From: an uncultured Candidatus Saccharibacteria bacterium
Lineage (GTDB): Bacteria > Patescibacteriota > JABMPQ01 > JAQVVF01
Length of the DNA stretch: 64,000 nucleotides
Assembly: GCA_964574655.1 (NCBI GenBank)
Contig: CAZNOH010000001.1
Location: 73,852 to 137,851 of the forward strand
Direction of reading: 5' to 3'
In this document: one piece after another, positions 1 through 64,000 of the stretch
How positions within the stretch are numbered: the first letter of the stretch is position 1
Layout of the letters: each line of letters begins with the position of its first letter
Notes under the pieces: model-generated
Told to the model about the DNA's origin: nothing
The model's database searches: none
Seen by the model: only the letters and a program-made list of their open reading frames with translations
Program-made: the position numbers and the translations under genes

Positions 1-103
1 ATATTATTAAAAATCATTGCGCCTGACCCTATGCCAATAAAGTCGATTCCTTTGCGTAGATTTTTTGAATTCATTTTAGTAAAAATTTTAATTAGAATTT
101 AGA

Positions 104-1117
104 TTATAACCATTTTTTCTTTCTGAAATAAATCATCATTGTAACTGCTACTCCAAACATTATCAATAAAACTGCTGGATAGCCCCAACGGGATTGAAGT
201 TCCGGCATGAATTCGAAATTCATTCCATAAAGTCCGACAATAAAAGTTAAAGGAATGAAAATTGTGGCAATCATTGTCAGGACTTTCATGATTTCATTCA
301 TTTTGTTGCTGATTGTAGATAGATAAATTTCAATCATGCCAGCCAAAATATCGCGTAAAGTTTCAACATTTTCAATTACTAAAACTGTGTGATCATAGAT
401 ATCTCTCAAATAAATTTTTGTATTTTCATTAATCAAAGGCGATTCTTCTCGTTGCATTCTATTGATTACTTCACGCAAAGGCCAGATAGATCTTCTTAGA
501 TCAATTATTATTCTCTTGAGATTGTTAATATCTTGAAGCGTGCTGGAATCTGGATCGTGCAACAATTCTTCTTCAACGTCTTCGATTTTATCGCCTAATT
601 TTTCGATGACTGTAAAATAGTTGTCAACTATTGCATCAATCAGCGAGTAGCATAAATAATCAGTGCCTAATTTAGAAATTTTATTTTTGCCTGTTTTGAT
701 TTGACTGCGGACAGGATTAAAAACATCGCCTTTTATTCCTTCTTGAAATGAGACAACAAATCCTGAGCTTAGAATAAGACTGATTTGTTCTGAAGCTAAT
801 TGATTGATATTGTTGTTTTGGTAGTAAACCATTCTTAAAACAATATAAATATAGTCACCATAATCTTCAATTTTTGGACGCTGTCTGGTGTGGTAAATGT
901 CTTCAATTACAAGCGGATGCAAGCCATAACATTTGCCAAGCTGTTCTAAGGCTTGTCTTTGTTGCAGTCCATCAATGTTAATCCAAGTGACTGTTGGTTT
1001 ATTCTTGTATGCAAAACATTCAGTGATTGATTTGATTGTTTTTTCTTGATAACTGGTTTTGCTATAATCAATTAGATTTATTTTTGGACGACGTCCATGT
1101 TTTGGTTTTAGTTGCAT
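104..1117 (-). CDS. corA: Magnesium/cobalt transporter CorA
   Basis: 337 aa; two C-terminal TM helices; YGMNFEFMPEL signature (GMN motif) diagnostic of the CorA family. Confidence 0.85.
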   Translation of the reverse strand: MQLKPKHGRRPKINLIDYSKTSYQEKTIKSITECFAYKNKPTVTWINIDGLQQRQALEQLGKCYGLHPLVIEDIYHTRQRPKIEDYGDYIYIVLRMVYYQNNNINQLASEQISLILSSGFVVSFQEGIKGDVFNPVRSQIKTGKNKISKLGTDYLCYSLIDAIVDNYFTVIEKLGDKIEDVEEELLHDPDSSTLQDINNLKRIIIDLRRSIWPLREVINRMQREESPLINENTKIYLRDIYDHTVLVIENVETLRDILAGMIEIYLSTISNKMNEIMKVLTMIATIFIPLTFIVGLYGMNFEFMPELQSRWGYPAVLLIMFGVAVTMMIYFRKKKWL

Positions 1118-1248
1118 AATTTATTTATATTTGTTTTAGTAATTAGAATTGTGAAGTGTGAATTCTAAATTTTAAATTTTATTTTTGAAAAATTGCAATA
1201 AGAAAGAAAATTATCCTACTTATATTATAATCTTTTGAAAGTAGATAA

Positions 1249-1560
1249 TCAAATCTGTTTTGTTTCTTCTAAAATAATTTTTTTCTTAAAGCTGCCTCGT
1301 TGCAATGCTTTTTTGATACGAATATTCTCTAGTTTTCTTTTTGTAATTTTTTTAGCCGTACTAATTGCATAAATCACTTCAAGAATATCAGCTAGCTCTT
1401 CAACATTATTATTTTTCTTGAATTCATCAACTTCTTCTTGCAATTTTTCAACTAATTTTTGATTATATTCTTTTTGTTTAGCAATGTGCGTAATTGGAAT
1501 TAAATTATCTTTTTTTATAATTTGTGGTATTTTGTCGCGAACTAACTTATTATATTTCAT
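1249..1560 (-). CDS. MazG-like nucleoside triphosphate pyrophosphohydrolase (small all-alpha NTP-PPase)
   Basis: 103 aa; N-terminal KLVRDKIP motif and EExxD/E acidic helix pattern typical of the MazG/HisE-like house-cleaning NTP pyrophosphatase family. Confidence 0.55.
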   Translation of the reverse strand: MKYNKLVRDKIPQIIKKDNLIPITHIAKQKEYNQKLVEKLQEEVDEFKKNNNVEELADILEVIYAISTAKKITKRKLENIRIKKALQRGSFKKKIILEETKQI

Positions 1561-1564
1561 AATA

Positions 1565-2050
1565 TTAGATTATTACAAAATCTTTTTGATCAATTATCTT
1601 TTCCATTTTTTTGAAAAGCTTTATAACTTCAGGAACGTTTTTTATCATTGGTTTGAAGGAGCTGATTTTATTAATTTCAACCCATTTATGATTTGAATAT
1701 TCGTTACTTAATTCTATTTTCCCATTTTTATAAATAGCATAATAATGAGGAAGAATCATGTGATTGCCATCTTTTTTTATATAAAAATAATTTGTTGTTA
1801 ACTTTTGATAAATCTTTATTTTGAAATCTTTGCCGACTTCTTCATTTTTTTCTCTTCTTAAGCCTTCTAATTCTTCTTTTTTTAAACCTTTAAAAAATTT
1901 TTGATCAGTTGTTTCCATTTTTCCGCCAATGAAAGAATAGAGGTCATTAAAATCAGCTTCTCCTTTTCTTTGGCATAATAAAACTCTTCTTCGATCTTTT
2001 GAAAAGACAATAATTTTTTGGCAAATTTGAAAGCTATATTTTTCGTTCAT
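1565..2050 (-). CDS. NUDIX hydrolase
   Basis: 161 aa; Nudix box GGKMETTDQKFFKGLKKEELEGLRREKNEEVG fits GX5EX7REUXEEXGU. Confidence 0.7.
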   Translation of the reverse strand: MNEKYSFQICQKIIVFSKDRRRVLLCQRKGEADFNDLYSFIGGKMETTDQKFFKGLKKEELEGLRREKNEEVGKDFKIKIYQKLTTNYFYIKKDGNHMILPHYYAIYKNGKIELSNEYSNHKWVEINKISSFKPMIKNVPEVIKLFKKMEKIIDQKDFVII

Positions 2051-2187
2051 AAAAGTAAATATTATATTAGTTTAACCCTAAAATAATAAACTTACAACCC
2101 TGTGGATTACTTTTCTTATGAAGTATGATAGAATATCATTGCTTATCTCAGAATTTCAAAAACAAAAACCAAACTTTCGAGAGGGGG

Positions 2188-2451
2188 GATGAAATGCAGA
2201 TAATAAGAGTAATGCATTTGTTGTTCGCTCAAAGCTTGCCTGTTGCAGGTTCAAGGTTTTTGACGCATTGCGGTAGAGAATTGCCCTTTGAAGGATTTTT
2301 GCCAACTGGAATGGCAGACGGAAGAATATGCAAAGAATGTTCAGGAAAAATAAATGGATATTCTGTTTTGTCAGGTTGTTCTGGATTGAAATGTTTTGTA
2401 GTTGTTGAATATGGAGAAGGTAGCTATTCCGAATCGTCGTGGGGAAATTAG
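2188..2451 (+). CDS. hypothetical small Cys-rich protein
   Basis: Internal ATG of ORF 2125..2451, preceded by strong SD gagaggggggat; no recognisable domain; could be spurious. Confidence 0.3.
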   Translation, partial: DEMQIIRVMHLLFAQSLPVAGSRFLTHCGRELPFEGFLPTGMADGRICKECSGKINGYSVLSGCSGLKCFVVVEYGEGSYSESSWGN

Positions 2452-2605
2452 TTTTGTTCTTTTTCGACCCTATTTGGGTCTTTTTGATTTTGGAGCTTCA
2501 GAACGTTGGATCTTCGGACCTTCGGAACATTAGAGTAAAAGCTGGATATTGATTATCTTTTTTGTGGTATAATATTGTTAGATTAGAATAATTAAATAAA
2601 AAAAT

Positions 2606-3301
2606 ATGAGAGGGAAATTTTTTGGAGCAACAATGGGTTGTTTTTTTGTTGCTTTGGTAATGTTGCTGGCAATGCCAGTTTCGGCAGCTACATCCTTCGC
2701 AAATAAAAGAGTATTCTTTGTGCATCATTCTACTGGCCAAATCTATTGGGACAATGGCATGAAATCTGCATTAAAAAGCAACGGCTATTCTGGTAAGGCG
2801 CCATGGTGGGATGGCAATACAGATCCTGGTGATTTTTATTCACTTTTTACAGATCCTAGCTCTTGGGCGACATTTGGAAATGCTGATATAATTATTTTTA
2901 AATCTTGTTATCCTGCAAGCTCTATAACTTCCAAATCAATGTTGAGCCAGTACAAAACTTGGTATAAAGAATTATTTACGATTTATAAAAGCCATCCTGA
3001 TAAATTGTTTGTTCCAATGTCAACTCCGCCATTGCCAAAAGCAATGACAAATGCTAAAGAGGCGAGCAGGGCAATTGAATTTGACACTTGGTTGGCAGGC
3101 AAATATGTTACAAAATATCATGAAAATTCAGGCAGAAATAATTTATTACCATACAGATTACACAAAAAATTAATGAATAATAATGGATATTTGGCAGGAA
3201 AATATGTTGTTGATCCTAATGATGGCCATCCAAATGTGTTATCTGGAAAAAGAGTTGGAAACACTTTAGTAAATTTGCTTAATAATTATTTTGCTAATTA
3301 A
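2606..3301 (+). CDS. secreted hypothetical protein
   Basis: 231 aa; N-terminal signal peptide (...LLAMPVSAATSF); followed by stem-loop plus T-run terminator at 3325-3354. Confidence 0.55.
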   Translation: MRGKFFGATMGCFFVALVMLLAMPVSAATSFANKRVFFVHHSTGQIYWDNGMKSALKSNGYSGKAPWWDGNTDPGDFYSLFTDPSSWATFGNADIIIFKSCYPASSITSKSMLSQYKTWYKELFTIYKSHPDKLFVPMSTPPLPKAMTNAKEASRAIEFDTWLAGKYVTKYHENSGRNNLLPYRLHKKLMNNNGYLAGKYVVDPNDGHPNVLSGKRVGNTLVNLLNNYFAN

Positions 3302-3324
3302 ATAATTATAGAAATTAGATTTTA

Positions 3325-3354
3325 AAACCAAAGAGCAGATCTTTGGTTTTTTTT
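3325..3354 (+). terminator. rho-independent terminator (ccaaag...ctttgg + T8)
   Basis: Perfect 6-bp stem followed by a T-run directly after the 2606..3301 stop. Confidence 0.6.
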
Positions 3355-3428
3355 GACATAATTTAAAATGTGGTGTACAGTATAATGTTTTGAGATAGCA
3401 CTTTTTCGGACAAAAAACGGAGGGGAAA

Positions 3429-3641
3429 ATGCCAAAAGCACCTGGTCCTGTTTCAAAGCGCGGAGATTTGGATTCTTCAGGAAAGAAAATTATTTTGAGA
3501 AGTGGCGATACTGGAAATATTTGTCCTGACGATATGGATTATTGTTGGGAATGCGGTTGTGTTGCCAAGAGAGAAGTCTTTCTGAAAAAAAATAGATGTC
3601 CAAATTTGAGATGTCCATCTCCTCATTTGTGGGATGATTGA
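3429..3641 (+). CDS. hypothetical zinc-ribbon small protein
   Basis: 70 aa; SD ggagggg upstream; CPDDMDYCWECGC...CPNLRCP Cys pattern. Confidence 0.4.
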   Translation: MPKAPGPVSKRGDLDSSGKKIILRSGDTGNICPDDMDYCWECGCVAKREVFLKKNRCPNLRCPSPHLWDD

Positions 3642-3681
3642 AATGATCTTTTGTAGCCGTTCAGTTTGTTGAGCGGTTTTT

Positions 3682-4371
3682 TTATTGTTCTAGATATTTG
3701 TTGTCTAGATAAACAGCAATTAGAGCTAAAATGGCGCAAATTAAGGCGAATTGGCAATAAATTGAAGGGAACATTACGCTCAAAGAAGGTAAAATAGTAA
3801 TTAGCAATAAAGCTGGTAATAAGCTTAAAAGATCAGCCATTAAAATAATTATATATATTTTTTTTCTAATTTTGTTTTTTTCTGATTTAATATCAAATAA
3901 CAGAATAATGCAAATGGAAATGATGTAGGTAAGGTAGTAAAAACAGTAAAGAACAGTTGGAATAAAATGGGTATCTAGTTGTGTAAAATGATTGTTCAGA
4001 ATAACAAAGATTGTTGAGCATTTTCCCAAGATAATAAAATCTTTGGTAAAAATTGCTATAAATGAAAAAATTATTGCTGGCAGATAAACTAGATAAACAA
4101 GTTTGTTTATTTTTTTATTAGCATATTTTAGGATAAAGTGAATGCCTAATGGCGGTAAAAATGTGTAGATAGTAAAAGCTATTGTGCCCCAAAGATTTGG
4201 ATTTGTAGTTTCGCAAAGCATGAATTGAGTGAATTGATAAAGTCCAAGCAAGATTATAAAGATAGCTAACAATTTGGCAATAGCTGGTTTTTTTGATTTT
4301 AGAAATATAAAAATACCGGCACCGAATTCAATCAGGGCAGTTGCTAAAGATATTTTTGGACTAAAACACAT
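3682..4371 (-). CDS. polytopic membrane protein, unknown function
   Basis: 229 aa, 6-7 hydrophobic helices. Confidence 0.5.
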   Translation of the reverse strand: MCFSPKISLATALIEFGAGIFIFLKSKKPAIAKLLAIFIILLGLYQFTQFMLCETTNPNLWGTIAFTIYTFLPPLGIHFILKYANKKINKLVYLVYLPAIIFSFIAIFTKDFIILGKCSTIFVILNNHFTQLDTHFIPTVLYCFYYLTYIISICIILLFDIKSEKNKIRKKIYIIILMADLLSLLPALLLITILPSLSVMFPSIYCQFALICAILALIAVYLDNKYLEQ

Positions 4372-4393
4372 AATTTATAATTTAAAAGGTATT

Positions 4394-4421
4394 GACTTTA
4401 TTGTATTTTTATATATAATTT
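4394..4421 (+). promoter_or_regulatory. sigma70-like promoter TTGACT-16-TATAAT
   Basis: Canonical -35/-10 upstream of SD aaggagggg and the ATG at 4490. Confidence 0.5.
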
Positions 4422-4489
4422 TTGGTATTGCACCTTATCAAAACAATCTGACTTTGCTTACGTTCTGGCGGACAAAGGAGGGGAAAACA

Positions 4490-4915
4490 ATGAGCGGACA
4501 ATGGGTAAGATGGGATCAGGATCCAAGCAAGATTAGTATGTTGGCGAGTGATCCGAATTTTACTTTAGATCTGACCAAGTTGGAAATGGGTGACAAGCTA
4601 TTGGTGACATATGGGAGTAAGGCAGAAGGATTGGCAAACTTTATTATTGTCTCTCCGGCGACTGGATATACAAATAAGGATATGGCTAAGGCTTTGACTG
4701 TACTGCCGGAAAATAGGACTCGAAGAACGGATGTATTGATAGGCGGTTCGTGTACTTATAATCCTGAATCGTTCTTGGGCATTACTTCTATTACTTTAGG
4801 AAATTTGACTATCGGTCGAGATCTGATTTTTTGGATCGGTGATACTGAAAATGCAGTAATTAGATTTATGGTTTCTAAGATTCAAGTAATTCGCCGGGCA
4901 AAAGCTGAAGCCTAA
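4490..4915 (+). CDS. hypothetical protein
   Basis: 141 aa from the internal ATG after a strong SD; GC about 42%, higher than surroundings; no recognisable domain. Confidence 0.5.
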   Translation: MSGQWVRWDQDPSKISMLASDPNFTLDLTKLEMGDKLLVTYGSKAEGLANFIIVSPATGYTNKDMAKALTVLPENRTRRTDVLIGGSCTYNPESFLGITSITLGNLTIGRDLIFWIGDTENAVIRFMVSKIQVIRRAKAEA

Positions 4916-5035
4916 TAGTTCTTTATGTTGATATCGTAACATTGGTTACGATTTTTTATTGACATTGGGCGTCTTTTTTGATTAGCCCAGTATTTTTTCA
5001 ATCTGAAATTTTGCCATCAATTCTGAAATTTGCAA

Positions 5036-5362
5036 TTATTTTTTTAGCAAGTCTAGAAAAACCAGAAATGATCCGATGATAAATATTATAATTAATATTT
5101 TACGATGATGCTTAATGAACCAATCAGGAAAATTATTTTCAAAATAATCTTTTTTGCTTTTTGAATATTTTTTGGCAATTTTAGTTAGCGGACAATTCCA
5201 ATGATTAGCAATTAAAATAATTCCTTCGCTGATAACAATAAAAAACGGAATTATCAGCCAATAATTAATTTTGTTAGCAATTCTTGCATAAAGAATATAA
5301 AAAATAGAGCAGGCAACAAGAAGCCAGACAAAACTATGAAAAATTTTTAGAAAAATTATCAA
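5036..5362 (-). CDS. small membrane protein, unknown function
   Basis: 108 aa, 3 TM helices. Confidence 0.45.
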   Translation of the reverse strand: MIIFLKIFHSFVWLLVACSIFYILYARIANKINYWLIIPFFIVISEGIILIANHWNCPLTKIAKKYSKSKKDYFENNFPDWFIKHHRKILIIIFIIGSFLVFLDLLKK

Positions 5363-5381
5363 TTTGTTTTATTAAAAAATC

Positions 5382-5780
5382 TTATTCTGTTGTTTTGTTG
5401 TCAAATTCTGGTGAATCTTTTATTGCGTCTTCTTTTGTTGCTCTAACAACGCCATCTTGATGATGAGCAGGCGAATAAATTGTGTAAAGTTTTAGATCTT
5501 CTGTGTCTGAAGTATTGATGATATTGTGTTGTGCGCCGGAAGGGACAATGATAACTGATCCGTCTTTTAATTCATATTCATTGCCATCAATAATACATTT
5601 GCCTTGGCCTTTTTCAAAACGGAAAAATTGGTCATTTTCATTATGAACTTCCATGCCGATTTCTTCTTTTGGTTTTAAACTCATTAAAACTAATTGGCTA
5701 TGTTTGCTGGTGTAAAGCACTTTGCGAAAGTTGGTGTTTTGTAAAGTTTCTTGCTCAATGTTGGCGTTGAATCCTTTCAT
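5382..5780 (-). CDS. cupin-domain protein
   Basis: 132 aa; cupin motif pattern (G..EY..K.GS....P.G..H...N) around VIIVPSGAQHNIINTSD. Confidence 0.6.
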   Translation of the reverse strand: MKGFNANIEQETLQNTNFRKVLYTSKHSQLVLMSLKPKEEIGMEVHNENDQFFRFEKGQGKCIIDGNEYELKDGSVIIVPSGAQHNIINTSDTEDLKLYTIYSPAHHQDGVVRATKEDAIKDSPEFDNKTTE

Positions 5781-5834
5781 ATTCTTTTTGTTAAATTGTT
5801 ATTAATCATATGATAAATTTTGTGAAATCGCTAA

Positions 5835-6086
5835 TTAAGTTCTGCTGCGTTTGATGCCAATTATCATTCCTAAAATTATGCCGATAATTATAAATAAAAT
5901 TACAGCGTAAAGATAGTTGAGATTATTTTGTGTGTCAGGAAAAAAGATCAAGGCAATCAGCCAAGATAGAAAATAGCCTAAAAGTCCGCCTAGAATTGTG
6001 TAGAGAGGAATGACAAAAATTGTTTGAATCCTCCTTTGTCTTGAGATTTCGGAGGACGAGGGATTTTTTTTGTTTTTTGATTTCAT
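5835..6086 (-). CDS. small membrane protein
   Basis: 83 aa, two TM helices, contiguous with flanking genes. Confidence 0.4.
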   Translation of the reverse strand: MKSKNKKNPSSSEISRQRRIQTIFVIPLYTILGGLLGYFLSWLIALIFFPDTQNNLNYLYAVILFIIIGIILGMIIGIKRSRT

Positions 6087-6476
6087 TTATTTTTCGACAA
6101 CTATTGTTTTACCACCAGCTTTCTTGATTATGCCAATTGCTAGATACTCAACATCTTTGGAACCAATATTTCTCATTCTATGCTTGGCTTGGGATGGGAT
6201 GTAAACAGTATCGGTAGCTTTTAATGTTGTTCTTTCTTCATCGATTTCAATTTCTGCTTTTCCAGATATGATAATAAAGATTTCGTTCATATTCTCATGA
6301 TAATGTTGAGCAAAGCTTTTATTTGGTTTCATTTTTGCCCAATTGATCATTTGAATAGTCCCTTTAATTTTAAGGTCGTCAATTGTGAAAATGATTTTTT
6401 TTAATACGCCAGGATTTTGAGTGTTTTCGTGGCTAGCAGGAATAAATTTTTTATTTTCTAGACTAAATTTTTTCAT
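6087..6476 (-). CDS. cupin-domain protein
   Basis: 129 aa; cupin beta-barrel motifs (IISGKAEIEID...VYIPSQAKHRMRN). Confidence 0.6.
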   Translation of the reverse strand: MKKFSLENKKFIPASHENTQNPGVLKKIIFTIDDLKIKGTIQMINWAKMKPNKSFAQHYHENMNEIFIIISGKAEIEIDEERTTLKATDTVYIPSQAKHRMRNIGSKDVEYLAIGIIKKAGGKTIVVEK

Positions 6477-6820
6477 TTTTGCTTGGTTAATTTTCTTATT
6501 TTTTTGATAACTGCATCTTGATAAAGACGAAAAGTTTTTTTATTTTCTTTAACGTAAATATAAGGCGTGCCAAGAATTTCGTTGCATTTTTTGCATTTTA
6601 AAACAGGAATTTTTTTTAGATCTAATGTTTGTAAATTTGTCAGCTCCTGTGGCGCAAAAATTCGATCTAAATACATTCTACGTAAATTACCTGGTCCATC
6701 TTTTTGATAAATAGCAACTATATTTTCACATTTTCGGCATAAAATATTTAACAGTCTTGAATGACCACCACGTGCTGATTTGTATTTATCTTTTTTGAAT
6801 GAGAAACTTGATTTTTTCAT
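6473..6820 (-). CDS. hypothetical zinc-ribbon protein
   Basis: 115 aa; CRKCEN...CKKCNE (two CxxC pairs); 4-bp overlaps with neighbours suggest an operon. Confidence 0.45.
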   Translation of the reverse strand: MKKSSFSFKKDKYKSARGGHSRLLNILCRKCENIVAIYQKDGPGNLRRMYLDRIFAPQELTNLQTLDLKKIPVLKCKKCNEILGTPYIYVKENKKTFRLYQDAVIKKIRKLTKQK

Positions 6821-7123
6821 CTAATTATTGGTCAATGTAAGAATAAAGCTAGTATTTTTATTGGCTTTTAGAGAATGAATTACATTTTTTTCCAAATAAA
6901 TAAATACTCCTGGTAACATTTTTATTTCTTTTTCTTCAAGATTGAAAATACCATCTCCTTCAATAACATAAACAAATCCTTGTTTTGTTGATGTATGATT
7001 TGATATCTCTGTATCTTTTGCCATGCAAAATAAGGTAATATTTAATTTACTATTTTTTACAATATCCTTGCTTAAGATTCCTTTTTTTGGATATTCAATT
7101 AGATCAGTCAACTTTTCATTCAT
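6821..7123 (-). CDS. cupin-domain protein
   Basis: 100 aa; GFVYVIEGDG...PGVFIYLEKNVIHSLKA cupin pattern. Confidence 0.55.
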   Translation of the reverse strand: MNEKLTDLIEYPKKGILSKDIVKNSKLNITLFCMAKDTEISNHTSTKQGFVYVIEGDGIFNLEEKEIKMLPGVFIYLEKNVIHSLKANKNTSFILTLTNN

Positions 7124-7581
7124 AATTTTTCAAATTTAATTTTGTCATTAATATTAATCATATTATTATTGCAGAATCCAGCATTAACTTCAACAACAAA
7201 TTGAGCAGGTATTTTTGATGGAATTGATATTTCGCTGAGCGGAACAGTATTGTTGTGAATAGCGATTATTTCTTCAAGCTTGTTGACATAGATAATATCA
7301 AGAGGAATTAAAGTATTTTTCATCCAGAAAGATAATTGTTTTTCTGCATCAAAAATAAATAGCATGCCGGAATTTTCTGGCAATGATTTCCGCCACATTA
7401 ATCCTTGAGTTCTGTTTTGATCATTATTAGCAATTTCGATATTGATTGTTGTAATCAGGCTATTATCTCTTCTTAAAAATTGCAGCTCGCCATCTTTGAT
7501 AAAGGCTGGAGTGATTCTATTTGTAACTTCATTATTTGTCTTGAAATAAAAAATTATAAAAATACTTGCTATGAAAAACAA
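7120..7581 (-). CDS. DUF192-family protein (COG1430-like)
   Basis: 153 aa; TQGLMWRKSLPENSGMLFIF...FWMKNTLIPLDIIYV matches the conserved DUF192 core. Confidence 0.55.
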   Translation of the reverse strand: MFFIASIFIIFYFKTNNEVTNRITPAFIKDGELQFLRRDNSLITTINIEIANNDQNRTQGLMWRKSLPENSGMLFIFDAEKQLSFWMKNTLIPLDIIYVNKLEEIIAIHNNTVPLSEISIPSKIPAQFVVEVNAGFCNNNMININDKIKFEKL

Positions 7582-7639
7582 TGCTATTAAAGAAATAACT
7601 AGTTTTTTATATTTGTAGAGAATATGATTTTAAAATTTA

Positions 7640-7900
7640 TTATATTAAGGCTGTGATGGCTGTAGCAATTCCTAAAATAATACCTGGAACATTGGCAATT
7701 ATAATAGGCCAGTCTTTTTTTGTTTTGAATGTACCATATGATGTCCAGGCAATACAGTTTATTGTTGTTATGATTGGCAGAACTATTGATCCTGTTTGAC
7801 CAGAGATATTTAATCTAATTTGATCTATATACGAAAAATACATGGTAACAGCCATTAAAGAAGCAAACCATCCAATTTTATTTACAATATTTTCGTTCAT
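7640..7900 (-). CDS. SemiSWEET-like small sugar transporter (3-TM PQ-loop/MtN3 family)
   Basis: 86 aa, three TM helices; size and topology of bacterial SemiSWEETs. Confidence 0.45.
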   Translation of the reverse strand: MNENIVNKIGWFASLMAVTMYFSYIDQIRLNISGQTGSIVLPIITTINCIAWTSYGTFKTKKDWPIIIANVPGIILGIATAITALI

Positions 7901-7940
7901 AATTATAAAAAATATTAATTAAGTTTTGTTTTGGAATTTC

Positions 7941-8043
7941 GCATAACGGAAGCATATATCTGATGTCCGTCGAAGCGTTAGCGTAGGCGGATATGGGTGA
8001 AGTTCACCTCGTGCGGGCATAACCAGAGATACGTTGTTGTGCG
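7941..8043. repeat. attC-like imperfect palindrome E1 (GCATAAC...GTTGTGC)
   Basis: Outer boxes fit RYYYAAC/GTTRRRY with one deviation; inner inverted repeats catatatctga/ccagagatac; abuts the stop of ORF 8047..8424. Confidence 0.45.
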
Positions 8044-8046
8044 ATG

Positions 8047-8424
8047 TTAAATAATTTTTTTCAAATTTCCCAAAATACTTTCCGTAAATGGTTTACTTAA
8101 TTCACCGTTAGTCATCCATTCAAAATATTCCATTTCAGTTTTATTATCGTCTAATTTGCGATAAGTATATTTTACAAAATAATTTTCATCTAAATCCGAC
8201 AAAATAAATACCTCATTTTTTTTAATGTCTACGACTTTATATTCATCCCAATTATCACTTTCTCCGCGATTTTTATATCTCGTATTTATTTTTGGAGGAT
8301 ATTCATCAGCAACCTCTACTGAAATGGAAGGAATCCATAAGTGAGTATTTTGGGGATTTGTTGTAAACTCAAATACTTTATCAATCGGTTTATCTATGAC
8401 AACTGTAATTTTGTTTTCTCTCAT
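8047..8424 (-). CDS. SRPBCC (Bet v1/polyketide-cyclase-like) ligand-binding domain protein
   Basis: 125 aa; size and hydrophobic pattern of the SRPBCC/START superfamily; cassette-like context. Confidence 0.45.
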   Translation of the reverse strand: MRENKITVVIDKPIDKVFEFTTNPQNTHLWIPSISVEVADEYPPKINTRYKNRGESDNWDEYKVVDIKKNEVFILSDLDENYFVKYTYRKLDDNKTEMEYFEWMTNGELSKPFTESILGNLKKII

Positions 8425-8447
8425 ATTTGAAAAAATTATTTAATTTC

Positions 8448-8515
8448 GTACAACGGTCGCGAATAAAACGCAGTTGCTTTACGCAGTAAACAATTGCGGT
8501 TATTCGCTGTTGTGC
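8448..8515. repeat. attC-like imperfect palindrome E2 (GTACAAC...GTTGTGC)
   Basis: 68 bp; inner 8-bp inverted repeats gcgaataa/ttattcgc; outer boxes fit RYYYAAC/GTTRRRY with one mismatch. Confidence 0.5.
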
Positions 8516-8539
8516 GATCGTACAAAACTTTGCATCAAT

Positions 8540-9070
8540 TTATTCAATTTCAAATTTGGTTATATTTATAATTTTTTCAACTATCTGATCTTCGGAATAT
8601 GATTCCGGTAGTATAGTTTCTAATTCATGACCTGATTTATGTGCTGCAGGAAACCACTGCCTTATTTCGTCCTGACCATACTCAAAATTTGCTTCTTTTT
8701 TTTGATGCCTCTTTACTGTTTCTTCAAAACTCACATCAAAATAAAAAATATAACTTTTACCACTATGTACTGTGATCAATCTTTCGATAATTGATTGATA
8801 GGACTTTACTGAAAGAATGCCCTCTAAAATAACATTATACCCAGCTTGTAGGGCAATAGCTGTATTATGTTCAATCATTTTATGGATAACATTAGCGTTT
8901 GATTTACTTCCACCTCCAGCGGGTTTAAAAATGAATCGATAATAATCTTGGTGAATGAGTGCGGTTTTGCTTTTTGCTTTTTTAAATAAATTTTTAGCAA
9001 CAGTTGTTTTTCCTGCAGCAGATGGACCACGTAAAATTATAAATATATTTTTAGATAACTTATTATTCAT
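8540..9070 (-). CDS. P-loop NTPase/kinase (AAA_33/zeta-toxin-like fold)
   Basis: Walker A ILRGPSAAGKTT; start refined to MNNKLSK so the CDS does not overlap element E3. Confidence 0.55.
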   Translation of the reverse strand: MNNKLSKNIFIILRGPSAAGKTTVAKNLFKKAKSKTALIHQDYYRFIFKPAGGGSKSNANVIHKMIEHNTAIALQAGYNVILEGILSVKSYQSIIERLITVHSGKSYIFYFDVSFEETVKRHQKKEANFEYGQDEIRQWFPAAHKSGHELETILPESYSEDQIVEKIINITKFEIE

Positions 9071-9093
9071 ATTTTTAGCAAAGTTTTGTATGT

Positions 9094-9190
9094 TGCACAA
9101 CGTATCCGAATATCGGAAGTTGTCGAAGCGTAGCGAAGGCAATTTGCGAAAATTGCGAGCTGAGCAATTTTCCCGATATTCGGTGTTAGG
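9094..9190. repeat. attC-like imperfect palindrome E3 (GCACAAC...GTTAGGC)
   Basis: 97 bp; perfect 11-bp inner inverted repeats ccgaatatcgg/ccgatattcgg; outer boxes RYYYAAC-like and GTTRRRY (GTTAGGC). Confidence 0.55.
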
Positions 9191-9266
9191 CGAGGGTTCT
9201 TTTGCTCTACCTTAATGTAATTATATCAGATAAAAGGGCAAAAGAAAGCGCAGCGACCCCTTGAGT
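9191..9266. repeat. conserved ~80-bp cassette leader, copy 1
   Basis: Near-identical to 10009-10085 (GAGGGTTC.TTTG.CT...AAAGCG.AGCG.CCCCTTG); internal inverted repeat cttttgc/gcaaaag. Confidence 0.5.
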
Positions 9267-9286
9267 TTCGCTTTTAAGCAATAATT

Positions 9287-9874
9287 TTATTTCGTTTTTC
9301 CTGCTAATTTCATTTTCTCGTTATAATGTGCTTCAACTTCTTTTTTTATTTCAGGCCACCTCATAATCCAATTAAGCCCATCACCAGCTGATTTTATTTC
9401 CTGGCTTTCTAAAATTTCTATACGCATGCAAAATCCAGCCTTATTTTTTTCAAGATACAAAAATTGTTTTTGCTCATCTGGCAGATTAAGCAAAAATTCA
9501 TCAGAAAAGTTTGGCCATGAATATTGCCCATCGCGAATCGGACGCAACTCTGTTCCGTTTGGCGCCTGGATATATGGCCTGCTGTGTATATTAAACCTGT
9601 ATATGCCGGATTGCCAATCTGACGTGTCAACTTCAAACCATCCTGGAAAATTTTTGCTTTCTGTCAGATTAACAGCTTCAATTCCAGAAATACGATGGCC
9701 TGGTTTATTTTTTTCAGATTCTTCTTTTACTCGCTCCTGTAATACACGCTGGTCATTGTTATCTATCGGGCCATCGGGGTTTGGTCCGATCCAAAGCTGG
9801 GCCTCGCCTAAACCCAATAATTCCTTATTGAGCAAAAACAAATTTTTGTCTTGGATTTTGATGAAGTTTTCCAT
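9287..9874 (-). CDS. hypothetical protein (cassette ORF)
   Basis: 195 aa; no recognisable domain; flanked by a perfect 23-bp inverted repeat (9267-9289 and 9881-9903). Confidence 0.5.
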   Translation of the reverse strand: MENFIKIQDKNLFLLNKELLGLGEAQLWIGPNPDGPIDNNDQRVLQERVKEESEKNKPGHRISGIEAVNLTESKNFPGWFEVDTSDWQSGIYRFNIHSRPYIQAPNGTELRPIRDGQYSWPNFSDEFLLNLPDEQKQFLYLEKNKAGFCMRIEILESQEIKSAGDGLNWIMRWPEIKKEVEAHYNEKMKLAGKTK

Positions 9875-9908
9875 AGATTTAAAAATTATTGCTTAAAAGC
9901 GAAATTTC

Positions 9909-10008
9909 GCCTAACGTCTGCCGATATGCGACGTTGTTACGACCGCAGGGAGTAACAATGTAGGTGAAGGCCGAGCCGAGGCCTGAACCGCATATCGTGC
10001 TGTTAGGC
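9909..10008. repeat. attC-like imperfect palindrome E4 (GCCTAAC...GTTAGGC)
   Basis: 100 bp; textbook outer boxes RYYYAAC and GTTRRRY; perfect 9-bp inner inverted repeats cgatatgcg/cgcatatcg; further internal palindromes gttgttac/gtaacaa and ggccgagccgaggcc. Confidence 0.6.
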
Positions 10009-10085
10009 GAGGGTTCATTTTGGCTTCCTTATTATAGTTTATCAAGAAAATGCCAAAATGAAAGCGTAGCGTCCCCTTGCGTTTA
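10009..10085. repeat. conserved ~80-bp cassette leader, copy 2
   Basis: Homologous to 9191-9266; internal inverted repeat cattttggc/gccaaaatg shows compensatory changes relative to copy 1. Confidence 0.5.
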
Positions 10086-10121
10086 TTTTTTCAAATTGCT
10101 TTTCACACCAGCTTTCGCTAC

Positions 10122-10151
10122 TTGACAGTTTGCCCGCCCTCGTGGTAATGT
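10122..10151 (+). promoter_or_regulatory. sigma70-like promoter TTGACA-18-TAATGT for the GC-rich ORF
   Basis: Canonical hexamers immediately upstream of SD aaggagg and the ATG at 10214. Confidence 0.45.
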
Positions 10152-10213
10152 GCAATGTCCTTTGGACCGTGCCTCACAAGGGGCGCGAAACCGCACTTTT
10201 AAGGAGGTGCAGG

Positions 10214-10447
10214 ATGGTCAAGAACGAGACCAAGATCAAGGTGTTCGAGGTGGGGAACGGCGACGACGAGTGTGTGAAGCGAAGCCGGAGCGTGGGCGAC
10301 GTGCTCGAGGAGCGCGTCAACGCGTGGCTCAGCGGACAGAGCATCAAGGTTCTGCAGGTCGTTCAGAGCACGAACACGTCGCCCGGGATGGCGAGCTCGA
10401 CCTACTTCAGCGTCACCCTCACGATCGTCTACGAGACGACTCGCTGA
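10214..10447 (+). CDS. small GC-rich xenologous protein (77 aa), possibly dodecin-like
   Basis: About 60% GC against a ~33% background; strong SD aaggagg 6 nt upstream; beta-alpha-beta-beta pattern loosely resembling dodecin flavin-binding proteins (weak); flanked by a 13-bp inverted repeat agtttgcccgccc/gggcgggcaaact. Confidence 0.5.
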   Translation: MVKNETKIKVFEVGNGDDECVKRSRSVGDVLEERVNAWLSGQSIKVLQVVQSTNTSPGMASSTYFSVTLTIVYETTR

Positions 10448-10464
10448 CGAACATCAAACCGCGC

Positions 10465-10509
10465 GCCCGTCCGTGTCCACTGACCAAGCGTTGGTGGGCA
10501 CGGGCGGGC
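10465..10509 (+). terminator. GC-rich hairpin downstream of GC-ORF1 (gcccgtccgtgtccac...gtgggcacgggcgggc)
   Basis: 16-bp imperfect stem followed by a T-rich tract about 30 nt downstream. Confidence 0.4.
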
Positions 10510-10585
10510 AAACTTCATTCACTCTACCGAGTGCTTTTTTATTTTACAAAACTTTCACGAAAAGCAATTTGAAAAAATAAATGTC

Positions 10586-10716
10586 GCTTAACGTTAAGAA
10601 TATCTGAAGTTCATTGTAGCATAGCGGAAATGAATTTGGGTCGAGAAAATTTCTTTTTCATTAATGTAAGGAATATAAAAGTGAGAAATTTTTGAGCCAG
10701 ATATTCTTTGTTATCG
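10586..10716. repeat. attC-like imperfect palindrome E5 (GCTTAAC...GTTATCG)
   Basis: 131 bp; perfect 11-bp inner inverted repeats aagaatatctg/cagatattctt; RYYYAAC outer box; reverse strand reads ...GTTAAGC (a GTTRRRY fit). Confidence 0.5.
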
Positions 10717-10734
10717 GATGTTTTACTCACGGTT

Positions 10735-11166
10735 TTATTGGAATAATTCCCTAATTTCATCCACATAAGGTTTTAGTTCATCAAACGACAAGTCCTGTTT
10801 AGTTTTGGGATCCCTATGAAAAAGATGATATTCAGGAAGCCTACTTTTATCACCATCCGTGCGAGGCATTACGTGAAAATGGAAATGTTCGACCATCTGT
10901 CCTGCATATTGACCTTCATTGAAACCATAATTAAAACCAGTTGGCTTCAAATATTCTTCATATTTTTTAGAAACCATTTGAACTGTAGTAATGAGGTCAA
11001 TCAATTCATCTTTGGTTAGTTCGCGAATATTTGTCACATGTCGTTTTGGCACCACAATACATTGTCCTTTATTTGCAGGACGAAAATTATGAATAACACG
11101 AACATTTTCATTTTCATACAATGATTGCGCTTCGATTATTTTTGGATCACAAAACGGACAGGTCAT
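10735..11166 (-). CDS. HIT-family (histidine triad) nucleotide hydrolase
   Basis: 143 aa; HFHFHVMPR histidine-triad motif; N-terminal CPFC. Confidence 0.8.
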   Translation of the reverse strand: MTCPFCDPKIIEAQSLYENENVRVIHNFRPANKGQCIVVPKRHVTNIRELTKDELIDLITTVQMVSKKYEEYLKPTGFNYGFNEGQYAGQMVEHFHFHVMPRTDGDKSRLPEYHLFHRDPKTKQDLSFDELKPYVDEIRELFQ

Positions 11167-11198
11167 ATTTTTAAAATTAAGTGAGTGAGCAAAATTTC

Positions 11199-11385
11199 CG
11201 ATAACGTTCCCGAGTATGCGAAGCCGCGCTATTGTTTTCAGTACAAACTTACGCTTTCAGATAATACTATTTTAGCACTTCAGACACTCGATTTCAAGAA
11301 GCGCGGTTTGGGAGAGGAAAATAGCGATACCTTTGAAAATATAAAAATTATCGCTATTTTCTGAACCGCATACTCGGTGTTATCG
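11199..11385. repeat. attC-like long imperfect palindrome E6 (CGATAAC...GTTATCG)
   Basis: 187 bp; perfect 10-bp inner inverted repeats cgagtatgcg/cgcatactcg; nested inverted repeats aagccgcgc/gcgcggttt and aaatagcgata/tatcgctattt. Confidence 0.45.
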
Positions 11386-11570
11386 GATGTAAATTATTTT
11401 CATTTTTCGATTTTTTTCAACTATTCAAGGGCGAATTTTGATTCCGTTTGGCGGGGGCGCAAGAGGGGAATAAAAGGGGTGAATTGCGCCCCCGCCAATC
11501 ACTTCGTTTAAAATGAAGAAGGCCAGCGGTAATTTTCGATTGCTCGAATTTCCCGCTGGCTTAGCCCTCC

Positions 11571-12035
11571 CTATTTCTCGCAAACACCGACGAGTACGCA
11601 GTGAGGACCGCAACGATCATCGTCGGCGTATTGCTTGAGGCCGCGCGTAGGACCTCCACTGATAAAGAAGCTGCTCCTCGAACCCCCAATGAAGGCCATA
11701 TACGGGGCATCATTCAGTCCCAAATTATGGTCTTTTGCAGGGGGCAAGAGAGCTTCTGCGGGGTCGCAGAGACGCACGCCAACCTCACGAAAAGCGGCTT
11801 CCACGTCCGCACGGTAGACGATCCCGTCTGCACGCTTGAACAGCTTGCCGGAGACGATGCAGAACATCACCGTCTCGACACCCTGCCGCTCGGTCGGGAA
11901 GTTGTTGTCGGTGATGTCCCTGTCTACGCCATGGTATTGACCCTCACTGGCGAGTTGGGCGATGATGTGCGAGTTCCTGTTGAGCTGGAGCACGATCTTG
12001 TTGTCCGCGATTGCTCTTTTGAGTGTTTGCGACAT
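11571..12035 (-). CDS. GC-rich xenologous hypothetical protein (154 aa)
   Basis: About 58% GC with strong GC3 bias at the 5' end; SD aaaggagag 5 nt upstream of the ATG; two GC-rich hairpins downstream (tggcgggggcgca...tgcgcccccgcca; gccagcgg...ccgctggc); no confident family. Confidence 0.5.
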   Translation of the reverse strand: MSQTLKRAIADNKIVLQLNRNSHIIAQLASEGQYHGVDRDITDNNFPTERQGVETVMFCIVSGKLFKRADGIVYRADVEAAFREVGVRLCDPAEALLPPAKDHNLGLNDAPYMAFIGGSRSSFFISGGPTRGLKQYADDDRCGPHCVLVGVCEK

Positions 12036-12104
12036 TTTCACTCTCCTTTTGTGTTTGTCTTTCCCCGCACCCGTCGCGGAGTTAGACAATTTAATCTATC
12101 ATGT

Positions 12105-12134
12105 ATATAATACTTGTAAATACTATATGTCAGT
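12105..12134 (-). promoter_or_regulatory. candidate promoter (CTGACA-18-TTATAT) reading into the cassette array
   Basis: On the minus strand, about 70 nt upstream of the GC-ORF2 start; a Pc-like position. Confidence 0.3.
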
Positions 12135-12265
12135 AAATAATGATAAAATATGCTAAAATAAAGCAAAATAATGAGATAAATTACAAAATGTAAGTAATTA
12201 TTGACACAATTTAGCTGTTGTGATAGGATAGAAAAATCTATCTTGGATATTTAGCCACCAAACCT

Positions 12266-13051
12266 ATGGAAAACTTAATCAAAGATCTCGGACTTGATGA
12301 AAACGAGGCGAATGTATATCAAGCCCTTTTGGAACTTGGGCCGTCTACTGTTAGCCAAATAACAAGAAAAGCGGGAATTACCCGAACATTCGGCTATCAA
12401 ATTTTAGAAAAGTTAAGTGTGTATGGATTTGTCAATCGTGTATCGGGGGAGGGTGCAAAAATTCGTTTTGTAGCAGAACACCCGAGACGCTTAGTGCAGT
12501 TTATCCAAAACAGAAAAAATCAATGGGAAAGACGTCTTAAAGAAGCAGAAGACAGATTACCTGATTTAGTATCTTTGTATAAACTTGCCGATAAACCTAC
12601 TATTAAATATCTGGAAGGCATAGAAGGAGTAAAGTCAATTTTCATCCAAACACTTGAGTCAAAAGAGGAAATTTTTTCTATTTTGGACATCGAGGGTTGG
12701 GATATTCCTGAATTTCAAAGTTGGGGTAGAGAATATAACCGAGAAAGAAGTGCGCGGAAAGTAAAAGAAAGAATACTTATGTATGACACGCCACAAGGTA
12801 GGGAGTGGATGGATGACTATCGGGGTTCGTTCAAATATACAAACTGTCGTTGGATAAAGCCCGAAGATTTACCAGGAATTAGAGAATTCGGTGGCGAAAT
12901 AAATGTTTATGAAAATAAAGTTGTAATGGCCTTGCTGAAAAAGCCAAACATAATGGGGGTGGTGATTGAAAGCCAAGCATTGTCAAATATTTTAAAAGGT
13001 TTGTTTGAGTTGGCGTGGAAGCAAGGTATTGAAGTCAAAAGAAAAAAATAA
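12266..13051 (+). CDS. TrmB-family transcriptional regulator
   Basis: 261 aa; N-terminal wHTH LGLDENEANVYQALLELGPSTVSQITRKAGITRTFGYQILEKL typical of TrmB; promoter TTGACA-17-TAGGAT at about 12203. Confidence 0.65.
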   Translation: MENLIKDLGLDENEANVYQALLELGPSTVSQITRKAGITRTFGYQILEKLSVYGFVNRVSGEGAKIRFVAEHPRRLVQFIQNRKNQWERRLKEAEDRLPDLVSLYKLADKPTIKYLEGIEGVKSIFIQTLESKEEIFSILDIEGWDIPEFQSWGREYNRERSARKVKERILMYDTPQGREWMDDYRGSFKYTNCRWIKPEDLPGIREFGGEINVYENKVVMALLKKPNIMGVVIESQALSNILKGLFELAWKQGIEVKRKK

Positions 13052-13057
13052 AAAATC

Positions 13058-13083
13058 GTCCCGCCCGAGTATACGGGCGGGAC
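13058..13083 (+). terminator. GC-rich hairpin gtcccgcccg-agtata-cgggcgggac
   Basis: Perfect 10-bp stem after the trmB-like stop; no T-run, so it could be a recombination or regulatory site instead. Confidence 0.35.
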
Positions 13084-13260
13084 ATCATATTTCCCCTAAT
13101 CAAATAATTATCAAAATTCGCCCCTCAATTATCAAAAAAATCGAAAAATGAAAATAATTTATTTCCGATAACTCGTTTATATCTATAATGTTTACAAATA
13201 GTATGCTAAATTTTGTATAATTGTGCTATATTATTGTTGTAAAAAGTAATTTTTTATTTA

Positions 13261-14072
13261 TGCCTAGTTTAATAGAAATTATGAAGCGGGACATGGAAAT
13301 CCTAAATTACAGCCAAAAGACAATTGATGCTTATCAACGAAATATTGCGGAATTGTATAGATTTGTAAAAAAGCCATTGAGGAATTTAGATGAGAATTCG
13401 ATAAAGGATTTTTTGAGCCAGAAACAGAAAAAAGGTTTATCAAGTCAGTCCATTGCTTTGGCGGTGAATGCGATTAATTTTCTTTATACTCGCATATACA
13501 AGGATCCTGATTATAAAAAAATGCGACATCCTAAGCGTTCTAAACGTTTGCCAGTGGTATTGTTGAAATCAGAGATTGAAAGAATTATTGAGCAGACAAA
13601 TAATAGAAAACATAAATTAATTATTGCATTGGCGTATGCTGGTGGTTTGCGTGTTAGTGAGGTTGTCAGTCTCAAGGTTCAAGATATTGATATAGATGCT
13701 TTGACATTGATAGTTCGACAGGGGAAAGGAAAAAAGGATAGATTAACAGTGCTTTCTAAAAGAATTATATCAGATTTGAGTGAAATGATAAATGGCAAGC
13801 ATAGTTTTGATTATGTTTTTGAAAGTGAACGAGGTGGCAAGTTGACTGTAACAACAGTTCAAAAAGTATTTAGCAAATGTTTAGAAAAATCAGGGGTTAA
13901 AAAACCTGTGACTTTTCATTCTTTGCGCCATAGTTTTGCAACGCACTTGTTAGAGAATGGCACTGATATTCGCTATATTCAAGAATTGCTAGGACATCAA
14001 AATATTCGAACAACGCAAATTTATACGCAAGTAACGAATCCGAGTATTAGGAAAATTGTAAGTCCGTTTTAG
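13261..14072 (+). CDS. tyrosine site-specific recombinase (XerC/XerD/IntI-like)
   Basis: C-terminal HSLRHSFATHLL...LLGHQNIRTTQIYTQV (R-H-R-Y catalytic region); RLPVVL and GKGKKDR boxes; N-terminal SAM-like core-binding domain resembling IntI/Xer; an alternative start at 13221 is possible. Confidence 0.85.
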
Positions 14073-14133
14073 AAAAGTAAAAAGTCAAAAGTAAAAAGGT
14101 AAAAGTTACAAGTAAAAATTAAAAAGTATTTTT

Positions 14134-17100
14134 ATGATAGGAAAGCCATCTGAAGAAATAAAAGAGCGGTTGGATATTGTGGATTTGATTTCAGAATATA
14201 TTCAACTAACACCTGCTGGTGTTAATAATTTTAAAGCAAGGTGTCCTTTTCATAATGAAAAAACGCCGTCTCTTTTTGTATCCAAAGATAAGCAGATTTT
14301 TAAATGTTTTGGATGTTTTCCCAAGGGTGCAATCATTAGAACGGTAGAAGGCAACAAGGCAATTGATCGATTGAAAATTGGTGATTTAGTCTTGACGCAT
14401 AAAAGTCGATATAAGCCGGTAATTAAGTTATTTAAAAGAGATTATAAGGGACTTATGGTTGATGTTATAACGCGAAAATTGAATGAAGTTGTTTCTCTGA
14501 CTTCTGATCATAAAGTTTTTGTAATAAAAACAATAAATTGTAAACAAAAAAATAGAGAATCAAGGATTTGCCAACTACGATGTACGCAGAATTGTCCGAC
14601 TAAATATTTTAAGGATTATAAAATTAAAAAAATATTAGCAGGAGAATTGAAGCAGAATGATTATTTGCTTTATCCAATCGATGAAAAAGTTGTTGATATA
14701 AAAAAAATAAATTTAAAAAAATATTTGACTAAGAAAAAACCAATTCATGGCAAGGAGATTAGAAAATTGCCTGATTACTTAACTGTTAATTCTGATTTAT
14801 TAAAGTTATTAGGCTATTGGATTGCTGAGGGCAGTAGTCATCGAGCATATATCAGATTTAGTCTTGGCAATCATGAAGAAATTTTTGCTAATGATATTGT
14901 AAAATTGCTTTTTAAAGTTTTTAAATTAAAAGCAAGTATTTATCGAAGAAAAAATACTGAAAAAACAGGCTTAGAGATAACTTGTTGCAATTCTAATTTG
15001 GCGAATATTTTTGAAAATTTGTGTGGAAAGGGTGCTTTGAATAAACATATACCATTTGAATTTGTGAATTTACTTGCTAGAAAACAAAGAATTTTGTTAG
15101 AGGCGATTCATCGAGGGGATGGTTATCAAGGGTTTGTGAATGATAGTAAAAGAAAATATAGAGCAATTACGGTAATTTCTAGAACTTTGACAGATCAGAT
15201 GAAAGAGATTTTGTTGCGTTTAAATTTAATGCCAACTTTGTTTATTGCTGATGAAAAAGTTGACAAGAAAGGGGTTCGTCATAAAAAATCTTACACTCTA
15301 AGCTGGCAGGAAAATATTTTAGGGCATTATGCTGATTTTTATAGATTTGATAAAATTAAATATTGGATTTTGCCAATAAGAAAAATTGTGAAAAGAAAAT
15401 TTTCTGGAACTGTTTATAATTTGATGGTAAAAGATGATCATTCTTATACAACAACAAATTTTACAGTTGGTAATTGTGGAGAGGGCGGCGATGTTTTTTC
15501 TTTTGTGATGAAAATGGAAGGATTGGAATTTGTTGATGCATTAAGAATTTTGGCGGTTAAAGCTGGCGTGGAATTGAAACGCGAACAGCCAGAATTTTAT
15601 TCTAAGCGAGCAAGAGTTTTAGAAATTTTAAAATTATCAGCGGAATATTATAATTTAGCATTATTAAAAAGTAAAAGCGGACAAATTGCTAGGGATTATA
15701 TTGCGACAAGGAAATTAAAATCAGAAACTGTTAGTCAATTTAAATTAGGATTTTCACCTGATGATTGGGAAATGCTGTCTAGGTTTTTAAAGTCTCGTGG
15801 ATTCAGAGATGATGAAATTTTAGCAAGTGGAATGGTTGTGCCAAAAGATTATGGCAGATATTATGATCGATTTAGATTTAGATTAATGTTTCCGATTTGG
15901 GATGGACAGAATAATGTGGTTGGATTTACGGCCAGACAATTGAGAGAAGAAAAAAATATGGGCAAGTATATTAATACTTCGCAAAGCTTGGTTTATGATA
16001 AGAGCCGAGTGATTTATGGATTGAATTTTGCTAAGTCAGATATAAGAAGAGAGGATAGGGTGGTAATAGTTGAGGGCAATATGGATGTGATTGCATCGCA
16101 TCAGGCAGGAGTTAAAAATGTTGTGGCATCTTCTGGGACGGCTTTGACTTCAATGCAAATTGATTTGATAAAAAGGTATACAAATAATGTTGTTTTTTCT
16201 TTTGATATGGATTTGGCTGGAAATATGGCAACACAGAGAGGAATTGATTTGGCATTGGAATCAGGATTGAATATTAAAGTGGCAGTACCTAAAAAAAACA
16301 ATGACGTGAAAGATCCTGATGATATTATAAAAACAGAAGGCGTTAAGGCATGGAAAGATGTAATTAATTCGGCAAAATCAATTATGGATTATTATTTTGA
16401 AAGCAATGCAGAAAAATTAAATTTAACTGAAGTTTTAGATAAAAAAATAATGGCAAAGTTTTTATTGCCAAAGATTAAAAAAATTCCGGACAAGGTTGAG
16501 CAGGCGCATTATTTGCAAAAATTGGCAGGATTGCTTTTGGTTGGTGAGGATATTTTGCGAGAAGCAATGGGAAAAACACGAGTTTTACATGGCTATGGAA
16601 GATCGGCAAGTGCAAAAGCATCCGCCTTCGCTCCAACTGTGGTTGGAGCTTCCACCTACGCAAATGCTTCGGCGGACAAGCCGGTGGACAAAGAAAGCGA
16701 AACTGAATTGTTGCAGGAGCGTCTTTTTGGCTTGATAATGTCTGATTTTGAGAACTTTAAAAAGCTAGAAAGCTTTGATTTAGGGTTATTTAATGATCAA
16801 ATAAGTTCACTTTACAAAAGAATAAAAGAATATTATAATGATAACAAATCATTTGAGTTCAACGTCTTTAGTTCTGAATTAGAAAAGGATTCAGTTGTTT
16901 TGTCTTTATTTGCCAAGGAGCTAGTTTTGGGGATTGAAAAGGAGCAAAGTCAGCGAGAGAAAGGTGAAATTTTTGAAATCAAAAAAGAGGTAGATAGATG
17001 CCTGAACAGATTGACAGAAAATGATTTAAAGAAAAGATTAATGGATATTGAGGCGCAAATGCGCAATGCAGAGGTCAGCAAAAATGTAGAGAAGGTTACT

Positions 17101-17163
17101 GATTTGAGCAAGCAGTTTAATGTTTTGTCACAAAAGTTAGATAAAGTTAACGAGATTATCTAA
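14134..17163 (+). CDS. dnaG: DNA primase DnaG interrupted by an intein
   Basis: CPFHNEKTPSLF...FKCFG | intein | CGEGGDVFSFVM reconstitutes the zinc-binding CHC2 motif; TOPRIM VVIVEGNMDVIASHQAG; 1009 aa including a 387-aa intein. Confidence 0.9.
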   Translation: MIGKPSEEIKERLDIVDLISEYIQLTPAGVNNFKARCPFHNEKTPSLFVSKDKQIFKCFGCFPKGAIIRTVEGNKAIDRLKIGDLVLTHKSRYKPVIKLFKRDYKGLMVDVITRKLNEVVSLTSDHKVFVIKTINCKQKNRESRICQLRCTQNCPTKYFKDYKIKKILAGELKQNDYLLYPIDEKVVDIKKINLKKYLTKKKPIHGKEIRKLPDYLTVNSDLLKLLGYWIAEGSSHRAYIRFSLGNHEEIFANDIVKLLFKVFKLKASIYRRKNTEKTGLEITCCNSNLANIFENLCGKGALNKHIPFEFVNLLARKQRILLEAIHRGDGYQGFVNDSKRKYRAITVISRTLTDQMKEILLRLNLMPTLFIADEKVDKKGVRHKKSYTLSWQENILGHYADFYRFDKIKYWILPIRKIVKRKFSGTVYNLMVKDDHSYTTTNFTVGNCGEGGDVFSFVMKMEGLEFVDALRILAVKAGVELKREQPEFYSKRARVLEILKLSAEYYNLALLKSKSGQIARDYIATRKLKSETVSQFKLGFSPDDWEMLSRFLKSRGFRDDEILASGMVVPKDYGRYYDRFRFRLMFPIWDGQNNVVGFTARQLREEKNMGKYINTSQSLVYDKSRVIYGLNFAKSDIRREDRVVIVEGNMDVIASHQAGVKNVVASSGTALTSMQIDLIKRYTNNVVFSFDMDLAGNMATQRGIDLALESGLNIKVAVPKKNNDVKDPDDIIKTEGVKAWKDVINSAKSIMDYYFESNAEKLNLTEVLDKKIMAKFLLPKIKKIPDKVEQAHYLQKLAGLLLVGEDILREAMGKTRVLHGYGRSASAKASAFAPTVVGASTYANASADKPVDKESETELLQERLFGLIMSDFENFKKLESFDLGLFNDQISSLYKRIKEYYNDNKSFEFNVFSSELEKDSVVLSLFAKELVLGIEKEQSQREKGEIFEIKKEVDRCLNRLTENDLKKRLMDIEAQMRNAEVSKNVEKVTDLSKQFNVLSQKLDKVNEII
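14314..15474 (+). mobile_element. intein with LAGLIDADG homing endonuclease inside dnaG
   Basis: Starts with Cys (CFPKGAIIRT); block B TSDHKV; two LAGLIDADG motifs (LLGYWIAEGSS and LLEAIHRGDGYQG); ends ...NFTVGN followed by the Cys+1 of the extein. Confidence 0.8.
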
Positions 17164-17166
17164 AAT

Positions 17167-18459
17167 ATGGCAAAAAAGAAAAAGAAAAAAATTATTAAAA
17201 AAACTGTAAAGAAAATGGTCAATAAAGCTAATAAAAAAATTAAGAAATCTTTTGTTTCTAAAAAAACGAAAGGTTCAAAAGAATTTTATTGCCGTGTCTG
17301 CAGTAAATATCATATAAAAAATTCTAAAATAGGAAGATCCCATCTTAGAAAATTTGTTTTGAGAAAAAAAAGCCGTCCGCAAAGAATGTTCATAGAAAAA
17401 AAGGAAATCAAAAAAGAAGATATTGATTATTTAATTAGAAAAGGACGCGAGCAAGGCTTTGTAACTGAGTATGAAATAATTTATACTATTCCTTATCTTG
17501 AAGATAACATTGATGTTTTAGAAGATTTGATTGATGAATTTATCAGAAATGGCATTGAAGTCAAAGAGCCAGAAGAAAGATTGATAATGGAAGACAAGAA
17601 AGAAAAAGCTGGATCCAAAATTGATTTAAGCGCATTATCTTCTGATTCTATTCAGATGTATTTGAGAGAAATTGGCAAGGTGCCATTATTAAAAAATGTA
17701 GAGGAAGTTGATTTGGCAAAAAGAAAAGATGCTGGAGATCAAGAGGCTTTTAAAATGTTGGTTGAAGCTAACTTGAGATTGGTTGTTTCAATTGCTAAAA
17801 AATATACTGGCCGAAATTTAACTTTGCTTGACTTAATTCAAGAAGGAAATATGGGCTTGTTCAAGGCTGTTGAAAAATTTGATTATCGCAGAGGTTATAA
17901 ATTTTCAACTTATGCAACTTGGTGGATTAGACAAGCAATAACGAGAGCTTTGGCTGATCAATCTAGAACAATCAGAATTCCTGTGCATATGGTTGAAACG
18001 ATTAATAAATTTACTCAAGTTGAAAGAAGGTTGGTTCAGGAATTGGGACGCGAGCCATTGCCAGAGGAAATTGCCGCTGAAATGGGAATTGAGATTGACA
18101 AGGCTAGAAATATAATTAAAATAAATCAAGATACTGTTTCTCTTGATACTTCTGTCGGCGATGATGATGATGAAAGCACATTGTCGGATTTTATTCAGGA
18201 TGTAAAAAGCGTTTCTCCAGATCAAGCGGCAGCTTTGAGATTATTGAAAGATCATATCAAAGAAGCGATTCAATATTTAACTCCGAGAGAACAGAAAATT
18301 CTTGAGATGCGTTTTGGATTGGTTGATGGAGTTGGACATACTTTGGAAGAGGTTGGACGAGAATTCGGCGTGACGCGTGAAAGAATTAGGCAGATTGAAG
18401 CGAAAGCATTGGAAAAAATTCGGGCTCATGATCTTGTTAAGAAGCTCCGTGAGTATTAG
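17167..18459 (+). CDS. rpoD: RNA polymerase sigma factor RpoD (sigma-70)
   Basis: Region 2.4 [13 protein letters not shown]; region 4.2 [20 protein letters not shown]; Lys-rich N-terminal extension; immediately downstream of dnaG as in the classical dnaG-rpoD operon. Confidence 0.9.
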
Positions 18460-18575
18460 TTGTTTGTGATATCTTTTTTAGAATAACAAAATAACTAAAT
18501 AACATAATAACAAAAGTGAATTATAAATTAGAAATTTTGTTATTTATAATTTAGTCATTTAGTTATTAATAATGT

Positions 18576-18647
18576 TCCCAGGTAGCGCAGTGGTAGCGCA
18601 GGAGACTGTTAATCTCTTGGTCGCGAGTTCGAATCTCGCCCTGGGAG
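18576..18647 (+). tRNA. tRNA-Asn (anticodon GUU)
   Basis: Cloverleaf resolved by hand: acceptor tcccagg/cctggga, D-stem gcgc/gcgc, anticodon stem ggaga/tctct with loop cuGUUaa, T-arm gcgag-ttcgaat-ctcgc; CCA not encoded. Confidence 0.8.
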
Positions 18648-18654
18648 TTCAAAA

Positions 18655-18680
18655 AACAAGGTTTGATGCCTTGTTTTTTG
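18655..18680. terminator. bidirectional terminator caagg-tttgatg-ccttg + T-run
   Basis: Stem-loop plus T6 between the tRNA-Asn (+) and the NHL gene (-). Confidence 0.5.
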
Positions 18681-18701
18681 TTGTCTAATTTTTAAAAATT
18701 A

Positions 18702-20747
18702 TTATCTTGATATTTCTCTGACAAGATCGTTGGCATAATCTGCAAGGTATATTTTTTTGTTGGCAAAATCAAATCCGTTGGGGTTGGAGAAGCGAGTATT
18801 ATTTTTTGAGCCATTTTGGAAGCCTCTTCTGCCATTACCAGAAATTAAAGAGGTGGTTTGATTGTCAAAATTGATCATTCTTAATCTTAAATTTCCAGCT
18901 TCTGTAAAATAGAGATTGCCGTCTGGTCCAATTTTGACATACACTGGAATGGATAGGCGAGCGTAAATTAAATAATCTTCAGAATAACCGCTTTTGCTTG
19001 GTCCGCCAGCTAAAGTGGAAACATAATTAGTGTCTAAATTAATGTTTCTGATAGCGCTATTATATTTGTCGGCAATGTAAAGAGTATTTCCAGAAGGTGA
19101 AACAGCAATAGTAAAAGGTCCGCGAAATTGAGCTTGATTATTATAGCCGTTAGCATAGCCTTCATTGCCTGAGCCGGCAATCAGCGAAGTTTGGCCGGTC
19201 GCAATATCGACTTTGCGAACGCGATTATTGGAAGCGTCAGCAATATATAAGGTTTTTTCATCTTTAGAAAGAGCAATGCCTGTTGGACGATCAAAATAGG
19301 CACAGCCAGCAATTCCTTTTCGCATTTCATTTTTGCAGGCTTTTCCTTCGGCATAGCCATTTCTTGATTCATTAGAAGAATTGATCTCGCCAGCGCCAGT
19401 AATGTAGGACGTTTTTTCTGTTTTAGTATCAATTTTTCTGATCCGATTATTATTGCGATCAGCAACATAAAGAGTTTTACCGTCTTTGGTTATGGCAATG
19501 CTGGTTGGGTCGGAAAGTCGGGCTTTGTTTCCTTTTCCTTCTTTATAGCTATCCATTGGATGGCCAGCAAGGTGTTGCAGTTTTTGCGATAGAAAGTTAA
19601 AAACGAAGACTTGATTATTAGCAGTAAAATACATTTTATTTTGAGCAATTGCAATATCTTTTGGCCGGCCAGCTTGGGCCTTTTTAATTTTTTTCATTTC
19701 TTGCGCGTAGCGATGTTTGCCAGCAATTCTTAATTTTGATTTTTTAGCGCCTTTTTTATTAAATTTATAAATACTTGATCCGCCATTGTAAAGAATATAT
19801 ATTTTTGGAACTAAGATTTTGTTTTTTTTGTTTTTTAATTTTACTTTTTCTTCTTTAATTAATACTTGTGATGGATAATTCAATAATTCTGTTTCTAAAA
19901 TTTTGTGCAATCTTTTTGTTTTTAGATTGCTTAGATTTATTTTCCATAATCTGTTCCAAACTCCATTATCGCTTTCAACAACATATAGAGAATTTTCGAA
20001 AACTTGAATGCCGCCGAAATTGTTGGCATTTCGGAAAACGGTAATTTTTTGTCCGGAAACTAGAGATAAACCGATCACGCCTTTCAATTGTTCGCTAGCA
20101 ATATAAAGCATGTTGTCGTTCCAGGCGAGTTTTTTTGGAGTCAAAATATCGCTATTAACAACTGACATATTATTACCGGAAAAATTAGTTTTAAGAATAC
20201 GATTATTATTGGTATCAGCAATAAATAGTTCATTGCCTTTGATCATGACATCTTTTGGTTGGCGAAGATCAGTAACAATTGTGCTGACATTATTTGTGCC
20301 GTGGTCAATTTTTCTAATTATGTTGTTGCTTGTATCGGCAACATAAATATTTTTTTGGGCATCAATGGCGATTCCTTCTGGAAAGCCGAAAGTTGCTCTA
20401 TCTGGCGAGCCGTTTATTTTGCCATAGTCGCCATTGCCGGCAATTTTGGTAACTTTACTTGTTTTGAAATTAATTTTTCGAATAATATTGTTCATGGTGT
20501 CAGCAATATAAAAATTGCCTTTGGAATCTTGGACAAAATCTTGAGACATATCAAGATAAGCTTTTAATGCTTTTTTGCCATCGCCGTAGAAGATCTTGCC
20601 AAAGTAAGTTTTGGAATCTCCCAAAGCGGCAGATGCAGGATTGACGGCGCAAAAGATTATTGCGCCGGCAATAAATGCGATGATTTTTTTGGTCATGTTG
20701 TTTTTTTTATTTTTTATAGTTTTTTTGAATTGAGTTAAGTATACCAT
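18702..20747 (-). CDS. secreted NHL-repeat beta-propeller protein
   Basis: 681 aa; signal/TM anchor; recurring YIADTxNNxIRKID NHL repeats. Confidence 0.75.
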   Translation of the reverse strand: MVYLTQFKKTIKNKKNNMTKKIIAFIAGAIIFCAVNPASAALGDSKTYFGKIFYGDGKKALKAYLDMSQDFVQDSKGNFYIADTMNNIIRKINFKTSKVTKIAGNGDYGKINGSPDRATFGFPEGIAIDAQKNIYVADTSNNIIRKIDHGTNNVSTIVTDLRQPKDVMIKGNELFIADTNNNRILKTNFSGNNMSVVNSDILTPKKLAWNDNMLYIASEQLKGVIGLSLVSGQKITVFRNANNFGGIQVFENSLYVVESDNGVWNRLWKINLSNLKTKRLHKILETELLNYPSQVLIKEEKVKLKNKKNKILVPKIYILYNGGSSIYKFNKKGAKKSKLRIAGKHRYAQEMKKIKKAQAGRPKDIAIAQNKMYFTANNQVFVFNFLSQKLQHLAGHPMDSYKEGKGNKARLSDPTSIAITKDGKTLYVADRNNNRIRKIDTKTEKTSYITGAGEINSSNESRNGYAEGKACKNEMRKGIAGCAYFDRPTGIALSKDEKTLYIADASNNRVRKVDIATGQTSLIAGSGNEGYANGYNNQAQFRGPFTIAVSPSGNTLYIADKYNSAIRNINLDTNYVSTLAGGPSKSGYSEDYLIYARLSIPVYVKIGPDGNLYFTEAGNLRLRMINFDNQTTSLISGNGRRGFQNGSKNNTRFSNPNGFDFANKKIYLADYANDLVREISR

Positions 20748-20906
20748 TTTTTATTTTATTGAATAGATTTTTTTGTTTGTTAACAATTTAAGATATAATA
20801 TAATTGATTTTAAAAAAATATGCAGAGAAAAGGAGGTTGAATGCCTTGTTTTTTGTTGGCTAGTTTTGTGATATAATTATATTAATATGTTTTATTAAAA
20901 TAAATT

Positions 20907-21533
20907 ATGATTTACTTAATTGGCGGTCCTCCAAAATGTGGAAAGACGACTTTGTCAAAAAAAATATCAAAATTGTTTGGTATTCCTTGGGTTTCAACCG
21001 ATACTCTTCAGTGTGTAATTAAGCCGTATTTGGCTAATAAAAATTTATCAAAAAGTTTTCCCACTTGCGATCAGCGTTGCAAAGATAATGACGAAAAATA
21101 TTCTAAGTATTCGATAGAAGAAATTATCAAAGCATATCAACAACAGGCAAAAACTGTATATAAAGCGATAGATATGTTTGTTGAATGTGAAATTACTGAT
21201 GGCAATGATTTTATTGTTGAAGGCTATCATGTTGAGCCAGAATTAGTTTCAAAATTAAATTCAAAATATCCTGGAAAAATAAAGAGTATTTTTCTTGTAA
21301 AATCTGATATGGAAAAATTTGTTAGTGATATAAAGAAAACTACAACTCCAAATGATTGGATAATTGCGAGAACTAAAAATGAAGAAACTTATAAAAAAAT
21401 TGCAAAGATGATTTGTGAATACGGAAATTATTTTGAAAAAGAATCCGAAAAATATAGATTAAAAGTATTGAATATGGATATTGATTTTGATAATAAAATA
21501 AAAGAGGCCGTTGATTATTTGAGGGCTGAATAA
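20907..21533 (+). CDS. P-loop NTPase/kinase, unknown specificity
   Basis: Walker A IGGPPKCGKTTL at the N-terminus; 208 aa. Confidence 0.5.
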   Translation: MIYLIGGPPKCGKTTLSKKISKLFGIPWVSTDTLQCVIKPYLANKNLSKSFPTCDQRCKDNDEKYSKYSIEEIIKAYQQQAKTVYKAIDMFVECEITDGNDFIVEGYHVEPELVSKLNSKYPGKIKSIFLVKSDMEKFVSDIKKTTTPNDWIIARTKNEETYKKIAKMICEYGNYFEKESEKYRLKVLNMDIDFDNKIKEAVDYLRAE

Positions 21534-21549
21534 AATTAATTTTTATAAT

Positions 21550-21795
21550 ATGGATAAAATAAATACAATAACTAAAATTGCTATATTTCGGAAAAAAGAA
21601 ATTCGAAGAATTATTTATAAAAATGAGTGGTGGTTTTCGGTCAATGATGTTATAGAGGTTTTGATAGGTACTAAAAGACCTAGAAAGTATTGGAGTGATT
21701 TAAAGAGAAAACTATTAAAAGAAGGATATTCTCAGTTGTCCGCAAAAATCGGACGACTGAAAGTATTCTCGTTTTGGGAACATTTGAGATGTTGA
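21550..21795 (+). pseudogene. Bro-N/DinD-like domain fragment (phage anti-repressor-type N-terminal domain)
   Basis: 81 aa; FRKKEIRRIIYKNEWWFSVNDVIEVLIG matches the Bro-N/DinD core; truncated, with further short in-frame fragments downstream (to about 21930). Confidence 0.4.
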
Positions 21796-21949
21796 TAAAA
21801 AAGAGATAAGGAGCTTAATTTCTACTGGGGGACAAATTGTCTCCTCCTTTGAAATGATGGCTAAGGATGGCAAAAAAGTTTCGACGAGCAGAAATTATTT
21901 GCCAAAATTAAAAAGTAGAAAAAAACTAAATTGATTAATTTAAAATAAA

Positions 21950-24388
21950 ATGCAAAATATAGGTTTAACTTCAGAAGAAGTTTTAAAAATTCAAGAAAAA
22001 AGCGGTCAAAATGTTTTACCTTCAGAAAAGAAATTTACTTGGTTTTCTATTTTGGTCAATCAATTCAAGAGTCCAATCATCTACGTTTATTTGGCGGTTA
22101 TTGCGATATCTTTGTTTTTGAAAGAATACATTGATATTTTATTGTTAGGCGCAGTAGTTATTTTGGATGTTGCGATGGGTTTTTTTCAAGAATACAAGGC
22201 ACAAAAAACTTTAGAAGAATTAAAAAAAATCTTGAAGCCAAGAGCTGTTGTATTTCGTGATGGAAAGAATCAAGAAATAAGCTCTTCTGATCTTGTGCCG
22301 GAAGATATTGTTGTTTTAAATTCTGGAGATAAGATACCAGCTGATGGGTTTTTAGTTGAAGGAATAAATTTGTTAGTCAATGAGGCAATATTGACTGGCG
22401 AGGAGGAAGCAGTTGAGAAAACTGTAGATTCCAAAAGACGAAAACTTTTTATGGGTACAACTGTTATCTATGGTCGAGGTTTGATGAAAATAGAAAAAAT
22501 TGGCAAAGAAACCGAGATTGGTAAAATTGGAAAAAGTTTAGTAACAATTGAGGATACAAAAACGCCATTGCAGAAAAAGCTGGAAAAGTTTTCCAAAAGT
22601 ATACTTTTTATAGTTTTGGCTATTTGTGGAATAATTTTTTTGTTTGGCGTTTTGAATCATCAGGATATTTGGCAGATGTTGCGAATTTCAATTATTTTAT
22701 CAATTGCGGCAATTCCAACTGGTTTGCCAGTTGTAATAACTGTTATCCTGGCTATAGGCATGAGACGGATTTTGAAGAAAAAGGGATTAGTGAAAAATTT
22801 GTTATCAATAGAAACATTAGGATCAACTTCAGTTATTTGTACTGATAAGACTGGCACTTTAACAGCAGGAAACATGATGGTGGCAAAGACTTGGTTTATG
22901 GATGAACAAAAAGCGAACTTGGCAATGATTTTGGATAATAACCAGAGAAGCAATTTAGAAATTGCTTTGTGGAATTACTTGAAAGATGAAAAAGATCTTA
23001 ATCCGCAAGAAATTTTCAATAAGAATAAAAGATTATACGAAGAGCCTTTTGATAGCGAGAAAAAATACAGTTTGACGGTTAATGATGTTAATGGCAAGGA
23101 AATGGCTTTGTTAATGGGAGCGCCAGAACTTGTTTTGTCTTTTTGTGAATTAACTGATGAGGAAACAAAAAATATTTTAAGCAAGATTGATGAATTTGCA
23201 GAGAGCGGTTTAAGAATTTTGGGAATAGCAGGAAAGGAAGATGGCGATTTGAAAAGAACTAATGATTATAAATGGCTAGGATTAATTGGCGTGTCTGATC
23301 CGATCAGACCTGAAGTAAAAGGCGTAATTAAGAAAGCCCAAGAAGCAGGCATAAAAGTAAAAATTGTGACTGGCGATTTTCGAAAAACTGCCGAGAGAGT
23401 GGCGATGAATTTAGGCTTTGAAATTCATGACGGCAATGTTTTGGAAGGCAAGGATTTGGAAAAAATGTCGGAAACAGAATTAAAAGAAAAAATTGAAAAA
23501 ATTGTGTTGTTTTCTAGAGTGACGCCACATCAGAAATTAAAAATCGTTAAGGCTTTGCAAGATAATGGCGAGGTTGTGGCAATGACAGGCGATGGCGTGA
23601 ATGACGCACCGGCTTTGAAGAAAGCTGATATTGGCGTGGCGGTTGGATCAGCAACCGAAGTTGCAAAAGAGGCGGCTGATTTGATTTTACTGGATAATAA
23701 TTTTAAAACTATTGTTGCTGCTTGTGAAGAAGGAAGATTGATCTTTTCGAACATGAAAAAAGTGATTGGTTATTGTTTGTCTAATTCTTTTGTGGAAATT
23801 GTTTTGATTTTTGGGGCAATGCTTTTAGGATTGCCAGCGCCTTTGTTGATTGTGCAAATTCTTTTTGTGCACTTAATTTGTGATGGTCCGCCAGATATAA
23901 TTTTGAGCTTTGAGCTAAAAGAAAAAGGTTTGATGTTAGAAGTTCCAAAGAAATTAAAGTCAGAACAGATTTTGAATAGATGGATGAAGTTTTTGATTTT
24001 TACAATAAGTTTGGCTGTTGGTGGTTTTGTCTTAGGATTGTTCTGGTATTTTAATAACAAAACTGGCGATATTAATTTGGCGAGGACAATTGCTTTTGCG
24101 ACGATTGCGGCAGTTGATTTGATTTATATTTTTTCTTATAAAGATTTGCGCAATTCCATTTTTAGCATGAAGAACTTTTTTGCTAACAAATGGCTGTTTT
24201 GGGGAGTAGGCTATGGTTTTGTTTTGTTGTTGTTGGCAATTTATGTGCCTTATTTAAATAAAGCATTGCAAGTTGTGCCTTTGAGAGCGCGGGATTGGGT
24301 GTTAGTTATTGGCGTTGGATTTTTGGCGATGGTTTGGGTAGAGATTGTGAAGTGGGTAAGTAATCGTAAACGAGTTAAAAGTTCATAA
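21950..24388 (+). CDS. cation-transporting P-type ATPase (P2-type, Ca2+/Mg2+-like)
   Basis: 812 aa; ICTDKTGTLT phosphorylation motif; TGDGVNDAPALKKADIGVAVG hinge; 8-10 TM helices. Confidence 0.85.
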   Translation: MQNIGLTSEEVLKIQEKSGQNVLPSEKKFTWFSILVNQFKSPIIYVYLAVIAISLFLKEYIDILLLGAVVILDVAMGFFQEYKAQKTLEELKKILKPRAVVFRDGKNQEISSSDLVPEDIVVLNSGDKIPADGFLVEGINLLVNEAILTGEEEAVEKTVDSKRRKLFMGTTVIYGRGLMKIEKIGKETEIGKIGKSLVTIEDTKTPLQKKLEKFSKSILFIVLAICGIIFLFGVLNHQDIWQMLRISIILSIAAIPTGLPVVITVILAIGMRRILKKKGLVKNLLSIETLGSTSVICTDKTGTLTAGNMMVAKTWFMDEQKANLAMILDNNQRSNLEIALWNYLKDEKDLNPQEIFNKNKRLYEEPFDSEKKYSLTVNDVNGKEMALLMGAPELVLSFCELTDEETKNILSKIDEFAESGLRILGIAGKEDGDLKRTNDYKWLGLIGVSDPIRPEVKGVIKKAQEAGIKVKIVTGDFRKTAERVAMNLGFEIHDGNVLEGKDLEKMSETELKEKIEKIVLFSRVTPHQKLKIVKALQDNGEVVAMTGDGVNDAPALKKADIGVAVGSATEVAKEAADLILLDNNFKTIVAACEEGRLIFSNMKKVIGYCLSNSFVEIVLIFGAMLLGLPAPLLIVQILFVHLICDGPPDIILSFELKEKGLMLEVPKKLKSEQILNRWMKFLIFTISLAVGGFVLGLFWYFNNKTGDINLARTIAFATIAAVDLIYIFSYKDLRNSIFSMKNFFANKWLFWGVGYGFVLLLLAIYVPYLNKALQVVPLRARDWVLVIGVGFLAMVWVEIVKWVSNRKRVKSS

Positions 24389-24412
24389 AGTTTTTAAAGT
24401 TGTAAAGTGTTA

Positions 24413-24445
24413 TTGACTTTTTGGTTTATATTAAGGTAAAATATC
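24413..24445 (+). promoter_or_regulatory. sigma70-like promoter TTGACT-18-TAAAAT
   Basis: Canonical hexamers upstream of SD aaaggaggag and the ATG at 24494. Confidence 0.4.
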
Positions 24446-24493
24446 TAGATAATTGTTTTTGCTAGGTTCTTTTCAAAAAAAGGAGGAGACACA

Positions 24494-24931
24494 ATGTTGT
24501 ACGCGAGTGAATTAAAGAAAGATGATGTTGTGTTTGTTGTCAGAGATATTGTATTGTCTGATCGTTTATGTATTGTTCGTGGTACGAGAGCAAAAGTGAT
24601 TTGTGTTGATGATTTTCGAGCAGATTTTGAAATCGTTTCGAGTAATGATGTGGTGTTGGGTGGAACCATATTTTCACTTTATGATGCATTAGGAAGGCAT
24701 GCGAATTGTAATGAATCTGTAGCGAGTGTTGTTCTTGTTTTTCGTAAAGATGGACTCGGACCTGGTTTGGATTATGAAATTTCTGAAGGTAATGAGCCGT
24801 ATCCAATAGTTCCTGTAGATAGATTTGTGACTGTTTTTGGACCGCCAGGCATTTGGGATTCTGCTGACTGCGGTGTTGATGCTCTTACTTCTTTTGGTAG
24901 GCATGTTATTGAGTCTGAAACTAGAAGTTAG
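24494..24931 (+). CDS. hypothetical protein
   Basis: 145 aa; strong SD; no recognisable domain. Confidence 0.45.
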   Translation: MLYASELKKDDVVFVVRDIVLSDRLCIVRGTRAKVICVDDFRADFEIVSSNDVVLGGTIFSLYDALGRHANCNESVASVVLVFRKDGLGPGLDYEISEGNEPYPIVPVDRFVTVFGPPGIWDSADCGVDALTSFGRHVIESETRS

Positions 24932-24975
24932 TTCATTTGTGTATTGCCTAGACTTTTTTGTCTGGGTTTTTTTTA

Positions 24976-25022
24976 TTGACAAGTATTATTTATTATTATA
25001 ATATATCAATATATATTGATAT
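24976..25022 (+). promoter_or_regulatory. duplicated arsR-type promoter plus 20-bp palindromic operator (ATATCAATATATATTGATAT)
   Basis: About 90% identical over ~85 bp to the arsR promoter region at 27149-27235; TTGACA-17-TAATAT followed by a perfect palindrome. Confidence 0.6.
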
Positions 25023-25092
25023 GAAAAAATGCAATTGTGAAAATAAGAAGAAAAAAGGTCGCGAGGAGGTCCAACCTCCAGCGGGAGGTTAG
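25021..25092 (+). pseudogene. truncated duplicate of the arsR 5' end (MKKCNCENKKKKG...) fused to a REP sequence
   Basis: First 12 codons match the arsR at 27194; the reading frame runs into the REP hairpins. Confidence 0.5.
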
Positions 25093-25117
25093 ACCTCCAG
25101 TTTAGACCTCCAGTTTA
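25061..25117. repeat. REP-like hairpin cluster (ggaggtccaacctcc / ggaggttagacctcc)
   Basis: Two or three tandem short hairpins; the same 30-mer gcgaggaggtccaacctccagcgggaggtt recurs at 25802. Confidence 0.65.
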
Positions 25118-25140
25118 GGTTTTTTTATTTTTAATAATAA

Positions 25141-25779
25141 ATGCTAAGAAAAGTTCCATTAGAAATTGAACATTATTATCATATATGTAATCGTGGTGTT
25201 GAAAAGATGGAGATTTTTAGAAATAATTTTGATTATTTTAGATTTTTGAGATCGATGAGAGAATTCAATGTTGAGAAAGCGATTGGGAGTTTACTTGAAT
25301 TAGAGATAAGAAGAAGAAATAATCTTGAAGTAAAAGCTTCCGGCCTGGTTGATATTATTTGTTATAGCTTGGTTTATAATCATGAACATATGATTTTGAA
25401 GCAATTGCAGGAGAAGGGTATTTCAAAATTTATGCATAAATTAGAGACGGGATATGCAATGTATTTTAATAATAAATATAAGCGGTCTGGATCTCTTTTT
25501 CAAGGGAAATTTAAGTCTATTCATATTACTAGTGAAACACAGTTGTGTTGGTTAAGCGCATATGTCAATTGTAATGTCGAAGTTCATAAAATAGCCAGTG
25601 CTGAAGGTTGGATGTGGTCGAGTTATCTTGATTATATTGGCAAGAGAAATGGGACTTTGTGCAAGAAAGATATCGTATTGGCTAATTTTCAGAATGTTGA
25701 AGAATATGGGCAATATTGTAAAGAGGTAATAAAAGAGGCGCAAGAAACTAAAAGAGCAGAGAAAGAGGATGATTTTTGA
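25141..25779 (+). CDS. REP-associated tyrosine transposase (RAYT, IS200/Y1 HUH family, COG1943-like)
   Basis: YHICNRGVEKMEIF N-terminal motif, HUH motif YNHEHMIL, GSLFQGKFKS and catalytic-Tyr region WMWSSYLDY; flanked by REP hairpins. Confidence 0.8.
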   Translation: MLRKVPLEIEHYYHICNRGVEKMEIFRNNFDYFRFLRSMREFNVEKAIGSLLELEIRRRNNLEVKASGLVDIICYSLVYNHEHMILKQLQEKGISKFMHKLETGYAMYFNNKYKRSGSLFQGKFKSIHITSETQLCWLSAYVNCNVEVHKIASAEGWMWSSYLDYIGKRNGTLCKKDIVLANFQNVEEYGQYCKEVIKEAQETKRAEKEDDF

Positions 25780-25801
25780 TAAAAAATTGCTAGGAGGAGT
25801 T

Positions 25802-25850
25802 GCGAGGAGGTCCAACCTCCAGCGGGAGGTTGGACCTCCAAGAAGTAAAA
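25802..25850. repeat. REP-like hairpin cluster (second copy)
   Basis: gcgaggaggtccaacctccagcgggaggttggacctcc, in direct orientation to the copy at 25061. Confidence 0.65.
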
Positions 25851-25921
25851 CCTCCAAGAAGTAAAAAATTTATAAAGTAAAAAAATCACCCCGTAATTTT
25901 GAGGTGATTTTTATTTTAGAA

Positions 25922-27016
25922 TTATCTTACAGTTAGTTTTATTTTCGGACTTTTCTTTTTATTATTAATAGTTTTTGCTTTGTAGTAGAATTTGCCTTTT
26001 TCAATTGCTTTGAATTTGTAGTCATAATAACCATTTTTCTTTTTTGTTTTTACTTGGGCTAAGAATGTAAATTCACTAGTGCCTTTTTTCTTATAGTAAA
26101 TATTAATTGCTGTGCCTTTTTTGCCTTTGGCTAACCAGCCGTAAAGTTTGGCGGTTTTATTTTTCTTGATTTTATTTTCGACAAAGGCAGCGCTTAATTT
26201 TTCTCTTTCTTGGGCCATAATTGTTTTACTGATTGTTGATGTAGCACTGGTATTGGTGTCGCCGGCTGTGAAAGTCAGATCAATATCAAAAATTACGCCG
26301 TTATCAGCAGTTACGGTTTTATTGATTGTGGATTGTTGGCCATCAATAAACAAAGCCATGTCAGCTGGAGTAACGGTCTTGCCAGACATAGTTGACATTA
26401 AGGTTAGCATTGTGCCAGGCATGTAAATTGTGTAGTAGCCTTTTAATCCGGCTGGGCCATTTAAGGTTAAACCAAAGCCCATTTGCTCTCTGGAAGTTGG
26501 AGGGCTGATTTGCCAATCAGTGATATTGGTGGAGACATAGCCGCCGGCCATGGAAGCAGGAGGTCCGGAAGTTTGAGGATTTTGCGGGGTTGGATCTTCG
26601 CCTGGAGCAATAAAGACAAAAGCTGATTCATTTGCTAGTTGGTTGTTGTCAGGAATAATAAATTGGTCGCCAATCCAGACAATTGTTGCTTGATGAGTCG
26701 TGGTATTGTAAGTGTAGCTTTGGATGAGCCCGCCGCTAATTAGTAGCATTGGAGAATAGAGTAGTTCTGTATCTGTGCCACTGACTGTAAAAATGCCAGT
26801 GTAGGTTGTGCCAGGAGCGTCATAACCAATGCCAAAAGTGACTTCTGTGCCACCTCTTGATGGTGTTGATTGGCGCGTGACTGGCGCTGCTGAGCCGTCT
26901 GAAAGCGTGATGGGAGCAGTGTCGTAGTCGACACTGTAAGCATCAGCTAATGTTGGGAGAAAGAATAGAATTCCTGCTCCAACAATAAAGAGGCTCAAGA
27001 CTAAGAGTCTTTTCAT
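25922..27016 (-). CDS. secreted Thr/Gly-rich surface protein with Lys-rich C-terminal tail
   Basis: Signal peptide ...FFLPTLADA; low-complexity T/G-rich central region; KKKGxxxYKxK C-terminal tail. Confidence 0.5.
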   Translation of the reverse strand: MKRLLVLSLFIVGAGILFFLPTLADAYSVDYDTAPITLSDGSAAPVTRQSTPSRGGTEVTFGIGYDAPGTTYTGIFTVSGTDTELLYSPMLLISGGLIQSYTYNTTTHQATIVWIGDQFIIPDNNQLANESAFVFIAPGEDPTPQNPQTSGPPASMAGGYVSTNITDWQISPPTSREQMGFGLTLNGPAGLKGYYTIYMPGTMLTLMSTMSGKTVTPADMALFIDGQQSTINKTVTADNGVIFDIDLTFTAGDTNTSATSTISKTIMAQEREKLSAAFVENKIKKNKTAKLYGWLAKGKKGTAINIYYKKKGTSEFTFLAQVKTKKKNGYYDYKFKAIEKGKFYYKAKTINNKKKSPKIKLTVR

Positions 27017-27148
27017 GTTTTTGTGTTAATTATTTATAATACGAATTTTACGAATGGCTTTGCCCGCGAATATCACGAATAAAATTTGTAAATTTTAATA
27101 TTTATATTATAGCATATTTTGTCAAGCAGGGTTGTGAATAACTTTTAT

Positions 27149-27195
27149 TTGACAAAGACTTGTTATTATTATAATATATCAATATATATTGATAT
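27149..27195 (+). promoter_or_regulatory. arsR promoter (TTGACA-17-TAATAT) with 20-bp palindromic operator overlapping the start codon
   Basis: Perfect palindrome ATATCAATATATATTGATAT (27176-27195) spans the ATG; typical autoregulatory ArsR/SmtB site. Confidence 0.6.
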
Positions 27196-27493
27196 GAAAA
27201 AGTGCAACTGTAAAAATAAGAGGAAAACTGGTCTATGTTGTCATGGGCGTTTTTTGGCGATCAGCGATCAAAATAGGTTGAGGATTTTGGAATTGTTAAG
27301 CGAAAAAGAGCTTTGTGTTTGTGAAATTTATGAAAAATTAAATTTAGCGCAGAATTTAGTTTCTCATCATTTAAAAGTATTGAGTGACAGTGGATTAGTT
27401 TCTTTTAGAAAGGTTGGAAAGAATGTTTATTATAAATTAAATAAAAAAGCTGTTGATGATTTGAACAAATTATTAGAATCTTTAAATCGATAG
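27194..27493 (+). CDS. ArsR/SmtB-family metal-responsive repressor
   Basis: 100 aa; wHTH ELCVCEIYEKLNLAQNLVSHHLKVLSDSGLV; N-terminal Cys cluster CNCKNKRKTGLCCHG; heads a znu-type uptake cluster. Confidence 0.75.
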   Translation: MKKCNCKNKRKTGLCCHGRFLAISDQNRLRILELLSEKELCVCEIYEKLNLAQNLVSHHLKVLSDSGLVSFRKVGKNVYYKLNKKAVDDLNKLLESLNR

Positions 27494-27600
27494 GTCGTTG
27501 TTAAATTTGGTTTCTAGGTAGAAATAATTTTGTGGAATTATATATTGTTTCATTGTTCAATTGTTCAATTGTTGAATTGTTAAATTTTAGTCAAATTATT

Positions 27601-28497
27601 ATGAGAAAAAAAACTGCTTTAATTTTGTTTTTGTTTTTGGTTTTTGTGGTAGTAGCGGGGACTGGTTGTAAGACAAAAAAGTTGGAGAATAATAAAATAA
27701 AAGTGGCGGCGACAATTTTTCCGCTTTTTGATATTATTAAAAATATTGCTGGAGATAAGATTAACGTAATCCAAATCTTACCAGCTGGTGCTAGTCCACA
27801 CACTTTTGAATTAACAACTGCAAAAGGAAAAGAACTACAAAATGCTTCTGATATTTTTATGATTGGCTACGGAATTGATAACTGGGCAAGTTCTGTTAAA
27901 GAGGCGATTGGTGACGTAAATGTTGTTACGGTTGACAAAAATATTAATTTAAAAACTGCCAAAGGCGATGAGGGGCAAGCGCAGTATGGGAATAAAGATC
28001 CTCATTATTGGCTATCTTTAGATAATGCCAAAGAAATATCAAAGACAATAGAACAAGAGCTTGAGAGAATTGATCCAAATAATTCAAAATATTATCAAGA
28101 TAATCTGAATAATTATCTTCAAAAACTTGATGTTTCTAAAAATAAAATTAATAAAGATCTTAAAGACGTAAAATCAAGAAAATTAGTGACTTTTCACGAT
28201 GCTTGGGAATATTTTGCAGATGAATTTAATTTAGATATTGTCGCGACATTTGAGCCATTTCCAGGAACTGAACCAACGCCTAAATATTTGCGAGATTTGA
28301 GCAATACGGTCAGAAATGAAAATGTTAAAGCCATTTTTTCAGAGCCGGAATTTTCAAATGAAACGATCAAGCCTTTTGTGAATGATGCTGGTTTGCAACT
28401 ATATATTTTGGATGCAGAAGGAAATTATTATGGAAATAGTTATATTGAAAATATGGAAGGAAATGCTAAGATTATTAAAGAAGCGTTGAGCCAATGA
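27601..28497 (+). CDS. znuA: metal ABC transporter substrate-binding lipoprotein (ZnuA/TroA family)
   Basis: Lipoprotein signal ...AGTGC; DPHYWLS motif; cluster-9 SBP fold. Confidence 0.75.
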   Translation: MRKKTALILFLFLVFVVVAGTGCKTKKLENNKIKVAATIFPLFDIIKNIAGDKINVIQILPAGASPHTFELTTAKGKELQNASDIFMIGYGIDNWASSVKEAIGDVNVVTVDKNINLKTAKGDEGQAQYGNKDPHYWLSLDNAKEISKTIEQELERIDPNNSKYYQDNLNNYLQKLDVSKNKINKDLKDVKSRKLVTFHDAWEYFADEFNLDIVATFEPFPGTEPTPKYLRDLSNTVRNENVKAIFSEPEFSNETIKPFVNDAGLQLYILDAEGNYYGNSYIENMEGNAKIIKEALSQ

Positions 28498-28550
28498 AAA
28501 ATAACAAAATAACGAAATAACAAAAATAATTATAAATTAAAAATTTAAAA

Positions 28551-28946
28551 ATGACTGAAATTTCTAATAAAGAATTGATTGAAAAAGCAAAGTCGGTTAT
28601 AAATACAAAAAAAGTTGCAAATGATATGATTGCAGGTGATGTTGGTTGCGCTTTGGTGACTGATCAGGGCAATGTTTATGTTGGCGTTTGCATTGATTTT
28701 GTTTGTGGATTAGGTTTTTGCGCTGAAACAGCTGCAATTGCCAACATGATAACAAATGGAGAATACAAAATTAAAAAGTTAGTGGCGTATGGCCATGATA
28801 CGATCATGTATCCTTGTGGACGATGTAGAGAATTAATTCATCAAGTTCATAAAGATAATATAGAAACTGAAATTATTGTTAAAGATGAAAAGATTTTAAA
28901 ACTAAAAGATTTGCTTCCATATACTTGGGAGGAAAGTTGGAAATAA
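28551..28946 (+). CDS. cdd: cytidine deaminase
   Basis: 131 aa; zinc ligands CAE (CAETAAI) and PCGRCRE motifs. Confidence 0.7.
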   Translation: MTEISNKELIEKAKSVINTKKVANDMIAGDVGCALVTDQGNVYVGVCIDFVCGLGFCAETAAIANMITNGEYKIKKLVAYGHDTIMYPCGRCRELIHQVHKDNIETEIIVKDEKILKLKDLLPYTWEESWK

Positions 28947-29005
28947 CGAAGTCCATAAAGTGTAGAGACGTAGCATTGTTACGTTTGTACAAAAGTTTAT
29001 AAAGT

Positions 29006-29734
29006 ATGACTCGAACGTGTCCGCATAGCGATATTGTTGCAATCAAAGTTTCTGATCTTACTATAAAGTATGATTCTTTTGTGGCGCTTGAAAATATTAA
29101 TTTAGAAATTAGCAAAGGCTGTTTTGTTTCAATCATTGGTCCAAATGGTAGCGGTAAAACTACGTTGCTTCGATCAATGCTGGGTCTAATCGTGCCGAAA
29201 AACGGAAAGATAGAAATTTTTGGTAAAAATATATGGGAACAAAAGAAAATGCTTGGTTATGTGCCACAAAGATTTAGTTTTGATAAAACCTTTCCTTTGA
29301 CAGTAGAAGAATTTTTGAAATTTTCTTTAAGAAAAGGAACATCATTTGAAAAAATCGATGAAATGCTTGGGGAGGTAAATATGGAAGATAAGAAAAAGAA
29401 ATTATTAGGTCATTTATCAGGCGGACAATTGCAAAGAGTTTTGATTGCTCGGGCAATTTTAAATGAACCGCAAATTTTATTTTTGGATGAACCTGCTTCT
29501 GGTATTGATATTGGAGGAGAGAAAAGTTTTTACGAGTTGATGGATTATTTGAATGAAAAATACAAAATGACAATTATAATGATTTCTCATGAATTAGATG
29601 TTGTGGCAAAATATGCGCATCGAGTGATTTGTTTGGATAAAAAATTAATATGTTATGGTGATCCGAAAACTATTTTGGATTTGGAAATGGTAAAAAGATT
29701 GTATGGAGAAGATACGGCGATACATCAGCACTAA
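29006..29734 (+). CDS. znuC: metal ABC transporter ATP-binding protein (ZnuC-like)
   Basis: Walker A GPNGSGKTTLL; signature LSGGQLQRV; Walker B FLDEP. Confidence 0.8.
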   Translation: MTRTCPHSDIVAIKVSDLTIKYDSFVALENINLEISKGCFVSIIGPNGSGKTTLLRSMLGLIVPKNGKIEIFGKNIWEQKKMLGYVPQRFSFDKTFPLTVEEFLKFSLRKGTSFEKIDEMLGEVNMEDKKKKLLGHLSGGQLQRVLIARAILNEPQILFLDEPASGIDIGGEKSFYELMDYLNEKYKMTIIMISHELDVVAKYAHRVICLDKKLICYGDPKTILDLEMVKRLYGEDTAIHQH

Positions 29735-29883
29735 TGTTAAAAAACTCTAAACTCTAAATACTAAATTCTAAATAAATTCAAATTGCAAAATTTAAAAATT
29801 AAAAACTTAACGTTGATATTTTAAATTTTTGTTATTATAATTTTGGATTTATTTAGGATTTAGAGTTTAGAATTTAGAAATTT

Positions 29884-30705
29884 ATGATAGAAATATTACA
29901 ATTTCCATTTATGCAGAGAGCTTTGATTGCTGGAATTATTCTAGCAGTGCTTTTAGCTTTTTTGGGAGTTTTTGCTGTTTTAAAAAGAATGTCTTTTTTA
30001 GGTGATGGTATTGCGCATGCATCGTTAGCTGGAATCGCAATCGGTCTTTTGGCATCTTTGAATCCGTTAGTAATTGCAATATTCTACAGTATAATTATTG
30101 CTTTATTAATTTATGTTTTGGAAAAAAAGACCAAGCTTTCAGTTGATGCGATCATTGGAATTTTGTTTACTGCAAGTTTGGCTTTGGGTGTTGTATTAAT
30201 GAGCTTCAAGTCTGGTTATCAGCCAGATTTGATAAGTTTTATGTTTGGCAATATTTTGGCTGTAAGTATTAATGATTTGATAATAATGGCTAGTATTTCT
30301 GTTGTCGTAATAATTTTCTTGGCAATATTTTACAAAAAATTATCGTTAGTTGCTTTTGATAAAGAAGGCGCTTATTTGGCTGGCATAAATGTTTCTTTAT
30401 TTGAAATATTATTTAATGTATTTTTGGCAGTTGCTATTGTTCTCGGAGTTAAAATATTAGGTATTATTTTAGTTTCTGCTTTATTAATAATTCCAGCCTC
30501 AACGGCAAAAATTATTTCAAAATCATTTAGATCATTAATTATTTTAAGTATTATATTGGGAGAGATTACAGTAATTTCAGGAATGATTTTGTCATATGTT
30601 TTTGATTTGCCATCTGGTGCAGTAATAGTGTTATGCGGGACTGCGATTTTTATTTTGGTAGCTTCTTTTTATCGGTTATTCATATTCGGAGGTTATAGAA
30701 AGTAA
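29884..30705 (+). CDS. znuB: metal ABC transporter permease (ZnuB-like)
   Basis: 273 aa, 8 TM helices; ABC-3 family layout downstream of znuC. Confidence 0.8.
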   Translation: MIEILQFPFMQRALIAGIILAVLLAFLGVFAVLKRMSFLGDGIAHASLAGIAIGLLASLNPLVIAIFYSIIIALLIYVLEKKTKLSVDAIIGILFTASLALGVVLMSFKSGYQPDLISFMFGNILAVSINDLIIMASISVVVIIFLAIFYKKLSLVAFDKEGAYLAGINVSLFEILFNVFLAVAIVLGVKILGIILVSALLIIPASTAKIISKSFRSLIILSIILGEITVISGMILSYVFDLPSGAVIVLCGTAIFILVASFYRLFIFGGYRK

Positions 30706-30847
30706 AATAGACAATCCAATGTTTTTAATTGTTAAGATTGTTTTGACGCAGAAGTAAAAATTTTTGTGACAAAATTCTTGACGCAGAAGCTAACGCAGAA
30801 AATGCGGAACTTAATTGGTTTATTTTCTAAAATTTTTTAAAAAAAAT

Positions 30848-32575
30848 ATGGCAATATCAATGCAAGAAGTTGAAGGGGGGATAGAAGAATATTTAGAAGG
30901 AGAAATAAATCCAGAATTGAAAAGGGCTTTGGGTTTGCATATTGTTGATAAGGAGCCAGGCGGAAAGGGCAATGTTGAAAAAACTAGAAGTTTGGGTGCG
31001 ATGGTTGGAGCAGTTAATTCTGAAATAAATCGTTGCGAACCAGCAATGAAAGTTGATCGTCTTGCTTTGGAAGCAGGCAAAAGTGTTGTTGTGATTGGAC
31101 CGAATGGTTCGGGCAAAACAACTATTTTTGATGCTTTAATGGAAATTAGAAATGCTGATTTTGAAACAAAAGGCGGTGCAGGAGGAATGGTTTATGGAAA
31201 GTCAGAGCATTCTAGAGATAAATTAAGAATTGCCAGGTTGAATCAAGAGGAAATATTAGGGCAGATTGGCGATATGAAAGCAAGAGATGTATTAGATCAA
31301 TCAGCAAAATATTTTAAAAAACAACTGCCAATAAATTGGGAAGATGTTGATCTCTTTGAACAAAATACAGCAAATGAAGAGGCGCATCGAAGAATTGAAG
31401 AATTAATTTCAAAAGTTGCTGGATTGTTTAATATGGAAGAATTTTTAGATCGAAATGTCAGTCAATTATCTGGTGGAGAGAGAACTAAAGTTGTTTTGCT
31501 GACTGTTTTAGCATCAGAGCCGGATGTTTTGTTATTAGATGAGCCAACAAATCATTTGGATATGGTGAGTATTGCAAAATTAACAGCTTTATTTAATGTT
31601 TATAAAAAATCTGGAACTTCAATTGCAAGCATTAGTCATGTTGATTGGTTTCTCCGAGGTGCAGGAAACGATGGAGTAATTGAAGCTGCAGCTGATGAAA
31701 AAGGAAGAGAAGTTAGACAATCAACTACGACTTATGAAAAATATTTGAAGGATAGATCAAGAAAAAATTTTCAAATTATTACAGGCGATATAGATTGGCG
31801 AAAAAAGAAATGGACGCATGGTGAGACAGTAATTAGTGCTCCAGAATGGCTGACTGTTCCTGATTCTCCATTGCAGAAAGTTAAATTTCCTTCGGTTCAG
31901 GCTGGCGAGGTAGTGTTTTTGTCTGGAGAGAATGGCACAGGAAAAACAAAGTTGATGGAGGCTTTAGTTGCTGGACGTGGTAAGGATTTACAAAGTTTTG
32001 ACAAGTTAAAAGGCGTCAATTTTGCGTATATGCCGCAATTCTGGCCAGAAGATGTTGCATCTGGAACTTTGGAAGATTTTTTTGGATGGGTGAAAGAGAG
32101 TGTTGATCCGCATAGCATAATTCAACCAGGAAGATTTTCTCAAGAAGCAAGAGATTTAAATTTTGGCGGCAATAAAAAATTTGAAGCATCCTGGTTAAAA
32201 AGAAAATTGAACACTTTTTCTGGCGGAGAACAAAGATTGCTTTGGTTTTTGGCTGTTAGCTCTGTTGAAAATGTTGATGTCTTAGTTTTGGATGAGCCAA
32301 CAAATCATATGGATCGACAATTGCAAGCAAGAATTACTAAAGCAATGCAGAATTTTCCAGGAGCCTTAGTTATTTCAACTCATGATGTTGATTTGATGAA
32401 AGCATTGTCATTGGATGTTGGAAAAAAAGTTGGGTCAACGGTAAAGCCAAGAAATTTGGTTTTGACAAAGCAAAAAGGATTGACGTCGATTGCTGAAGTA
32501 AAAGAGAGTCCTTATGCTTATGCGGAAAAAGTTAGAGAAGAGGCGTCGAGAAAGGCGAGGAACTTTAAACTATGA
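30848..32575 (+). CDS. ABC-F family ATPase (two NBDs, no TMD)
   Basis: NBD1 GPNGSGKTT / LSGGERTKV / LLLDEPTNHLD; NBD2 GENGTGKTK / FSGGEQRLL / LVLDEPTNHMD. Confidence 0.75.
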   Translation: MAISMQEVEGGIEEYLEGEINPELKRALGLHIVDKEPGGKGNVEKTRSLGAMVGAVNSEINRCEPAMKVDRLALEAGKSVVVIGPNGSGKTTIFDALMEIRNADFETKGGAGGMVYGKSEHSRDKLRIARLNQEEILGQIGDMKARDVLDQSAKYFKKQLPINWEDVDLFEQNTANEEAHRRIEELISKVAGLFNMEEFLDRNVSQLSGGERTKVVLLTVLASEPDVLLLDEPTNHLDMVSIAKLTALFNVYKKSGTSIASISHVDWFLRGAGNDGVIEAAADEKGREVRQSTTTYEKYLKDRSRKNFQIITGDIDWRKKKWTHGETVISAPEWLTVPDSPLQKVKFPSVQAGEVVFLSGENGTGKTKLMEALVAGRGKDLQSFDKLKGVNFAYMPQFWPEDVASGTLEDFFGWVKESVDPHSIIQPGRFSQEARDLNFGGNKKFEASWLKRKLNTFSGGEQRLLWFLAVSSVENVDVLVLDEPTNHMDRQLQARITKAMQNFPGALVISTHDVDLMKALSLDVGKKVGSTVKPRNLVLTKQKGLTSIAEVKESPYAYAEKVREEASRKARNFKL

Positions 32576-32663
32576 TGCCAATCTACGAATTTTATGCCAA
32601 TCTGCAAATTGCTAATATATGGTGCTAATCTATAAATTGTGAATAATTATAAATAACTAAATT

Positions 32664-33038
32664 ATGGAAAAATATACATCATTGGTTTTAGATCATTTTG
32701 AAAAGCCGAGAAATGTTGGCGAGGTGAAAGAGCATAATGCGATGGCAATGATGTCTAATTCTAAATCAATTTGTGGCGATACAATAAAATTAACTTTAAG
32801 AATTGAAAATAATATTATAAAAGATATTAAATTTCAAACTTTGGGTTGTGTGGCGAGTATGGCTTCAAGTTCAATGCTGACAAGTTTGGCAAAGAATAAA
32901 ACACTTGATCAGGCTTTGAAATTGACTGATCTAGATGTTGTTAAAGCATTAGGTGGAATGCCGGCGCAAAAAATGTTGTGTTCTAATTTTGCGGCATCTG
33001 TTTTGCATCAGGCGATAAAAGATTATTTAAAAAAATAA
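32664..33038 (+). CDS. NifU/IscU/SufU-like Fe-S cluster scaffold protein
   Basis: 124 aa; conserved Cys positions CGDT, GCVASMAS, MLCSNFA. Confidence 0.7.
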   Translation: MEKYTSLVLDHFEKPRNVGEVKEHNAMAMMSNSKSICGDTIKLTLRIENNIIKDIKFQTLGCVASMASSSMLTSLAKNKTLDQALKLTDLDVVKALGGMPAQKMLCSNFAASVLHQAIKDYLKK

Positions 33039-33102
33039 AATATAATTTGGAATAAAAAAATACCAATTAATTTCGGTATTTTATTTTTGAGCTATATAAT
33101 TA

Positions 33103-33939
33103 TTATTCAGTCTTGATCTTGTTAGCAAAAGTCTGAACTGTATCTCCACCGCCGATTTTGATTCTTGGTAATTTCAGTAATTGGCTGGTTTTGTGATTAT
33201 TGTTGTCTTCAGTTGTGAAAGCAGCTTTAAATTTATTTTTTTTGATTGCATTCAAAACATTGTCATTATAACTGCCATAAGGATAGGCGAAATAGTCAAT
33301 TTTTGTGTCCAATCCTTCTTCTAAAGCAGTTTTGTTGATGGTTATTTCTTGGTCTAACTGTTCTGGCGATATTTTTGTCAACTTCATGTGATTCAAAGTA
33401 TGTCCGCCAATAAAAACTCTGCCAGATGCTACCATATATTTTAAATGGTACCAATCAAGATATTTTTCACGGCCTAAGAAATTCGAAATTATAAAGTTAG
33501 TGGCTGTTAAACGATTGTCGCGTAGAATTGGAAAAACTTCTTCAAAAAAATCTAAATAGCCATCATCAAAAGTGAGCATTATTGGTTTTTCTGGCAATGG
33601 CGTTCCATATTTTAGATATTGATAAAGATCATTTGGAGTAATTGTTGTATAATTTTCTTTAACTAAATAATCCATCTGTTGTTGAAATGTAGATGGAGGA
33701 ATTGAAAGGCCCCAGCCTAGACTATCAGGTTGAGGAGCAATATCTCTGACGTAATGATAGAGAATAATTGGTATTTTTGTTTCACGTTCAATAATCTCTG
33801 AATCAATTTTCAAGTGTTTAATTAAGGCTCCGCTTGCTTCTTGTGAGTTTGTTTTGTTTGGCTTTTTTTGAGAGTAGGAAGTATAGATGACTGTTGCAAA
33901 AACAATAATCAAGCCAAAAATTATTAGATATTTTTTCAT
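33103..33939 (-). CDS. polysaccharide deacetylase (NodB-homology, CE4)
   Basis: LTFDDGYLDF (Asp-Asp metal motif) and GGHTLNH; N-terminal TM anchor. Confidence 0.75.
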   Translation of the reverse strand: MKKYLIIFGLIIVFATVIYTSYSQKKPNKTNSQEASGALIKHLKIDSEIIERETKIPIILYHYVRDIAPQPDSLGWGLSIPPSTFQQQMDYLVKENYTTITPNDLYQYLKYGTPLPEKPIMLTFDDGYLDFFEEVFPILRDNRLTATNFIISNFLGREKYLDWYHLKYMVASGRVFIGGHTLNHMKLTKISPEQLDQEITINKTALEEGLDTKIDYFAYPYGSYNDNVLNAIKKNKFKAAFTTEDNNNHKTSQLLKLPRIKIGGGDTVQTFANKIKTE

Positions 33940-34225
33940 GGTTAAATTCAGTATAGCATTTTGTATAAAAAAATTAAAATATATTAAATATAATTTAGAA
34001 TAGGGAAGATAGCAGTTGATAATTTAATCCCCTACACTTCCCTATTGTCGAATTTTTTTAATTGCTCGAATAAAAAAGTTATTTGATAAATATATAGCAG
34101 GAGAGAGACTTGTTTTGTCTAATATTTATGTTTTTATGATTTTTATTATGACTATTTTTTTGATTTTTAAAAATAATTTTTTTTGACTTGTTGTATCGGT
34201 TGTGCTATATTGTTATGTCCGTAAA

Positions 34226-34549
34226 ATGGCGGACCAGCTTGAGGAGGTTGTGATGTTGCAATGCAGATGTTGCAAACAAAATTTTGAGCCAGGTGATAAT
34301 GATCAAGCTGTTTGTGATATTTGTAGAGATGAGAATTCAGTTTTTGCAGATCTGGCAAGGATGGAGGCCGAATGTGTACCACTGACTATTGTAGAATTTG
34401 ATTTGCAAAAGAAGCAACGAGAAGAAGCAGAGATGAGAGAAAATCCTTTTTCAGAAAATGGGGAAGCAAGTGTTTCGTCAGAAGCTGGTTTGGAAGAACA
34501 AAGAAAAATTAATCTTGATCCTTTTTATTTGAACAGAGATACCTTTTGA
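34226..34549 (+). CDS. hypothetical zinc-ribbon protein
   Basis: CRCCKQ...CDICRDE; acidic C-terminus; weak call. Confidence 0.3.
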   Translation: MADQLEEVVMLQCRCCKQNFEPGDNDQAVCDICRDENSVFADLARMEAECVPLTIVEFDLQKKQREEAEMRENPFSENGEASVSSEAGLEEQRKINLDPFYLNRDTF

Positions 34550-34870
34550 TCTTTTTAACCCATTATGATTTCCTAACGGGTTTTTTATTTGAATTAATTT
34601 TCAGGCTAGGTATTGTTTGGACCGGATAATAATAAATTAATTAATATATAAACACACTTGTTTTATATTTGAAAGTAGGTTAAAGGTGACAAGATAAAGA
34701 AGAAAGCTACTAACAATAATCAATAATAAATCTCTGAGTATTCAGATGGAATTTTTTGAAAAGTCTAGTTCCCTATTTTGCCATATTTTTGTGGATAATT
34801 ATTTAATAAATTAATTTAATTAGTATATAATATATATCGGTAGGCAATATATTGGATAACTATATAAAAC

Positions 34871-35224
34871 ATGAAACTAGAATCAAAAAAATATTGGGAC
34901 GATTTAATTAAAAAATCAATTACGAAATTTTTCATTTTGTCAGCGCTTTATGGCAAAGAATGCTATGGTTATGAGCTTGCTTCTTTGGTTTTTAATAATT
35001 CTTATGGTTCTTGTTCCCCATCTTTCGGGACTATATATCCAACTTTGAATTTATTATTGAGAGGCAAGTATGTCGAAAAGAATGATGTTTTTATTGGCAG
35101 GAGAAAGAAAAAAGTTTATTTTTTGACAGGCAAAGGCAGAAAAGCTTATCAGGTTGCTTTGCGAGCTTTTTGTGATCAAGCGGTATTATTATCAAGTATT
35201 TGCGATAATGATTTGAGAGGTTAA
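34871..35224 (+). CDS. PadR-family transcriptional regulator
   Basis: 117 aa; wHTH pattern FILSALYGKECYGYELASLV...GTIYPTLNLLLRGKYVEK. Confidence 0.55.
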   Translation: MKLESKKYWDDLIKKSITKFFILSALYGKECYGYELASLVFNNSYGSCSPSFGTIYPTLNLLLRGKYVEKNDVFIGRRKKKVYFLTGKGRKAYQVALRAFCDQAVLLSSICDNDLRG

Positions 35225-35428
35225 ATTGCTAAATTGCTAAATTGTTTTTGAATAATATTGCTAATTTTATAAATGAGTTTGCGAATTAGGTTAATTCTAC
35301 TCTGCCCATGGCAGATATTTTGGGTTTAAATAACCCTTGCCCCAGCCATGAAGGCGGGGCAGGCATGGGCAAGGTAGAAGGGCTCTAAAATTTGACAAAA
35401 TCATTATAATGTTATATACTTAAACATT

Positions 35429-36802
35429 ATGAAAAAGAGCCTAATTCTGACAACTTTAGTGCTATTTCTGGCAAGCGTGTTTTTGCCTGGTTTAAGCTTG
35501 GCTAAGGTAAATCCTATTCCTTATAAAGACAAGGTTGGATTGAATGTGCATTGGGCTTTGGGTGGAGATAATGACGGGTTAGATGCAGATTATGAGACAA
35601 GGTTGAAAGATAGTAAGACTAAGCTTGTGAGAGAGCATTTTCAAATGGAATCATTATGGGGCAATGATATTAATGCTTGGTTAAGGCGCTATGATTTAAT
35701 AATGGAGAATTATAGAAAACAAAACATAAAAGTAGTAGGTATGTTGGCATACAACAAGGATTATGGAGATTTTAGAGCTCCGAATGAAGTAATTTGGCGA
35801 GAATTTGTGGCTTTAGTTGCGGATCGTTATAAAGATTATGTTGATGTTTGGGAAATTTGGAATGAGCCTGACTCACCTACTTATTTGACTCCAAATAATC
35901 CAAAAGCATACGGAATGATTTTGAAGCCTGCTTATACTGTTATAAAAATGGTTGACCCAGAAGCGATTGTTATAACAGGCGGATTATCTTGGCCAAATCC
36001 GTATTTTATTAAGCAAATGTATCAAAAATATGGAAATTATTTTGATGGACTTGGTCTTCATTTATATTATGCTGACCAATATTTTGCGGAAGGAAAAAGC
36101 TTGAATGCTTTATTGTCTGATTTGGATCGAGCAAGTTTGATTATGAAAAAATATAATAAAAATCATAAAATTTGGATTACAGAAATGGGCGTTTCAACTG
36201 GCGGGACAGGCATTACTGATGATATGCAAAAAGAATATTTTCGAAATGCAATTCCAGAGATTTTGAGACGCAAATACGTAGAAATGATTTTGATTTATAA
36301 TATTAGAAATTATGATTATCGCGGATTATTTGAAAATCATTTTGGTTTGTTAAAAACTGATATGCAACCAAAACCAGCTTGGGGCTGGTATACAAATATT
36401 AAGATCGGACCTTATGGCAAGAAAAAAGTTGCCAAGGTTGAACAAAAAATATTGGCGACAGAGCTAATGACTAATTTAAAGGCAGACTACTTTAAAACAA
36501 AGAAAGATCGCGCAAAATATTTGCCAAAAACATTTACATGGAAATGGTTGAATTTGAGAAACGCTTATATTTATGGCGGATATAATACAAAACAAATTGC
36601 TTATTCTTTGAAATATGGAAAAGCAGTAAGCTATACCATTCCTTTCAAATTATGGAAAGAAACAAAAGATTATAAAGAAGTGATGAAGAAGCAATTCAAG
36701 GACAATAGGGCGAGTGTTGCGAAAAAGAAGGCAAAAAATGAAAAAAAGGTAAAAGTAAAAAGTAAAAAGGAAAAAGCTACAAGTAAAAAGTCAAAAAAAT
36801 AA
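35429..36802 (+). CDS. secreted glycoside hydrolase (clan GH-A, GH5-like) with Lys-rich C-terminal tail
   Basis: Signal peptide; VWEIWNEPD (acid/base NEP) and WITEMG (nucleophile TE) motifs; KKKAKNEKKVKVKSKK tail. Confidence 0.6.
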   Translation: MKKSLILTTLVLFLASVFLPGLSLAKVNPIPYKDKVGLNVHWALGGDNDGLDADYETRLKDSKTKLVREHFQMESLWGNDINAWLRRYDLIMENYRKQNIKVVGMLAYNKDYGDFRAPNEVIWREFVALVADRYKDYVDVWEIWNEPDSPTYLTPNNPKAYGMILKPAYTVIKMVDPEAIVITGGLSWPNPYFIKQMYQKYGNYFDGLGLHLYYADQYFAEGKSLNALLSDLDRASLIMKKYNKNHKIWITEMGVSTGGTGITDDMQKEYFRNAIPEILRRKYVEMILIYNIRNYDYRGLFENHFGLLKTDMQPKPAWGWYTNIKIGPYGKKKVAKVEQKILATELMTNLKADYFKTKKDRAKYLPKTFTWKWLNLRNAYIYGGYNTKQIAYSLKYGKAVSYTIPFKLWKETKDYKEVMKKQFKDNRASVAKKKAKNEKKVKVKSKKEKATSKKSKK

Positions 36803-36853
36803 CGGGAATATTGAATATTAAAATATTACGGATATTTTTAAATTGTTGAACTG

Positions 36854-37432
36854 TTATTTTATCAATTTTGCTTGGATAGCCAGACGGGAGAGAGTGGTGT
36901 TTGGAGGCCAACAGGTGAGGAGAGTGATAATTTTGTTATTTTCTTGGTCAAAAATTGAAAGGTCTGAAGGGCTCAGGTAAAATTTTTGAAAAGTTTTATA
37001 TTTATATAGTTTATTTTTATAGGCTATAAAGACGAGGTCGTCTTTTTTTATTTGGTTTAAATTTAAGAAAACAGAATCATAGTCTCCCCTGTTCCATAAA
37101 AAATTTGAGGAATGTCCAATATAGACTGAATTGCCGATTTTATTTGGCTTGGCAGTATAGGGGAAATGGACAATCCCCTTTTTTAGATTTTCTAAAATTA
37201 TTTTTTCATTTTGATTTTTAATAAAAATAATTGGCACAGAAATTCCTAAATTTGGAATGATTAGCGTGTTATTTTTATAGATTTTGTGATTAAGAATTTT
37301 GCTTATCTTTTTAATCTTTTTTTGTTTATTTAAATTAAAATTCGTTTGATGAATAATTGTTGGCGTGTTGATCAAAAGATAGGATGTTAAAATTAAAGCG
37401 AAGATGATGAAAATGTGTTTTGATAATTTCAT
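36854..37432 (-). CDS. sortase-family transpeptidase
   Basis: N-terminal TM anchor; conserved His (VYIGHSSN) and TLxTC-type catalytic motif IITLLTCWP. Confidence 0.6.
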   Translation of the reverse strand: MKLSKHIFIIFALILTSYLLINTPTIIHQTNFNLNKQKKIKKISKILNHKIYKNNTLIIPNLGISVPIIFIKNQNEKIILENLKKGIVHFPYTAKPNKIGNSVYIGHSSNFLWNRGDYDSVFLNLNQIKKDDLVFIAYKNKLYKYKTFQKFYLSPSDLSIFDQENNKIITLLTCWPPNTTLSRLAIQAKLIK

Positions 37433-37631
37433 TATAAAAAATTCTAAATTCTAAACACTAAATCCTAAATAAATTCAAATTATCAAAATTCAAAAAGTGT
37501 TTTTTGTTTTTGGTATTTTTTTATTTTAAATTTATTTAGAGTTTAGAATTTAGGATTTTTAATTTTAGTTCATTTCTATTATAATACATTTGGGAAGAGT
37601 ATTCCCGTCCTTTGAAAAATAGGAGGGCAGG

Positions 37632-38288
37632 ATGAGGAAAATGGGAGGGTTTTTTATTTGGTTGAGTTTTTTGTTTTTAAGCTGTGTTGATAGTATCAAC
37701 AGTAACGGAGTTATCTCAGATACTAAATTGCAAAATAACGGTTCAAGCAATGCGAAAGATGAAGAATCTGAGACTGAAAATGTTAATTCTGGAAAAAAAG
37801 AACCTTGGGATTATCGCCAAACAAATTATCAAAATAATGATTTAGGATTTAGATTGTCGTATCCGAATAGTTGGAATTTCTTGGAAACTGGCGATGTTGA
37901 TTCTGGGCTTGTTTTAATGATGGGTAATTTTGATTTTGATGGTTTATATCATCCAAAAGAAAATGAGATTTCAGTCGAAGGACTATATTATGATAATCCT
38001 GAAAATATTGATTTGTGGAATTTTGCAATTTTGAAACGTCCTAATTTTCGAGGAATGTTGGTAAATTATGAAATAAGCGATGAAAGCTTGAGGCTATTAT
38101 TTGATTGCATAGAAATGCCGGAAGATTATCAAGGCGAATGGATGTCTGGATATGTTGAAGATTATTATTTTGCAAAAGATGATAGAGTTTACTTTTTTTC
38201 AGCATCTGTTTTGGAAAGAGACGCGATTTTTTTGGCAGAGTTTGAAACAATGATGGCTAGTTTTGAATTTTATCCTCCTTCGTTTTAG
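37632..38288 (+). CDS. acidic lipoprotein, unknown function
   Basis: Lipobox LFLSC; Asp/Glu-rich. Confidence 0.45.
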   Translation: MRKMGGFFIWLSFLFLSCVDSINSNGVISDTKLQNNGSSNAKDEESETENVNSGKKEPWDYRQTNYQNNDLGFRLSYPNSWNFLETGDVDSGLVLMMGNFDFDGLYHPKENEISVEGLYYDNPENIDLWNFAILKRPNFRGMLVNYEISDESLRLLFDCIEMPEDYQGEWMSGYVEDYYFAKDDRVYFFSASVLERDAIFLAEFETMMASFEFYPPSF

Positions 38289-38348
38289 GATTTTGGATGA
38301 TAAGAGGTCTGCCTTCGCTAAAGCTTCGGCAGACGAGGGAGGTCGAAA

Positions 38349-40151
38349 ATGAACGCTAGAAAATTTGTTGTTTTGTTTGGCTTGTTGATTTTTGGGATTG
38401 ATTCTGAAATTTTTGCCTCGCCAATTGAATTGTATGCTCCGTGGAGATCTGGACAGCGCTGGCAAATTGGCGGAGGCGGTAATTTTTATGGCGAGGGCTA
38501 TCATGTTGGATTGAGCCATTTCTGCGTTGATGTAAATGCTGTTGATTCTGATGACATGGGCCAAGATATTTTGGCTGTAGCAGACGGAGTTGTTTCGCAA
38601 GCATTTTTTAATGATGGCTATGGTTGGATGGTGAGAATTAATCATGCCAATAATACCCAAACTTTGTACGCGCATTTATTGGAACAGCCGTCTGTTTCTG
38701 TAGGCCAAAGAGTTTTGCGTGGTGATGCAATTGGAAGATGCGACAATACGCCAGGCATGCCTTTTTCTACTGGTTCTCATTTGCATTTTTGCTTATTCCA
38801 AAATGGAGCATCTGTTGAACCATCTCCAATTGAAGGGCATGATTTGTTCAATGGAATCATAATAACTTCAGGAAATTTTGGCCAGCCAAGATATTCGTGC
38901 GAGTATTATCGGCAGGATCCAGATGATTTAATAGAATTAAATCCAGATGAAGAAAAAGATTTTATTGTTGCTTTTAGAAATACCGGATCAAATTATTGGA
39001 GTAATGACAGAGAGAATGATAATTATGTTGAACTAAGATCTGTTAATCGAGATGGCGATATAATATCTAGTTTTTTGTGCCATGATTCTTGGTTGGGAAA
39101 TAATTGTCAAAGAGTAATCAGTCAAACAACTGCAAGAGTTTCATCTTCCGAGGTTGCTTGGTTTAGGTTTAAGGTTAAAGCAAGAGATGATGCTGAATTG
39201 GGTCATGAATATACTGTGTATTTTAGAATTTGGCATAAGTCAGCGGGATTTTTGAATGATTGGGCAGAAATGCATTTCAGAGTTGTTGTTAGAAGAATTG
39301 TTGAATGCCAAGTTGGTCAAATTGAAAAAAGACCTTGCGATTTTTGTGGTGAACAAATTAGACAATGTAATAATAGATTGCTTTGGACTGAATGGAGTCA
39401 ATGCGGATTGTTAGCTGGACTTGAATGTGAGTCTTTGCAATTTCAGATTCAATCTTGCGGACATTGCGGGACAATGAGAAGAGACTGTGATATTTCTTGC
39501 TTGTGGCTGGCTTGGGATATTTGTCAAGAAGCTGGAGTCTGCGAACCAAATCAGGTTGAAGAATTTGAATGTCCATATAATATAGGAGAGTGCAGAGTTG
39601 GCAGAGCAAGGCGAACTTGCGGACCGACATGTCTTTGGGCGAGTTTGACGGATTGCGTACCACAAGGCAGAAGTCCAGAAGTTTGTGATTTGAAAGATAA
39701 TGATTGCAATGGATTAATTGATGATGGAGCACATTGTAAACAGCAAGTCTTTAGATATTACTATAACAGGAATGGAGATGTAGCACATTTACTAAGGTTA
39801 GAAAATGATGGAGTAGACGGTTATAGATTTGAAGGCGAGAAATTTAAGACTTATCGAGAAAAGGTTGATGGTCGGTTGACTGAATTATGGAAATTGAAAA
39901 GAGCGAATCCGCGCGATCATTTTTATACGATTTCCGACAATGAAAGAGATGGAGCAAATAACTATGAACAAAAAGGAAATATTGGTTTTTGTGCAAGACA
40001 AGAAGTAGCAGGATCTGTGCCTTTATATAGATTATATAATAATCAAGCGACAGATCATTTGTATACAATAAGTAGAGATGAACGCAATAATGCTAGAGAT
40101 AATTTAGGCTATCAAACTGAAGGGATTGAATGTTGGGTTTGGCAACCGTGA
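38349..40151 (+). CDS. secreted M23-family metallopeptidase fused to Cys-rich repeats and DUF5648-like repeats
   Basis: HxH motif GSHLHFCLF and HxxxD region (M23/LytM); eight or more CxxC-type repeats; C-terminal DHFYTISDNER / DHLYTISRDER repeats. Confidence 0.65.
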   Translation: MNARKFVVLFGLLIFGIDSEIFASPIELYAPWRSGQRWQIGGGGNFYGEGYHVGLSHFCVDVNAVDSDDMGQDILAVADGVVSQAFFNDGYGWMVRINHANNTQTLYAHLLEQPSVSVGQRVLRGDAIGRCDNTPGMPFSTGSHLHFCLFQNGASVEPSPIEGHDLFNGIIITSGNFGQPRYSCEYYRQDPDDLIELNPDEEKDFIVAFRNTGSNYWSNDRENDNYVELRSVNRDGDIISSFLCHDSWLGNNCQRVISQTTARVSSSEVAWFRFKVKARDDAELGHEYTVYFRIWHKSAGFLNDWAEMHFRVVVRRIVECQVGQIEKRPCDFCGEQIRQCNNRLLWTEWSQCGLLAGLECESLQFQIQSCGHCGTMRRDCDISCLWLAWDICQEAGVCEPNQVEEFECPYNIGECRVGRARRTCGPTCLWASLTDCVPQGRSPEVCDLKDNDCNGLIDDGAHCKQQVFRYYYNRNGDVAHLLRLENDGVDGYRFEGEKFKTYREKVDGRLTELWKLKRANPRDHFYTISDNERDGANNYEQKGNIGFCARQEVAGSVPLYRLYNNQATDHLYTISRDERNNARDNLGYQTEGIECWVWQP

Positions 40152-40340
40152 CACAAATTTTATACAAATTTAAGACAGATTTTACACAAATAACACAAAT
40201 ATAAAAATAAAAAATTGCTCTTTTTGAGGCTAACTGAATTAAGTTAGCTTTTTTGTCTGTTGATAACTTTCTTGTGGGGGGGGTTATATATGTTAGGTTT
40301 AAGTTAAAGAAATTTTTATAAAAAAATAAAATTTAAAAAC

Positions 40341-42842
40341 ATGAGAAAGTATTTATTAACAAGTTTTTTTTGTGCTGTGTTTTTGTTGTTAGGTATTTTG
40401 GGAATAACGAAAACAAGTTTAGCTACTGATGGAACTTGGAGCGCAGTCAGCGCAGGAATGAATGGCGGAATTAATTCTTTGGCAGTTTATAACAGCGAGT
40501 TGTATGCTGGTGGCAGTTTTACAACTGCTGGCGGTACAACAACTAACTATATTGCTAAGTGGAATGGCTCATCTTGGAGCGCAGTTGGCTCAGGGGTAAA
40601 CGGTGAAGTAAACTCGTTAGCAGTTTATAATAATGCATTGTATGTTACTGGCAGTTTTACATCAGCTGGTGGTAGTTCTGCTGTTCGTATTGCCAAATGG
40701 GATGGCTCATCTTGGAGCGCGCTTGGTTTAGGAATTGGAGGCGAAGGCTATTCTTTAGCAGTTTATAATAATGAATTATATGTCGGTGGCAATTTTACAT
40801 CTGCTGGCGGTCTTGTTAGAAATTATATTGCTAAATGGAATGGCAGTACTTGGAGCAAAGCTTATGATATTGTAGAGCCGAATTCAACTGTCAATGCTTT
40901 AACAGTATACAACAGTGAGCTATATGTTGGCGGAGCTTTTTCAAATATTGGAGCAAATATTTCTAAATTGACTGTTACAGGCTGGCAGGCATTGAGTTCA
41001 GGCACTAATGCTTCTGTTTTATCATTAACATCGTATAACAGTAATGTTTATGCTGGAGGCAATTTTACAACTGCTGGTGGTACAGCAACTAACTATATTG
41101 CTAAGTGGACAGAAGCGACTCCAACTCCAGCGCCAACAGTTGTTGAAATACAACAACAGAATTTAGTTGATGGAAAGAAAGTAAAACTAAAAAAAGCATT
41201 AAAAAAGCAAACAATATCTGGTCAAGACTTAAAATTGAATTTCAAAAAACTGCCAACGAAATTAACAAAAGGCAGCAAGTATTATATGAAATGGAACAAG
41301 AATGAAAAATATCCAAAAAATGTTATAAAAGTCAAGAAGATGGCGATGAAAAAAGTATGGAATTTGAAGACTGACTTGAAAAAATACAAGGCAAAAAAGA
41401 AAAAAGATAATTACAAGATTAAAGTGACATTTCAATATACTGATGCTGAGTTTGAGGCGATGAAGAAAAAGAACAAAAAGCTGAAAGAAGAAGAATTGGC
41501 ATTGTATGCAAAAAAGAAAAGAGATACAGAATGGAGAATTGCTAGTGAAATGTATTCAAATGCTGATGTTGAACATGATGCCGAAAACAACGCTTTTATT
41601 TTTTACACAACAAATCTTTTAACTTCAACTCTTTTAACTTCAACTGTTACATCTTCTGATCCATTAACTGCCAATTTTGATTTTATGATTGCTGATGCGG
41701 GTTGGGAACCAATGGGTTCGGGAATTAATAATGGTACTATTAAGGATATGCAGTTTTATAAAGGTAACTGGTATGTAGGAGGTCATTTTAATATTGGAGG
41801 AGAATATAATCTTGCTAAATGGGAACATGGTACATGGACAGCAGTGGGTGGTGGAATTGGAGCTAGATTTGGTGTTGTAAATGCTTTGGAGGTTTATCGT
41901 AATGAACTTTATGTAGGTGGAACATATTATAATGATCAAGGTAATGAAGCCGATTATGGTAATCTTAGAATCTGGGATGGTAGACGCTGGAAACGCGGGG
42001 ATATTTTAAGGATTATAAAAGGTCGACCGAGATCCCAACCCAGTGTAACATCGATGTTGGTTCATAATAATGAACTTTATGTTGGATTTGCAGAGAGTTG
42101 TGTAAGAAGGGGAACACCTCATCATTTCGAAGTAGAAAACTCACCCGTTGCTGCTTGGAATGGTGCTAGTTATAGTTGGAGAACTTTTCCTGTTCGTGTA
42201 GATTTGTGTAGGGGCTCGTTGGGTCGTCCTGACCTGGTTCAGGTTGGGTCTATTCAGTTTTACCAGGACCAACTTTATATGATTGGTAATTTCGCTTTTG
42301 TGCATTATCGTGGAGATAACATTGGAAATGCTTATTATACTATGGGCATAGCAAAATGGGGTGGTACTGATCTTGGACATATTGGTTGGGAATCAGTAGG
42401 AACACTTAATGATAGTCCTTTTACTAATACTAATCATATAGATCCTAATACTCATATTGATAGTCCGCTTGCGACTGTTGCTGCTGTTTGGCAAAATAGA
42501 TTATATGTAGCAAGTTCAAATTTAAATAATGGAGTTAGGATGCACTCTTTTGATGGTTCAAACTGGGAAGAAGCTGGAGGTTTGGGATTAAATGATAACA
42601 ATATTATAAGATCAATGTTGGTTGATAAATGGGATGGAAATTTGTATCTTGCTGGAGATGGATTTTTTGGGAAATTACAGGAGTTTTGGGATTATGAATT
42701 TCTGTTTGATTGGCCGGGAATGACAAGATTTAATGTTATTAATCAGTCGTTATCTGGTTTATATATATATGCAGGTGGTAACTTTACGGATGTCGGTGGA
42801 TTACCAGCAAATCGTATTGCAAGAAAAAATCTTAGTCGTTAA
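40341..42842 (+). CDS. secreted beta-propeller repeat protein with central Lys-rich linker
   Basis: Signal peptide; eight or more SLAVYNxELYxGGxFTxAGG repeats; K-rich segment 41160-41520. Confidence 0.55.
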   Translation: MRKYLLTSFFCAVFLLLGILGITKTSLATDGTWSAVSAGMNGGINSLAVYNSELYAGGSFTTAGGTTTNYIAKWNGSSWSAVGSGVNGEVNSLAVYNNALYVTGSFTSAGGSSAVRIAKWDGSSWSALGLGIGGEGYSLAVYNNELYVGGNFTSAGGLVRNYIAKWNGSTWSKAYDIVEPNSTVNALTVYNSELYVGGAFSNIGANISKLTVTGWQALSSGTNASVLSLTSYNSNVYAGGNFTTAGGTATNYIAKWTEATPTPAPTVVEIQQQNLVDGKKVKLKKALKKQTISGQDLKLNFKKLPTKLTKGSKYYMKWNKNEKYPKNVIKVKKMAMKKVWNLKTDLKKYKAKKKKDNYKIKVTFQYTDAEFEAMKKKNKKLKEEELALYAKKKRDTEWRIASEMYSNADVEHDAENNAFIFYTTNLLTSTLLTSTVTSSDPLTANFDFMIADAGWEPMGSGINNGTIKDMQFYKGNWYVGGHFNIGGEYNLAKWEHGTWTAVGGGIGARFGVVNALEVYRNELYVGGTYYNDQGNEADYGNLRIWDGRRWKRGDILRIIKGRPRSQPSVTSMLVHNNELYVGFAESCVRRGTPHHFEVENSPVAAWNGASYSWRTFPVRVDLCRGSLGRPDLVQVGSIQFYQDQLYMIGNFAFVHYRGDNIGNAYYTMGIAKWGGTDLGHIGWESVGTLNDSPFTNTNHIDPNTHIDSPLATVAAVWQNRLYVASSNLNNGVRMHSFDGSNWEEAGGLGLNDNNIIRSMLVDKWDGNLYLAGDGFFGKLQEFWDYEFLFDWPGMTRFNVINQSLSGLYIYAGGNFTDVGGLPANRIARKNLSR

Positions 42843-42954
42843 AATGTTTTGGATAATTACTTGTAAAAAGATTAAGACGGATTTGAAAAAGTTCACTTTC
42901 GTCTCCCTTTTCGGGGGAGACTTTGGTGAATAAGTCCGTCTTTTTTTGTTTGCT

Positions 42955-43006
42955 GAAGACGCTCGGCTTTTTCCGGAGAAAGCCGAGCGTCTTTAAATTT
43001 TTTTGG
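42955..43006 (+). terminator. rho-independent terminator (agacgctcggcttt...aaagccgagcgtct + T-run), preceded by a second hairpin at 42901-42921
   Basis: 16-bp perfect stem followed by a T-run after the 40341..42842 stop. Confidence 0.65.
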
Positions 43007-43156
43007 TTGTAAAAATGTTAAATTGTGGTATAATTAGGATAGTTTGGATTTCAGAAATGTCTTGGCAATCGTCTATCATTCGTCTATTTTTAGTCTATAG
43101 AAATTCATAAAAAGCTTATGTTCAAGCCAAAATTTAAAAAATAAATTATTTAATTT

Positions 43157-43318
43157 TATGTCAAAAAAAAATAGGGAAGAAATCGAAAAAAAATATTTTG
43201 GGGAGTTGCAATTTCCTAAAGATAGGCCTGCTTTTAAATTTGATGAAGCTTTAAGAAAGGCAGCAGAGGATGCCAAAAAAGCTATTGAATTGGAGGAGAA
43301 ATATGCTAGACAAAGTTA
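43157..43318 (+). CDS. putative small antitoxin-like protein (53 aa)
   Basis: Not in the ORF track (under 60 aa); overlaps a downstream PIN-like fragment in a TA-like arrangement. Confidence 0.25.
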
Positions 43319-43387
43319 AATATAAGCACCTTATTATTGATACTAATATAATTATTGAAGCAACGAGGCATTATGATGAATTCAAAT
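43301..43387 (+). pseudogene. truncated VapC-like PIN-domain toxin fragment
   Basis: MLDKVKYKHLIIDTNIIIE carries the first PIN acidic motif, then terminates; a further out-of-frame fragment follows at about 43395-43530. Confidence 0.3.
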
Positions 43388-43691
43388 AACGATCATTTTT
43401 CGACTAAATTGTTTGATAGAATAGGTATCTATACAATACCAACAGATAATAAGATATTTAATATTAGAATATATAAGTTTTCGGAAGTGAAATACAATGG
43501 ATTAAAGAATCGATTTGTAAGAATAAAAAAATAATAAAAAATTTTCAAACGAATATCTAAAGTTCGTTTTTTGTTATTTTGTGCTAATAATTTAGTAAAA
43601 GCAAATTTTTATAAGTATTATGTTGATAACTTTTATTCTATTAATGTTATAATAATATAAAGAAAAAAATTATAAAAAATAAACTAAAAAA

Positions 43692-44171
43692 ATGAAAAAA
43701 ATTGTTTTTTCAAGCATTATGTTTTGTCTATGTTTTGTTTTGGTGTCACCAAATTTTGCTGATGCCAAGACTTTTAAGAATCATTTGAATATGATTGGTA
43801 ATTATTTGAATCAGGCAAGATATGGTCAATTAGTAAATTCTTATGCTAATTCAAGAAATACTGGTTATTTAATCGGTACTTTTATGTCAGAAGGTCATTA
43901 TTATCCAAAAAGTATTTTGAAGAATGAAATAAAGCAAACTGATTATTTAGTATTGCAGAAAAAGATTTTGACAAAAGATCAATGGAATAATTATTTTACT
44001 AAAGTTAAGGCAAGAAAAAGAGGAATAGTAATTACTCAAAAAGTACCAACCAGCAGTTTAAGTCCCGAAGCTGTTATTTTTCAAGTTATTAAGAAGAATA
44101 ATGGCATTGTAACTTTGAGAGGTTATTTGGAATCTCAAGTTGAGACATTAGAGTTTTTCGGATTATTATAA
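43692..44171 (+). CDS. secreted hypothetical protein
   Basis: Signal peptide ...SPNFADA; 159 aa. Confidence 0.45.
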   Translation: MKKIVFSSIMFCLCFVLVSPNFADAKTFKNHLNMIGNYLNQARYGQLVNSYANSRNTGYLIGTFMSEGHYYPKSILKNEIKQTDYLVLQKKILTKDQWNNYFTKVKARKRGIVITQKVPTSSLSPEAVIFQVIKKNNGIVTLRGYLESQVETLEFFGLL

Positions 44172-44210
44172 AAAAAGGTAAAAAATAAGATTAAAAAGTA
44201 AGAAAAATAT

Positions 44211-46997
44211 ATGGCGAACAAAATAAAATTTTTATTATTTTCCGTTTTGGTGATATCTTGTGTTTTGTTAGTTTCTAATTTGGTTTTAGCGGCTGATGAG
44301 TATGTGCCTGATGAAATCATTGTTAAGTTAAATGAAAATGTGGCGACAACTGCGGAAAGCGCTGGCAAGATAGCTCAAGGTTTTGGAGCAAGTGTAGATA
44401 GAGTTGATACTTCGTCTGAATTTATGGTTTTGAAGTTGCCGACAACGGCAACAGTTGATCAGGCATTAGCGTATTATAATAATAAGAAGTTGCGACCGGA
44501 AGTGGAATATGCAGAGCCGAACTATATTTATCATGCTAGCTGGGCTCCGACGACTGATCCGAATTATCAATATCAATGGCATTTTCAAACGATAAGCTTA
44601 CCGCAAGCTTGGGACTATGATACAACGTTGCCTTTGCATGGCGGAGATTCTTCTGTTGTGGTGGCAGTTGTTGATACTGGTGTTGCTTATGAGAATTGGG
44701 ATATTTATTCTAAAGCAACTGATTTTACAGGCAGTTATCCGGCTTTTACATCTGGTTATGATTTTGTGAATAATGATGCTCATCCGAATGATGATCAGGG
44801 ACATGGAACTCATGTTGCGAGTACAATTGCAGAAAGTACTGATAATGGGGTTGGCGGAGCAGGAGTTGCTTTTAATTCAACAATAATGCCAATAAAGGTT
44901 TTGAATAGCGCAGGTAGCGGGCAAAGCGATTGGATTGCTTCTGGCATAACGTATGCCAAGGATCATGGTGCGCAAATACTAAACATGAGTTTGGGCAGTA
45001 CGAGTTATTCTCAAGTAATTGCTGATGCGGTGACAGGTGCGTCAAATGCTGGAGTTGTCATGTTCGCTGCAGCAGGGAATGGAGGAGGAGATGGCGTAGG
45101 AGATGCAGAATTGGATTATCCAGCTAGGCTATCTCAAGTAATTTCTGTTGGATCAACAAGATATCATAATAATCTAAGATCTTCTTTTTCAAATTATGGA
45201 ACTGGTCTTGATTTGGTAGCGCCTGGTGGGCAAACTGATGAAGGTTATTTTAATGGTTTTTATGGCTGGGGTTTGAGCAATTATGCTACTTTGTCTGCTT
45301 GTGTAACTGCAGTTTGGTTAAATTATGGCGTGGCAGATCCAAATTTATGTTCCGGCGATGGAATTGTTCAGCAAAGTTTTGCATCATTTTTTGAACCAGA
45401 TTATTATACTGGTTATACTACATTTGCAAATTGGCCGATTAATGGAACATCGCAGGCAACTCCGCATGTTGCAGGAACAGCAGCGCTTTTGAAAGCGTAT
45501 GGCGTTCCAAATAATAATATCAGATCAATTATTGATAATTCAGCAACTGATTTGGGATCAAGCGGTTATGATACAGAATATGGCCATGGACTTTTGAATG
45601 CAGCTAATGCTTTTACTTTTCCAACTATAAAATCTTTATCAGCATCTTCAGCTGATAATTCAGAGAATACAAATATTACAGTAACTGGAACTAATTTTAC
45701 GGCAGGAGCAACTATGGCAATTGGAACAACCTCCATGACAAATGTCAGTGTTACCAATAGTACAACAATTACAGCAACAGTGCCAAAACATATTTCGGCT
45801 GGGACTTATGATCTTTCAGTAACTTCTAATGGAAAAACAACTTCAGCATCTAGCGTTTTTACAGTTTTGAATTCTGCTCCTGATGATATTTCAAATTTAA
45901 GAATGATTGTAAAAAATGGCAGTGTTTATTTTAAATGGAAAAATCCGACAACCTGGGATTTTGAAAAGGTAAAAATATTAAGAAAAAATAAATCATTTCC
46001 GACAAGTTATGCTGATGGCAAGAAAGTTTTTCATAAAAAGAAAACGAGCTTTACTAATAAAAATTTAAATTCGAATAAAAAATATTATTATAAAATATAT
46101 ACTTATGATACAGCTGGCAATTATTCATCTGGCGTGCCAGTGGTAATTGTGCCAAAAACTAATTCTGTAGTTTCAGAAAATTCTAATAATTATTCGGCTA
46201 TTGGCGATGTTAATGCTGATGGCTTGGATGAAATAATTGTTGGCGCGAAAAAGGGCCATGATCCTAAGATTTTTATTACTGATAAAAATGGCAAGAAATT
46301 ATTTAAGAAAAATGGTTTTTATCCGTTTGGAAGTGGTAAGAGCAATTGTGGTGTAAATGTGGCAGCTGGAGATTTGAATATGGATGGAACTGACGAAATT
46401 ATTGCAAGCCAAGGATCTCCATGCAAGTCAAGAGTCAAAGTTTTTAATAAATCAGGAAAAGCTAAATTCAAGAAAAAAGGTTTTAAACCTTTCAAAAAAG
46501 CTGTTGGCGTAACAGTTGCATCAGGTGATTTAGATGGAGATAATTATGATGAAATTATAGTTGGCCAGGAAAAAGATTCGGCAAAGATTTATACTTATAA
46601 ATTATCAGGCAGTGATTTTGTAAAAACTTTTAAAACAAAAGGATGGAAAGCTTATTCTAATAATAGTGGAGTCAGATTAAATAGCGGAGATTTAGATTTT
46701 GATGGCAAAGATGAGATTGTAGCAATTCCAAATTCTGGAAAAAAGGAGATTAGAGTTTTTAATAAGAATGGTAAAAAGAAATTTAAATCTTTGGGCTTTC
46801 AACCGTATGCTAATTATTCCAATTATATGAGAGTGTTTGTTGGCGATGCTAATAATGATGGTTATGCAGAAATTTTGACAGCTTCTTTAGCAAACGCTAC
46901 AATAGACGCATGGAGCTATAAAGGACAGAACAGAGTTCCAAAGATTGCTGATAGATATGCTCTGGGAAGCAAAGAGTTTGTGGTTGGCAGGTTTTGA
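44211..46997 (+). CDS. secreted subtilisin-like serine protease (S8) with IPT-like and FG-GAP repeat domains
   Basis: Catalytic triad VVAVVDTGV (Asp), HGTHVAS (His), GTSQATPHVAG (Ser); five or more GDxNxDGxDEIIVG FG-GAP-type repeats at the C-terminus. Confidence 0.85.
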   Translation: MANKIKFLLFSVLVISCVLLVSNLVLAADEYVPDEIIVKLNENVATTAESAGKIAQGFGASVDRVDTSSEFMVLKLPTTATVDQALAYYNNKKLRPEVEYAEPNYIYHASWAPTTDPNYQYQWHFQTISLPQAWDYDTTLPLHGGDSSVVVAVVDTGVAYENWDIYSKATDFTGSYPAFTSGYDFVNNDAHPNDDQGHGTHVASTIAESTDNGVGGAGVAFNSTIMPIKVLNSAGSGQSDWIASGITYAKDHGAQILNMSLGSTSYSQVIADAVTGASNAGVVMFAAAGNGGGDGVGDAELDYPARLSQVISVGSTRYHNNLRSSFSNYGTGLDLVAPGGQTDEGYFNGFYGWGLSNYATLSACVTAVWLNYGVADPNLCSGDGIVQQSFASFFEPDYYTGYTTFANWPINGTSQATPHVAGTAALLKAYGVPNNNIRSIIDNSATDLGSSGYDTEYGHGLLNAANAFTFPTIKSLSASSADNSENTNITVTGTNFTAGATMAIGTTSMTNVSVTNSTTITATVPKHISAGTYDLSVTSNGKTTSASSVFTVLNSAPDDISNLRMIVKNGSVYFKWKNPTTWDFEKVKILRKNKSFPTSYADGKKVFHKKKTSFTNKNLNSNKKYYYKIYTYDTAGNYSSGVPVVIVPKTNSVVSENSNNYSAIGDVNADGLDEIIVGAKKGHDPKIFITDKNGKKLFKKNGFYPFGSGKSNCGVNVAAGDLNMDGTDEIIASQGSPCKSRVKVFNKSGKAKFKKKGFKPFKKAVGVTVASGDLDGDNYDEIIVGQEKDSAKIYTYKLSGSDFVKTFKTKGWKAYSNNSGVRLNSGDLDFDGKDEIVAIPNSGKKEIRVFNKNGKKKFKSLGFQPYANYSNYMRVFVGDANNDGYAEILTASLANATIDAWSYKGQNRVPKIADRYALGSKEFVVGRF

Positions 46998-47051
46998 TTT
47001 CGCAGAAAACGTAGAAGTCTAAAAAATTTAAATAATATTAAATAAAAAATT

Positions 47052-48542
47052 ATGAGTATGTTGAGACGGACTAATGTCCTTTGGAGTTTGGTTATTATGT
47101 TTCTAGTAATTTTTGGAGTGGGAATTTTTGGTTTAAATTTTGCCAAGGCTCAAGATAATAATTTGGGTTATAGGCCTGATGAAGTGGTTGTGAAATTTAA
47201 AAAAGGTTTTGAGCCATTATCGGGAGGAAGTCTAGGCAGTGATTTAGGAATGATCGTTAAAAAAAGAGGATTGTCAGGTTATTTGGTTTTGCAGGTGCCT
47301 AAAGGTGGATCAGTAGAAGAGATGATTGCTAAGTTAAAAAAAGATAAACGGGTAAAATATGTTCATCCAAATTATGAAGGGACATTGGCTTGGAAACCGA
47401 ATGATCCTTATTATCCAGTGCAATGGAATTTTGACAAAAATCATTTGAACATGGAAAAGGCTTGGGGGAAGACAAGGGGCAAGAGCAGTGTTAAAGTTGC
47501 TATTGTTGATACTGGAGTTGCTTATGAAAATTATGGTATTTATGGCAAGGCTCCAGATTTGGCTAATACAAAATTTGTTTATCCTTATGATAATGCAGTT
47601 GATTATTACGGAACAGTTGATTATCATGCCAATGATGACTATGGCCATGGAACGCATGTAGCTGGAACAATTGCTCAGAGCACAAATAATTCAAAGGGCG
47701 TGGCTGGTGTTGCTCCTAGCATATCAATTATCCCGATTGATGTTTTTTATTCAACTGGAACAACAGATTCTTCGAATGTTGCTGATGGAATTTATTGGGC
47801 GATTAACCATGGAGCCAATGTGATTACAATGAGCTTGGAATTTCAATATCCAGTAGAAGTTGTTGAAGAGGCGATTCAAACAGCAAATGATCATGGCATA
47901 TTAGTAACTGTTGCTGTTGGCAATGGCAAAAGGCCTTGGCCATATGGCGATGGTATTGATTCAACAGGTGATGCGTCATTAGCTTATCCGGCGACGTATA
48001 AAGAATCTTTTGCAGTTGGCGCAACTGATTATGCTGATATTCGTTCTTATTATTCTAATTATGGCAACAATTTGGATATGATGGCGCCAGGCGGAGATAT
48101 TTATGCTGACTTGAATAATGATGGCTATTTGGATGGAATTTTACAGCAGACTTATACTGATCCAACAACAAGTTATAAGAATTTTTCTTTGCAATTATAT
48201 CAAGGAACATCAATGGCGACTCCGCATGTGGCTGGAGTAGCAGCATTATTGTTTTCTCAAGGAAAAACTTTTTCTCAAGTTAAAAAAGCTTTGAAAAGAA
48301 CTGCAAAAAAAAGTATGACAAATTATAGTAATTTTGAATATGGCGCTGGTCGTTTGAATGCTGGAAGCGCTTTAAGTTATAAATTCTGTTCTAATAGTTC
48401 TTTGAAGATATATCAAAGCAATGTTTCAAAATATAAAAAATTGATGAATCAATATAAAAAAGGCTCTACTAAATATGATAAATACAAAGCCTTGAAGAAA
48501 AAATGGGCAAAAAAAGTGACGTGGTGCAAAAGCCACATTTAG
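47052..48542 (+). CDS. secreted subtilisin-like serine protease (S8), paralogue of the upstream gene
   Basis: VAIVDTGVAYENYG, HGTHVAGTIAQ, GTSMATPHVAGVAALL; a tandem duplicate of the 44211 catalytic domain. Confidence 0.85.
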   Translation: MSMLRRTNVLWSLVIMFLVIFGVGIFGLNFAKAQDNNLGYRPDEVVVKFKKGFEPLSGGSLGSDLGMIVKKRGLSGYLVLQVPKGGSVEEMIAKLKKDKRVKYVHPNYEGTLAWKPNDPYYPVQWNFDKNHLNMEKAWGKTRGKSSVKVAIVDTGVAYENYGIYGKAPDLANTKFVYPYDNAVDYYGTVDYHANDDYGHGTHVAGTIAQSTNNSKGVAGVAPSISIIPIDVFYSTGTTDSSNVADGIYWAINHGANVITMSLEFQYPVEVVEEAIQTANDHGILVTVAVGNGKRPWPYGDGIDSTGDASLAYPATYKESFAVGATDYADIRSYYSNYGNNLDMMAPGGDIYADLNNDGYLDGILQQTYTDPTTSYKNFSLQLYQGTSMATPHVAGVAALLFSQGKTFSQVKKALKRTAKKSMTNYSNFEYGAGRLNAGSALSYKFCSNSSLKIYQSNVSKYKKLMNQYKKGSTKYDKYKALKKKWAKKVTWCKSHI

Positions 48543-48576
48543 ACAATAACAAAATAACTAAATTCTAAATAACAAA

Positions 48577-48600
48577 AAGACGAGCGTTGCTCGTCTTTTT
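48577..48600. terminator. bidirectional terminator agacgagc-gtt-gctcgtct + T-run
   Basis: Perfect 8-bp stem between convergent genes. Confidence 0.6.
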
Positions 48601-48620
48601 AAATTATTGAGAATAGTGAT

Positions 48621-49565
48621 TTACTTTTTTCTCTTGATTCTAATCAAACCAGAACATGGAATTATTTCAATACCCTTTTGTTCTAGTTTGTCTAAGAATA
48701 AATTCATTCCTAAAGAATCAGATGAATAATGGCCGGCAACTATAACATTGACATTGGCTTTTTCAGCTTCTTTTCTATGTTCTTCAGAAAGATGCATTGC
48801 AATTGTGGTGCCAATTCCAGCTTGAGCCATTTTTTCGTAGATTTCTTTTGAACCTTCTGTTCCGCCAGTTATTTCAGTAATAGCAATTTTTCCTAAGCGG
48901 TGTTTTTGATTTCCAATAGTAAATGGTCCGAATCCCATTTTTTTTGCTTCTTTATATTCTGGAATTTTTAATAAACAATTCAAAGCTTCTTCAACAGTAT
49001 AAGGTTTTTCTTTAGAAAAATGTTTTTCTAAAAAATTGGCAGCTAAATTATCGCAAACAGTATGAGTGCAGATAAAGCCAATATTAAGAAGTTGCGCTAC
49101 TTGAACAGCTTGGTAATGATTTACTGGTTTAACATTTCTTGCAACTTCAGAAATTCTTTTTTCTAGTAATTTTTCTGCAATGTTAATTGGAATTCCATAT
49201 TTCGCTAAGATATCGGCTTGCATTTTCATGACATCTTCAAGCCCATCTGCCAATGCTTTTCCAGTTGGATGGTGCATGATAATTAAATCAACATTAAGAT
49301 GATTAGCTAGTAAAACTTCAGCAGTATCAATGTCAATGCCTGTTAATATTTTTTTTATTTTCTTTTCTGGCTTGTCAATTAAAATTCTAGTATCAGAGTA
49401 GGGATTAAAAAGTTTGTCTTTATCAAAATATTCTTTTTCTTGTTTTGGCAAATCTTGATATTCTTTTTTGGCTGAAGTCAAAACACGTTCTACTTCTTGT
49501 TTAGAACGGAGGTCTGAGTGTTTGCCAAGCTCGATAACTAATTTATAAATTTGTTGAATTGTCAT
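48621..49565 (-). CDS. Nif3-family dinuclear metal-centre protein (YqfO/GCH1-type-2-like)
   Basis: DLIIMHHP and VIVAGHYSSD metal-binding motifs; start set at MTIQQ, downstream of the ATTCGTAT-repeat leader. Confidence 0.65.
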   Translation of the reverse strand: MTIQQIYKLVIELGKHSDLRSKQEVERVLTSAKKEYQDLPKQEKEYFDKDKLFNPYSDTRILIDKPEKKIKKILTGIDIDTAEVLLANHLNVDLIIMHHPTGKALADGLEDVMKMQADILAKYGIPINIAEKLLEKRISEVARNVKPVNHYQAVQVAQLLNIGFICTHTVCDNLAANFLEKHFSKEKPYTVEEALNCLLKIPEYKEAKKMGFGPFTIGNQKHRLGKIAITEITGGTEGSKEIYEKMAQAGIGTTIAMHLSEEHRKEAEKANVNVIVAGHYSSDSLGMNLFLDKLEQKGIEIIPCSGLIRIKRKK

Positions 49566-49712
49566 AAATAATAATACGAATGGCCATACGAATAATGCAA
49601 ATGATACGAATTGCGAATCGGTAGCGTTTTCTACCTTGCCCATGGCAAGGGTTCATTACTTTGTAATAAAATTTATTTTTAAAACCCTCCTGTGAGGGAG
49701 GGTAAAGATTTG

Positions 49713-50057
49713 TTATTTTACAGTTTCAACAATTTTCTTGAATGTTTCAGGATTATTGACTACTAGTTCAGCTAATATTTTGCGGTCTAATTCGATTTTA
49801 TGTTTTTTCAAAGCAAAGATAAATCTGCTGTAAGAAAAATCATATTGTTTTAAAGCTGCATTAAGTCTGATAATCCAGATTTGTCTAAATTCAGCTTTCT
49901 TTTTTTTGCGATCTCGGAAAGCATATTTTTGCGCGTGAAGATAAGCTTCCTTGGCAGCTCTATATCTTTTTGAACGGCCATTAGTATAGCCCTTAGTTCT
50001 TTTTAAGATTTTTTTTCTTCTTTTATTAGCAATTGTACCGCGTTTTACTCTTGGCAT
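49713..50057 (-). CDS. rplT: 50S ribosomal protein L20
   Basis: MPRVKRGTIANKRRKKIL...KGY...RDRKKKKAEFRQIWIIRLNAA. Confidence 0.9.
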   Translation of the reverse strand: MPRVKRGTIANKRRKKILKRTKGYTNGRSKRYRAAKEAYLHAQKYAFRDRKKKKAEFRQIWIIRLNAALKQYDFSYSRFIFALKKHKIELDRKILAELVVNNPETFKKIVETVK

Positions 50058-50118
50058 TGTTATTAAATTAAAAGTCTAAAATTATCCGCCTTCGCTAAAG
50101 CTTCGGCGGACAAAGAAA

Positions 50119-50316
50119 TTAAGCGTAAGGTAATGATTTTTTGATATGGCTAACGTTGCCTGCAAAAACTATTTGATCAGATTTTTTAGCGCGAGAAGCT
50201 TTTCCATTATCACGTGCGTTAAAATGGTCTTGTCCGCAAGATCTTTGAATAAATTTTTTCGTTCCCGTTCTTTTAAATCTTTTTAATGTGGCTTTGTGAG
50301 TTTTTAGTTTAGGCAT
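50119..50316 (-). CDS. rpmI: 50S ribosomal protein L35
   Basis: MPKLKTHKATLKRFKRTGTKK...; 65 aa. Confidence 0.85.
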   Translation of the reverse strand: MPKLKTHKATLKRFKRTGTKKFIQRSCGQDHFNARDNGKASRAKKSDQIVFAGNVSHIKKSLPYA

Positions 50317-50400
50317 CTGTTTAAAATAAATTGAAAATAATTAAAATAAAGAATCTTGTCTTTGGTAGGTTATCACAATGTTTGTTTTTTGGCAAGGTTT

Positions 50401-50961
50401 TTAAGCTTTTGCAACTACCATGGCCATACCCAGTCTTTGTCTCTTTGGTTGTTGTTCGACTTTGATCTTTGTCTTTATGGTATCAACAAATTTATGAAGA
50501 GTTGCATTGACCAAGTCTATGTGAGCATTTTCGCGTCCCTTGATGACTATTTCTATTCTAACTTTGTTGCCTTCGTCCAAAAATTTGTCAGCTTGTTTAG
50601 CTTTAAATTCTAAATCGTTTTGGGAAATTCTTGGTGAGATGCGGACGCCTTTAATTTCAACCTTTCTAGCTTTTTTCTTTTGTTGCTGTTCTTGTTTTTC
50701 TTTCTGATATTTGTATTTTCCGAAATCTAAAAATTTGCAGACAGGAGGATGAATATTAGCCGCTACTTCAACAAGATCAAAACCCCCTTCTTTTGCTAGA
50801 GCAATGGCTTTGTAGGTTGGCATAACGCCCAGGCTTTTTCCTGTTTCATCGATGACTGCTACTTGAGGCAATCTAATTTCTTCGTTAACCCATGTTCTTT
50901 TGGATTTACTTGGGTTAAATTTTTTGTAGTGTGATCTATATTTTATACGTTTAGGTTTAAT
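50401..50961 (-). CDS. infC: translation initiation factor IF-3
   Basis: Conserved IF3 N- and C-domains (VNEEIRLPQVAVIDETGKSLGV...); probable non-AUG (AUU) start as in other infC genes; the ORF-track start at 51129 reads through a low-complexity repeat and is unlikely. Confidence 0.75.
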   Translation of the reverse strand: MKPKRIKYRSHYKKFNPSKSKRTWVNEEIRLPQVAVIDETGKSLGVMPTYKAIALAKEGGFDLVEVAANIHPPVCKFLDFGKYKYQKEKQEQQQKKKARKVEIKGVRISPRISQNDLEFKAKQADKFLDEGNKVRIEIVIKGRENAHIDLVNATLHKFVDTIKTKIKVEQQPKRQRLGMAMVVAKA

Positions 50962-51108
50962 TAATAAAAATTTTTTTCGATAATAGCTAATAATCAATAA
51001 CCAATAATCAATTAATAACCAATTATCAATAATCAAAAGTTTTGAAATTTGGTTATTGAGTATTGGATATTGTTTGGTGATTGGATATTGGTTATTATGT
51101 TTAATTAA

Positions 51109-51507
51109 TGGAGGTGGCGAGAATTGCACTCGCGTGTAAAAAGTTTGCTTAAAAAACTTTTACAAGTTTATTTAGTTTTGGTTGTCTCGAATAATAAACT
51201 TAAAACCAAAAAAATATTTATTACTCAAAGCCATTAAAGTTTTCAATAATCTCTAAGGCGAGAGATTATCTACATTCGTACGATGACACCCAAATTCCCA
51301 CACACGAATCTAGCGGGATGGATGGTAATCGGGTATTAAGCGATTACAGTTGAAGGTTGAAATGAAAAAGATTGAGCAAAAGCTTTTACTTTTTCAGAGA
51401 CCTTTGTTAATAAGTTTGCACTTATAAAATGCAAGAAGTTTTGAGAGTATCTTGCGACTCTACATGAATTTTTTAAACTGCGCTCTTTAGCGAAGCTTTT
51501 CACCCCC
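51109..51507 (-). ncRNA. ssrA: candidate tmRNA (ssrA)
   Basis: Minus-strand 5' GGGGGUG pairs with 3' CACCUCC-A to form a 7-bp acceptor stem with a G3:U70 wobble (alanine identity) and an A discriminator; T-arm-like GCGAG-UGCAAUU-CUCGC just 5' of the 3' acceptor strand; about 400 nt; adjacent to smpB. The tag ORF is not confidently resolved. Confidence 0.5.
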
Positions 51508-51590
51508 ATGATATGATGCTAATCTACTAATATTATGCCAATAATGCTAATTGCGAATCGTATTGGCAATTTGTAGATTGGCATCTTTGT

Positions 51591-52055
51591 TTATATTTTT
51601 TGACGGAGCATTCTGTTCATTTCGCGTTGGCTTTGTTTTTTCTTCAGATCCTCTCTCTTATCATATAATTTCTTGCCGCGGCAAACGCCAAGCAAAAGCT
51701 TAACTAATCCCTTTTTAGTATAAACTGAAATAGGGATAAATGTCAAGCCCTTTTGCTTTTTTAAGCCAATAAGTCCAATTATTTCGTTTTTGTTTAAAAG
51801 CAATTTTCTTGATCTGGTAGGATTATATGATTTTAAATTTCCAGCGAATTTGTATGGTGAAATGTGGGCGTTTAAGAGCCATGCTTCTGGTTGATGATTA
51901 TGTCCTGTATAGCTGATTGTAACATAGGCGCCTTTCAAGCTGATATTTTTTTGTTTAGCAGATTTTACTTCTTGCCCTTCCAATTTTAAGCCAGCCTCGA
52001 TTTTGTCGAGGATATGATAGTTGAAATATGCTTTTTTGTTGGTAGCTAATATCAT
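51591..52055 (-). CDS. smpB: SsrA-binding protein SmpB
   Basis: 154 aa; KKAYFNYHILDKIEAGLKLEGQEVKS...; conserved SmpB core. Confidence 0.85.
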   Translation of the reverse strand: MILATNKKAYFNYHILDKIEAGLKLEGQEVKSAKQKNISLKGAYVTISYTGHNHQPEAWLLNAHISPYKFAGNLKSYNPTRSRKLLLNKNEIIGLIGLKKQKGLTFIPISVYTKKGLVKLLLGVCRGKKLYDKREDLKKKQSQREMNRMLRQKI

Positions 52056-52196
52056 AATACGAATGACGATACGAATAATGCGAATGATACGAATTACGAA
52101 TCTGACTTTTTGTTGATTATATTATACTAAGTAAATATTGTAAATCCAAATAAAAAACGCTAGAAACTAGCGTAATAAAAAGTGCAATCTGGTGGT

Positions 52197-52502
52197 TTAG
52201 GGTTCAAACATTTCGGGTGGAAGTTCGTAGCAGCGTAGTGAAGGGTCAAAGATTAGTTGGAATGGTCCAACATTGTTGATTCCAGCTTTTTCGTTGCCAT
52301 TCATTATAAATATATGAAATCTTGCTCTTCTTCCTTCCAGCCGTTCTATTTTTGTAATTCGGAATGTTAGTAATTCATCAGTATCTTTTCCTTCAGAAAT
52401 AAGATGAGCGATGAATCCGTCTCCGAGCAATAGCATCTTGAACAGATTGTTGTCTGATTGTTCTTCGGGAATGATATGTAAGCCAGTAAATTTTTGAGTC
52501 AT
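52197..52502 (-). CDS. hypothetical protein
   Basis: 101 aa; moderately elevated GC; no recognisable family. Confidence 0.4.
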   Translation of the reverse strand: MTQKFTGLHIIPEEQSDNNLFKMLLLGDGFIAHLISEGKDTDELLTFRITKIERLEGRRARFHIFIMNGNEKAGINNVGPFQLIFDPSLRCYELPPEMFEP

Positions 52503-52514
52503 GGCGATCTCCTA

Positions 52515-53363
52515 TCAGGCGAGCCAGCAAAGAAAGAGATTTCTCTCTTTGTGTCCGCGGACATTTGACCACATCTGTGGACGGTCAGGAAATTGTTCAC
52601 GACCTTGGCAACTGGTACAGCTAGCACTAATTTCAACTGGCATTCCAGAATGGCTGACGGCAATTTGGGAGATCATTGCTCTATTGTCATAAGATACTTG
52701 ACCTTTTCTTGGTCCATGGAGGACAAGTCCAGTTGATTCAATTAGATCATCCTTATATTTGTAGCCAACGACTGGCAAGTTTTTATAACCAAATTCTCTG
52801 TTGAGTTTTTCGCCAAGTTCGGCGTTCTTTGGATCAGAGTGGTCATAGCCATTACAGCAAGGACCGATTCCAGCTCCAGCCCAGAATTGCAATTCGCGAA
52901 CAGGTACGCCAAGAGCATAAATAGCTTGATCAATAATATTCGATGAGCCGTCTTCGCGATAAAAACATTTCAGGCCAAGATGGATTAAGACAAAACGATG
53001 GGTTTTTTCGTGATACAAGATTCCGATGTGGCAGTCGGCGTTGAAGATGGCAGCAGATTCATCTGTTGAGCTTACAATGACACCATCGGCTGGTTTTTCT
53101 GTGCGATGAAGACCAGTTTGATTTTGAAAGGCGAAATCATCATCAGGGATGGCAATTCTATTTGTGAAGGCTACTTTGGGAGCGAGCACTGTTCTGGTTG
53201 CAATAGTATGGTAAGCATCTTCTACGATTTTTTGGACCATTGCAAGTCGGATTTCGAAGCCATTGCTTTGAGGATGAAAATTGTCAGGACAACCGAGATG
53301 AAGATATTTCACTTTGCCATGGAATAAAGTTTGTACTTGTGAAAGAACGTGCTGTTCGTGCAT
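52515..53363 (-). CDS. DUF152/Cu-oxidase_4-like protein (YfiH/PgeF family candidate)
   Basis: ADC (FNADCHIG), GxGIGPCC and CTSC motifs in the order seen in YfiH/PgeF; GC about 47%, well above the window average; strong SD aaggagga plus a hairpin upstream. Confidence 0.4.
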   Translation of the reverse strand: MHEQHVLSQVQTLFHGKVKYLHLGCPDNFHPQSNGFEIRLAMVQKIVEDAYHTIATRTVLAPKVAFTNRIAIPDDDFAFQNQTGLHRTEKPADGVIVSSTDESAAIFNADCHIGILYHEKTHRFVLIHLGLKCFYREDGSSNIIDQAIYALGVPVRELQFWAGAGIGPCCNGYDHSDPKNAELGEKLNREFGYKNLPVVGYKYKDDLIESTGLVLHGPRKGQVSYDNRAMISQIAVSHSGMPVEISASCTSCQGREQFPDRPQMWSNVRGHKERNLFLCWLA

Positions 53364-53727
53364 TTATCCCTTCCTCCTTCTCTGGGGAACGTTGATTAAA
53401 TCCGCCTTCGTCTTGCGAGACTTCGGCGGACAAGGTAGTATTGCATAAAAATGTTGGGAAATCAAGGTTTGAGTGTGATGTCGAAGAAGCTCGGCTTTTT
53501 CTAAAGTTGTATGCGCTTGCAATTAAGGGAGACTTTATTAAAAAGATTGACATTGGTTTTGAATAAAAAGCCGAGCTTCTTCGTCTTTGTATTTTGGCTT
53601 TCATTTTTGAAAAATCTTGCTATAATTTGATTGACTAGTTATTTACTTATTAGGTATTTTTGTTATACTGAAGGGGTCAAAAGAGATTCCTTTCCATGCT
53701 TCAAGTGGCGGAGTAGTCTACAGAAAA

Positions 53728-54120
53728 TTGGATAATAAAATTGAAATTATATTGCTTCATAGAAATAATACTGATACTTATCATTTTCCAAAGGGAACAG
53801 TTGAGGATGATGAGACTTTAGAACAGACTGCAATAAGAGAGGTGATTGAAGAAACAGGTTACAGAATTAAATTAGAAAGTTACTTAGGTTTTTTGAATTC
53901 GGAATTTGAAAAAGATGACACAATAATAAAAAAAGTAACAAATTATTTTTTATTTACTGTGATTGATGGAGAGCGAGGTGATTTTATTAAAGAGCATGAT
54001 AAAGTTCTTTGGGTAGAAATTGATAAAGCAAAAAAATTAGTTTTGGAAAATAGATTGGATTGGATGGAGAAAGAAAATGAAATGATTGAAATAGCGGAAC
54101 GAGTAATTTGTAACAGGTAA
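53728..54120 (+). CDS. NUDIX hydrolase
   Basis: Nudix box GTVEDDETLEQTAIREVIEETG. Confidence 0.7.
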   Translation: MDNKIEIILLHRNNTDTYHFPKGTVEDDETLEQTAIREVIEETGYRIKLESYLGFLNSEFEKDDTIIKKVTNYFLFTVIDGERGDFIKEHDKVLWVEIDKAKKLVLENRLDWMEKENEMIEIAERVICNR

Positions 54121-54135
54121 CTAGTAAGCTAGTAA

Positions 54136-55737
54136 TTGAATTTTATGATTAAAGACAAAATTAGAAAAAATTTAGAAGAGGCAATAAAAGAGGCTGGTTT
54201 TACTTTGCCAAAAGAAATTGCTATTTTGCAACCACAAAATGAAGAGTACGGCGATTATTCTAGTAATATTGCGATGATTTTGGCTAAACAAGAAAAACAA
54301 AATCCGATGCTTGTGGCCGAGAAAATATTCGGATATTTGGATATTCGGAAATTAGGTGGTATTTACAAAGATATCACAATTGCCAAGCCTGGATTTATTA
54401 ATTTTAAATTATCAGAAAAATATTTGATTAATGAGTTAAATATAATTCTGGATGTTAAAGAAAAATACGGACAAGGAAGAATCGAAAAAAGAAATAAAAT
54501 TAATGTTGAATTTATTTCAGCAAATCCAACTGGCAAATTACATGTTGGACATGGACGAGGCGCTTTTTATGGAGATGTGCTATCTAATGTTTTGAAAAAA
54601 GCTGGATTTGATGTGACTCGAGAATTTTATATTAATGATGCTAAAGATTCAAAACAAATAAGAACATTAGGTGAGATTTTGCATGGAAAGAAAAATCCTT
54701 ATGCAACTCTTTTTGTAGAAAAATTAATTAAAGAATTATCTGGAACAGCAGAATATTGGAAAACAACACAATTGGGAGATGCTGGTTTTAAATTAGCTGA
54801 AAAAATTCAGTTAGCAAATCGTGAATTTATTGAAAGAGATTTGGGTATACATTATGATGTGTGGATGTCAGAGCAAGGCATGTATATATTAGGCGCTCGA
54901 GAAAAATTGATCAAGTGGCTCGAAACAATGGGTTTGACTTATGAAAAAGATAAGGCTTTATGGATGAAGACAACAAAATTTGGCGATGATAAAGATCGAG
55001 TTTTAATTAGAACAACTGGAGAACAGACATATTTTTTCTCGGATATTATTTATCATTGGGACAAATTTGAAAGAGGCTTTGATAAATTGGTTGATGTCTG
55101 GGGAGCTGATCATCATGGTTATATCGGCCGAATGATGTCGGCGGTCAAAGCGATGGAACGAGATGGTGATTTTAAAGTTGTCATTACGCAGTTAGTGAGA
55201 CTAGTTTCTGGCGGTAAAGAGGTAAAGATGTCAAAAAGAGCGGGAACAGTTGTAAATTTAGACTGGCTTGTTTCCGAAGTTGGTTTGGATGCAGTTCGAT
55301 TTTTCTTTTTGATGAAGGCAGTTGAAACACACATGGATTTTAATCTTGATTTGGCAAAAGAGCAGTCGAAAAAGAATCCAGTGTATTACGTACAATACGC
55401 TTATGCTAGAATTTGTAGCATTATGGAAAAATCAGGAAGGAAATTCGGATATTCGGATATTCGGAAATTAACCGAACGACCGGAATTTGATTTGGCCAAA
55501 ATTTTATTGAAATTTCCGGAAATGGTTTTTGATGTGGCAAATAATTATGAAGTGCAGAGATTGCCTTTTTATGCGATGGCGATTGCTGATAAATTCCATG
55601 TTTTTTATGAAAAATGCAGAGTGTTGAGTGAAGACAAAGATTTGACTGAGGCGAGGCTTGGATTGGTTGAGGCAACGAGAATTGTGTTGGGTGAGACAAT
55701 GAACTTGATGGGTATTGAAAAGAAGACAAAGATGTAA
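54136..55737 (+). CDS. argS: arginine--tRNA ligase
   Basis: Class I motifs HVGH (SANPTGKLHVGHGRGA) and KMSKR; C-terminal DALR anticodon-binding region. Confidence 0.9.
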   Translation: MNFMIKDKIRKNLEEAIKEAGFTLPKEIAILQPQNEEYGDYSSNIAMILAKQEKQNPMLVAEKIFGYLDIRKLGGIYKDITIAKPGFINFKLSEKYLINELNIILDVKEKYGQGRIEKRNKINVEFISANPTGKLHVGHGRGAFYGDVLSNVLKKAGFDVTREFYINDAKDSKQIRTLGEILHGKKNPYATLFVEKLIKELSGTAEYWKTTQLGDAGFKLAEKIQLANREFIERDLGIHYDVWMSEQGMYILGAREKLIKWLETMGLTYEKDKALWMKTTKFGDDKDRVLIRTTGEQTYFFSDIIYHWDKFERGFDKLVDVWGADHHGYIGRMMSAVKAMERDGDFKVVITQLVRLVSGGKEVKMSKRAGTVVNLDWLVSEVGLDAVRFFFLMKAVETHMDFNLDLAKEQSKKNPVYYVQYAYARICSIMEKSGRKFGYSDIRKLTERPEFDLAKILLKFPEMVFDVANNYEVQRLPFYAMAIADKFHVFYEKCRVLSEDKDLTEARLGLVEATRIVLGETMNLMGIEKKTKM

Positions 55738-55821
55738 ATATTGGTGAGTTTTTTTTGAAATGTTATACTTAGAATGTTATTTACTTAAAATAAATAAAAA
55801 ATTGAAAGGGGGTGAATAGAA

Positions 55822-56559
55822 TTGAAAAAAAAATTGTTTGTGTTTTTTAGGACGATAGTAGCTTTAATGTTTGGTTTTGGTTTTACTTTTGGAATTTATA
55901 CTCCGACGACTTTTGCGGTTGCAGATACTGATCATGATGGAATTTTTGATTATAAAGATCATTGGTTGAACGATCATGATAATGACGGCAAAACTGACAA
56001 GAAAGATAAAGATGATGATAACGATGGACTTCGCGATAAAGTGGAAAAAGGCAAATATAAGCTAGATCATGATAATGATGGTCTTCGTGATGACAAAGAT
56101 AGCGATGATGACAATGATTGTATAAAAGAAAAAAATGAGAAGAATTTACAAAGAAGATTTGATCATGACAATGATAACATTATGGATAATAAGGATAAAG
56201 ATGATGATCAGGATGGAACAAAAGATGTTGATGAGGCTGAAGATGAGGAGTTTGATCATGATAATGATGGATTAGAAGATTGCAGTACAGGATTGGAGAA
56301 TGAAGATATTGATGATGATAATGACGGCATAGAAGATAATAAGGATGATGACGATTTTGATCATGACAATGACGGTGTTGAAGATGCAGATGATTCTGAT
56401 GATGATAATGACGATATAAATGATATTGATGAAGATGATGACGAGCAGTTTGATCATGATAATGATGGCATAGAAGATGATCATGATTCTGATGATGATA
56501 ATGATGGGAACAATGATGATGAAGACGAAGATGATGATGAATTTGAAACTGAAGATTAA
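55822..56559 (+). CDS. secreted acidic repeat protein (DHDNDG/DxDxDG repeats, likely Ca2+-binding)
   Basis: Signal/TM anchor, then 12 or more repeats of DHDNDGxxDxxDxDDDND; terminator hairpin at 56583-56615. Confidence 0.55.
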   Translation: MKKKLFVFFRTIVALMFGFGFTFGIYTPTTFAVADTDHDGIFDYKDHWLNDHDNDGKTDKKDKDDDNDGLRDKVEKGKYKLDHDNDGLRDDKDSDDDNDCIKEKNEKNLQRRFDHDNDNIMDNKDKDDDQDGTKDVDEAEDEEFDHDNDGLEDCSTGLENEDIDDDNDGIEDNKDDDDFDHDNDGVEDADDSDDDNDDINDIDEDDDEQFDHDNDGIEDDHDSDDDNDGNNDDEDEDDDEFETED

Positions 56560-56715
56560 TTATCTTTTAGATAGTTAGTAATAAAAAACGGGCTTGACAA
56601 AAAGCCTGTTTTTTATTAATGAGTCTTGAAATTTGATTATTTTAATGCTAGTTTATAGATGTATGGAGGTTTTTTTGTAAAATTTATTGATCATGAAAAA
56701 AATAAGTTTATTTTT

Positions 56716-57864
56716 ATGCGAATAGGCATTGATTGTCGAACAATTTTAGATCCAGAACATGGTGAAGCAGCAGGTGTAGGTCATTATACTTATCATTTGA
56801 TTGAAAATCTATTAAAAATTGATACAAAAAATAAGTATGTGCTGTTTTTTGATCGCAGAGTCGGAGATGCTGGCCATTTTAAACAACGAAATTCGGAAAT
56901 AAAATTTTTCCCTTTTATTGAATATAAGACTTTTTTGCCGATTGCTTATTCTCATTTTTTAGTCGCTGCTTATGTATCAAGAGAAAAGCTTGATGTATTC
57001 CATTCTCCAGCTTGCACTGTTCCTCTGGCTTATTCTAAAAATTCTGTCGTTACAATTCATGATATGGCAATTTATCAAAACAAGTCTTGGTTTCCAGGTC
57101 AAATTTTTTCAACTAGAATTGTAGTTCCACAAAGTGTTAAAAAAGCGAAAAGAGTGATTTCTGTTTCTAATTATACAAAGCAGGATTTAGTTAAATTCAT
57201 GCAAATACCTGAAGAGAGAGTGACAGTTGTTTATAATGGAGTTGATATTAAAATTGATGAACGTCAATCAGCGGAATCTAGAAAGGATTTTTTGAAAAAC
57301 AAATTTGGAATAGAGAAAAAATATATTTTGTTTGTTGGAACAATCCAGCCAAGGAAAAATGTAATGGGAGTGATTCAGGCATTTGATCGTTTGCGCGGAA
57401 CAAGCGCTTATGAAGATTTTCAATTAGTCATTTCTGGCAAAAAAGGTTGGGATAATGATGATGTGTTTAGAGCAATCAGGCAATTTGGTTTAACAAAAAA
57501 AGTTATTTTTACTGGCTATATTACTTCAAGTGATAAGGCTTTGTTAATGAGGAATGCTTCACTTTTTGTTTTTCCATCTTTTTATGAAGGTTTTGGGCTC
57601 TCAATTTTAGAAGCGCAAAAAGTTGGAACACCAGTTATTACTTCAGATATTACATCAATGCCAGAAGTTGCAGACGATGGAGCACTTTTAATAGATCCTT
57701 ACGATATCGATGCTTTATCCAAAGCAATGAGAAAAGTTTTGACTGAACAGAATCTTAGAAATGATTTGATAAAGAAGGGTTATGAAAATGTGAAGAAATT
57801 TTCATGGGATAAATGTGCGAGAGAAACCTTGGCTGTTTATGAAGAAGTTGTGGGAAAAAAATAA
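56716..57864 (+). CDS. glycosyltransferase family 4 (GT-B, Glycos_transf_1)
   Basis: FPSFYEGFGLSILEAQKVGTPVITSD (EX7E region); FVGTIQPRKN. Confidence 0.8.
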   Translation: MRIGIDCRTILDPEHGEAAGVGHYTYHLIENLLKIDTKNKYVLFFDRRVGDAGHFKQRNSEIKFFPFIEYKTFLPIAYSHFLVAAYVSREKLDVFHSPACTVPLAYSKNSVVTIHDMAIYQNKSWFPGQIFSTRIVVPQSVKKAKRVISVSNYTKQDLVKFMQIPEERVTVVYNGVDIKIDERQSAESRKDFLKNKFGIEKKYILFVGTIQPRKNVMGVIQAFDRLRGTSAYEDFQLVISGKKGWDNDDVFRAIRQFGLTKKVIFTGYITSSDKALLMRNASLFVFPSFYEGFGLSILEAQKVGTPVITSDITSMPEVADDGALLIDPYDIDALSKAMRKVLTEQNLRNDLIKKGYENVKKFSWDKCARETLAVYEEVVGKK

Positions 57865-57874
57865 TTCGACATCT

Positions 57875-58246
57875 ATGAAAAAATTTTTACTGTTATTTTT
57901 AGGAATGTTTGTTTTGTTAGGAGTAGGTTGTAAGAGTGAAATTCAGAATACTGTCAATCAATCTTTAGGTATTGATGCTTTGAATACTGAACAAAAATTA
58001 CAGAAAGATATTGCAGAATCAAAAGCAAAGGAATTGTTTGCGCAAAAAGCAAATCAGGAAATTGATTTGTCATCTGGTCCTTGTTTAGCAGAAGAAATTA
58101 TTGTTGATTGGTCAGTTGATATTATTCATAATCCAAGAACAGCTATTGATAATAAACCAGAGAATCAATGTCAAAATATTTTGAATGGCAAGACTCATCA
58201 TTTTGTAGAATTGGATTTAAATGGAAATGTGATACAGATAAAGTAA
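57875..58246 (+). CDS. small lipoprotein
   Basis: MKKFLLLFLGMFVLLGVGC lipobox. Confidence 0.45.
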   Translation: MKKFLLLFLGMFVLLGVGCKSEIQNTVNQSLGIDALNTEQKLQKDIAESKAKELFAQKANQEIDLSSGPCLAEEIIVDWSVDIIHNPRTAIDNKPENQCQNILNGKTHHFVELDLNGNVIQIK

Positions 58247-58298
58247 AAAGTCAAAAGGAAAAAGGTAAAAGCTACAATTAAAAAGTAAAAAAATATAA

Positions 58299-60917
58299 AT
58301 GGCAGTAAAGAAAATTAAAAAACCAATAAAGAAAAATGTTGTTAGAAAGACTTTAAACAAAAAGCCGATTTTGAGTTTGAAAAGGAAAGTAAAGAAACAG
58401 ATAAAACTAGCTAAGCCAATTAGAATAAAGCCAAAAAAGATCAAGAAAATTAAGAAGCAAAAGAAAGGCGGAAAGATTTGGTTGATTTTGCCAATTATTA
58501 TTTTAGTTCTTCTAGCAGGATATTTTATGGTTGCTAGTTATTATACTTTTTGGCCATTCTCTAAGAGCTATAATGTTTTGGAAGATAAGGTGATTATTAA
58601 AAAAGATATTCCAATTGGTGCTGCAAGATTGGATTGGGATAATATGCAAATTCAAACAGAAGAAAAAATTTCTGATACAGATGATGAAAAAAAGAATTTA
58701 CTAAGCTCTTCATGGTCTGCTGATTCTTCAAGGTTAGTTTTTTTGGATGAAGATAAGAGTTTATCTAAAGAAAATGATGTAGATTATCCTTGGAAAGGAA
58801 AACTATTTATTTTGGAAAATAAAGAAAGAAAAGATCTGGCTAATTTTTTCTATAATACATCGGCAAATGATTTGAAAATTATTGGCAAGACTGCGATTGA
58901 TATTTTTAATAATGAGAGACAAATTATCAAGACTAATTTTAATGGCGATGATTTAAAGAAAGTTGATTTAGATAAAGCTGTTAGCTATGATTTGTCTTCT
59001 GACGGTAGAAAAATAGTTTTAGTTAAAAATAACGGTGAAGTTATAATTAAAGATTTACAAACTGGACAATCAAGAAGTTTAGGCAAAGAAAAGACGGGCG
59101 AAAAAGTTATTTTCTTGAATCCAAGATGGTCGCATGATGGCAATCATATTGCTTTCTTGAAAAAATTGGACAATAAAGATGTTTATCAAAAATCTGAAAA
59201 TTTTGAAGTCGGAATAATTGATTCTAAAATTGAGAAATTAGTTGATTTTAAGAGATTGGGAGTAACATATATTCCAGATAACTCAAATATTTCTGTTGAT
59301 ATGATATGGTCAGTAAACGATAAATTTTTGCTTGATAATGTTTCAAGCAATGTTTATTCAATTGATCCAGCAAAAACTTTGATTTCTAATGATGAAGATT
59401 CTTATACCAGAATGAAAAGTGTTTTATCGCCAACTTCAGACAAGGTTTTGGTTTATGAGTATTATAAAGATAATATTAATTTGGATCCAAATCATGCAAT
59501 TTTTGATCTTTATGTTATGAATTTAGATGGATCAAAAAGAATTGAATTATTACATAAAGAAGGTGATGTTAATGATACAGGATTATTAAACATTTTTGGA
59601 ACTTGGTCTCCAGATGGCGAAAAGATTATTTATAATAATGATCAAAAATTATGGATGGTTGGATCTGATGGAACAAATTTAAGACAAATTTCTAAAGAAG
59701 ATAAAGATTATTTTAATGTGATATGGTCTCTTGATGGCAGAAAATTGGCTTATCTTTTGGGTAATGAAGTGTGGTTGATTAACTTTTCCGACAAGGAAGA
59801 AAAAGTAGCTCAAATTGGCAGCAACGATAATGTCACTGTTAAATTAGATGAACAATTAACATCGACAGCGGAAGAAGAATATTTAATAGGACAGACTTTT
59901 TCGCTTGATAGCAAAAATATTTTGTCAGAAAGATTTTTTAAAAATAATGAGGGCGTTACTTCGCCCTTGATTTATTATTATTTAACTAATCTTGAAAATA
60001 AAGAATCAAAAAAAATAAGCGATGAAATCTATTCATTGGGTGGAAGTTATAAAACAAGATGGTTTGATGATGGAACTGTTGTTTATGATAATCTGATAGG
60101 CAATAATTTGAATATAATTTGGATGGATAAAGACGGAAATCTGGTTGACAAAAAAGAGATTAGCAATTGGAATATGAATTGGTTTGGCTGGGATATTTCG
60201 AATGATGGAAAAGAAGTCATTACATTAGACTCTAATAATCGAATTTATTTGTATAAAAAAGGAGAGGTTGATTCCAAAATAATTTATGAAGGCGATCCAA
60301 AGAGTACGACAAATTGGATAAGATGGTCGCCAGATAAAAAGTATATTGCATTGTTAAAAGGCGACAAGGATGTTTGGTTGTTAAGATTAGAAAACGATAA
60401 AGTCGTAGAAAATAAAAGATTAGGAGGAAATCAAGTTTTTGGCAGAGACGGCGGTTTTGATCCAGAAAGTTTTGTTTTGTGGTCGCCTGACAGTACAAAA
60501 ATGGTTGTTCAAGATTCTGGCAATGTTTTTGATGTTGGTAGCGGGTTAATAGCAGAAGGACTATTTCCATGCTTTTCAACTAAATTTGAAGTCAAGCCAG
60601 TTTCTTCGGATTATAAATGGTCGCCTGATAGTTTGAATATTGCTTTTAGGCAAGATGATAACTTGTTCGCTGTAAAACCTAATGGATCTGACAAAAAAAC
60701 TTTAGCTGAAAAAAACATAACTGCTTTTGGTTGGAGTCCTGATTCAAGCAAAATATTTTTTGCAGATGATAAGGGTATTTCTGTTGTGAATTTAGATGGA
60801 AGCGAAAATAAAAGATTAGTCGAAAAGTCTGGGAATTATAGCTATATTAAATTATCTGCTGATAATGAAAAATTAGTATATGCTAGAGATGGAGAGTTGT
60901 GGGTGGCATATTTATAA
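58299..60917 (+). CDS. membrane-anchored TolB-like (PD40/WD40-like) beta-propeller protein with Lys-rich N-terminus
   Basis: Six or more WSPDG/WSLDG/WSPDS repeat units; K-rich N-terminal tail followed by a TM helix. Confidence 0.6.
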   Translation: MAVKKIKKPIKKNVVRKTLNKKPILSLKRKVKKQIKLAKPIRIKPKKIKKIKKQKKGGKIWLILPIIILVLLAGYFMVASYYTFWPFSKSYNVLEDKVIIKKDIPIGAARLDWDNMQIQTEEKISDTDDEKKNLLSSSWSADSSRLVFLDEDKSLSKENDVDYPWKGKLFILENKERKDLANFFYNTSANDLKIIGKTAIDIFNNERQIIKTNFNGDDLKKVDLDKAVSYDLSSDGRKIVLVKNNGEVIIKDLQTGQSRSLGKEKTGEKVIFLNPRWSHDGNHIAFLKKLDNKDVYQKSENFEVGIIDSKIEKLVDFKRLGVTYIPDNSNISVDMIWSVNDKFLLDNVSSNVYSIDPAKTLISNDEDSYTRMKSVLSPTSDKVLVYEYYKDNINLDPNHAIFDLYVMNLDGSKRIELLHKEGDVNDTGLLNIFGTWSPDGEKIIYNNDQKLWMVGSDGTNLRQISKEDKDYFNVIWSLDGRKLAYLLGNEVWLINFSDKEEKVAQIGSNDNVTVKLDEQLTSTAEEEYLIGQTFSLDSKNILSERFFKNNEGVTSPLIYYYLTNLENKESKKISDEIYSLGGSYKTRWFDDGTVVYDNLIGNNLNIIWMDKDGNLVDKKEISNWNMNWFGWDISNDGKEVITLDSNNRIYLYKKGEVDSKIIYEGDPKSTTNWIRWSPDKKYIALLKGDKDVWLLRLENDKVVENKRLGGNQVFGRDGGFDPESFVLWSPDSTKMVVQDSGNVFDVGSGLIAEGLFPCFSTKFEVKPVSSDYKWSPDSLNIAFRQDDNLFAVKPNGSDKKTLAEKNITAFGWSPDSSKIFFADDKGISVVNLDGSENKRLVEKSGNYSYIKLSADNEKLVYARDGELWVAYL

Positions 60918-60972
60918 TTAAAAATCCTAAATCCTAAATAAATACAAAATTTAAATAATCAAAATCTAAAAA

Positions 60973-61005
60973 TAAAAAAACCGCTTAATATTTTGGCGGT
61001 TTTTT
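60973..61005. terminator. bidirectional terminator aaccgc...gcggtt + T-run
   Basis: Stem-loop between convergent genes. Confidence 0.55.
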
Positions 61006-61008
61006 GTT

Positions 61009-61365
61009 TTAATGTCTTATGATTTCTGATTGAAAATATTTTTCTTGAAAATTTGTTATTTTTTTTATTTCCTGATCTGTTAAATTTGTATTATCCGGTA
61101 CTATGATTAACTTATCATCATTATCATTAATACGGTGAATGACTGCGATGCATTGGCCCGTAAATTCTTTTAAGGGTTTTTCAATATCCAAAATGTAAGC
61201 ATCTACTTCTTTGTTATCAGGTGCTTTTGTATTTGGAACAAAACCATAATTGATAGGATAATGATAATTATGTCTTGGGTGTTTTGAACCGAGAGGTCTG
61301 TCTATCATGATATGGACTTTTTTATTGATGAATTTTGTTGCGTAATTTTTAATATTTTTTTGCAT
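61009..61365 (-). CDS. short inorganic-pyrophosphatase-like protein (family I PPase core, N-terminally truncated relative to canonical enzymes)
   Basis: YPINYGFVPNT...DAYILD...GQCIAVIHRINDNDDKLI parallels E. coli PPase YPCNYGYI...DGDPVDVLV...[25 protein letters not shown]; only 118 aa. Confidence 0.45.
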   Translation of the reverse strand: MQKNIKNYATKFINKKVHIMIDRPLGSKHPRHNYHYPINYGFVPNTKAPDNKEVDAYILDIEKPLKEFTGQCIAVIHRINDNDDKLIIVPDNTNLTDQEIKKITNFQEKYFQSEIIRH

Positions 61366-61446
61366 TATAATAAAATAGTTATTGACATTTTTAATTGATT
61401 TGTTATATTGTTTTTTGTGTTGCCATGGTTAGGGAGGAGGAAAAGA

Positions 61447-61835
61447 TGGGAGGGAAATGGGCGGTCTTTCGTTGTGTTGACGGTCGTTTGAATGTACCTT
61501 TAGAAATATTTTTGAAGAATTTAGGCGTACCGCCTGATTATTATCCTTTTACTTTAATTGGCGGTATGAGACAGAGTCATCAAGTTATAAGTGATTTAGA
61601 TTTTGCTGTTGGTCGTTTGGGTATTCGTCATGCTATTTTTGTTCAACATACTGATTGCAAAGCATATGGCGGAAGAATAATGTGCGGGAATACGGAAAAA
61701 GCGGATAAAGAATTTCAGACGAGAGAACTGAGGCGAATCATTGATGATGTAAGAAGGTGTGAAAGATTGGTCAGTCGTTTTGTTTTGGCTCACATTGATA
61801 ATAATGGGCAAGTGTTCTTTGAAGAAATAGATTAA
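61447..61835 (+). CDS. hypothetical protein with beta-carbonic-anhydrase-like CxDxR / HxxC motif pair
   Basis: SD ggaggagg upstream; FRCVDGRL ... VQHTDCKAYGG; only 129 aa, so the assignment is tentative. Confidence 0.35.
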
Positions 61836-61885
61836 ATTATTTCTATTACGCTGTTTAGACGGCGTTTTTTTTATTAACACTAATT

Positions 61886-64000
61886 TTATTTTTTATTTTC
61901 AGGATGTTTTTTGGGATCTTCTTGGTTTTTGTCCTGATTATTTTGCATTTTTTCTGGTTGTGTCGTTGTATTATTCATTTTAGAACTTATACGGCCGAAT
62001 TGCAAGAATAACAATGTAAAAAATATTGCCATTACAAATGGAGCAATAATAGAGAGATAATTTTTTTTGTTGGGCTTGAAATATCTAAGCAAAAGAGAAT
62101 TTGTAACAACTGATATTGAAGAGAATGCCATGGCAAGTCCGGCTAATTCTGGTTTTAAGACTAGTCCATATTTTGCAAAGACCCTGGCAGCAATTGGAAT
62201 GCCAATAACATTGTAAAATAAAGCGAAAAACATATTTTGTCGGATCTTGCTCATTGTTTCTTTGGAAAGTTGTATAGCTGTTATAACAGCGCGAAGGTCA
62301 TTCTTGATAATAACAATTCCGCCAGTTTCCATGGCAATGTCAGTGCCAGATCCCATGGCAATTCCTAAATTAGCTTGGGCAAGAGCTGGAGCATCATTAA
62401 TGCCATCGCCAACCATGGCAACAATTTTTCCTTGATCTTGAAGTTTTTTGATTTCATTGGCTTTGTCTTCTGGCAAAACTTCGGCAAGGACATTAGTAAT
62501 GCCAACTTCTTTGGCAATGGCATTAGCTGTTCTTTGATTGTCGCCTGTAATTAGAAAAGTTTCTATGCCAAGATTTTTTAGCTGTTGAATTGCTTCTTTT
62601 GATGTCTCTTTAATTGTATCAGCAACAGCAATGATTCCTAGAATTTCAGATTTATTTGCTAGAATCATAGCTGTTTTTCCTTGTTCTTCTAAGCGAGTAA
62701 TCTTTCGATTAATTTTTGATAGATCAAGATTGATAATGTCGGTGATCAGTCTGCGATTGCCAAAGTAATATTCTGTATCATTTATTTTTCCTTCTATTCC
62801 ATGGCCTGGAATTGCTTTAAAATTAGCAACATTAATTGAATCAATACCTTCTTCTTCAGCATAATTAAGGATTGCTTCAGCAAGAGGATGTTCGGATGAT
62901 TTTTCTAAAGAAGCAGAAATTTGAATAATATCGTCTTCGTCATTTGCGCCTAAAGATAAAACATCTGTAACAAGAGGTTCGCCGTTGGTTAAAGTTCCTG
63001 TCTTGTCAAAGATGATTGTTCTTACTTTTTCAGCAATTTCCAAAGGCTCTCCGCCTTTTATTAAGATTCCTTGTTCAGCGCCTCTGCCAGTGCCAACCAT
63101 GATTGCAGTTGGCGTTGCTAATCCCAAAGCACAGGGGCAAGCAATGACGATAACAGCAGTGAAAGCCATGAGCGAGAAAGATAAGCTAGCGCCAAGTACA
63201 AAAAACCAAACAATAAAAGTAAGCATTGCAATGCCAATTACAATTGGAACAAATTTGGCTGAAATCTTATCAGCAAAGGCTTGAATTGGAGCTTTTGAGC
63301 CTTGTGCTTCTTCAATAAGATGGATGATTTGAGCTAATGCAGTTTCAGATCCAACTTTTGTGGCTTTAAATTCAAAACTGCCGTGTTTATTAATGGTTGC
63401 GCCGATAACATTATCGCCAACATTTTTTTCAACAGGCAAGCTTTCGCCTGTAATCATTGATTCATTAATAGATGATGAACCTTTTGTAATAATTCCATCA
63501 ACTGGTATTTTTTCTCCAGGCTTAACAAGGATAATATCATTATGATTAACTTGATCGATCGGAATGTCTATGACTTTGTTATTTTTCAAGACATGGGCTG
63601 TTTTTGCTTGAAGCCCCATTAGTTTTTTGATTGCATCACTGGTTTTGCTTTTGGCTTTTGTTTCTAGCCATTTTCCTAGAAGGACAAAAGTAATCAAAAA
63701 GGCTGCAGTTTCAAAATATAAATCAGGAATTTTTTCGCCATTAATTCCAATAAGGCTTTGATTAGTAACAGCGTAGTAAATAAGCGTGGCTAAACTATAA
63801 AAAAAGGCAGTGCTTGTTCCAATGGCAATAAGGCTGTCCATGCCGAATGTTTTCATTTTCAAACTGCTCCAAAATCCTTTATAAAATCCGGCACCTAAGA
63901 TGAATTGTATTGGGATTGTAAGAGCAAGAGAAATGATGCCAATATATGGCAAGATGGATTTTCCAGGCATCCAGGAAAAGAAATCAAAAAGCATAAAATA
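61886..64000 (-). CDS. heavy-metal-translocating P1B-type ATPase (CopA/ZntA-like); N-terminus runs off the window
   Basis: CPC motif ([11 protein letters not shown]), [17 protein letters not shown] and HP region; the ORF reaches the window edge. Confidence 0.85.

Follow-up and report, generated by a model that had tools for sequence, protein, structure and literature searches.

The window analysed here, a 64,000-nucleotide stretch of a contig from an uncultured Candidatus Saccharibacteria bacterium, contains what is likely an integron-like, site-specific gene-cassette platform run by a recombinase other than IntI. Six gene cassettes, bounded by six palindromic elements designated E1 to E6, lie upstream of a tyrosine recombinase gene (13260-14072, + strand); most cassette ORFs are directed away from the recombinase, and every cassette terminates in an imperfect palindrome. 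The anatomy of the locus is conserved across CPR genomes, and cassettes turn over between genomes. The original prediction of a cassette array holds, based on a chain of matching boxes, an attI-like site and shared cassettes, but membership in the classical integrons or CALINs is not established because the neighbouring recombinase is without the IntI-specific domain. The platform is probably a new variant, with a mechanism that is deduced from sequence comparison; no published description of such a layout in CPR bacteria was found, and an earlier publication is possible. Here, tiny-genome CPR/Patescibacteria appear to store cassettes beside a recombinase that lacks the domain regarded as enabling integrons.

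The cassettes are numbered outwards from the attI-like site (+ coordinates throughout). Cassette 1 (11205-13171), the attI-proximal one, holds two genes, a GC-rich 155-aa ORF (11571-12038, - strand) and, divergent from it, a TrmB-like regulator (12266-13051, + strand). Cassette 2 (10592-11204) encodes a HIT-family hydrolase (10735-11166, - strand; PF01230, 2e-21), and cassette 3 (9915-10591) a GC-rich ORF of 77 aa (10214-10447, + strand) that is inverted with respect to the other cassette ORFs, with a terminator at 10520-10541. Cassette 4 (9101-9914) contains a 195-aa ORF (9287-9874, - strand) for which a search for a family match found none, cassette 5 (8454-9100) a P-loop kinase (AAA_33/zeta-toxin-like; 8540-9070, - strand), and cassette 6 (7947-8453), the most distal and bounded by E1, an SRPBCC-like ORF of 125 aa (8047-8424, - strand; weak match to Pfam PF10604). 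This ORF map bears out the proposal that one ORF fills each unit and that five of six ORFs are on the - strand. The end of the array had been placed about 1.1 kb too early, at a GTTAGAC box and "outward promoter" (12081-12134), which in fact lie in the divergent promoter region between the two genes of cassette 1; the array ends at 13172 in the attI-like site, which had been overlooked together with the tyrosine recombinase.

The six elements all lie on the + strand. E1 (7941-8043) is a degenerate hairpin site, or attC analogue, with left box GCATAAC and right box GTTGTGC; its right arm gives a weak profile match (12.1 bits), its inner repeat is imperfect (about 8/11), its fold is no better than those of shuffles (z -1.3), and its right flank is complementary to the left flank of E2 over 30 nt. 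E2 (8448-8515, 68 nt), also degenerate, has an 8-bp perfect inner stem with spacers of 4/1 and a DNA fold z of -4.7, and its right box matches the left box of E3 perfectly. E3 (9095-9191) has an 11-bp stem, spacers of 4/1 and arm profile matches with E values of 4e-4 and 0.01. Perfect inner stems, folds and arm profile matches are likewise found in E4 (9909-10008; 9 bp, z -5.8) and E5 (10586-10716; 11 bp), and E6 (11199-11385, 187 nt) combines an 11-bp perfect stem with arm profile scores of 26.3 and 25.4 bits. As + strand DNA, E2 to E5 fold with z of -3.7 to -5.8, and in each of E1 to E5, the elements folded on both strands, the + strand fold is the more stable. All six predicted elements are present, E3 being shifted by one base, and the perfect inner repeats of 8-11 bp claimed for them recur in E2 to E6 but not in E1. 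The strict box RYYYAAC fits on the left only in E4 and E5, and GTTRRRY on the right only in E3 and E4; AAC and GTT alone are invariant, and the family consensus reads ATTTC-NNNTAAC ... GTTANNN-GATGT.

A loose scan for such elements yields about 5.6 matches per 64 kb in Markov controls, so that a single match is not significant. Arm profiles built from the family recover E3 to E6 strongly and E1 and E2 weakly, in the correct order and strand; elsewhere in the 64 kb they match nothing except one chance-level site (E = 7.2, opposite strand). Two of the elements are accompanied by structured inserts. Insert A (9194-9260, + strand; about 66 nt), directly 3′ of GTTAGGCGA, contains a GCGCAGC mini-hairpin and breaks an extended cassette-end inverted repeat that continues at 9266-9282 versus 9886-9902, and its homologue, Insert B (10011-10076, + strand), shows compensatory changes in the hairpin. 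Both resemble small insertions.

The attI-like site (13161-13190, + strand), about 90 nt upstream of the recombinase gene, has the architecture of a dif site, ATTTCCGATAA-CTCGTTT-ATATCTATAAT, in which inverted 11-nt arms flank a 7-nt centre. It is conserved in 54 of 61 loci with the consensus ATTTCnnnTAA|CTnGTTT|TTATnCnAAnT, and the crossover in the window would lie at 13171|13172. Its box matches the right box of E6, and in 23 of 35 loci the final right box of the array agrees fully with attI; the other 12 chains are imperfect and count against the platform reading. The same chain runs through the arrays: the right box of one element differs from the left box of the next by a mean of 0.78 mismatches, compared with 1.84 within an element and 2.11 for random pairs, which shows that complementary outer boxes belong to adjacent elements and not to the two ends of one element.

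The exchange point is in or beside TAA|C of the left arm, as shown by breakpoints between related loci. Positions 11193-13172 of the window, a segment that includes E6, are 95% identical over 1985 nt to a Magasanikbacteria locus (L082), and the homology stops exactly at the box ...CCGATAAC (...TAAC), past which attI follows in the window and L082 goes on with a hairpin body and one more cassette before reaching attI. Similar breakpoints separate L009/L013, L060/L070, L022/L069 and L032/L035. In a relative with an 83% identical recombinase, the DUF192 flank and the recombinase-dnaG-rpoD flank are kept and the interval between them is wholly different. Relatives had been suggested as a place to look for the same elements flanking different ORFs, and homologous cassettes do occur in other arrays and positions; a 69% identical homologue of the cassette 6 ORF, for example, is the attI-proximal cassette in L029.

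Two samples document how widely the layout recurs: 80 GTDB loci from CPR genomes (about 1 Mb of related loci) and 120 metagenome contigs chosen without regard to the recombinase. The GTDB loci contain 90 left and 76 right arms, every one on the recombinase strand and none downstream of the recombinase, and of the 39 loci whose upstream sequence spans 2 kb or more, 34 have at least one arm. In the metagenome contigs, 271 and 231 arms share one strand and a single arm is on the opposite strand; 13 contigs hold a recombinase homologue, which in 12 of them is encoded on the arm strand, downstream of the arms. Arrays reach 10 or more inserts stacked in one polarity. Some solo elements are found several kb away from any recombinase, which, like the degeneracy of E1 and E2, weighs against the platform reading. 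Contigs break upstream of the recombinase in 41 cases and downstream in 8.

These distributions bear on the reading of the elements, which are intergenic, palindromic and repeated, with small insertion-like inserts beside them, as dispersed REP/MITE-type palindromes or transcription terminators unrelated to recombination. Such a reading is highly improbable, as the elements form one locus in 64 kb and in the related loci are found only upstream of the recombinase, the complementarity is between neighbouring elements, the strand marks described below are antisense to the cassette genes, and no Rfam family matches. Hardly more credible is a regular integron array (CALIN) that depends on a canonical IntI encoded elsewhere, with the neighbouring recombinase a coincidence. 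It would account for the R''-L''...L'-R' layout, the AAC/GTT cores, lengths in or near the attC range and the PGAP name "tyrosine recombinase/integron integrase" given to some family members. Against it, two independent samples agree on adjacency, strand and order relative to the recombinase, the box chain terminates in a site beside the recombinase gene, and the window holds no second tyrosine recombinase match at E < 1e-20. The unpaired bases of the elements, moreover, sit on the AAC arm, a geometry that, in classical sites, strongly lowers recombination by IntI1 (PMC5027507).

The recombinase (270 aa) belongs with IntI and XerA among its relatives. By sequence, the closest protein of solved structure is VchIntIA, an integron integrase from Vibrio (2A3V, E 2.5e-45); the alignment falls into two parts and leaves out chain residues 199-238, and the window protein is without the IntI-specific (I2) segment of about 40 residues. 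The same structure is the top structural match (TMq 0.79), with XerA behind; the integron integrase model TIGR02249 scores below its cut-off and NF040815 above. All 80 homologues differ by at most 9 aa from the window protein over the aligned span. In the accepted view the I2 helix lets integrases use folded single strands and avoid second-strand exchange (PMC7790495), and the absence of I2 here runs against a single-strand mechanism under that view. The protein is a putative member of the "Cand" group, Xer-related recombinases found in candidate phyla, which Smyshlyaev et al. treat as Xer substitutes (PMC8138268).

It is possible, if considerably less likely than a dedicated platform, that the recombinase is a chromosome-dimer resolvase of the "Cand" subgroup, 13161-13190 the chromosomal dif, and the cassettes IMEX-like passengers piling up there without any platform function. 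The two readings overlap and differ mainly in the primary role given to the recombinase. The dif architecture of the core fits a resolvase, its left arm ATTTCACATAA being identical at 10 of 11 positions to the reverse complement of the E. coli dif XerD arm, as do the very large family (6390 clusters at E <= 1e-40), often called XerD in its sources, and its putative "Cand" membership. Single-recombinase systems with the site adjoining the gene do exist (XerS/difSL), and with these, as with CTX-phi, XerH/difH and archaeal XerA, the locus shares an Xer-type protein without I2 and a dif-like core. However, a terminus-like GC-skew switch is seen at the site in 0 of 19 loci and skew in the window is positive on both sides, evidence that is weak because short windows follow gene orientation. 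The window and L207 loci adjoin dnaG-rpoD with genes diverging, which is not terminus-like, and the inserts, unlike IMEX, are single-gene cassettes poor in promoters that carry no replication or phage functions and stack in one polarity; a site that accepts kilobases of varying inserts on a single side, always with the same polarity, behaves as a platform.

Several marks indicate that the recombinase-sense (+) strand is the folding strand. The L stem is 92.9% paired and both sides change in 11 of 14 pairs, values reached in 0 of 500 shuffles, although the apparent pairing could be inflated because the arm-profile seeds initially required a perfect stem, the arms later being searched independently of each other. 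L'' and L' are free to vary yet complementary (GC 20, CG 18 and AU 15 at one pair), a pattern that points to selection on pairing and not on a protein-binding sequence present twice. The + strand has 139 G·T against 39 A·C pairs, and GCGNAGC mini-hairpin motifs in arrays number 87 on the + and 8 on the - strand, compared with 156 and 144 elsewhere; both marks are specific to the strand antisense to most cassette mRNAs. In classical attC sites the bottom strand is reported to bear the same polarity marks, an excess of G:T and, on the strand that is cleaved, a GAA loop (PMC5027507).

From this covariation and strand asymmetry a single-strand recombination pathway may be proposed for the platform. 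The double-stranded core site would act as attI, and each palindrome would fold when the + strand is single-stranded, its R stem re-creating the left arm of the core, its 11-bp L stem substituting for the right arm, and a 4x1-nt internal loop and 2-nt AA/AT bulge replacing the central region. The recombinase would cut after TAA on the 5′ arm, exchange of the cut strand with attI giving insertion and with another hairpin excision, and replication would resolve the junction as in integrons and CTX-phi. The proposed substrate, a folded single strand re-creating the core site, has its counterpart in the CTX-phi hairpin that mimics dif (PMC7790495).

The left half of each element is close to a complete double-stranded core site, its left arm and the next ~20 nt aligning with the attI core (ATTTC-NNNTAAC-...TATnnGAAGT), so the same junctions would be expected from a conventional two-strand reaction. 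Exchange between duplex sites, as proposed for Acinetobacter pdif modules, would suit a recombinase without I2 and leave the palindrome some other purpose. It is nonetheless unlikely, given the covariation of L'' and L', the strand-specific marks and the single orientation of all sites. The pdif sites, which likewise bound gene modules occurring in different contexts, are 28-bp duplexes of alternating orientation on plasmids, whereas those here are hairpins of 68-197 nt beside one chromosomal recombinase gene.

With classical integrons, including sedentary chromosomal ones, the platform shares a recombinase gene adjoining attI, an array of mostly single-ORF cassettes divergent from that gene, cassette-end imperfect palindromes with outer (R) and inner (L) paired boxes around a variable centre, and AAC/GTT cores with exchange in or beside AA|C. 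Also common to both are the splitting of a cassette's outer box between neighbours, the appearance of new cassettes at the attI end, a cleaved strand richer in G·T pairs and bearing a purine-rich triloop, and an integron integrase as nearest solved protein. The differences, besides the missing I2 segment, are a plain dif-like 11-7-11 attI core, an R box followed by a 4x1 loop in place of spacers of about 5/6 nt, unpaired bases on the AAC arm instead of the opposite one, a longer conserved arm (ATTTC-NNNTAA), extended inverted repeats of 20-75 nt at cassette ends, and CPR bacteria as hosts. Archaeal integrons and CALINs, with 6 IntIs for 539 attCs in 75 genomes (Ghaly et al. 2022, PMC9668308), similarly form arrays in small-genome lineages including DPANN, most without a detectable IntI, but the reported archaeal IntIs have the additional domain that the window recombinase lacks (PMC9668308). 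One locus of the present set, L066, is labelled Pacearchaeota.

The reading of this region as an array of gene cassettes is supported, and can be extended to a system consisting of a tyrosine recombinase gene, an attI-like site and six cassettes. The six intergenic imperfect palindromes of the original prediction (E1 to E6) are present at 7941-11385 with one ORF between successive elements. On the + strand, the sense strand of the recombinase gene, each element starts with ATTTC-NNNTAAC and a spacer of 3-6 nt whose first base is G, and ends, after a variable centre and a return arm, usually with a single T followed by GTTNNNN-GATGT. The inner repeat, said to be perfect in each element, is so in E2 to E6 (8, 11, 9, 11 and 11 bp) but not in E1 (about 8 of 11), and folding as single-stranded DNA exceeds that of shuffled sequences in E2 to E5 (z -3.7 to -5.8) but not in E1 (z -1.3). 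In E1 to E5 (E6 was left out of this comparison) the + strand fold is more stable than the - strand fold. Across the comparison loci the family has a median element length of 121 nt (range 78-197). The elements carry the R''-L''...L'-R' boxes, AAC/GTT cores, variable centre and imperfect palindrome of integron recombination sites.

As the length of the centre ranges between about 20 and 150 nt, elements were searched for with two arm profiles and an explicit pair count in place of a full-length covariance model. A single match to a loose element scan is not significant, as controls give about 5.6 per 64 kb. Within the window the family arm profiles recovered E3 to E6 strongly and E1 and E2 weakly, all in the correct order, and elsewhere in the 64 kb found nothing bar one chance-level match on the opposite strand (E = 7.2). 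Rfam searches of the region, by gathering threshold and by E-value, returned nothing relevant; a Spot 42 match of 27.6 bits was dismissed as chance. A REP, BIME or MITE family, the alternative against which the cassette reading had been set, would be expected to show dispersed copies with self-complementary ends, whereas these elements are confined to one locus and their complementarity runs between neighbours, which makes this explanation very improbable.

This complementarity also defines the extent of the array. E1 to E6 form a chain in which each right box fits the left box of the next element better than its own partner, with 1, 0, 0, 1 and 0 mismatches between neighbours as against 1, 1, 2, 0, 3 and 0 within elements. 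For the right box of E6, GTTATCGG, the partner is CCGATAAC at 13165-13172, enclosed by the site ATTTCCGATAAC-TCGTTTATATC about 90 nt upstream of the recombinase ATG (gene 13260-14072). The last unit (11205-13171) therefore contains two genes, a GC-rich ORF of 155 aa and a TrmB-like regulator, and the array is longer than previously described. The array end placed earlier at a GTTAGAC box with an outward promoter does not hold, as both lie inside the divergent promoter region between the 155-aa ORF and the TrmB-like gene; GTTAGAC at 12081 was rejected as an attI, since it serves as the -35 region of a promoter-like site between these two genes. The two genes (11571-13051) form a divergent pair conserved in four contexts (the window and comparison loci L082, L085 and L086), and in L085 the pair adjoins a Fic gene and a DDE transposase. 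After the TrmB gene, a strong GC-rich hairpin (GTCCCGCCCG-AGTATA-CGGGCGGGAC) at 13057-13084 is terminator-like on both strands and would keep transcripts coming from the attI side from running on into the array.

Just before the recombinase gene, the sequence ATTTCnnnTAA-CTnGTTT-TTATnCnAAnT is conserved in 54 of 61 loci. Its 11-nt arms are inverted repeats only when a 7-nt centre is assumed (arm identity peaks at 6.8/11), and two inverted arms of about 11 bp around a centre of 6-8 bp are what is found in Xer/dif cores; the 11-7-11 layout is the classical core-site architecture and resembles dif. It may accordingly be asked whether the enzyme is a housekeeping Xer recombinase whose dif site has been parasitised, a reading that is partly compatible with the one preferred here and that we regard as possible but clearly second to it. 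A terminus-like switch of GC skew at the site was seen in none of 19 loci and skew is positive on both sides in the window, although with short flanks this is a weak test, and both in the window and in L207, a related locus, the site adjoins dnaG-rpoD. On the reading of an integron-type platform, the attI-like site stands next to the recombinase gene as the point where new cassettes enter, and in 23 of 35 loci it is a perfect match to the last right box. Adjoining attI, within about 200 nt before it, L021, L026, L032, L035, L043, L046, L069 and L078 have nested palindromes and "empty" mini-cassettes (for example GTTATTC-AAAATGGAGCGGAGCGGAATTTT-GAATAAC); the arm profiles gave no match to them, and they are the probable cause of several imperfect attI chains. 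Some 45 nt beyond the attI core on its downstream side (about 13205-13235 in the window), most loci share a further conserved motif, TTGTATRTTATRCRAAC, which repeats the attI right arm in direct orientation and overlaps the likely recombinase promoter; it recalls the DR1/DR2 accessory sites of attI1 and may serve autoregulation.

The association between elements and recombinase was found from both directions. In a sample collected by protein similarity (80 loci from Patescibacteria of many lineages; arms at E < 0.01), 90 left and 76 right arms were detected, every one upstream of the recombinase gene and on its strand, and none downstream in any of the 80 loci. At least one arm is present in 34 of the 39 loci with 2 kb or more of upstream sequence, and L067 holds ten complete elements in 9 kb with a perfect box chain. 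A canonical IntI elsewhere in the genome, acting on these sites from a distance, is unlikely, given that adjacency to this recombinase is conserved and that the box chain ends at its gene. Contigs end within 1.5 kb of the gene upstream in 41 loci and downstream in 8 (p = 2e-6), as expected if the array is repetitive or variable within populations. A second sample, collected by the element pattern ATTTCNNNTAACGTNNNNGNNTATNNGAWGTT in metagenome contigs, matched at least 120 contigs; among the matches listed, the seed strand carries 271 left arms and 231 right arms and the other strand 1, and 13 contigs have a recombinase homologue, which in 12 of them lies downstream of all arms and on the same strand, usually preceded by an attI-like site. 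The pattern had no match in viral contigs, and a phage vehicle is therefore without evidence. Solo or paired elements with no recombinase homologue within 3-6 kb occur in L094, L153, L157, L186, L190 and L206, and may correspond to CALINs or single attC sites. L066 (JADHVH010000026.1), from a MAG labelled Candidatus Pacearchaeota archaeon, carries a recombinase at 50% identity and two typical elements; either the contig is misbinned or the system is present also in DPANN archaea.

The units between elements are mostly single-ORF cassettes, co-oriented and divergent from the recombinase gene as in integrons: the median inter-element distance is 795 nt (66 units), the longest ORF is directed away from the recombinase in 47 of 56 units, and this ORF covers a median of 81% of the unit. 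Two cassettes in the window have a GC content of about 56-60% against 32% for the genome. Beyond the 7-nt box the cassette ends carry extended inverted repeats, 64 nt in cassette 1 (nearest to attI) and about 20-30 nt in cassettes 2, 5 and 6, so that an excised cassette would have a longer hairpin than the arrayed element. Structured inserts of about 66 nt (9194-9260 and 10011-10076 in the window; also in L009, L065, L078 and others) immediately follow base 9 of the right box (GTTAGGCGA) and take the form GGGT..hairpin..AAGCGCAGCGNCCCC with compensatory changes in the hairpin, while a second type, CCCG...GAGAGCGCAGCGTGG, follows the right boxes of other loci; these may be small mobile or structural elements targeting the site.

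Comparison of related loci shows cassettes turning over between genomes. L207, whose recombinase is 83% identical, keeps both flanks (DUF192 on the left, recombinase-dnaG-rpoD on the right), with genes between them entirely different from those of the window; they include a HinfI-type restriction-modification system (5573-9892 of L207; one endonuclease, two methyltransferases and two further ORFs) as one 4.2-kb unit between one hairpin and attI, with matching boxes. The SRPBCC gene of the most distal window cassette has a 69% identical homologue in the attI-proximal cassette of L029. Window positions 11193-13172 are 95% identical over 1985 nt to L082, from a Magasanikbacteria MAG, although the recombinase genes are only about 70% identical, compared over a 204-nt fragment only. 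This homology stops exactly at ...ATTTCCGATAAC; beyond the breakpoint the window goes on into attI, whereas in L082 the attI comes only after a hairpin body and an additional cassette (161 aa). Like breakpoints, with a cassette end joined to a hairpin in one locus and to attI in the other, are found in L009/L013, L060/L070 and L022/L069, and in L032/L035 two different left boxes are joined to one hairpin body. Across loci, right box n and left box n+1 differ by a mean of 0.78 of the 4 variable positions (19 of 36 pairs are perfect), against 1.84 within one element and 2.11 in random pairs. The breakpoints at the left-arm box place the exchange point in or beside TAA|C of the left arm, and the junction of a circular cassette would be its ATTTCNNNTAA joined to its own C-hairpin.

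The junctions observed between loci are also predicted by a purely double-stranded exchange, which would however leave unexplained both covariation in the stem and strand-specific marks, and which we consider improbable. The inner (L) stem is paired at 92.9% in 60 elements, and both sides change in 11 of its 14 pairs (one pair, for example, is GC 20, CG 18 and AU 15 times), whereas the observed values were attained in none of 500 shuffles and pairing drops to 30-44% in slid registers. Such free variation with pairing kept reflects selection on pairing rather than on a repeated binding sequence. The + strand has 139 G·T pairs and the - strand 39 potential ones (2.3 versus 0.65 per element), and GCGNAGC, reportedly an unusually stable DNA mini-hairpin with a GNA loop in the work of Hirao and colleagues, has 87 copies on the + strand and 8 on the - strand inside the arrays, compared with 156 and 144 elsewhere. 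Most cassette genes are transcribed with the + strand as antisense, so that the marks speak for DNA folding and not for mRNA folding. Greater G·T content and a purine-rich triloop are shared with the recombined bottom strand of classical attC sites, which is richer in G:T (1.24 vs 0.39) and has a GAA loop according to Nivina et al. (PMC5027507).

The position of the extra bases differs from that in classical attC sites, where the arm facing the cleaved 5'-AAC-3' carries the extrahelical bases and where shifting them to the AAC arm strongly lowers IntI1 activity on VCR2 and attC-oxa2 (PMC5027507). Here, with the cleaved strand as we infer it, they sit on the left (+ strand 5') arm together with the AAC, as a spacer of 3-4 nt versus 1 and a conserved AA/AT bulge that separates the 11-bp L stem from a further GTT/AAC stem. 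Reading polarity from the extra bases in the canonical manner would make the - strand the bottom strand; this was rejected because the left arm recurs in attI and its TAAC is where every homology breakpoint lies. In the VchIntIA structure the extrahelical bases are contacted by the I2 segment (PMC7790495), and their shifted position fits with the absence of I2 from the enzyme considered below.

The recombinase consists of Phage_integrase and a SAM_4 N-terminal domain (Pfam). It scores above the cut-off of NCBIfam NF040815 ("tyrosine recombinase/integron integrase", XerA type) and reaches 208.7, in a two-piece match, against the cut-off of 265 for the integron integrase model TIGR02249. By sequence, the nearest protein of known structure is 2A3V, the integron integrase of Vibrio cholerae (E 2.5e-45), and the alignment jumps over chain residues 199-238, where MacDonald et al. 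2006 reportedly placed the IntI-specific insertion that contains the I2 helix. An AlphaFold model (pLDDT 86.9) likewise matches 2A3V best (TMq 0.79; 312 columns in the Foldseek alignment of the 270-aa protein), with archaeal XerA next. The additional domain specific to IntI, with its I2 helix near patch III, is absent. None of the 80 GTDB homologues differs in length from the window protein by more than 9 residues (aligned span), and the family comprises 6390 clusters at E <= 1e-40, nearly all of about 270 aa, named XerD, "tyrosine-type recombinase/integrase" or "tyrosine recombinase/integron integrase" in their sources. A search for an identical recombinase beside a different array gave only one 4-kb contig, in which the arrangement is unchanged.

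The proposal of an integron or CALIN therefore stands for the layout of the sites, the attI beside the gene and the orientation of cassettes, and falls short for the I2 domain and the side of the extrahelical bases, two defining features on which membership of the classical integron family fails. As the window holds no IntI with I2, software would probably call a CALIN if the attC model hits, but a dedicated recombinase is adjacent. The most likely mechanism, as we infer it from sequence comparisons, would be strand-specific recombination of hairpins by an I2-less Xer/IntI-like enzyme. The broader proposition, that such a recombinase captures single-stranded hairpin cassettes in the manner of integrons across the CPR, perhaps also DPANN, with polarity marks mirrored, has in our estimate about an even chance of being correct.

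In the literature searched, which left most subscription journals outside, no description of CPR cassette arrays or of I2-less integron-like systems was found, and an earlier description in those journals is possible. In the accepted account, integrons arose when a Xer-like ancestor gained the I2 helix and with it recombination of folded single strands; Escudero et al. found I2 only in integron integrases, took it to confer single-strand recombination and knew of no evolutionary intermediates (PMC7790495). Xer-related recombinases of candidate phyla were assigned by Smyshlyaev et al. to a "Cand" subgroup with an assumed Xer role (PMC8138268), and Ghaly et al. described archaeal IntIs that have the additional domain, but only 6 IntIs for 539 attCs (PMC9668308). 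If the proposition is true, I2 would be dispensable for recombination of hairpin cassettes, and these platforms would either supply the long-missing intermediate that links Xer/dif to integrons or represent a second, independent invention; a widespread integron architecture with an I2-less enzyme makes the part played by I2 in the origin of integrons experimentally testable. CPR bacteria would moreover be seen to gain genes by this as a main route, signs of which are the foreign-GC cassettes, the restriction-modification cassette and the 95% identical cassettes between genomes with about 70% identical recombinases, and a systematic break in the assembly of CPR genomes would have its explanation. 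Such platforms would be missed by surveys in which IntI is required, as when only "complete" IntegronFinder integrons are counted.

Other features of the window include a tmRNA (51106-51507, - strand, 97.7 bits), whose presence identifies the organism as a bacterium, and a tRNA-Asn (18575-18648, + strand). The DnaG primase homologue at 14134-17163 (1009 aa) contains an intein at residues of about 56-445, in the zinc-ribbon region, composed of Hint and LAGLIDADG homing endonuclease parts; this intein is absent from the 617-aa DnaG of L207. An ORF of 364 aa at 25922-27016 on the - strand, with no Pfam match, coincides with a local GC peak of 0.425 versus about 0.32 and may be another acquired gene.

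Follow-up and report, generated by a model that had tools for sequence, protein, structure and literature searches.

The GC-rich segment at positions 10127 to 10514 of the window (i.e., the whole 64-kb stretch of DNA analyzed here, to which all positions refer) is carried as cargo by a mobile gene cassette. With five others, this cassette makes up an integron-like array in a chromosome of the Patescibacteria (CPR). The array occupies positions 7941 to 13172, its top strand is the minus strand, and a tyrosine recombinase gene lies at its head. That the segment is integron-type cassette cargo, with the recombinase-headed array as part of the account, is very probably the best explanation of the data. 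The segment is less unusual than the system around it, because the recombinase of that system lacks a domain thought to be essential for integron integrases.

The GC content, calculated in 200-nt windows, was 0.565 to 0.63 across positions 10100 to 10499, compared with about 0.30 to 0.37 in the flanks and a mean of 0.334 for the window. An earlier note had described a segment of approximately 60% GC in DNA of approximately 33% GC, in agreement with these values (0.57 to 0.63 for positions 10127 to 10514 versus 0.33 for the window). A comparison of GC3 values, suggested in the same note, separated the 77-aa open reading frame (ORF) of the segment (0.91) from all other genes but one (0.21 to 0.35); the single exception was a second GC-rich ORF (0.68). 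The untranslated regions and a hairpin of the 77-aa unit were also GC rich, not the ORF alone.

The segment lies in cassette 3, which spans positions 9915 to 10591 (677 bp; top strand, minus). Its own attC-like site, at positions 9909 to 10008 on the minus strand, reads GCCTAAC ... GTTAGGC on the plus strand and scored 69.0 bits (E value of 2.8e-13) with the covariance model (R1) used in this study. The right end of the cassette, in plus-strand coordinates, is marked by the outer R box of the cassette 2 site, GCTTAA|C (positions 10586 to 10592). Cassette 3 was also present in three other metagenome assemblies (L001 to L003), where the conserved stretch runs from within the left R box (..AA|C) to within the right one; among the four copies, the right limit of conservation is GCYTAA|C. 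Each of the three contigs carries different ORFs and a different downstream attC next to the cassette. Cassette 3 is therefore mobile and not a chimera, and it was found in at least four array contexts. The sequence predicted for its circular junction is …GCTTAA|CGTCTGCC….

Two nested inverted repeats were identified within the cassette. The left arm of the inner repeat, AGTTTGCCCGCCC (positions 10127 to 10139), lies at the AT/GC boundary within a promoter spacer, and the right arm, its reverse complement (positions 10502 to 10514), overlaps the 3' arm of the GC-rich hairpin. With one mismatch allowed, this 13-mer had only two matches in the window (0 expected in 100 shuffles); it was kept in L001 and L003 and had one change in L002. 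The repeat is real, as had been proposed, but its left arm starts at position 10127 rather than 10128, and it does not bound the unit, the true boundaries of which are attC-like sites. The outer repeat is a perfect 23-nt match outside the 13-mer (left arm, 10082 to 10104; right arm, 10559 to 10581). It was perfect in all copies having both arms, with two compensatory double changes in L003. In a DNA fold of the circular junction, the 23-nt stem stacked coaxially under the R boxes; the repeat is the base of the cassette 3 recombination hairpin. The R box is separated from the outer stem by a side-hairpin module of about 72 nt (positions 10009 to 10081), composed of GAGGGTTC, a hairpin, and GAAAGCGTAGCGTCCCCTTGCG. 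The module formed a side branch in the same fold, and sequence comparison revealed its homolog in cassette 4 (positions 9192 to 9265). Rfam searches at gathering and permissive thresholds gave no match for the sites, the side-hairpin module, or the cargo. The earlier note had missed the 23-nt repeat and the flanking attC-like sites, as well as a GC island at positions 11443 to 12090 and the recombinase gene at positions 13251 to 14072.

The 77-aa ORF (positions 10214 to 10447, plus strand; GC content of 0.61) is antisense to the array and hence has its own promoter. The predicted sigma-70-like promoter consists of TTGACA (10122 to 10127), an 18-nt spacer, and TAATGT (10146 to 10151) on the plus strand, which would place the transcript start near position 10158. 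The -35 element was invariant in the four copies, and the -10 element followed TAWTRT (TATTGT, TAATAT, and TATTAT in the three other copies). The promoter elements were present as first described, although the -10 element is weak: a consensus scanner made no promoter call, because this element fits just three of six positions. A Shine-Dalgarno sequence, AAGGAGG (10201 to 10207), lies 6 nt ahead of the ATG at position 10214, and the ORF is followed by a GC-rich hairpin (10465 to 10509; 20 bp, -45.3 kcal/mol, z score of -5.8), both as first reported. Downstream of the hairpin, a small terminator hairpin (10520 to 10533) is followed by a T run, with 3' signals reaching position 10543. The self-expressed cassette of the earlier note does carry its own signals, but it is cassette 3 of a six-cassette array rather than a stand-alone unit.

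The 77-aa frame was intact in the other copies, with in-frame indels and dN/dS values of 0.16 to 0.72. An alternative-frame ORF (140 aa) had been dismissed as an artifact, correctly so, because stop codons interrupt that frame in relatives. The 77-aa protein had three close relatives and about five remote ones, the remote homologs being detected at the protein level (E value of 5e-13). Profile-search matches of >1,200 aa were treated as spurious, being repetitive and associated with unrelated domains. According to its AF2 model (pLDDT of 83.8), which agrees with the beta-alpha-beta-beta pattern read from the sequence, the product is a small two-layer alpha/beta protein. Neither a dodecin fold nor a match to the dodecin family was found, and the likeness to dodecins suggested earlier is not supported. 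Pfam and NCBIfam returned nothing for the 77-aa protein or for the 154-aa and 195-aa proteins of the array. Foldseek comparisons with viral structures yielded weak matches to Cse60/DUF1737-type proteins (best E value of 4e-3; TM scores of 0.6 to 0.65). These proteins of phages and Bacillus are likewise about 60 to 75 aa long with a beta-alpha-beta-beta arrangement, but they show no sequence-family match to the 77-aa protein and provide a fold-level lead only.

Two rigid attC scanners based on regular expressions and stems were too strict (three of six sites), and the covariance model was used instead. Model R1 identified exactly six sites in the 64 kb, all on the minus strand and all between positions 7941 and 11385. 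From the recombinase outward, the site of cassette 1 (TrmB plus a 154-aa ORF) lies at 11199 to 11385 (63.6 bits; E value of 4.7e-12) and follows the same cassette in L004; that of cassette 2 (a HIT-family gene) lies at 10586 to 10716 (62.8 bits). Beyond cassette 3, the sites are at 9095 to 9191 for cassette 4 (71.5 bits; 195-aa ORF at 9287 to 9874, sense to the array), 8448 to 8515 for cassette 5 (34.2 bits; AAA_33 kinase-like ORF by Pfam at 8540 to 9142), and 7941 to 8042 for cassette 6 (66.3 bits; SRPBCC-like ORF at 8047 to 8424). Cassette 6 forms the distal end of the array, and no more sites occur beyond it anywhere in the window. Cassette 1 contains the second GC-rich island (11443 to 12090, minus strand), with two GC-rich hairpins and the 154-aa ORF (11571 to 12035), which is sense to the array and has the GC3 value of 0.68 mentioned above. 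The GC contrast of this island was kept in its relatives P0004 to P0007. A 168-aa neighbor of P0008, a remote relative, was considered as kin of the 154-aa protein and proved to be unrelated.

All sites share the boxes RYYYAAC...GTTRRRY. Over 12 sites, 87% of the stem cells were paired, compared with 22 to 41% when the partners were slid; 12 of 18 stem pairs had changed on both sides, and on four of five measures the observed value was reached by none of 500 shuffles. In addition to the window sites, R1 matched more than 40 other loci. The array sites form hairpins of 68 to 187 nt with conserved internal motifs (GGTTCAG, CCCAAATTT, and ACTTC). On the top strand, the spacer measures 1 to 2 nt on the R'' side and 4 to 5 nt on the R' side, and every site has a 3-nt excess on the R'-L' arm. 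A bulged T on the L'' arm was predicted for the site at 9909 to 10008 and not for that at 9095 to 9191. Five of the seven cassette ORFs in the window have the sense orientation relative to the array, and the 77-aa gene is antisense; in related arrays, the longest ORF was on the attC top strand in 23 of 30 cassettes. Pairing between cassette start and end occurred in 13 of these 30 cassettes (about 1.5 expected). Many cassettes have outer stems of 12 to 64 bp that are cassette specific and sometimes include a side hairpin. A Magasanikbacteria metagenome-assembled genome (MAG) contains a copy of cassette 1 with about 97% identity over about 1.97 kb. The matching stretch has its start precisely at G|TTATCG and its end in the cassette's own R' box, and the upstream sequences are unrelated. 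The recombinases of the window and the MAG are only 44% identical, and their chromosomal sites differ. A plus orientation of the array, read from box order and the longer left arm, was overturned by where conservation ends, where the recombinase lies, and how the ORFs are oriented.

The recombinase gene (positions 13251 to 14072, plus strand; 273 aa from the ATG) stands at the head of the array and is transcribed away from it. Its product matched the Pfam models Phage_integrase (7.5e-44) and Phage_int_SAM_4 and the NCBIfam model XerA_Arch (234.6, above the cutoff of 220). Against the integron integrase model TIGR02249, it scored 208.7, below the cutoff of 265, in two stretches. The best PDB match was IntI4. 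When aligned to VchIntIA (2a3v), the protein covered residues 10 to 198 and 239 to 316, with none opposite residues 199 to 238; its relatives matched 270 residues in 810 nt, with no insertion. Judged from these alignments, the enzyme is an IntI/XerA-like recombinase without the IntI-specific additional domain (I2 alpha-helix), which is treated as necessary for attC recombination (PMC9668308, PMC7790495). The attI-side junction and putative attI occupy positions 13166 to 13250 (minus strand). Here, CGATAA|C on the plus strand, or G|TTATCG on the top strand, marks the start of cassette 1; this junction (13166 to 13172) is 79 nt from the recombinase start codon and has no attC partner to its right.

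Relatives of the recombinase were accompanied by attC-like sites in about 37 of 80 Patescibacteria loci. Across the 80 loci, all 85 site matches were on the strand opposite to the recombinase and 84 of the 85 were upstream of it, with similar amounts of upstream and downstream sequence in the match-bearing loci (251 and 280 kb, respectively). Where at least 2 kb of upstream sequence was available, about 30 of 37 loci carried a site. The recombinase-array pair was found in many CPR lineages and at different chromosomal positions. One locus labeled Pacearchaeota (L074; a putative bin) has a short recombinase and two sites. An alternative view is that the attC cluster is served in trans by a canonical integron integrase and that the adjacent gene encodes a housekeeping Xer-type recombinase, there by chance or otherwise. 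Its passing the XerA model, its failing the IntI model, and the missing I2 region agree with such a role, and bacteria commonly carry attC clusters that lack an integrase (PMC9668308). Nevertheless, we regard this view as unlikely, given the adjacency and orientation conserved over about 37 loci in many CPR lineages, the high proportion of sites where upstream sequence is available, the differing chromosomal positions of the pair, and the first cassette abutting the recombinase gene at the G|TT junction in the window.

Our model for an integron-type cassette starts from the observed anatomy and boundaries of cassette 3, its mobility across contexts, the covariation of its sites, and the conserved association of recombinase and array. 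The cassette consists of an attC-like hairpin site, the 72-nt side hairpin, the 23-bp outer stem, and the cargo, with the outer stem extending the recombination hairpin whenever the cassette is single stranded or circular. The cargo is a complete GC-rich transcription unit (promoter, Shine-Dalgarno sequence, 77-aa ORF, and terminator). Being antisense to the array, it would make no use of an array promoter and depend on its own sigma-70-like promoter, which, from its sequence, is presumably active. The cassette is proposed to move as a whole through site-specific recombination, which would take place at the G|TT conserved in the R boxes and which the neighboring recombinase probably catalyzes.

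The composition of the cargo may well reflect a transcription unit captured en bloc from a lineage of high GC content, the origin that we somewhat favor. The recent transfer from a high-GC donor proposed in the earlier note is plausible as such, but a search of 15 billion proteins yielded no high-GC donor or relative of the cargo, and high GC is also seen in remote relatives that lie in similar cassettes. Together with the substitution data given below, these findings are explained no less well by a trait that has been maintained, or by repeated capture, than by a single recent transfer. A high GC content maintained as a property of the cassette or gene family, selected for nested DNA/RNA structure, expression, or stability, is accordingly a serious possibility, if short of likely. 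It agrees with the missing donor and with the GC3 values of the 77-aa gene, which stay at 0.88 to 0.91 in four copies with dS values of up to about 0.3. Polarized substitutions also showed no clear decay toward AT, the per-site G/C-to-A/T and A/T-to-G/C rates being similar, albeit from small counts and crude polarization. A relative with about 35% identity (P0011) is in another cassette with a GC3 value of 0.80 in an AT-rich setting and is laid out in the same way, with attC on the other strand, nested repeats whose sequences are unrelated, and a repeat arm overlapping a TTGACA; another (P0009) has a GC3 value of 0.73, compared with 0.37 in its flanks. However, the noncoding parts are GC rich too, so the bias looks regional rather than due to codon selection; other cassettes are strongly self-complementary and yet AT rich; neither P0008 nor P0015, both of this family, is markedly GC rich; and GC islands were present in only 1 of 37 related arrays.

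It is rather improbable that the unit is instead a small nonautonomous element with 13-bp terminal repeats, inserted in a preexisting and perhaps empty cassette. The perfect 13-bp repeat sits exactly at both AT/GC boundaries, the relative L089 has a 17-nt repeat at equivalent boundaries, and short cassettes without ORFs exist in the MAG array. Of the features of MITE- or IS-derived elements, however, only the repeats were seen in the window and the known copies: there is no target site duplication (flanks, CTTGAC and TTCATT), the 13-mer has no further, dispersed copies, and no transposase was identified. Moreover, every known copy occupies the same position in the same cassette scaffold, and the right repeat arm also belongs to the terminator hairpin. 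A structured RNA with an incidental ORF is very improbable, despite strong hairpins and a very negative folding z score for the cassette body, because the ORF alone folds no better than shuffled sequences (z score of -0.8), the frame and in-frame indels are conserved, the protein model is confident and remote protein homologs exist, and Rfam gave no match. Finally, the composition step of about 0.3 over a few bases at the segment edges could have arisen from a chimera or contaminant, i.e., a GC-rich fragment joined to an AT-rich contig. This explanation is effectively refuted by the recurrence of the AT-rich scaffold with its GC-rich core in three independent assemblies from different projects, by the sequence divergence and compensatory changes among those copies, and by edges that fall within the functional layout, with the promoter straddling the junction.

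These observations bear on two long-standing integron questions, namely, the evolution of integrases toward folded single-stranded sites and the origin of cassettes. Recombination at such sites has been ascribed to the gain of the I2 helix (PMC7790495); a recombinase without I2 beside arrays supported by covariation would represent a solution that is either of an ancestral type or parallel. To the question of cassette creation, the GC-rich cassette contributes a complete, compositionally alien transcription unit inside host-type recombination scaffolding. We tentatively suggest, as a possibility rather than a probability, a widespread integron-like lineage in Patescibacteria, with an integrase that never gained, or has lost, the I2/additional domain, a different site asymmetry, and long cassette-specific outer stems that make each cassette a rod-like fold-back unit; the GC-rich cassette would then show a cassette in the making, with an entire foreign transcription unit enclosed by host-type scaffolding. 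If so, the lineage would offer a natural test case for the evolution of single-strand site recognition and of cassette making. The contrast between the approximately 97% identity of cassette 1 and the 44% identity of the recombinases shows cassette exchange among small-genome, mostly uncultivated bacteria, many of which are thought to be symbionts. Surveys that demand the IntI-specific domain would miss or mislabel such systems. A literature search on integrons in CPR/Patescibacteria found no such system described, an absence within the literature searched and not proof of novelty.

The closest known counterparts are sedentary chromosomal integrons, such as the Vibrio cholerae superintegron with VchIntIA (2a3v). 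There, too, the recombinase is divergent from short, mostly single-gene, mostly co-oriented cassettes, each with an imperfectly palindromic site that has RYYYAAC/GTTRRRY boxes, an invariant AAC/GTT, and crossover at G|TT. The complementarity of the first TTRRRY of each cassette to its own R'', the attI-like region joining the first cassette, the sharing of cassettes between genomes, and the mostly uncharacterized cargo are also the same. The window has an adjacent divergent tyrosine recombinase, attC sites, cassette crossover at G|TT, and an attI-like junction (putative attI), whereas the IntI-specific additional domain is absent from the recombinase encoded at 13251 to 14072. This protein, of about 273 aa, differs from its counterparts by the lack of the additional domain of about 40 residues (I2 helix), and the sites differ in spacer asymmetry, conserved internal motifs, long outer stems, and their Patescibacteria hosts. 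Inverted, self-promoted cassettes, e.g., toxin-antitoxin cassettes, exist in chromosomal integrons and likewise carry a gene antisense to the array with its own promoter; by comparison, the 77-aa product has no toxin-antitoxin-like partner gene and no hydrophobic toxin character, and its gene is extremely GC rich relative to its scaffold. In Xer-dependent modules (Acinetobacter pdif modules and IMEX), recombinases of the Xer family move gene modules bounded by inverted recombination sites. The pdif/dif sites are about 28 bp long, with two 11-bp arms and a 6-bp spacer. By description, the window differs in having hairpin sites of 68 to 187 nt with attC-type boxes and a one-directional array beside the recombinase gene. 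The canonical definition of attC sites includes extrahelical bases near L'' on the bottom strand and an unpaired central spacer (PMC5027507). Archaeal integrons (Ghaly et al. 2022, PMC9668308), known from MAGs of small-celled uncultivated lineages, also comprise arrays of attC cassettes and have been argued to be platforms for gene transfer across lineages; their IntIs are reported to carry the additional domain that is absent from the window recombinase. An integrase caller that needs this domain would probably label the array a CALIN, the IntegronFinder term for attC clusters that have no integron integrase. Unlike CALINs, however, the array is not orphaned, because a dedicated recombinase adjoins it in a conserved orientation in many genomes.

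The GC-rich segment is the cargo of an integron-type cassette (cassette 3) and is, as such, ordinary in kind; the word "cassette" in the earlier note was apt, in a stricter sense than was meant. Intergenic regions of the array hold imperfect palindromes that start with RYYYAAC and finish with GTTRRRY. In an alignment of twelve of these palindromes, taken from the window and from two related contigs, R-box and main-stem pairs were 87% paired (22 to 41% once partners were slid by 1 to 3 columns), and both sides had changed in 12 of 18 pairs. On four of five measures, none of 500 shuffles reached the observed value. A covariance model built from the twelve sites found exactly six attC-like sites in the 64-kb window, all on the minus strand (7941 to 8042, 8448 to 8515, 9095 to 9191, 9909 to 10008, 10586 to 10716, and 11199 to 11385). 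A lone CGATAAC (13166 to 13172) lies directly right of the last cassette and is followed by a plus-strand gene for a 273-aa tyrosine recombinase (13251 to 14072), dnaG, and rpoD. The DnaG primase gene (14134 to 17163) is split by an intein that carries a LAGLIDADG homing-endonuclease domain (Hint, Intein_splicing, and LAGLIDADG_3 matches). That this is a bacterial chromosome is confirmed by a tmRNA and a tRNA at other positions of the window. Other repeats include a 34-nt GC-rich palindromic element, GGAGGTCCAACCTCCAGCGGGAGGTTrGACCTCC, in two copies 707 nt apart (25065 to 25098 and 25806 to 25839), and, at two distant places (29742 to 29875 and 37434 to 37563), AT-rich inverted repeats of AAACTCTAAA/ATTTAGAGTTTAGA-type units that form hairpins with 70- to 84-nt loops.

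Other copies define the limits of cassette 3. Between the window and three metagenome contigs, identity opens inside the left R box (between AA and C) and closes inside the right R box (between GCYTAA and C), and the ORFs farther left and the attC-like site farther right differ in each contig. The site at 9909 to 10008 therefore travels with the 77-aa gene, so that the cassette spans 9915 to 10591 and the top strand of the array is the minus strand. The recombinase, divergent at the right end of the array, and the minus-strand position of five of the seven cassette ORFs agree with this orientation. Cassette 1, which carries a TrmB-like gene and a GC-rich 154-aa ORF, is ~97% identical over ~1.97 kb to a Candidatus Magasanikbacteria metagenome-assembled genome (MAG). 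Identity starts exactly between G and TTATCG and stops in the R' box of the cassette's own site; upstream of the starting point lies an attI-like region in the window versus another cassette's site in the MAG. The two recombinases are just 44% identical, and the arrays occupy different loci (dnaG-rpoD in the window and an EF-Tu/ribosomal operon in the MAG). Cassettes have therefore been exchanged between divergent genomes.

The GC content of positions 10100 to 10499 is 0.565 to 0.63 (200-nt windows), compared with ~0.30 to 0.37 for the neighbors and a window mean of 0.334, as expected from the earlier description of a stretch far above local GC. The GC3 comparison to the host proposed there gave 0.91 for the 77-aa ORF and 0.21 to 0.35 for all other scored genes (recombinase, dnaG, and rpoD included), except for a second GC-rich ORF at 0.68. 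The signals read previously from the sequence were all present: a promoter-like TTGACA (10122 to 10127, plus strand), an 18-nt spacer and TAATGT, an AAGGAGG preceding the plus-strand 77-aa ORF (ATG at 10214, end at 10447), and a GC-rich 20-bp hairpin (10465 to 10509; z = -5.8). A small hairpin and T-run lie downstream of the latter (10520 to 10533). The bracketing 13-bp inverted repeat was also recovered, with AGTTTGCCCGCCC at 10127 to 10139 and its complement at 10502 to 10514 as the sole matches within the window (0 expected from 100 shuffles). A consensus scanner made no promoter call for the 77-aa gene, because the -10 of the window copy fits just three of six positions; the -35 is invariant among the cassette 3 copies, and the others have TATTGT, TAATAT, and TATTAT as their -10. 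A second GC-rich island (11443 to 12090) lies in cassette 1 (11386 to 13171), with two GC-rich hairpins and the minus-strand 154-aa ORF (11571 to 12035; GC3, 0.68), which had no family match. This ORF is divergent from the AT-rich TrmB-like regulator in one two-gene cassette, and the pair recurs with its GC contrast kept in the Magasanikbacteria MAG (~97% nucleotide identity) and other contigs.

Because the 77-aa gene is antisense to the array, it is unreadable from an array promoter and has its own conserved promoter, Shine-Dalgarno sequence, and terminator; the promoter is predicted to be active. Antisense cargo is a minority arrangement, with the longest ORF on the top strand in 23 of 30 cassettes of related arrays. 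The 13-mer repeat is enclosed by a perfect 23-nt inverted repeat (10082 to 10104 and 10559 to 10581), and neighboring genes have comparable private inverted repeats. In the DNA fold predicted for joined cassette ends (the state of an excised circle), the 23-bp stem, R boxes, and main stem stack into a single hairpin, and a 72-nt module (10009 to 10081) is a side branch. An insertion scar was rejected as the reading of this repeat. Cassette 4, with another 23-mer and a module homologous to that of cassette 3, has a like fold. In cassette 3, all three copies having both arms keep the 23-nt repeat perfect, and L003 has two compensatory double changes. Of 30 cassettes from other genomes, 13 had start-to-end pairing above the 95th percentile of controls with mismatched cassettes. 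Single-stranded folding of cassette bodies without attC gave z-scores of -2.3 to -6.4, that of cassette 3 being inflated by mixed composition, and twelve control segments gave -2.4 to +1.6 (about 0). The unusual self-complementarity of cassette bodies (8043 to 13165) includes repeats in coding regions (e.g., 9459 to 9476 with 9829 to 9846 and 10867 to 10891 with 11099 to 11123). In some cassettes (9192 to 9265, 10009 to 10081, L001 to L003, and, at the locus sharing cassette 1, L004:11590-11649), the R box and outer stem are separated by a conserved side-hairpin module of ~60 to 75 nt, which contains GAAAGCGYAGCG and had no match in Rfam. A similar motif, CGCTACGCTTCG, occurs within the variable tips of the sites at 7941 to 8042 and 9095 to 9191.

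The 77-aa ORF is a real gene. Its frame is unbroken in four copies with indels in frame, its dN/dS is 0.16 to 0.72, and profile-level relatives were found down to an E value of 5e-13. The AF2 model is confident (pLDDT, 83.8) and has the beta-alpha-beta-beta order recognized earlier; the alternative Arg-rich frame (140 aa), already regarded as an artifact, is interrupted in relatives. A search of 5.8 billion clusters turned up just three close relatives, which come from three separate projects and lie on metagenome contigs of ~1 kb. Directly after the stop codon, one cassette copy changes to a different GC-rich sequence, with which the contig ends (L002:1150-1226; coverage, 2.5x); this is either an assembly artifact or a variant 3' end. 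A remote relative that is not GC-rich (L008:198-1898) has a noncassette setting, with no attC-like site found around it; its gene and that of a TrmB-like regulator (29% identical to the one in the window) are divergent, and an unrelated 168-aa ORF lies downstream. This arrangement hints that the small-protein family and TrmB-like regulators are functionally linked.

The high GC content has two competing explanations. High GC extends over the entire transcription unit, with its UTRs and hairpin, and looks like en-bloc foreign DNA rather than codon selection. Our leading reading, by a slight margin, is that the cargo was captured from a high-GC lineage. Horizontal acquisition from such a donor, as put forward in the earlier note, thus stands in front but lacks a matching source: among ~15 billion proteins, no relative of the 77-aa protein came from a high-GC genome. 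The same absence favors a serious rival, namely, that high GC is a maintained trait of this cassette family. GC3 is still 0.88 to 0.91 in copies whose proteins differ by up to 25%, and polarized substitutions (44 G/C to A/T and 23 the reverse) are near-equal per available site. A remote relative (P0011, ~35% identical) occupies another cassette of the same design and unrelated sequence, with a GC3 of 0.80; its attC is on the opposite strand (52 bits), accompanied by a side hairpin and three repeats: an outer one of 31 nt, an inner one of 17 nt that overlaps the TTGACA, and one of 15 nt close around the ORF. High GC is likewise seen in P0009 (0.73 versus 0.37) but not in two further relatives (P0008 and P0015), which argues against a maintained trait. 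GC islands are otherwise rare in related arrays (1 of 37). The 13-bp repeat has a counterpart, different in sequence, at the AT/GC boundary beside the -35. A MITE-type insertion is not supported, because the window showed neither a target-site duplication nor dispersed copies.

The best PDB match of the recombinase was the Vibrio integron integrase IntI4, with an alignment restricted to residues 10 to 198 and 239 to 316; the recombinase lacks the IntI-specific additional domain of ~40 residues. Archaeal XerA fits equally well, end to end, and in NCBIfam the protein passed the XerA cutoff but fell short of the one for integron integrases. A search of one genome per species yielded 127 relatives (46 to 63% identity, ~270 aa) without the insertion, nearly all from Patescibacteria MAGs. 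On the best 80 loci, the site model gave 85 matches in ~37 loci, with up to 10 sites per locus; all 85 were on the strand opposite the recombinase and 84 were upstream of it, in loci with comparable amounts of upstream and downstream sequence. Where at least 2 kb of upstream sequence was available (37 loci), ~30 loci had a site by our own count. The short recombinase and array therefore form a conserved unit, and we infer that this recombinase catalyzes cassette exchange. One locus labeled Candidatus Pacearchaeota archaeon, DPANN (L074; JADHVH010000026.1), has the same short recombinase at 50% identity and, upstream of it, two attC-like sites, reflecting either misbinning or cross-domain presence of the system. 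Several other loci that carry the recombinase are labeled Actinomycetota, Gammaproteobacteria, or Bdellovibrionales; those with sites that we checked (L037, L069, L072, and L085) are AT-rich, and their labels may be wrong as well.

Published work regards the additional domain (I2 helix) as one that defines IntIs, both bacterial and archaeal, and as needed for attC recombination (PMC9668308; PMC7790495). The system is integron-like, yet its integrase fails this defining feature. A literature search found no account of such a system, although a description may already exist. The cargo is unusual in its extreme composition, in a nested-repeat, self-promoted, antisense layout common to a distant relative, and in its association with an integrase of this kind. 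The sites differ from canonical attC in spacer asymmetry (on the top strand, 1 to 2 nt on the R'' side and 4 to 5 nt on the R' side), in their conserved internal motifs, and in their outer stems.

Follow-up and report, generated by a model that had tools for sequence, protein, structure and literature searches.

A GC-rich gene related to diversity-generating retroelement variable proteins lies in a mobile, integron-like cassette of a CPR bacterium

Introduction

A GC-rich gene in an AT-rich genome raises three questions: whether it came from a GC-rich donor, what it encodes, and by which route it arrived. In the stretch of DNA analyzed here (64 kb in all, hereafter the window; mean GC 33.4%), these questions are posed by a minus-strand open reading frame (ORF) of 154 codons that lies in an array of cassettes. 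A previous sequence-only reading of the locus had described it as a xenologous gene of high-GC origin, captured as a cassette, whose product belonged to no known family and might adopt a toxin or ADP-ribosyltransferase-like fold. Here, we use homology searches, structure prediction and comparison with related contigs to ask what the protein is, why its gene is GC-rich, and which unit of DNA is mobile.

Results

The GC-rich open reading frame has the features of a genuine gene

The 154-codon ORF was found as previously described, with the Shine-Dalgarno sequence aaaggagag (12041-12049) 5 nt from its ATG. The GC content of about 58% that had been reported for the locus holds for its core (57.8% at 11601-12000), and is lower for the whole of 11420-12090 (54.5%) and for the ORF (56.3%). 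When GC was computed in segments of 671 nt across the 64 kb, values above 50% occurred at two places only, in segments starting at ~9750-10000 and ~11250-11550, the latter covering the 154-aa ORF. Its GC at the first, second and third codon positions is 0.60, 0.41 and 0.68, and the third-position value (GC3) exceeds the median of 48 long window ORFs (0.26, sd 0.087). The GC3 bias is strongest at the 5' end, as the earlier reading had it, with values of 0.78, 0.69 and 0.57 in successive thirds of the ORF. The coordinates of this gene and of the surrounding features are given in Table 1.

Table 1. Features of the locus and of the adjoining array (strand: + or -;. where none applies).
Feature	Position	Strand	Evidence or remark
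Site A	left core 7941-7947; right core 8036-8042		
Site B	left core 8448-8454; right core 8509-8515		
Site C	left core 9095-9101; right core 9185-9191		
Site D	left core 9909-9915; right core 10002-10008		
Site E	left core 10586-10592; right core 10710-10716		
Site F, attC-like imperfect palindrome CGATAAC...GTTATCG, closes the cassette	11199..11385 (left core 11199-11205; right core 11379-11385)	.	long imperfect hairpin anchored by the cores
Left arm of 64-nt inverted repeat, outer end core GTTATCG	11379..11442	.	repeat pairs I1, I5; also in L001, L021
Hairpin 1, 15-bp perfect GC-rich stem, 21-nt C/U-rich loop	11448..11498	-	conserved frame element
Hairpin 2, two-tier stem-loop GCCAGCGG / CCGCTGGC around TTCGA-GCAA-TCGAA	11521..11561	-	starts 10 nt past the stop; CUUCUUCAUUUU follows
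Gene of the 154-aa protein, predicted CLec fold	11571..12035	-	DGR variable-protein family, Magasanikbacteria/CPR
DGR variable-repeat equivalent, residues 117-154 GGSRSSFFISGGPTRGLKQYADDDRCGPHCVLVGVCEK	11574..11687	-	aligns to VR of L009 and L016
Shine-Dalgarno sequence and spacer	12036..12056	-	upstream end of the exchangeable cargo segment 11561-12056
Leader hairpin UGUCU..CUCCGCG-ACGGG-UGCGGGG..AGACA	12055..12089	-	fold z = -4.2
Candidate cargo promoter TTTACA-16-TAGATT, TG before	12093..12120	-	consensus scan; overlaps conserved TTGTAAATA motif; putative function
Candidate promoter of the TrmB-like gene, TTGACA-17-TAGGAT with TG	12201..12229	+	consensus scan; second TTGTAAGTA motif precedes
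TrmB-family winged-helix regulator, 261 aa, AT-rich	12266..13051	+	PF01978, 56.4 bits against a cutoff of 25.6
GC-rich bidirectional terminator-like hairpin after the TrmB-like gene	13058..13083	.	terminator scan, both strands
Right arm of 64-nt inverted repeat, outer end core CGATAAC 13166-13172	13110..13172	.	cassette boundary on the recombinase side
Tyrosine recombinase, XerA / integron-integrase-like, 270 aa from ATG	13260..14072	+	Pfam Phage_integrase and Phage_int_SAM_4

We compared the ORF with its homologs in two other contigs (L004 and L005), whose products are 71-80% identical in amino-acid sequence. The substitutions number 50 at third codon positions and 18-32 at the first two positions, and dN/dS is 0.20-0.24. 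These comparisons argue that the 154-aa ORF is a genuine gene under purifying selection (dN/dS ~0.2), the selection and covariation statistics of this study being drawn from few lineages (~5 sequences in the close subfamily). An overlapping ORF of 169 aa on the plus strand, previously judged to be antisense, has its first codon positions at the fast-evolving third positions of the minus-strand ORF and is broken by a stop in L004, and we conclude that it is a shadow ORF. The same arrangement recurs in independent assemblies (L007, 100% identical over 4139 bp, and L001, L002 and L003), which argues that the GC-rich locus is not an assembly chimera.

RNA genes often underlie GC-rich islands of AT-rich genomes, and the island could in principle be a structured non-coding RNA or DNA element on which ORFs of 154 and 169 codons occur on opposite strands by chance. 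We regard such a spurious origin as hardly credible, given that Rfam returned no credible RNA family above noise between 9000 and 12400, that the substitutions are codon-periodic and the antisense ORF is interrupted, and that the protein has a family of 43 members and a confident structural model, as described below.

The protein is predicted to be a C-type-lectin-fold member of a DGR variable-protein family

Searches with the 154-aa protein gave no match in Pfam, NCBIfam, PHROGs or PADLOC, nor in a profile search of PDB sequences. A word-indexed search recovered four close homologs only, one of them in a Magasanikbacteria MAG. When a profile of four sequences was used in an exhaustive HMMER search, we obtained 43 cluster representatives of 150-230 aa (among them P0005, E 7e-35, and P0007, E 1e-24), which have in common the motif AEALLPPA..LGRG..VAF..GS..F.V...R.L....W....F.GVCE. 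The AF2 model reached a pLDDT of 95 from a 44-sequence alignment, against 32 from four sequences. Foldseek comparisons of the model with the PDB and with viral models returned nothing significant, and C-type-lectin (CLec) folds dominate the top of both lists. From this model, we conclude that the product is, by prediction, a small CLec-fold binding protein; it has no signal peptide.

Several relatives of this protein are encoded in diversity-generating retroelements (DGRs). In the Magasanikbacteria genome CG1_02_41_34 (L009), the 3'-terminal 116 nt of the homologous gene recur 575 nt downstream, and all 19 mismatches between this variable repeat (VR) and the downstream copy, the template repeat (TR), fall at adenines of the latter; a bAvd gene and an RVT_1 reverse transcriptase (RT) gene lie downstream of the repeat. 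A 1.03-Mb CPR contig (L016) shows 11 of 12 TR/VR mismatches at TR adenines, with bAvd and RVT_1 genes adjoining, and the contig of P0005 has the gene order target, bAvd, RVT_1. The VR also differs between L009 and a contig of the same species from another sample (L014). These loci argue that the nearest relatives of the 154-aa protein are bona fide DGR variable proteins of Magasanikbacteria. The protein is homologous to those with a demonstrated VR/TR pair, and its predicted fold is the one usual for DGR targets (PMC5758913). The closest known systems are the CLec proteins of DGRs, such as Mtd of Bordetella phage BPP-1 (PDB 1yu0) and TvpA of Treponema denticola (PDB 2y3c), and the CPR-restricted, cell-encoded DGRs of clade 2 (Roux et al. 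2021, PMC8144416). Unlike its DGR-linked relatives, the window protein has only 154 aa, the N-terminal extension of ~40 residues being absent. Among the genomes with names, the family was found in Magasanikbacteria only, in a scan by two short peptide patterns that relatives in high-GC taxa may escape, and viral contigs held no relative of the protein.

The earlier description of the product as belonging to an unknown family is therefore superseded by the structure prediction and homology. Its second suggestion was a toxin or ADP-ribosyltransferase-like fold. An effector of that kind, carried by a toxin-antitoxin or defence cassette, would suit the company that the gene keeps, since the same cassette array carries genes for a Zeta-toxin-like kinase and a HIT protein, and in L004 a Fic gene comes after the CLec gene. 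We find this very improbable, as none of the four family collections returned an ADP-ribosyltransferase, toxin or defence family, and the top ranks of the fold searches are held by CLec-fold proteins.

The region equivalent to the variable repeat is conserved

If the gene were a target of ongoing diversification, the part of it that aligns to the VR of its relatives should be hypervariable between close relatives. We observed no such hypervariability at 11574-11687. This VR equivalent is the best-conserved part of the close subfamily (dN/dS 0.13-0.20, compared to 0.23-0.26 for residues 1-116), it is nearly invariant in the window protein, P0001, P0002 and P0003, and the differences between the window and L001 proteins cluster in residues 3-33. 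A tblastn search with two RT and two Avd queries gave noise only in the 64-kb window and no match in L001 (13 kb), L004 or L021, and a relaxed BLAST search found no second copy of the 3' region of the gene in the window or in related contigs. As no RT, Avd or TR was seen in the window and constraint on the gene is strongest in the VR equivalent, we propose that the gene is an orphan copy with a fixed sequence.

DGRs may have remote targets, and an RT and a TR located elsewhere in the genome, beyond the 64 kb in which neither is seen, could still diversify this gene. In keeping with this, DGRs with more than one target gene have been described (Wu et al. 2018, PMC5758913), the nearest relatives of the gene are active targets, and a GC-rich hairpin (hairpin 2) starts 10 nt past its stop codon, as at DGR targets, where the hairpin is GC-rich, has a stem of 7-10 bp and a 4-nt GRNA loop, and lies 4-34 bp past the VR (Guo et al. 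2011, PMC3240598). Hairpin 2 agrees with this description in its 8-bp GC-rich stem and its position, but its loop is 23 nt long and contains an inner 5-bp stem with a GCAA tetraloop. Together with the near invariance of the VR equivalent, the position of the L001 differences outside it, and the lack of RT, Avd and TR matches both in the window and in the 13 kb of the L001 contig, this makes continued diversification quite improbable.

Under the preferred reading, an orphan gene, the VR equivalent would be held constant by purifying selection with no DGR within 64 kb, and the protein most likely binds one fixed ligand, contact with which may be made through the very surface that its relatives hypermutate.

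High GC content is shared by the family across AT-rich backgrounds

We examined the composition of family genes together with that of their surroundings (Table 2). All seven independent contexts, read for a minority of the 43 family representatives, have AT-rich backgrounds (33-49% GC), and the family gene forms a GC island in six of them. At the L009 and L016 loci the neighbouring DGR genes are at host GC (RT 41%, Avd 43-47%). The four close homologs have diverged to a dS of ~0.6-0.75, have GC3 values of 0.67-0.73 throughout, and are all joined to the same AT-rich TrmB-like gene. No high-GC host context or viral relative was seen among the family contexts examined. The recurrence of GC islands in six of seven AT-rich contexts, beside RT and Avd genes at host GC, argues that high GC is a family trait, and gives no evidence of a high-GC donor.

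Table 2. Base composition of family genes and of their backgrounds.
Gene	GC	GC3	Background GC
Window	56%	0.68	33%
L009	65.5%	0.88	43%
L010	67%	0.88	42-47%
L015	61%	0.83	39% (flank)
L016	67%	0.90	44%
L017	67%	0.88	49%
L018	50%	0.50	48%

This composition may not track DGR status, since GC is high in L010, where no RT lies within 8.8 kb, and is not high in L018. Two possible causes of the high GC content or of its differences within the family were considered and rejected. Avoidance of adenine does not fit, since depletion affects T and A alike and GC-richness is greatest in the scaffold part of the gene; a fall in GC by amelioration after loss of the DGR does not fit either, since L010 still has a GC3 of 0.88.

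The contrast between the GC3 of the gene and the window median, the exchangeability of the segment and the mobility of the cassette (see below) are what would be expected if a foreign gene from a high-GC organism had been recently and independently acquired and captured as an integron cassette. Other cargo ORFs found in the same position, and a nearby ORF of 77 aa, are GC-rich orphans too, so that a common GC-rich mobile gene pool is conceivable. We nevertheless consider a recent foreign donor rather unlikely. All of the readable relatives lie in AT-rich CPR or metagenomic contigs, where six of the seven genes are islands and the RT and Avd genes of the DGR loci are at host GC; lineages separated by a dS of ~0.7 have kept their GC3 and their linkage to the AT-rich TrmB-like gene; and the family has no viral relatives in our searches and Magasanikbacteria alone among its named genomes. 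The claim of a xenologous origin thus finds no support in these contexts, and what we find instead, a lineage-associated gene with locally high GC, comes close to the alternative that the sequence-only reading had itself named, a conserved core gene of the lineage with locally high GC.

A codon-usage comparison had also been proposed, to see whether the 154-aa gene and the 77-aa ORF (10214..10447, plus strand) have a donor signature in common. The latter has three homologs only and no family, its own promoter (TTGACA-17-TAATGT) and the opposite orientation. Its GC3 is 0.91, compared to 0.68 for the CLec gene, and codon choices differ, with CGT, GGT and GCA used in the CLec gene and almost only G- or C-ending codons in the 77-aa ORF. 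No shared signature emerges from this comparison, in which 77 codons are too few to show or exclude a common origin.

The gene occupies an exchangeable slot beside a TrmB-like regulator

The CLec gene is transcribed divergently from a TrmB-like gene of 37-38% GC, and this pairing is present in every close-homolog contig that reaches upstream (L001, L004, L005 and L007). The TrmB-like protein has 192 homologs at E <= 1e-5; among the 120 matches listed, identity is at least 55% and those named come from Magasanik-, Falkow-, Buchanan- and Moranbacteria. These matches indicate that the regulator is widespread in CPR. Like TrmB-family regulators, it has an N-terminal winged-helix TrmB domain (PF01978) and is divergent from its presumed target gene; unlike them, it has no detected sugar-binding C-terminal domain, and its partner gene varies by genome. 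Its scores against the NCBIfam TrmB equivalogs lie below the cutoffs (NF040851, 26.9 against 600; NF047390, 28.9 against 650), and it does not class as an equivalent of sugar-sensing TrmB or TrmBL1.

The intergenic region between the two genes contains a candidate promoter for each. That of the cargo coincides with a conserved block in the intergenic alignment, two TTGTAA(A/G)TA motifs lie in the conserved promoter region, and TTGACACAAT is kept in all six aligned loci. The TrmB-like protein probably binds the TTGTAA(A/G)TA motifs and would control the cargo promoter through them. A leader hairpin between this promoter and the Shine-Dalgarno sequence is kept in L004, L005 and L021, with pairing that survives substitutions, even though the cargo of L021 is unrelated.

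The extent of the exchangeable segment can be read from L021, in which the TrmB-like protein is 80% identical to that of the window. Window positions 12057-13171 align to this contig at 77% identity and positions 11203-11560 at 87%; homology stops at 12057 and resumes at 11560, and the 496 bp between (11561-12056, made up of the Shine-Dalgarno region, the ORF and 10 nt) are replaced by 1224 bp with two unrelated ORFs (GC 55% and 61%; GC3 0.68 and 0.71). The TrmB frame has another GC-rich partner in L024, the gene of a 244-aa protein with a zf-HC2 domain. From these alignments, we conclude that the GC-rich 496 bp most plausibly represent exchangeable cargo inside a conserved frame that consists of the regulator, the promoter, the leader hairpin, two downstream hairpins and inverted repeats.

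Both GC-rich hairpins that had been reported downstream of the gene were found, and neither was matched in folding by any of 200 shuffles. Hairpin 1 (arms 11449-11461 / 11485-11497, z = -4.8), given as a 13-bp stem, extends to 15 bp; it is identical in L021 despite the 77% identity of the TrmB segment, recurs behind the Fic gene of L004, and was not found in viral contigs. Hairpin 2 (arms 11522-11529 / 11553-11560, z = -3.6) has 95.7% of alignment cells paired and three compensatory pairs among six sequences, five of them distinct, a covariation score reached by none of 500 shuffles. The cargo slot is delimited on its downstream side by hairpin 2. In L004, hairpins 2 and 1 are separated by an inserted Fic-HTH gene. 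A scan for the intrinsic-terminator consensus (a short GC-rich stem, a loop of 3-8 nt and a T-run) listed neither hairpin; as a two-tier stem followed by CUUCUUCAUUUU, hairpin 2 could still terminate transcription, and the cargo transcript may end there.

The frame and its cargo form a mobile two-gene cassette in an integron-like array

In the part of the window from 7.9 to 13.2 kb, an imperfect palindrome with RYYYAAC...GTTRRRY-like cores comes after every gene. Six such attC-like sites (site F and five more upstream in the array) fold as long hairpins, and a seventh core (CGATAAC) is found at 13166-13172. Each core is complementary to the next, without mismatch at four of six junctions and with a single mismatch at two. 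Site F thus places an attC-type palindrome with R'' and R' cores at the end of the cassette; a 59-aa ORF (11185..11364) lies inside it. The cassette is also bounded by a 64-nt inverted repeat, other cassettes of the array having inverted repeats of 23-25 nt and L004 a 20-nt pair of its own. This repeat was considered as a split attC site and rejected, the order of the cores being wrong (GTTATCG 5' and CGATAAC 3' on either strand), and the idea of an invertible segment was likewise abandoned, four of four independent copies having the same orientation.

Mobility of the cassette is indicated by L001, which shares window positions 11193-13172 (1.98 kb) at 95% identity, and at ~98-99% between the inverted repeats. 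The similarity breaks off exactly at the two cores (beyond 13172 and at 11193), the flanks are unrelated, and the neighbouring recombinases of the two contigs are only 44% identical. In L001, the recombinase and the shared cassette are separated by a 161-aa ORF that has its own attC-like site with GTTATCG at the end, and on its other side the shared cassette is followed by a different one. A 95%-identical unit beside recombinases of 44% identity argues for a mobile cassette of an integron-like array, here a discrete unit bounded by core sites and found in different arrays. We conclude from these alignments that frame and cargo together (11193-13172) are best described as a mobile two-gene cassette in the first position of the array, which would move by action of the tyrosine recombinase at the cores. 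The notion of cassette capture thus survives in part. The locus does contain a mobile, cassette-like unit in an attC-like array beside a tyrosine recombinase, with an exchangeable GC-rich segment; the mobile unit is the 1.98-kb pair of genes, including the AT-rich TrmB-like gene, and not the 154-aa gene alone.

The recombinase gene is separated from the last core by 90 bp and is divergent from the cassettes. Its product fits NF040815 best (XerA / 'integron integrase'; 234.6, cutoff 220), and it falls below the cutoffs of TIGR02249 (208.7 against 265, matched in two stretches) and PRK15417 (145.9 against 435). At 270 aa, it is too short to hold the additional domain specific to IntI. The cassette, for its part, is not a single promoterless ORF but two divergent genes with promoter-like sites between them. 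Given a recombinase below the integron-integrase cutoff and lacking the IntI domain, two promoter-bearing genes and 64-nt inverted repeats, we do not regard the array as a canonical integron.

Several features are nonetheless those of integron arrays: imperfect palindromes with RYYYAAC...GTTRRRY-like cores follow the genes, each cassette begins with bases complementary to the core at its opposite end, a divergent tyrosine recombinase adjoins, and one cassette occurs in two arrays at different positions, bounded at the cores. Unlike integrons, the array has a short recombinase with no IntI-specific insertion, its cassette holds two genes with their own promoters, its cassette ends are complementary over 23-64 nt rather than 7 nt, and its host is a CPR bacterium. 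Judged by title and abstract, none of the papers returned by a literature search dealt with integrons in CPR bacteria.

Discussion

Taken together, our analyses favor a joint reading, to which we assign a probability of about 0.68, in which the gene is genuine, encodes a CLec-fold protein with no signal peptide, belongs to a DGR variable-protein family, is an orphan whose VR equivalent is fixed, and forms the cargo of a TrmB-like frame within a mobile integron-like cassette, its high GC being a property of the family and not the mark of a recent donor. The gene differs from known DGR targets in having no RT, Avd or TR within 64 kb, in the purifying selection on its VR equivalent, in its pairing with a TrmB-like regulator and in a hairpin loop of 23 nt in place of the 4-nt GRNA loop.

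In the arrangement that we propose, a divergent TrmB-like regulator, a conserved promoter region and a leader hairpin precede the cargo, and the two-tier and 15-bp hairpins follow it; in other CPR genomes the frame is kept and the slot is filled by unrelated ORFs that are GC-rich as well. Exchange of the cargo may proceed via recombination in the conserved flanks or by another mechanism. A bolder proposal is that the frame serves CPR bacteria as a dedicated platform for the capture and expression of genes, on which GC-rich ORFs are swapped precisely between the leader and the post-stop hairpin by a site-specific or retroelement-related mechanism akin to the recognition of DGR targets by their post-stop hairpin, the GC-richness of the cargo, DGR targets included, being a by-product or a requirement of that mechanism. 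We consider this proposal unlikely.

On the joint reading set out above, a DGR variable-protein gene has apparently parted from its retroelement, retained a binding surface that is fixed, and passed under the control of a conserved regulator, which suggests the co-option of hypermutated binding proteins for a fixed function. Magasanikbacteria would have integron-like arrays served by a short XerA-like recombinase, with a bearing on gene flux in ultra-small bacteria, and also a recurrent regulator-plus-slot frame with exchangeable cargo. For the interpretation of base composition, the locus is a caution against reading every GC island of an AT-rich genome as the trace of a foreign high-GC donor; in six contexts out of seven the family genes are GC-rich, unlike the RT and Avd genes next to them, a regularity that can be tested.

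The integron-like array

Window 7940-13172 is an integron-like array within a CPR genome. It contains six imperfect palindromes that resemble attC sites and whose complementary cores form a chain, and it is adjoined by a short XerA/IntI-like recombinase; the inverted repeats at its cassette ends, cores included, are unusually long (23-64 nt). The 59-aa ORF lying wholly within attC-like site F, the palindrome that closes the cassette of the 154-aa C-type-lectin-fold protein, is probably not a gene. The 77-aa ORF of the first GC island has its own promoter (TTGACA-17-TAATGT) and is oriented antisense to the array; it belongs to no family, and only three homologs were found among 5.8 billion proteins.

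Elsewhere in the window, we observed that an intein with a LAGLIDADG endonuclease splits the DnaG primase inside its zinc-ribbon (14134-17163; Pfam matches Hint_2, Intein_splicing and LAGLIDADG_3). At the Rfam gathering threshold, the whole window gave no matches besides a tmRNA and a tRNA-Asn.

Coordinates of features in the window and in related contigs
Feature	Location	Strand	Remark
77-aa ORF	window 10214..10447	+	first GC island (window 10121-10520); GC3 = 0.91
59-aa ORF	window 11185-11364		
tRNA-Asn	window 18575-18648		Rfam
tmRNA	window 51106-51507	-	Rfam
Alternative GC-rich cargo ORFs (two)	L021 3588-4752		
Alternative GC-rich cargo ORF	L024 4049-4783		
Fic-HTH gene	L004 1815-2870		
IS (DDE_Tnp_1)	L004 3417-4274		
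Complete DGR	L009 5850-8432		Magasanikbacteria/CPR
Complete DGR	L016 6001-8502		Magasanikbacteria/CPR

Cargo and frame in other genomes

In other CPR genomes, where the conserved TrmB-like regulator is again transcribed divergently from the cargo, this slot holds unrelated, likewise GC-rich ORFs (GC3 0.68-0.72). In a related contig, L004, a gene for a Fic protein that bears an HTH at its C-terminus is inserted between frame hairpins 2 and 1, followed by an IS with a DDE_Tnp_1 transposase. In the complete DGRs (target, TR, bAvd and RT) of L009 and L016, the target genes, which are family members, have a GC3 of 0.88-0.90, whereas the RT and Avd genes are at host GC (41-47%).

Comparing residues 1-116 of the 154-aa protein between the window and related contig L001, we counted 13.5 non-synonymous and 2.5 synonymous changes, which cluster around residues 16-35 (window 11930-11990); the two copies of the neighbouring TrmB gene share 99% identity. 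Either positive selection acting locally or a patch of recombination could account for the cluster.

Hairpin 1 of the frame (window 11448-11498) has the same sequence in L021, including its 21-nt C/U-rich loop. As it is unchanged there even though the frame's TrmB segment is only 77% identical, this conservation suggests a sequence-specific role for hairpin 1, such as protein binding or an RNA element.
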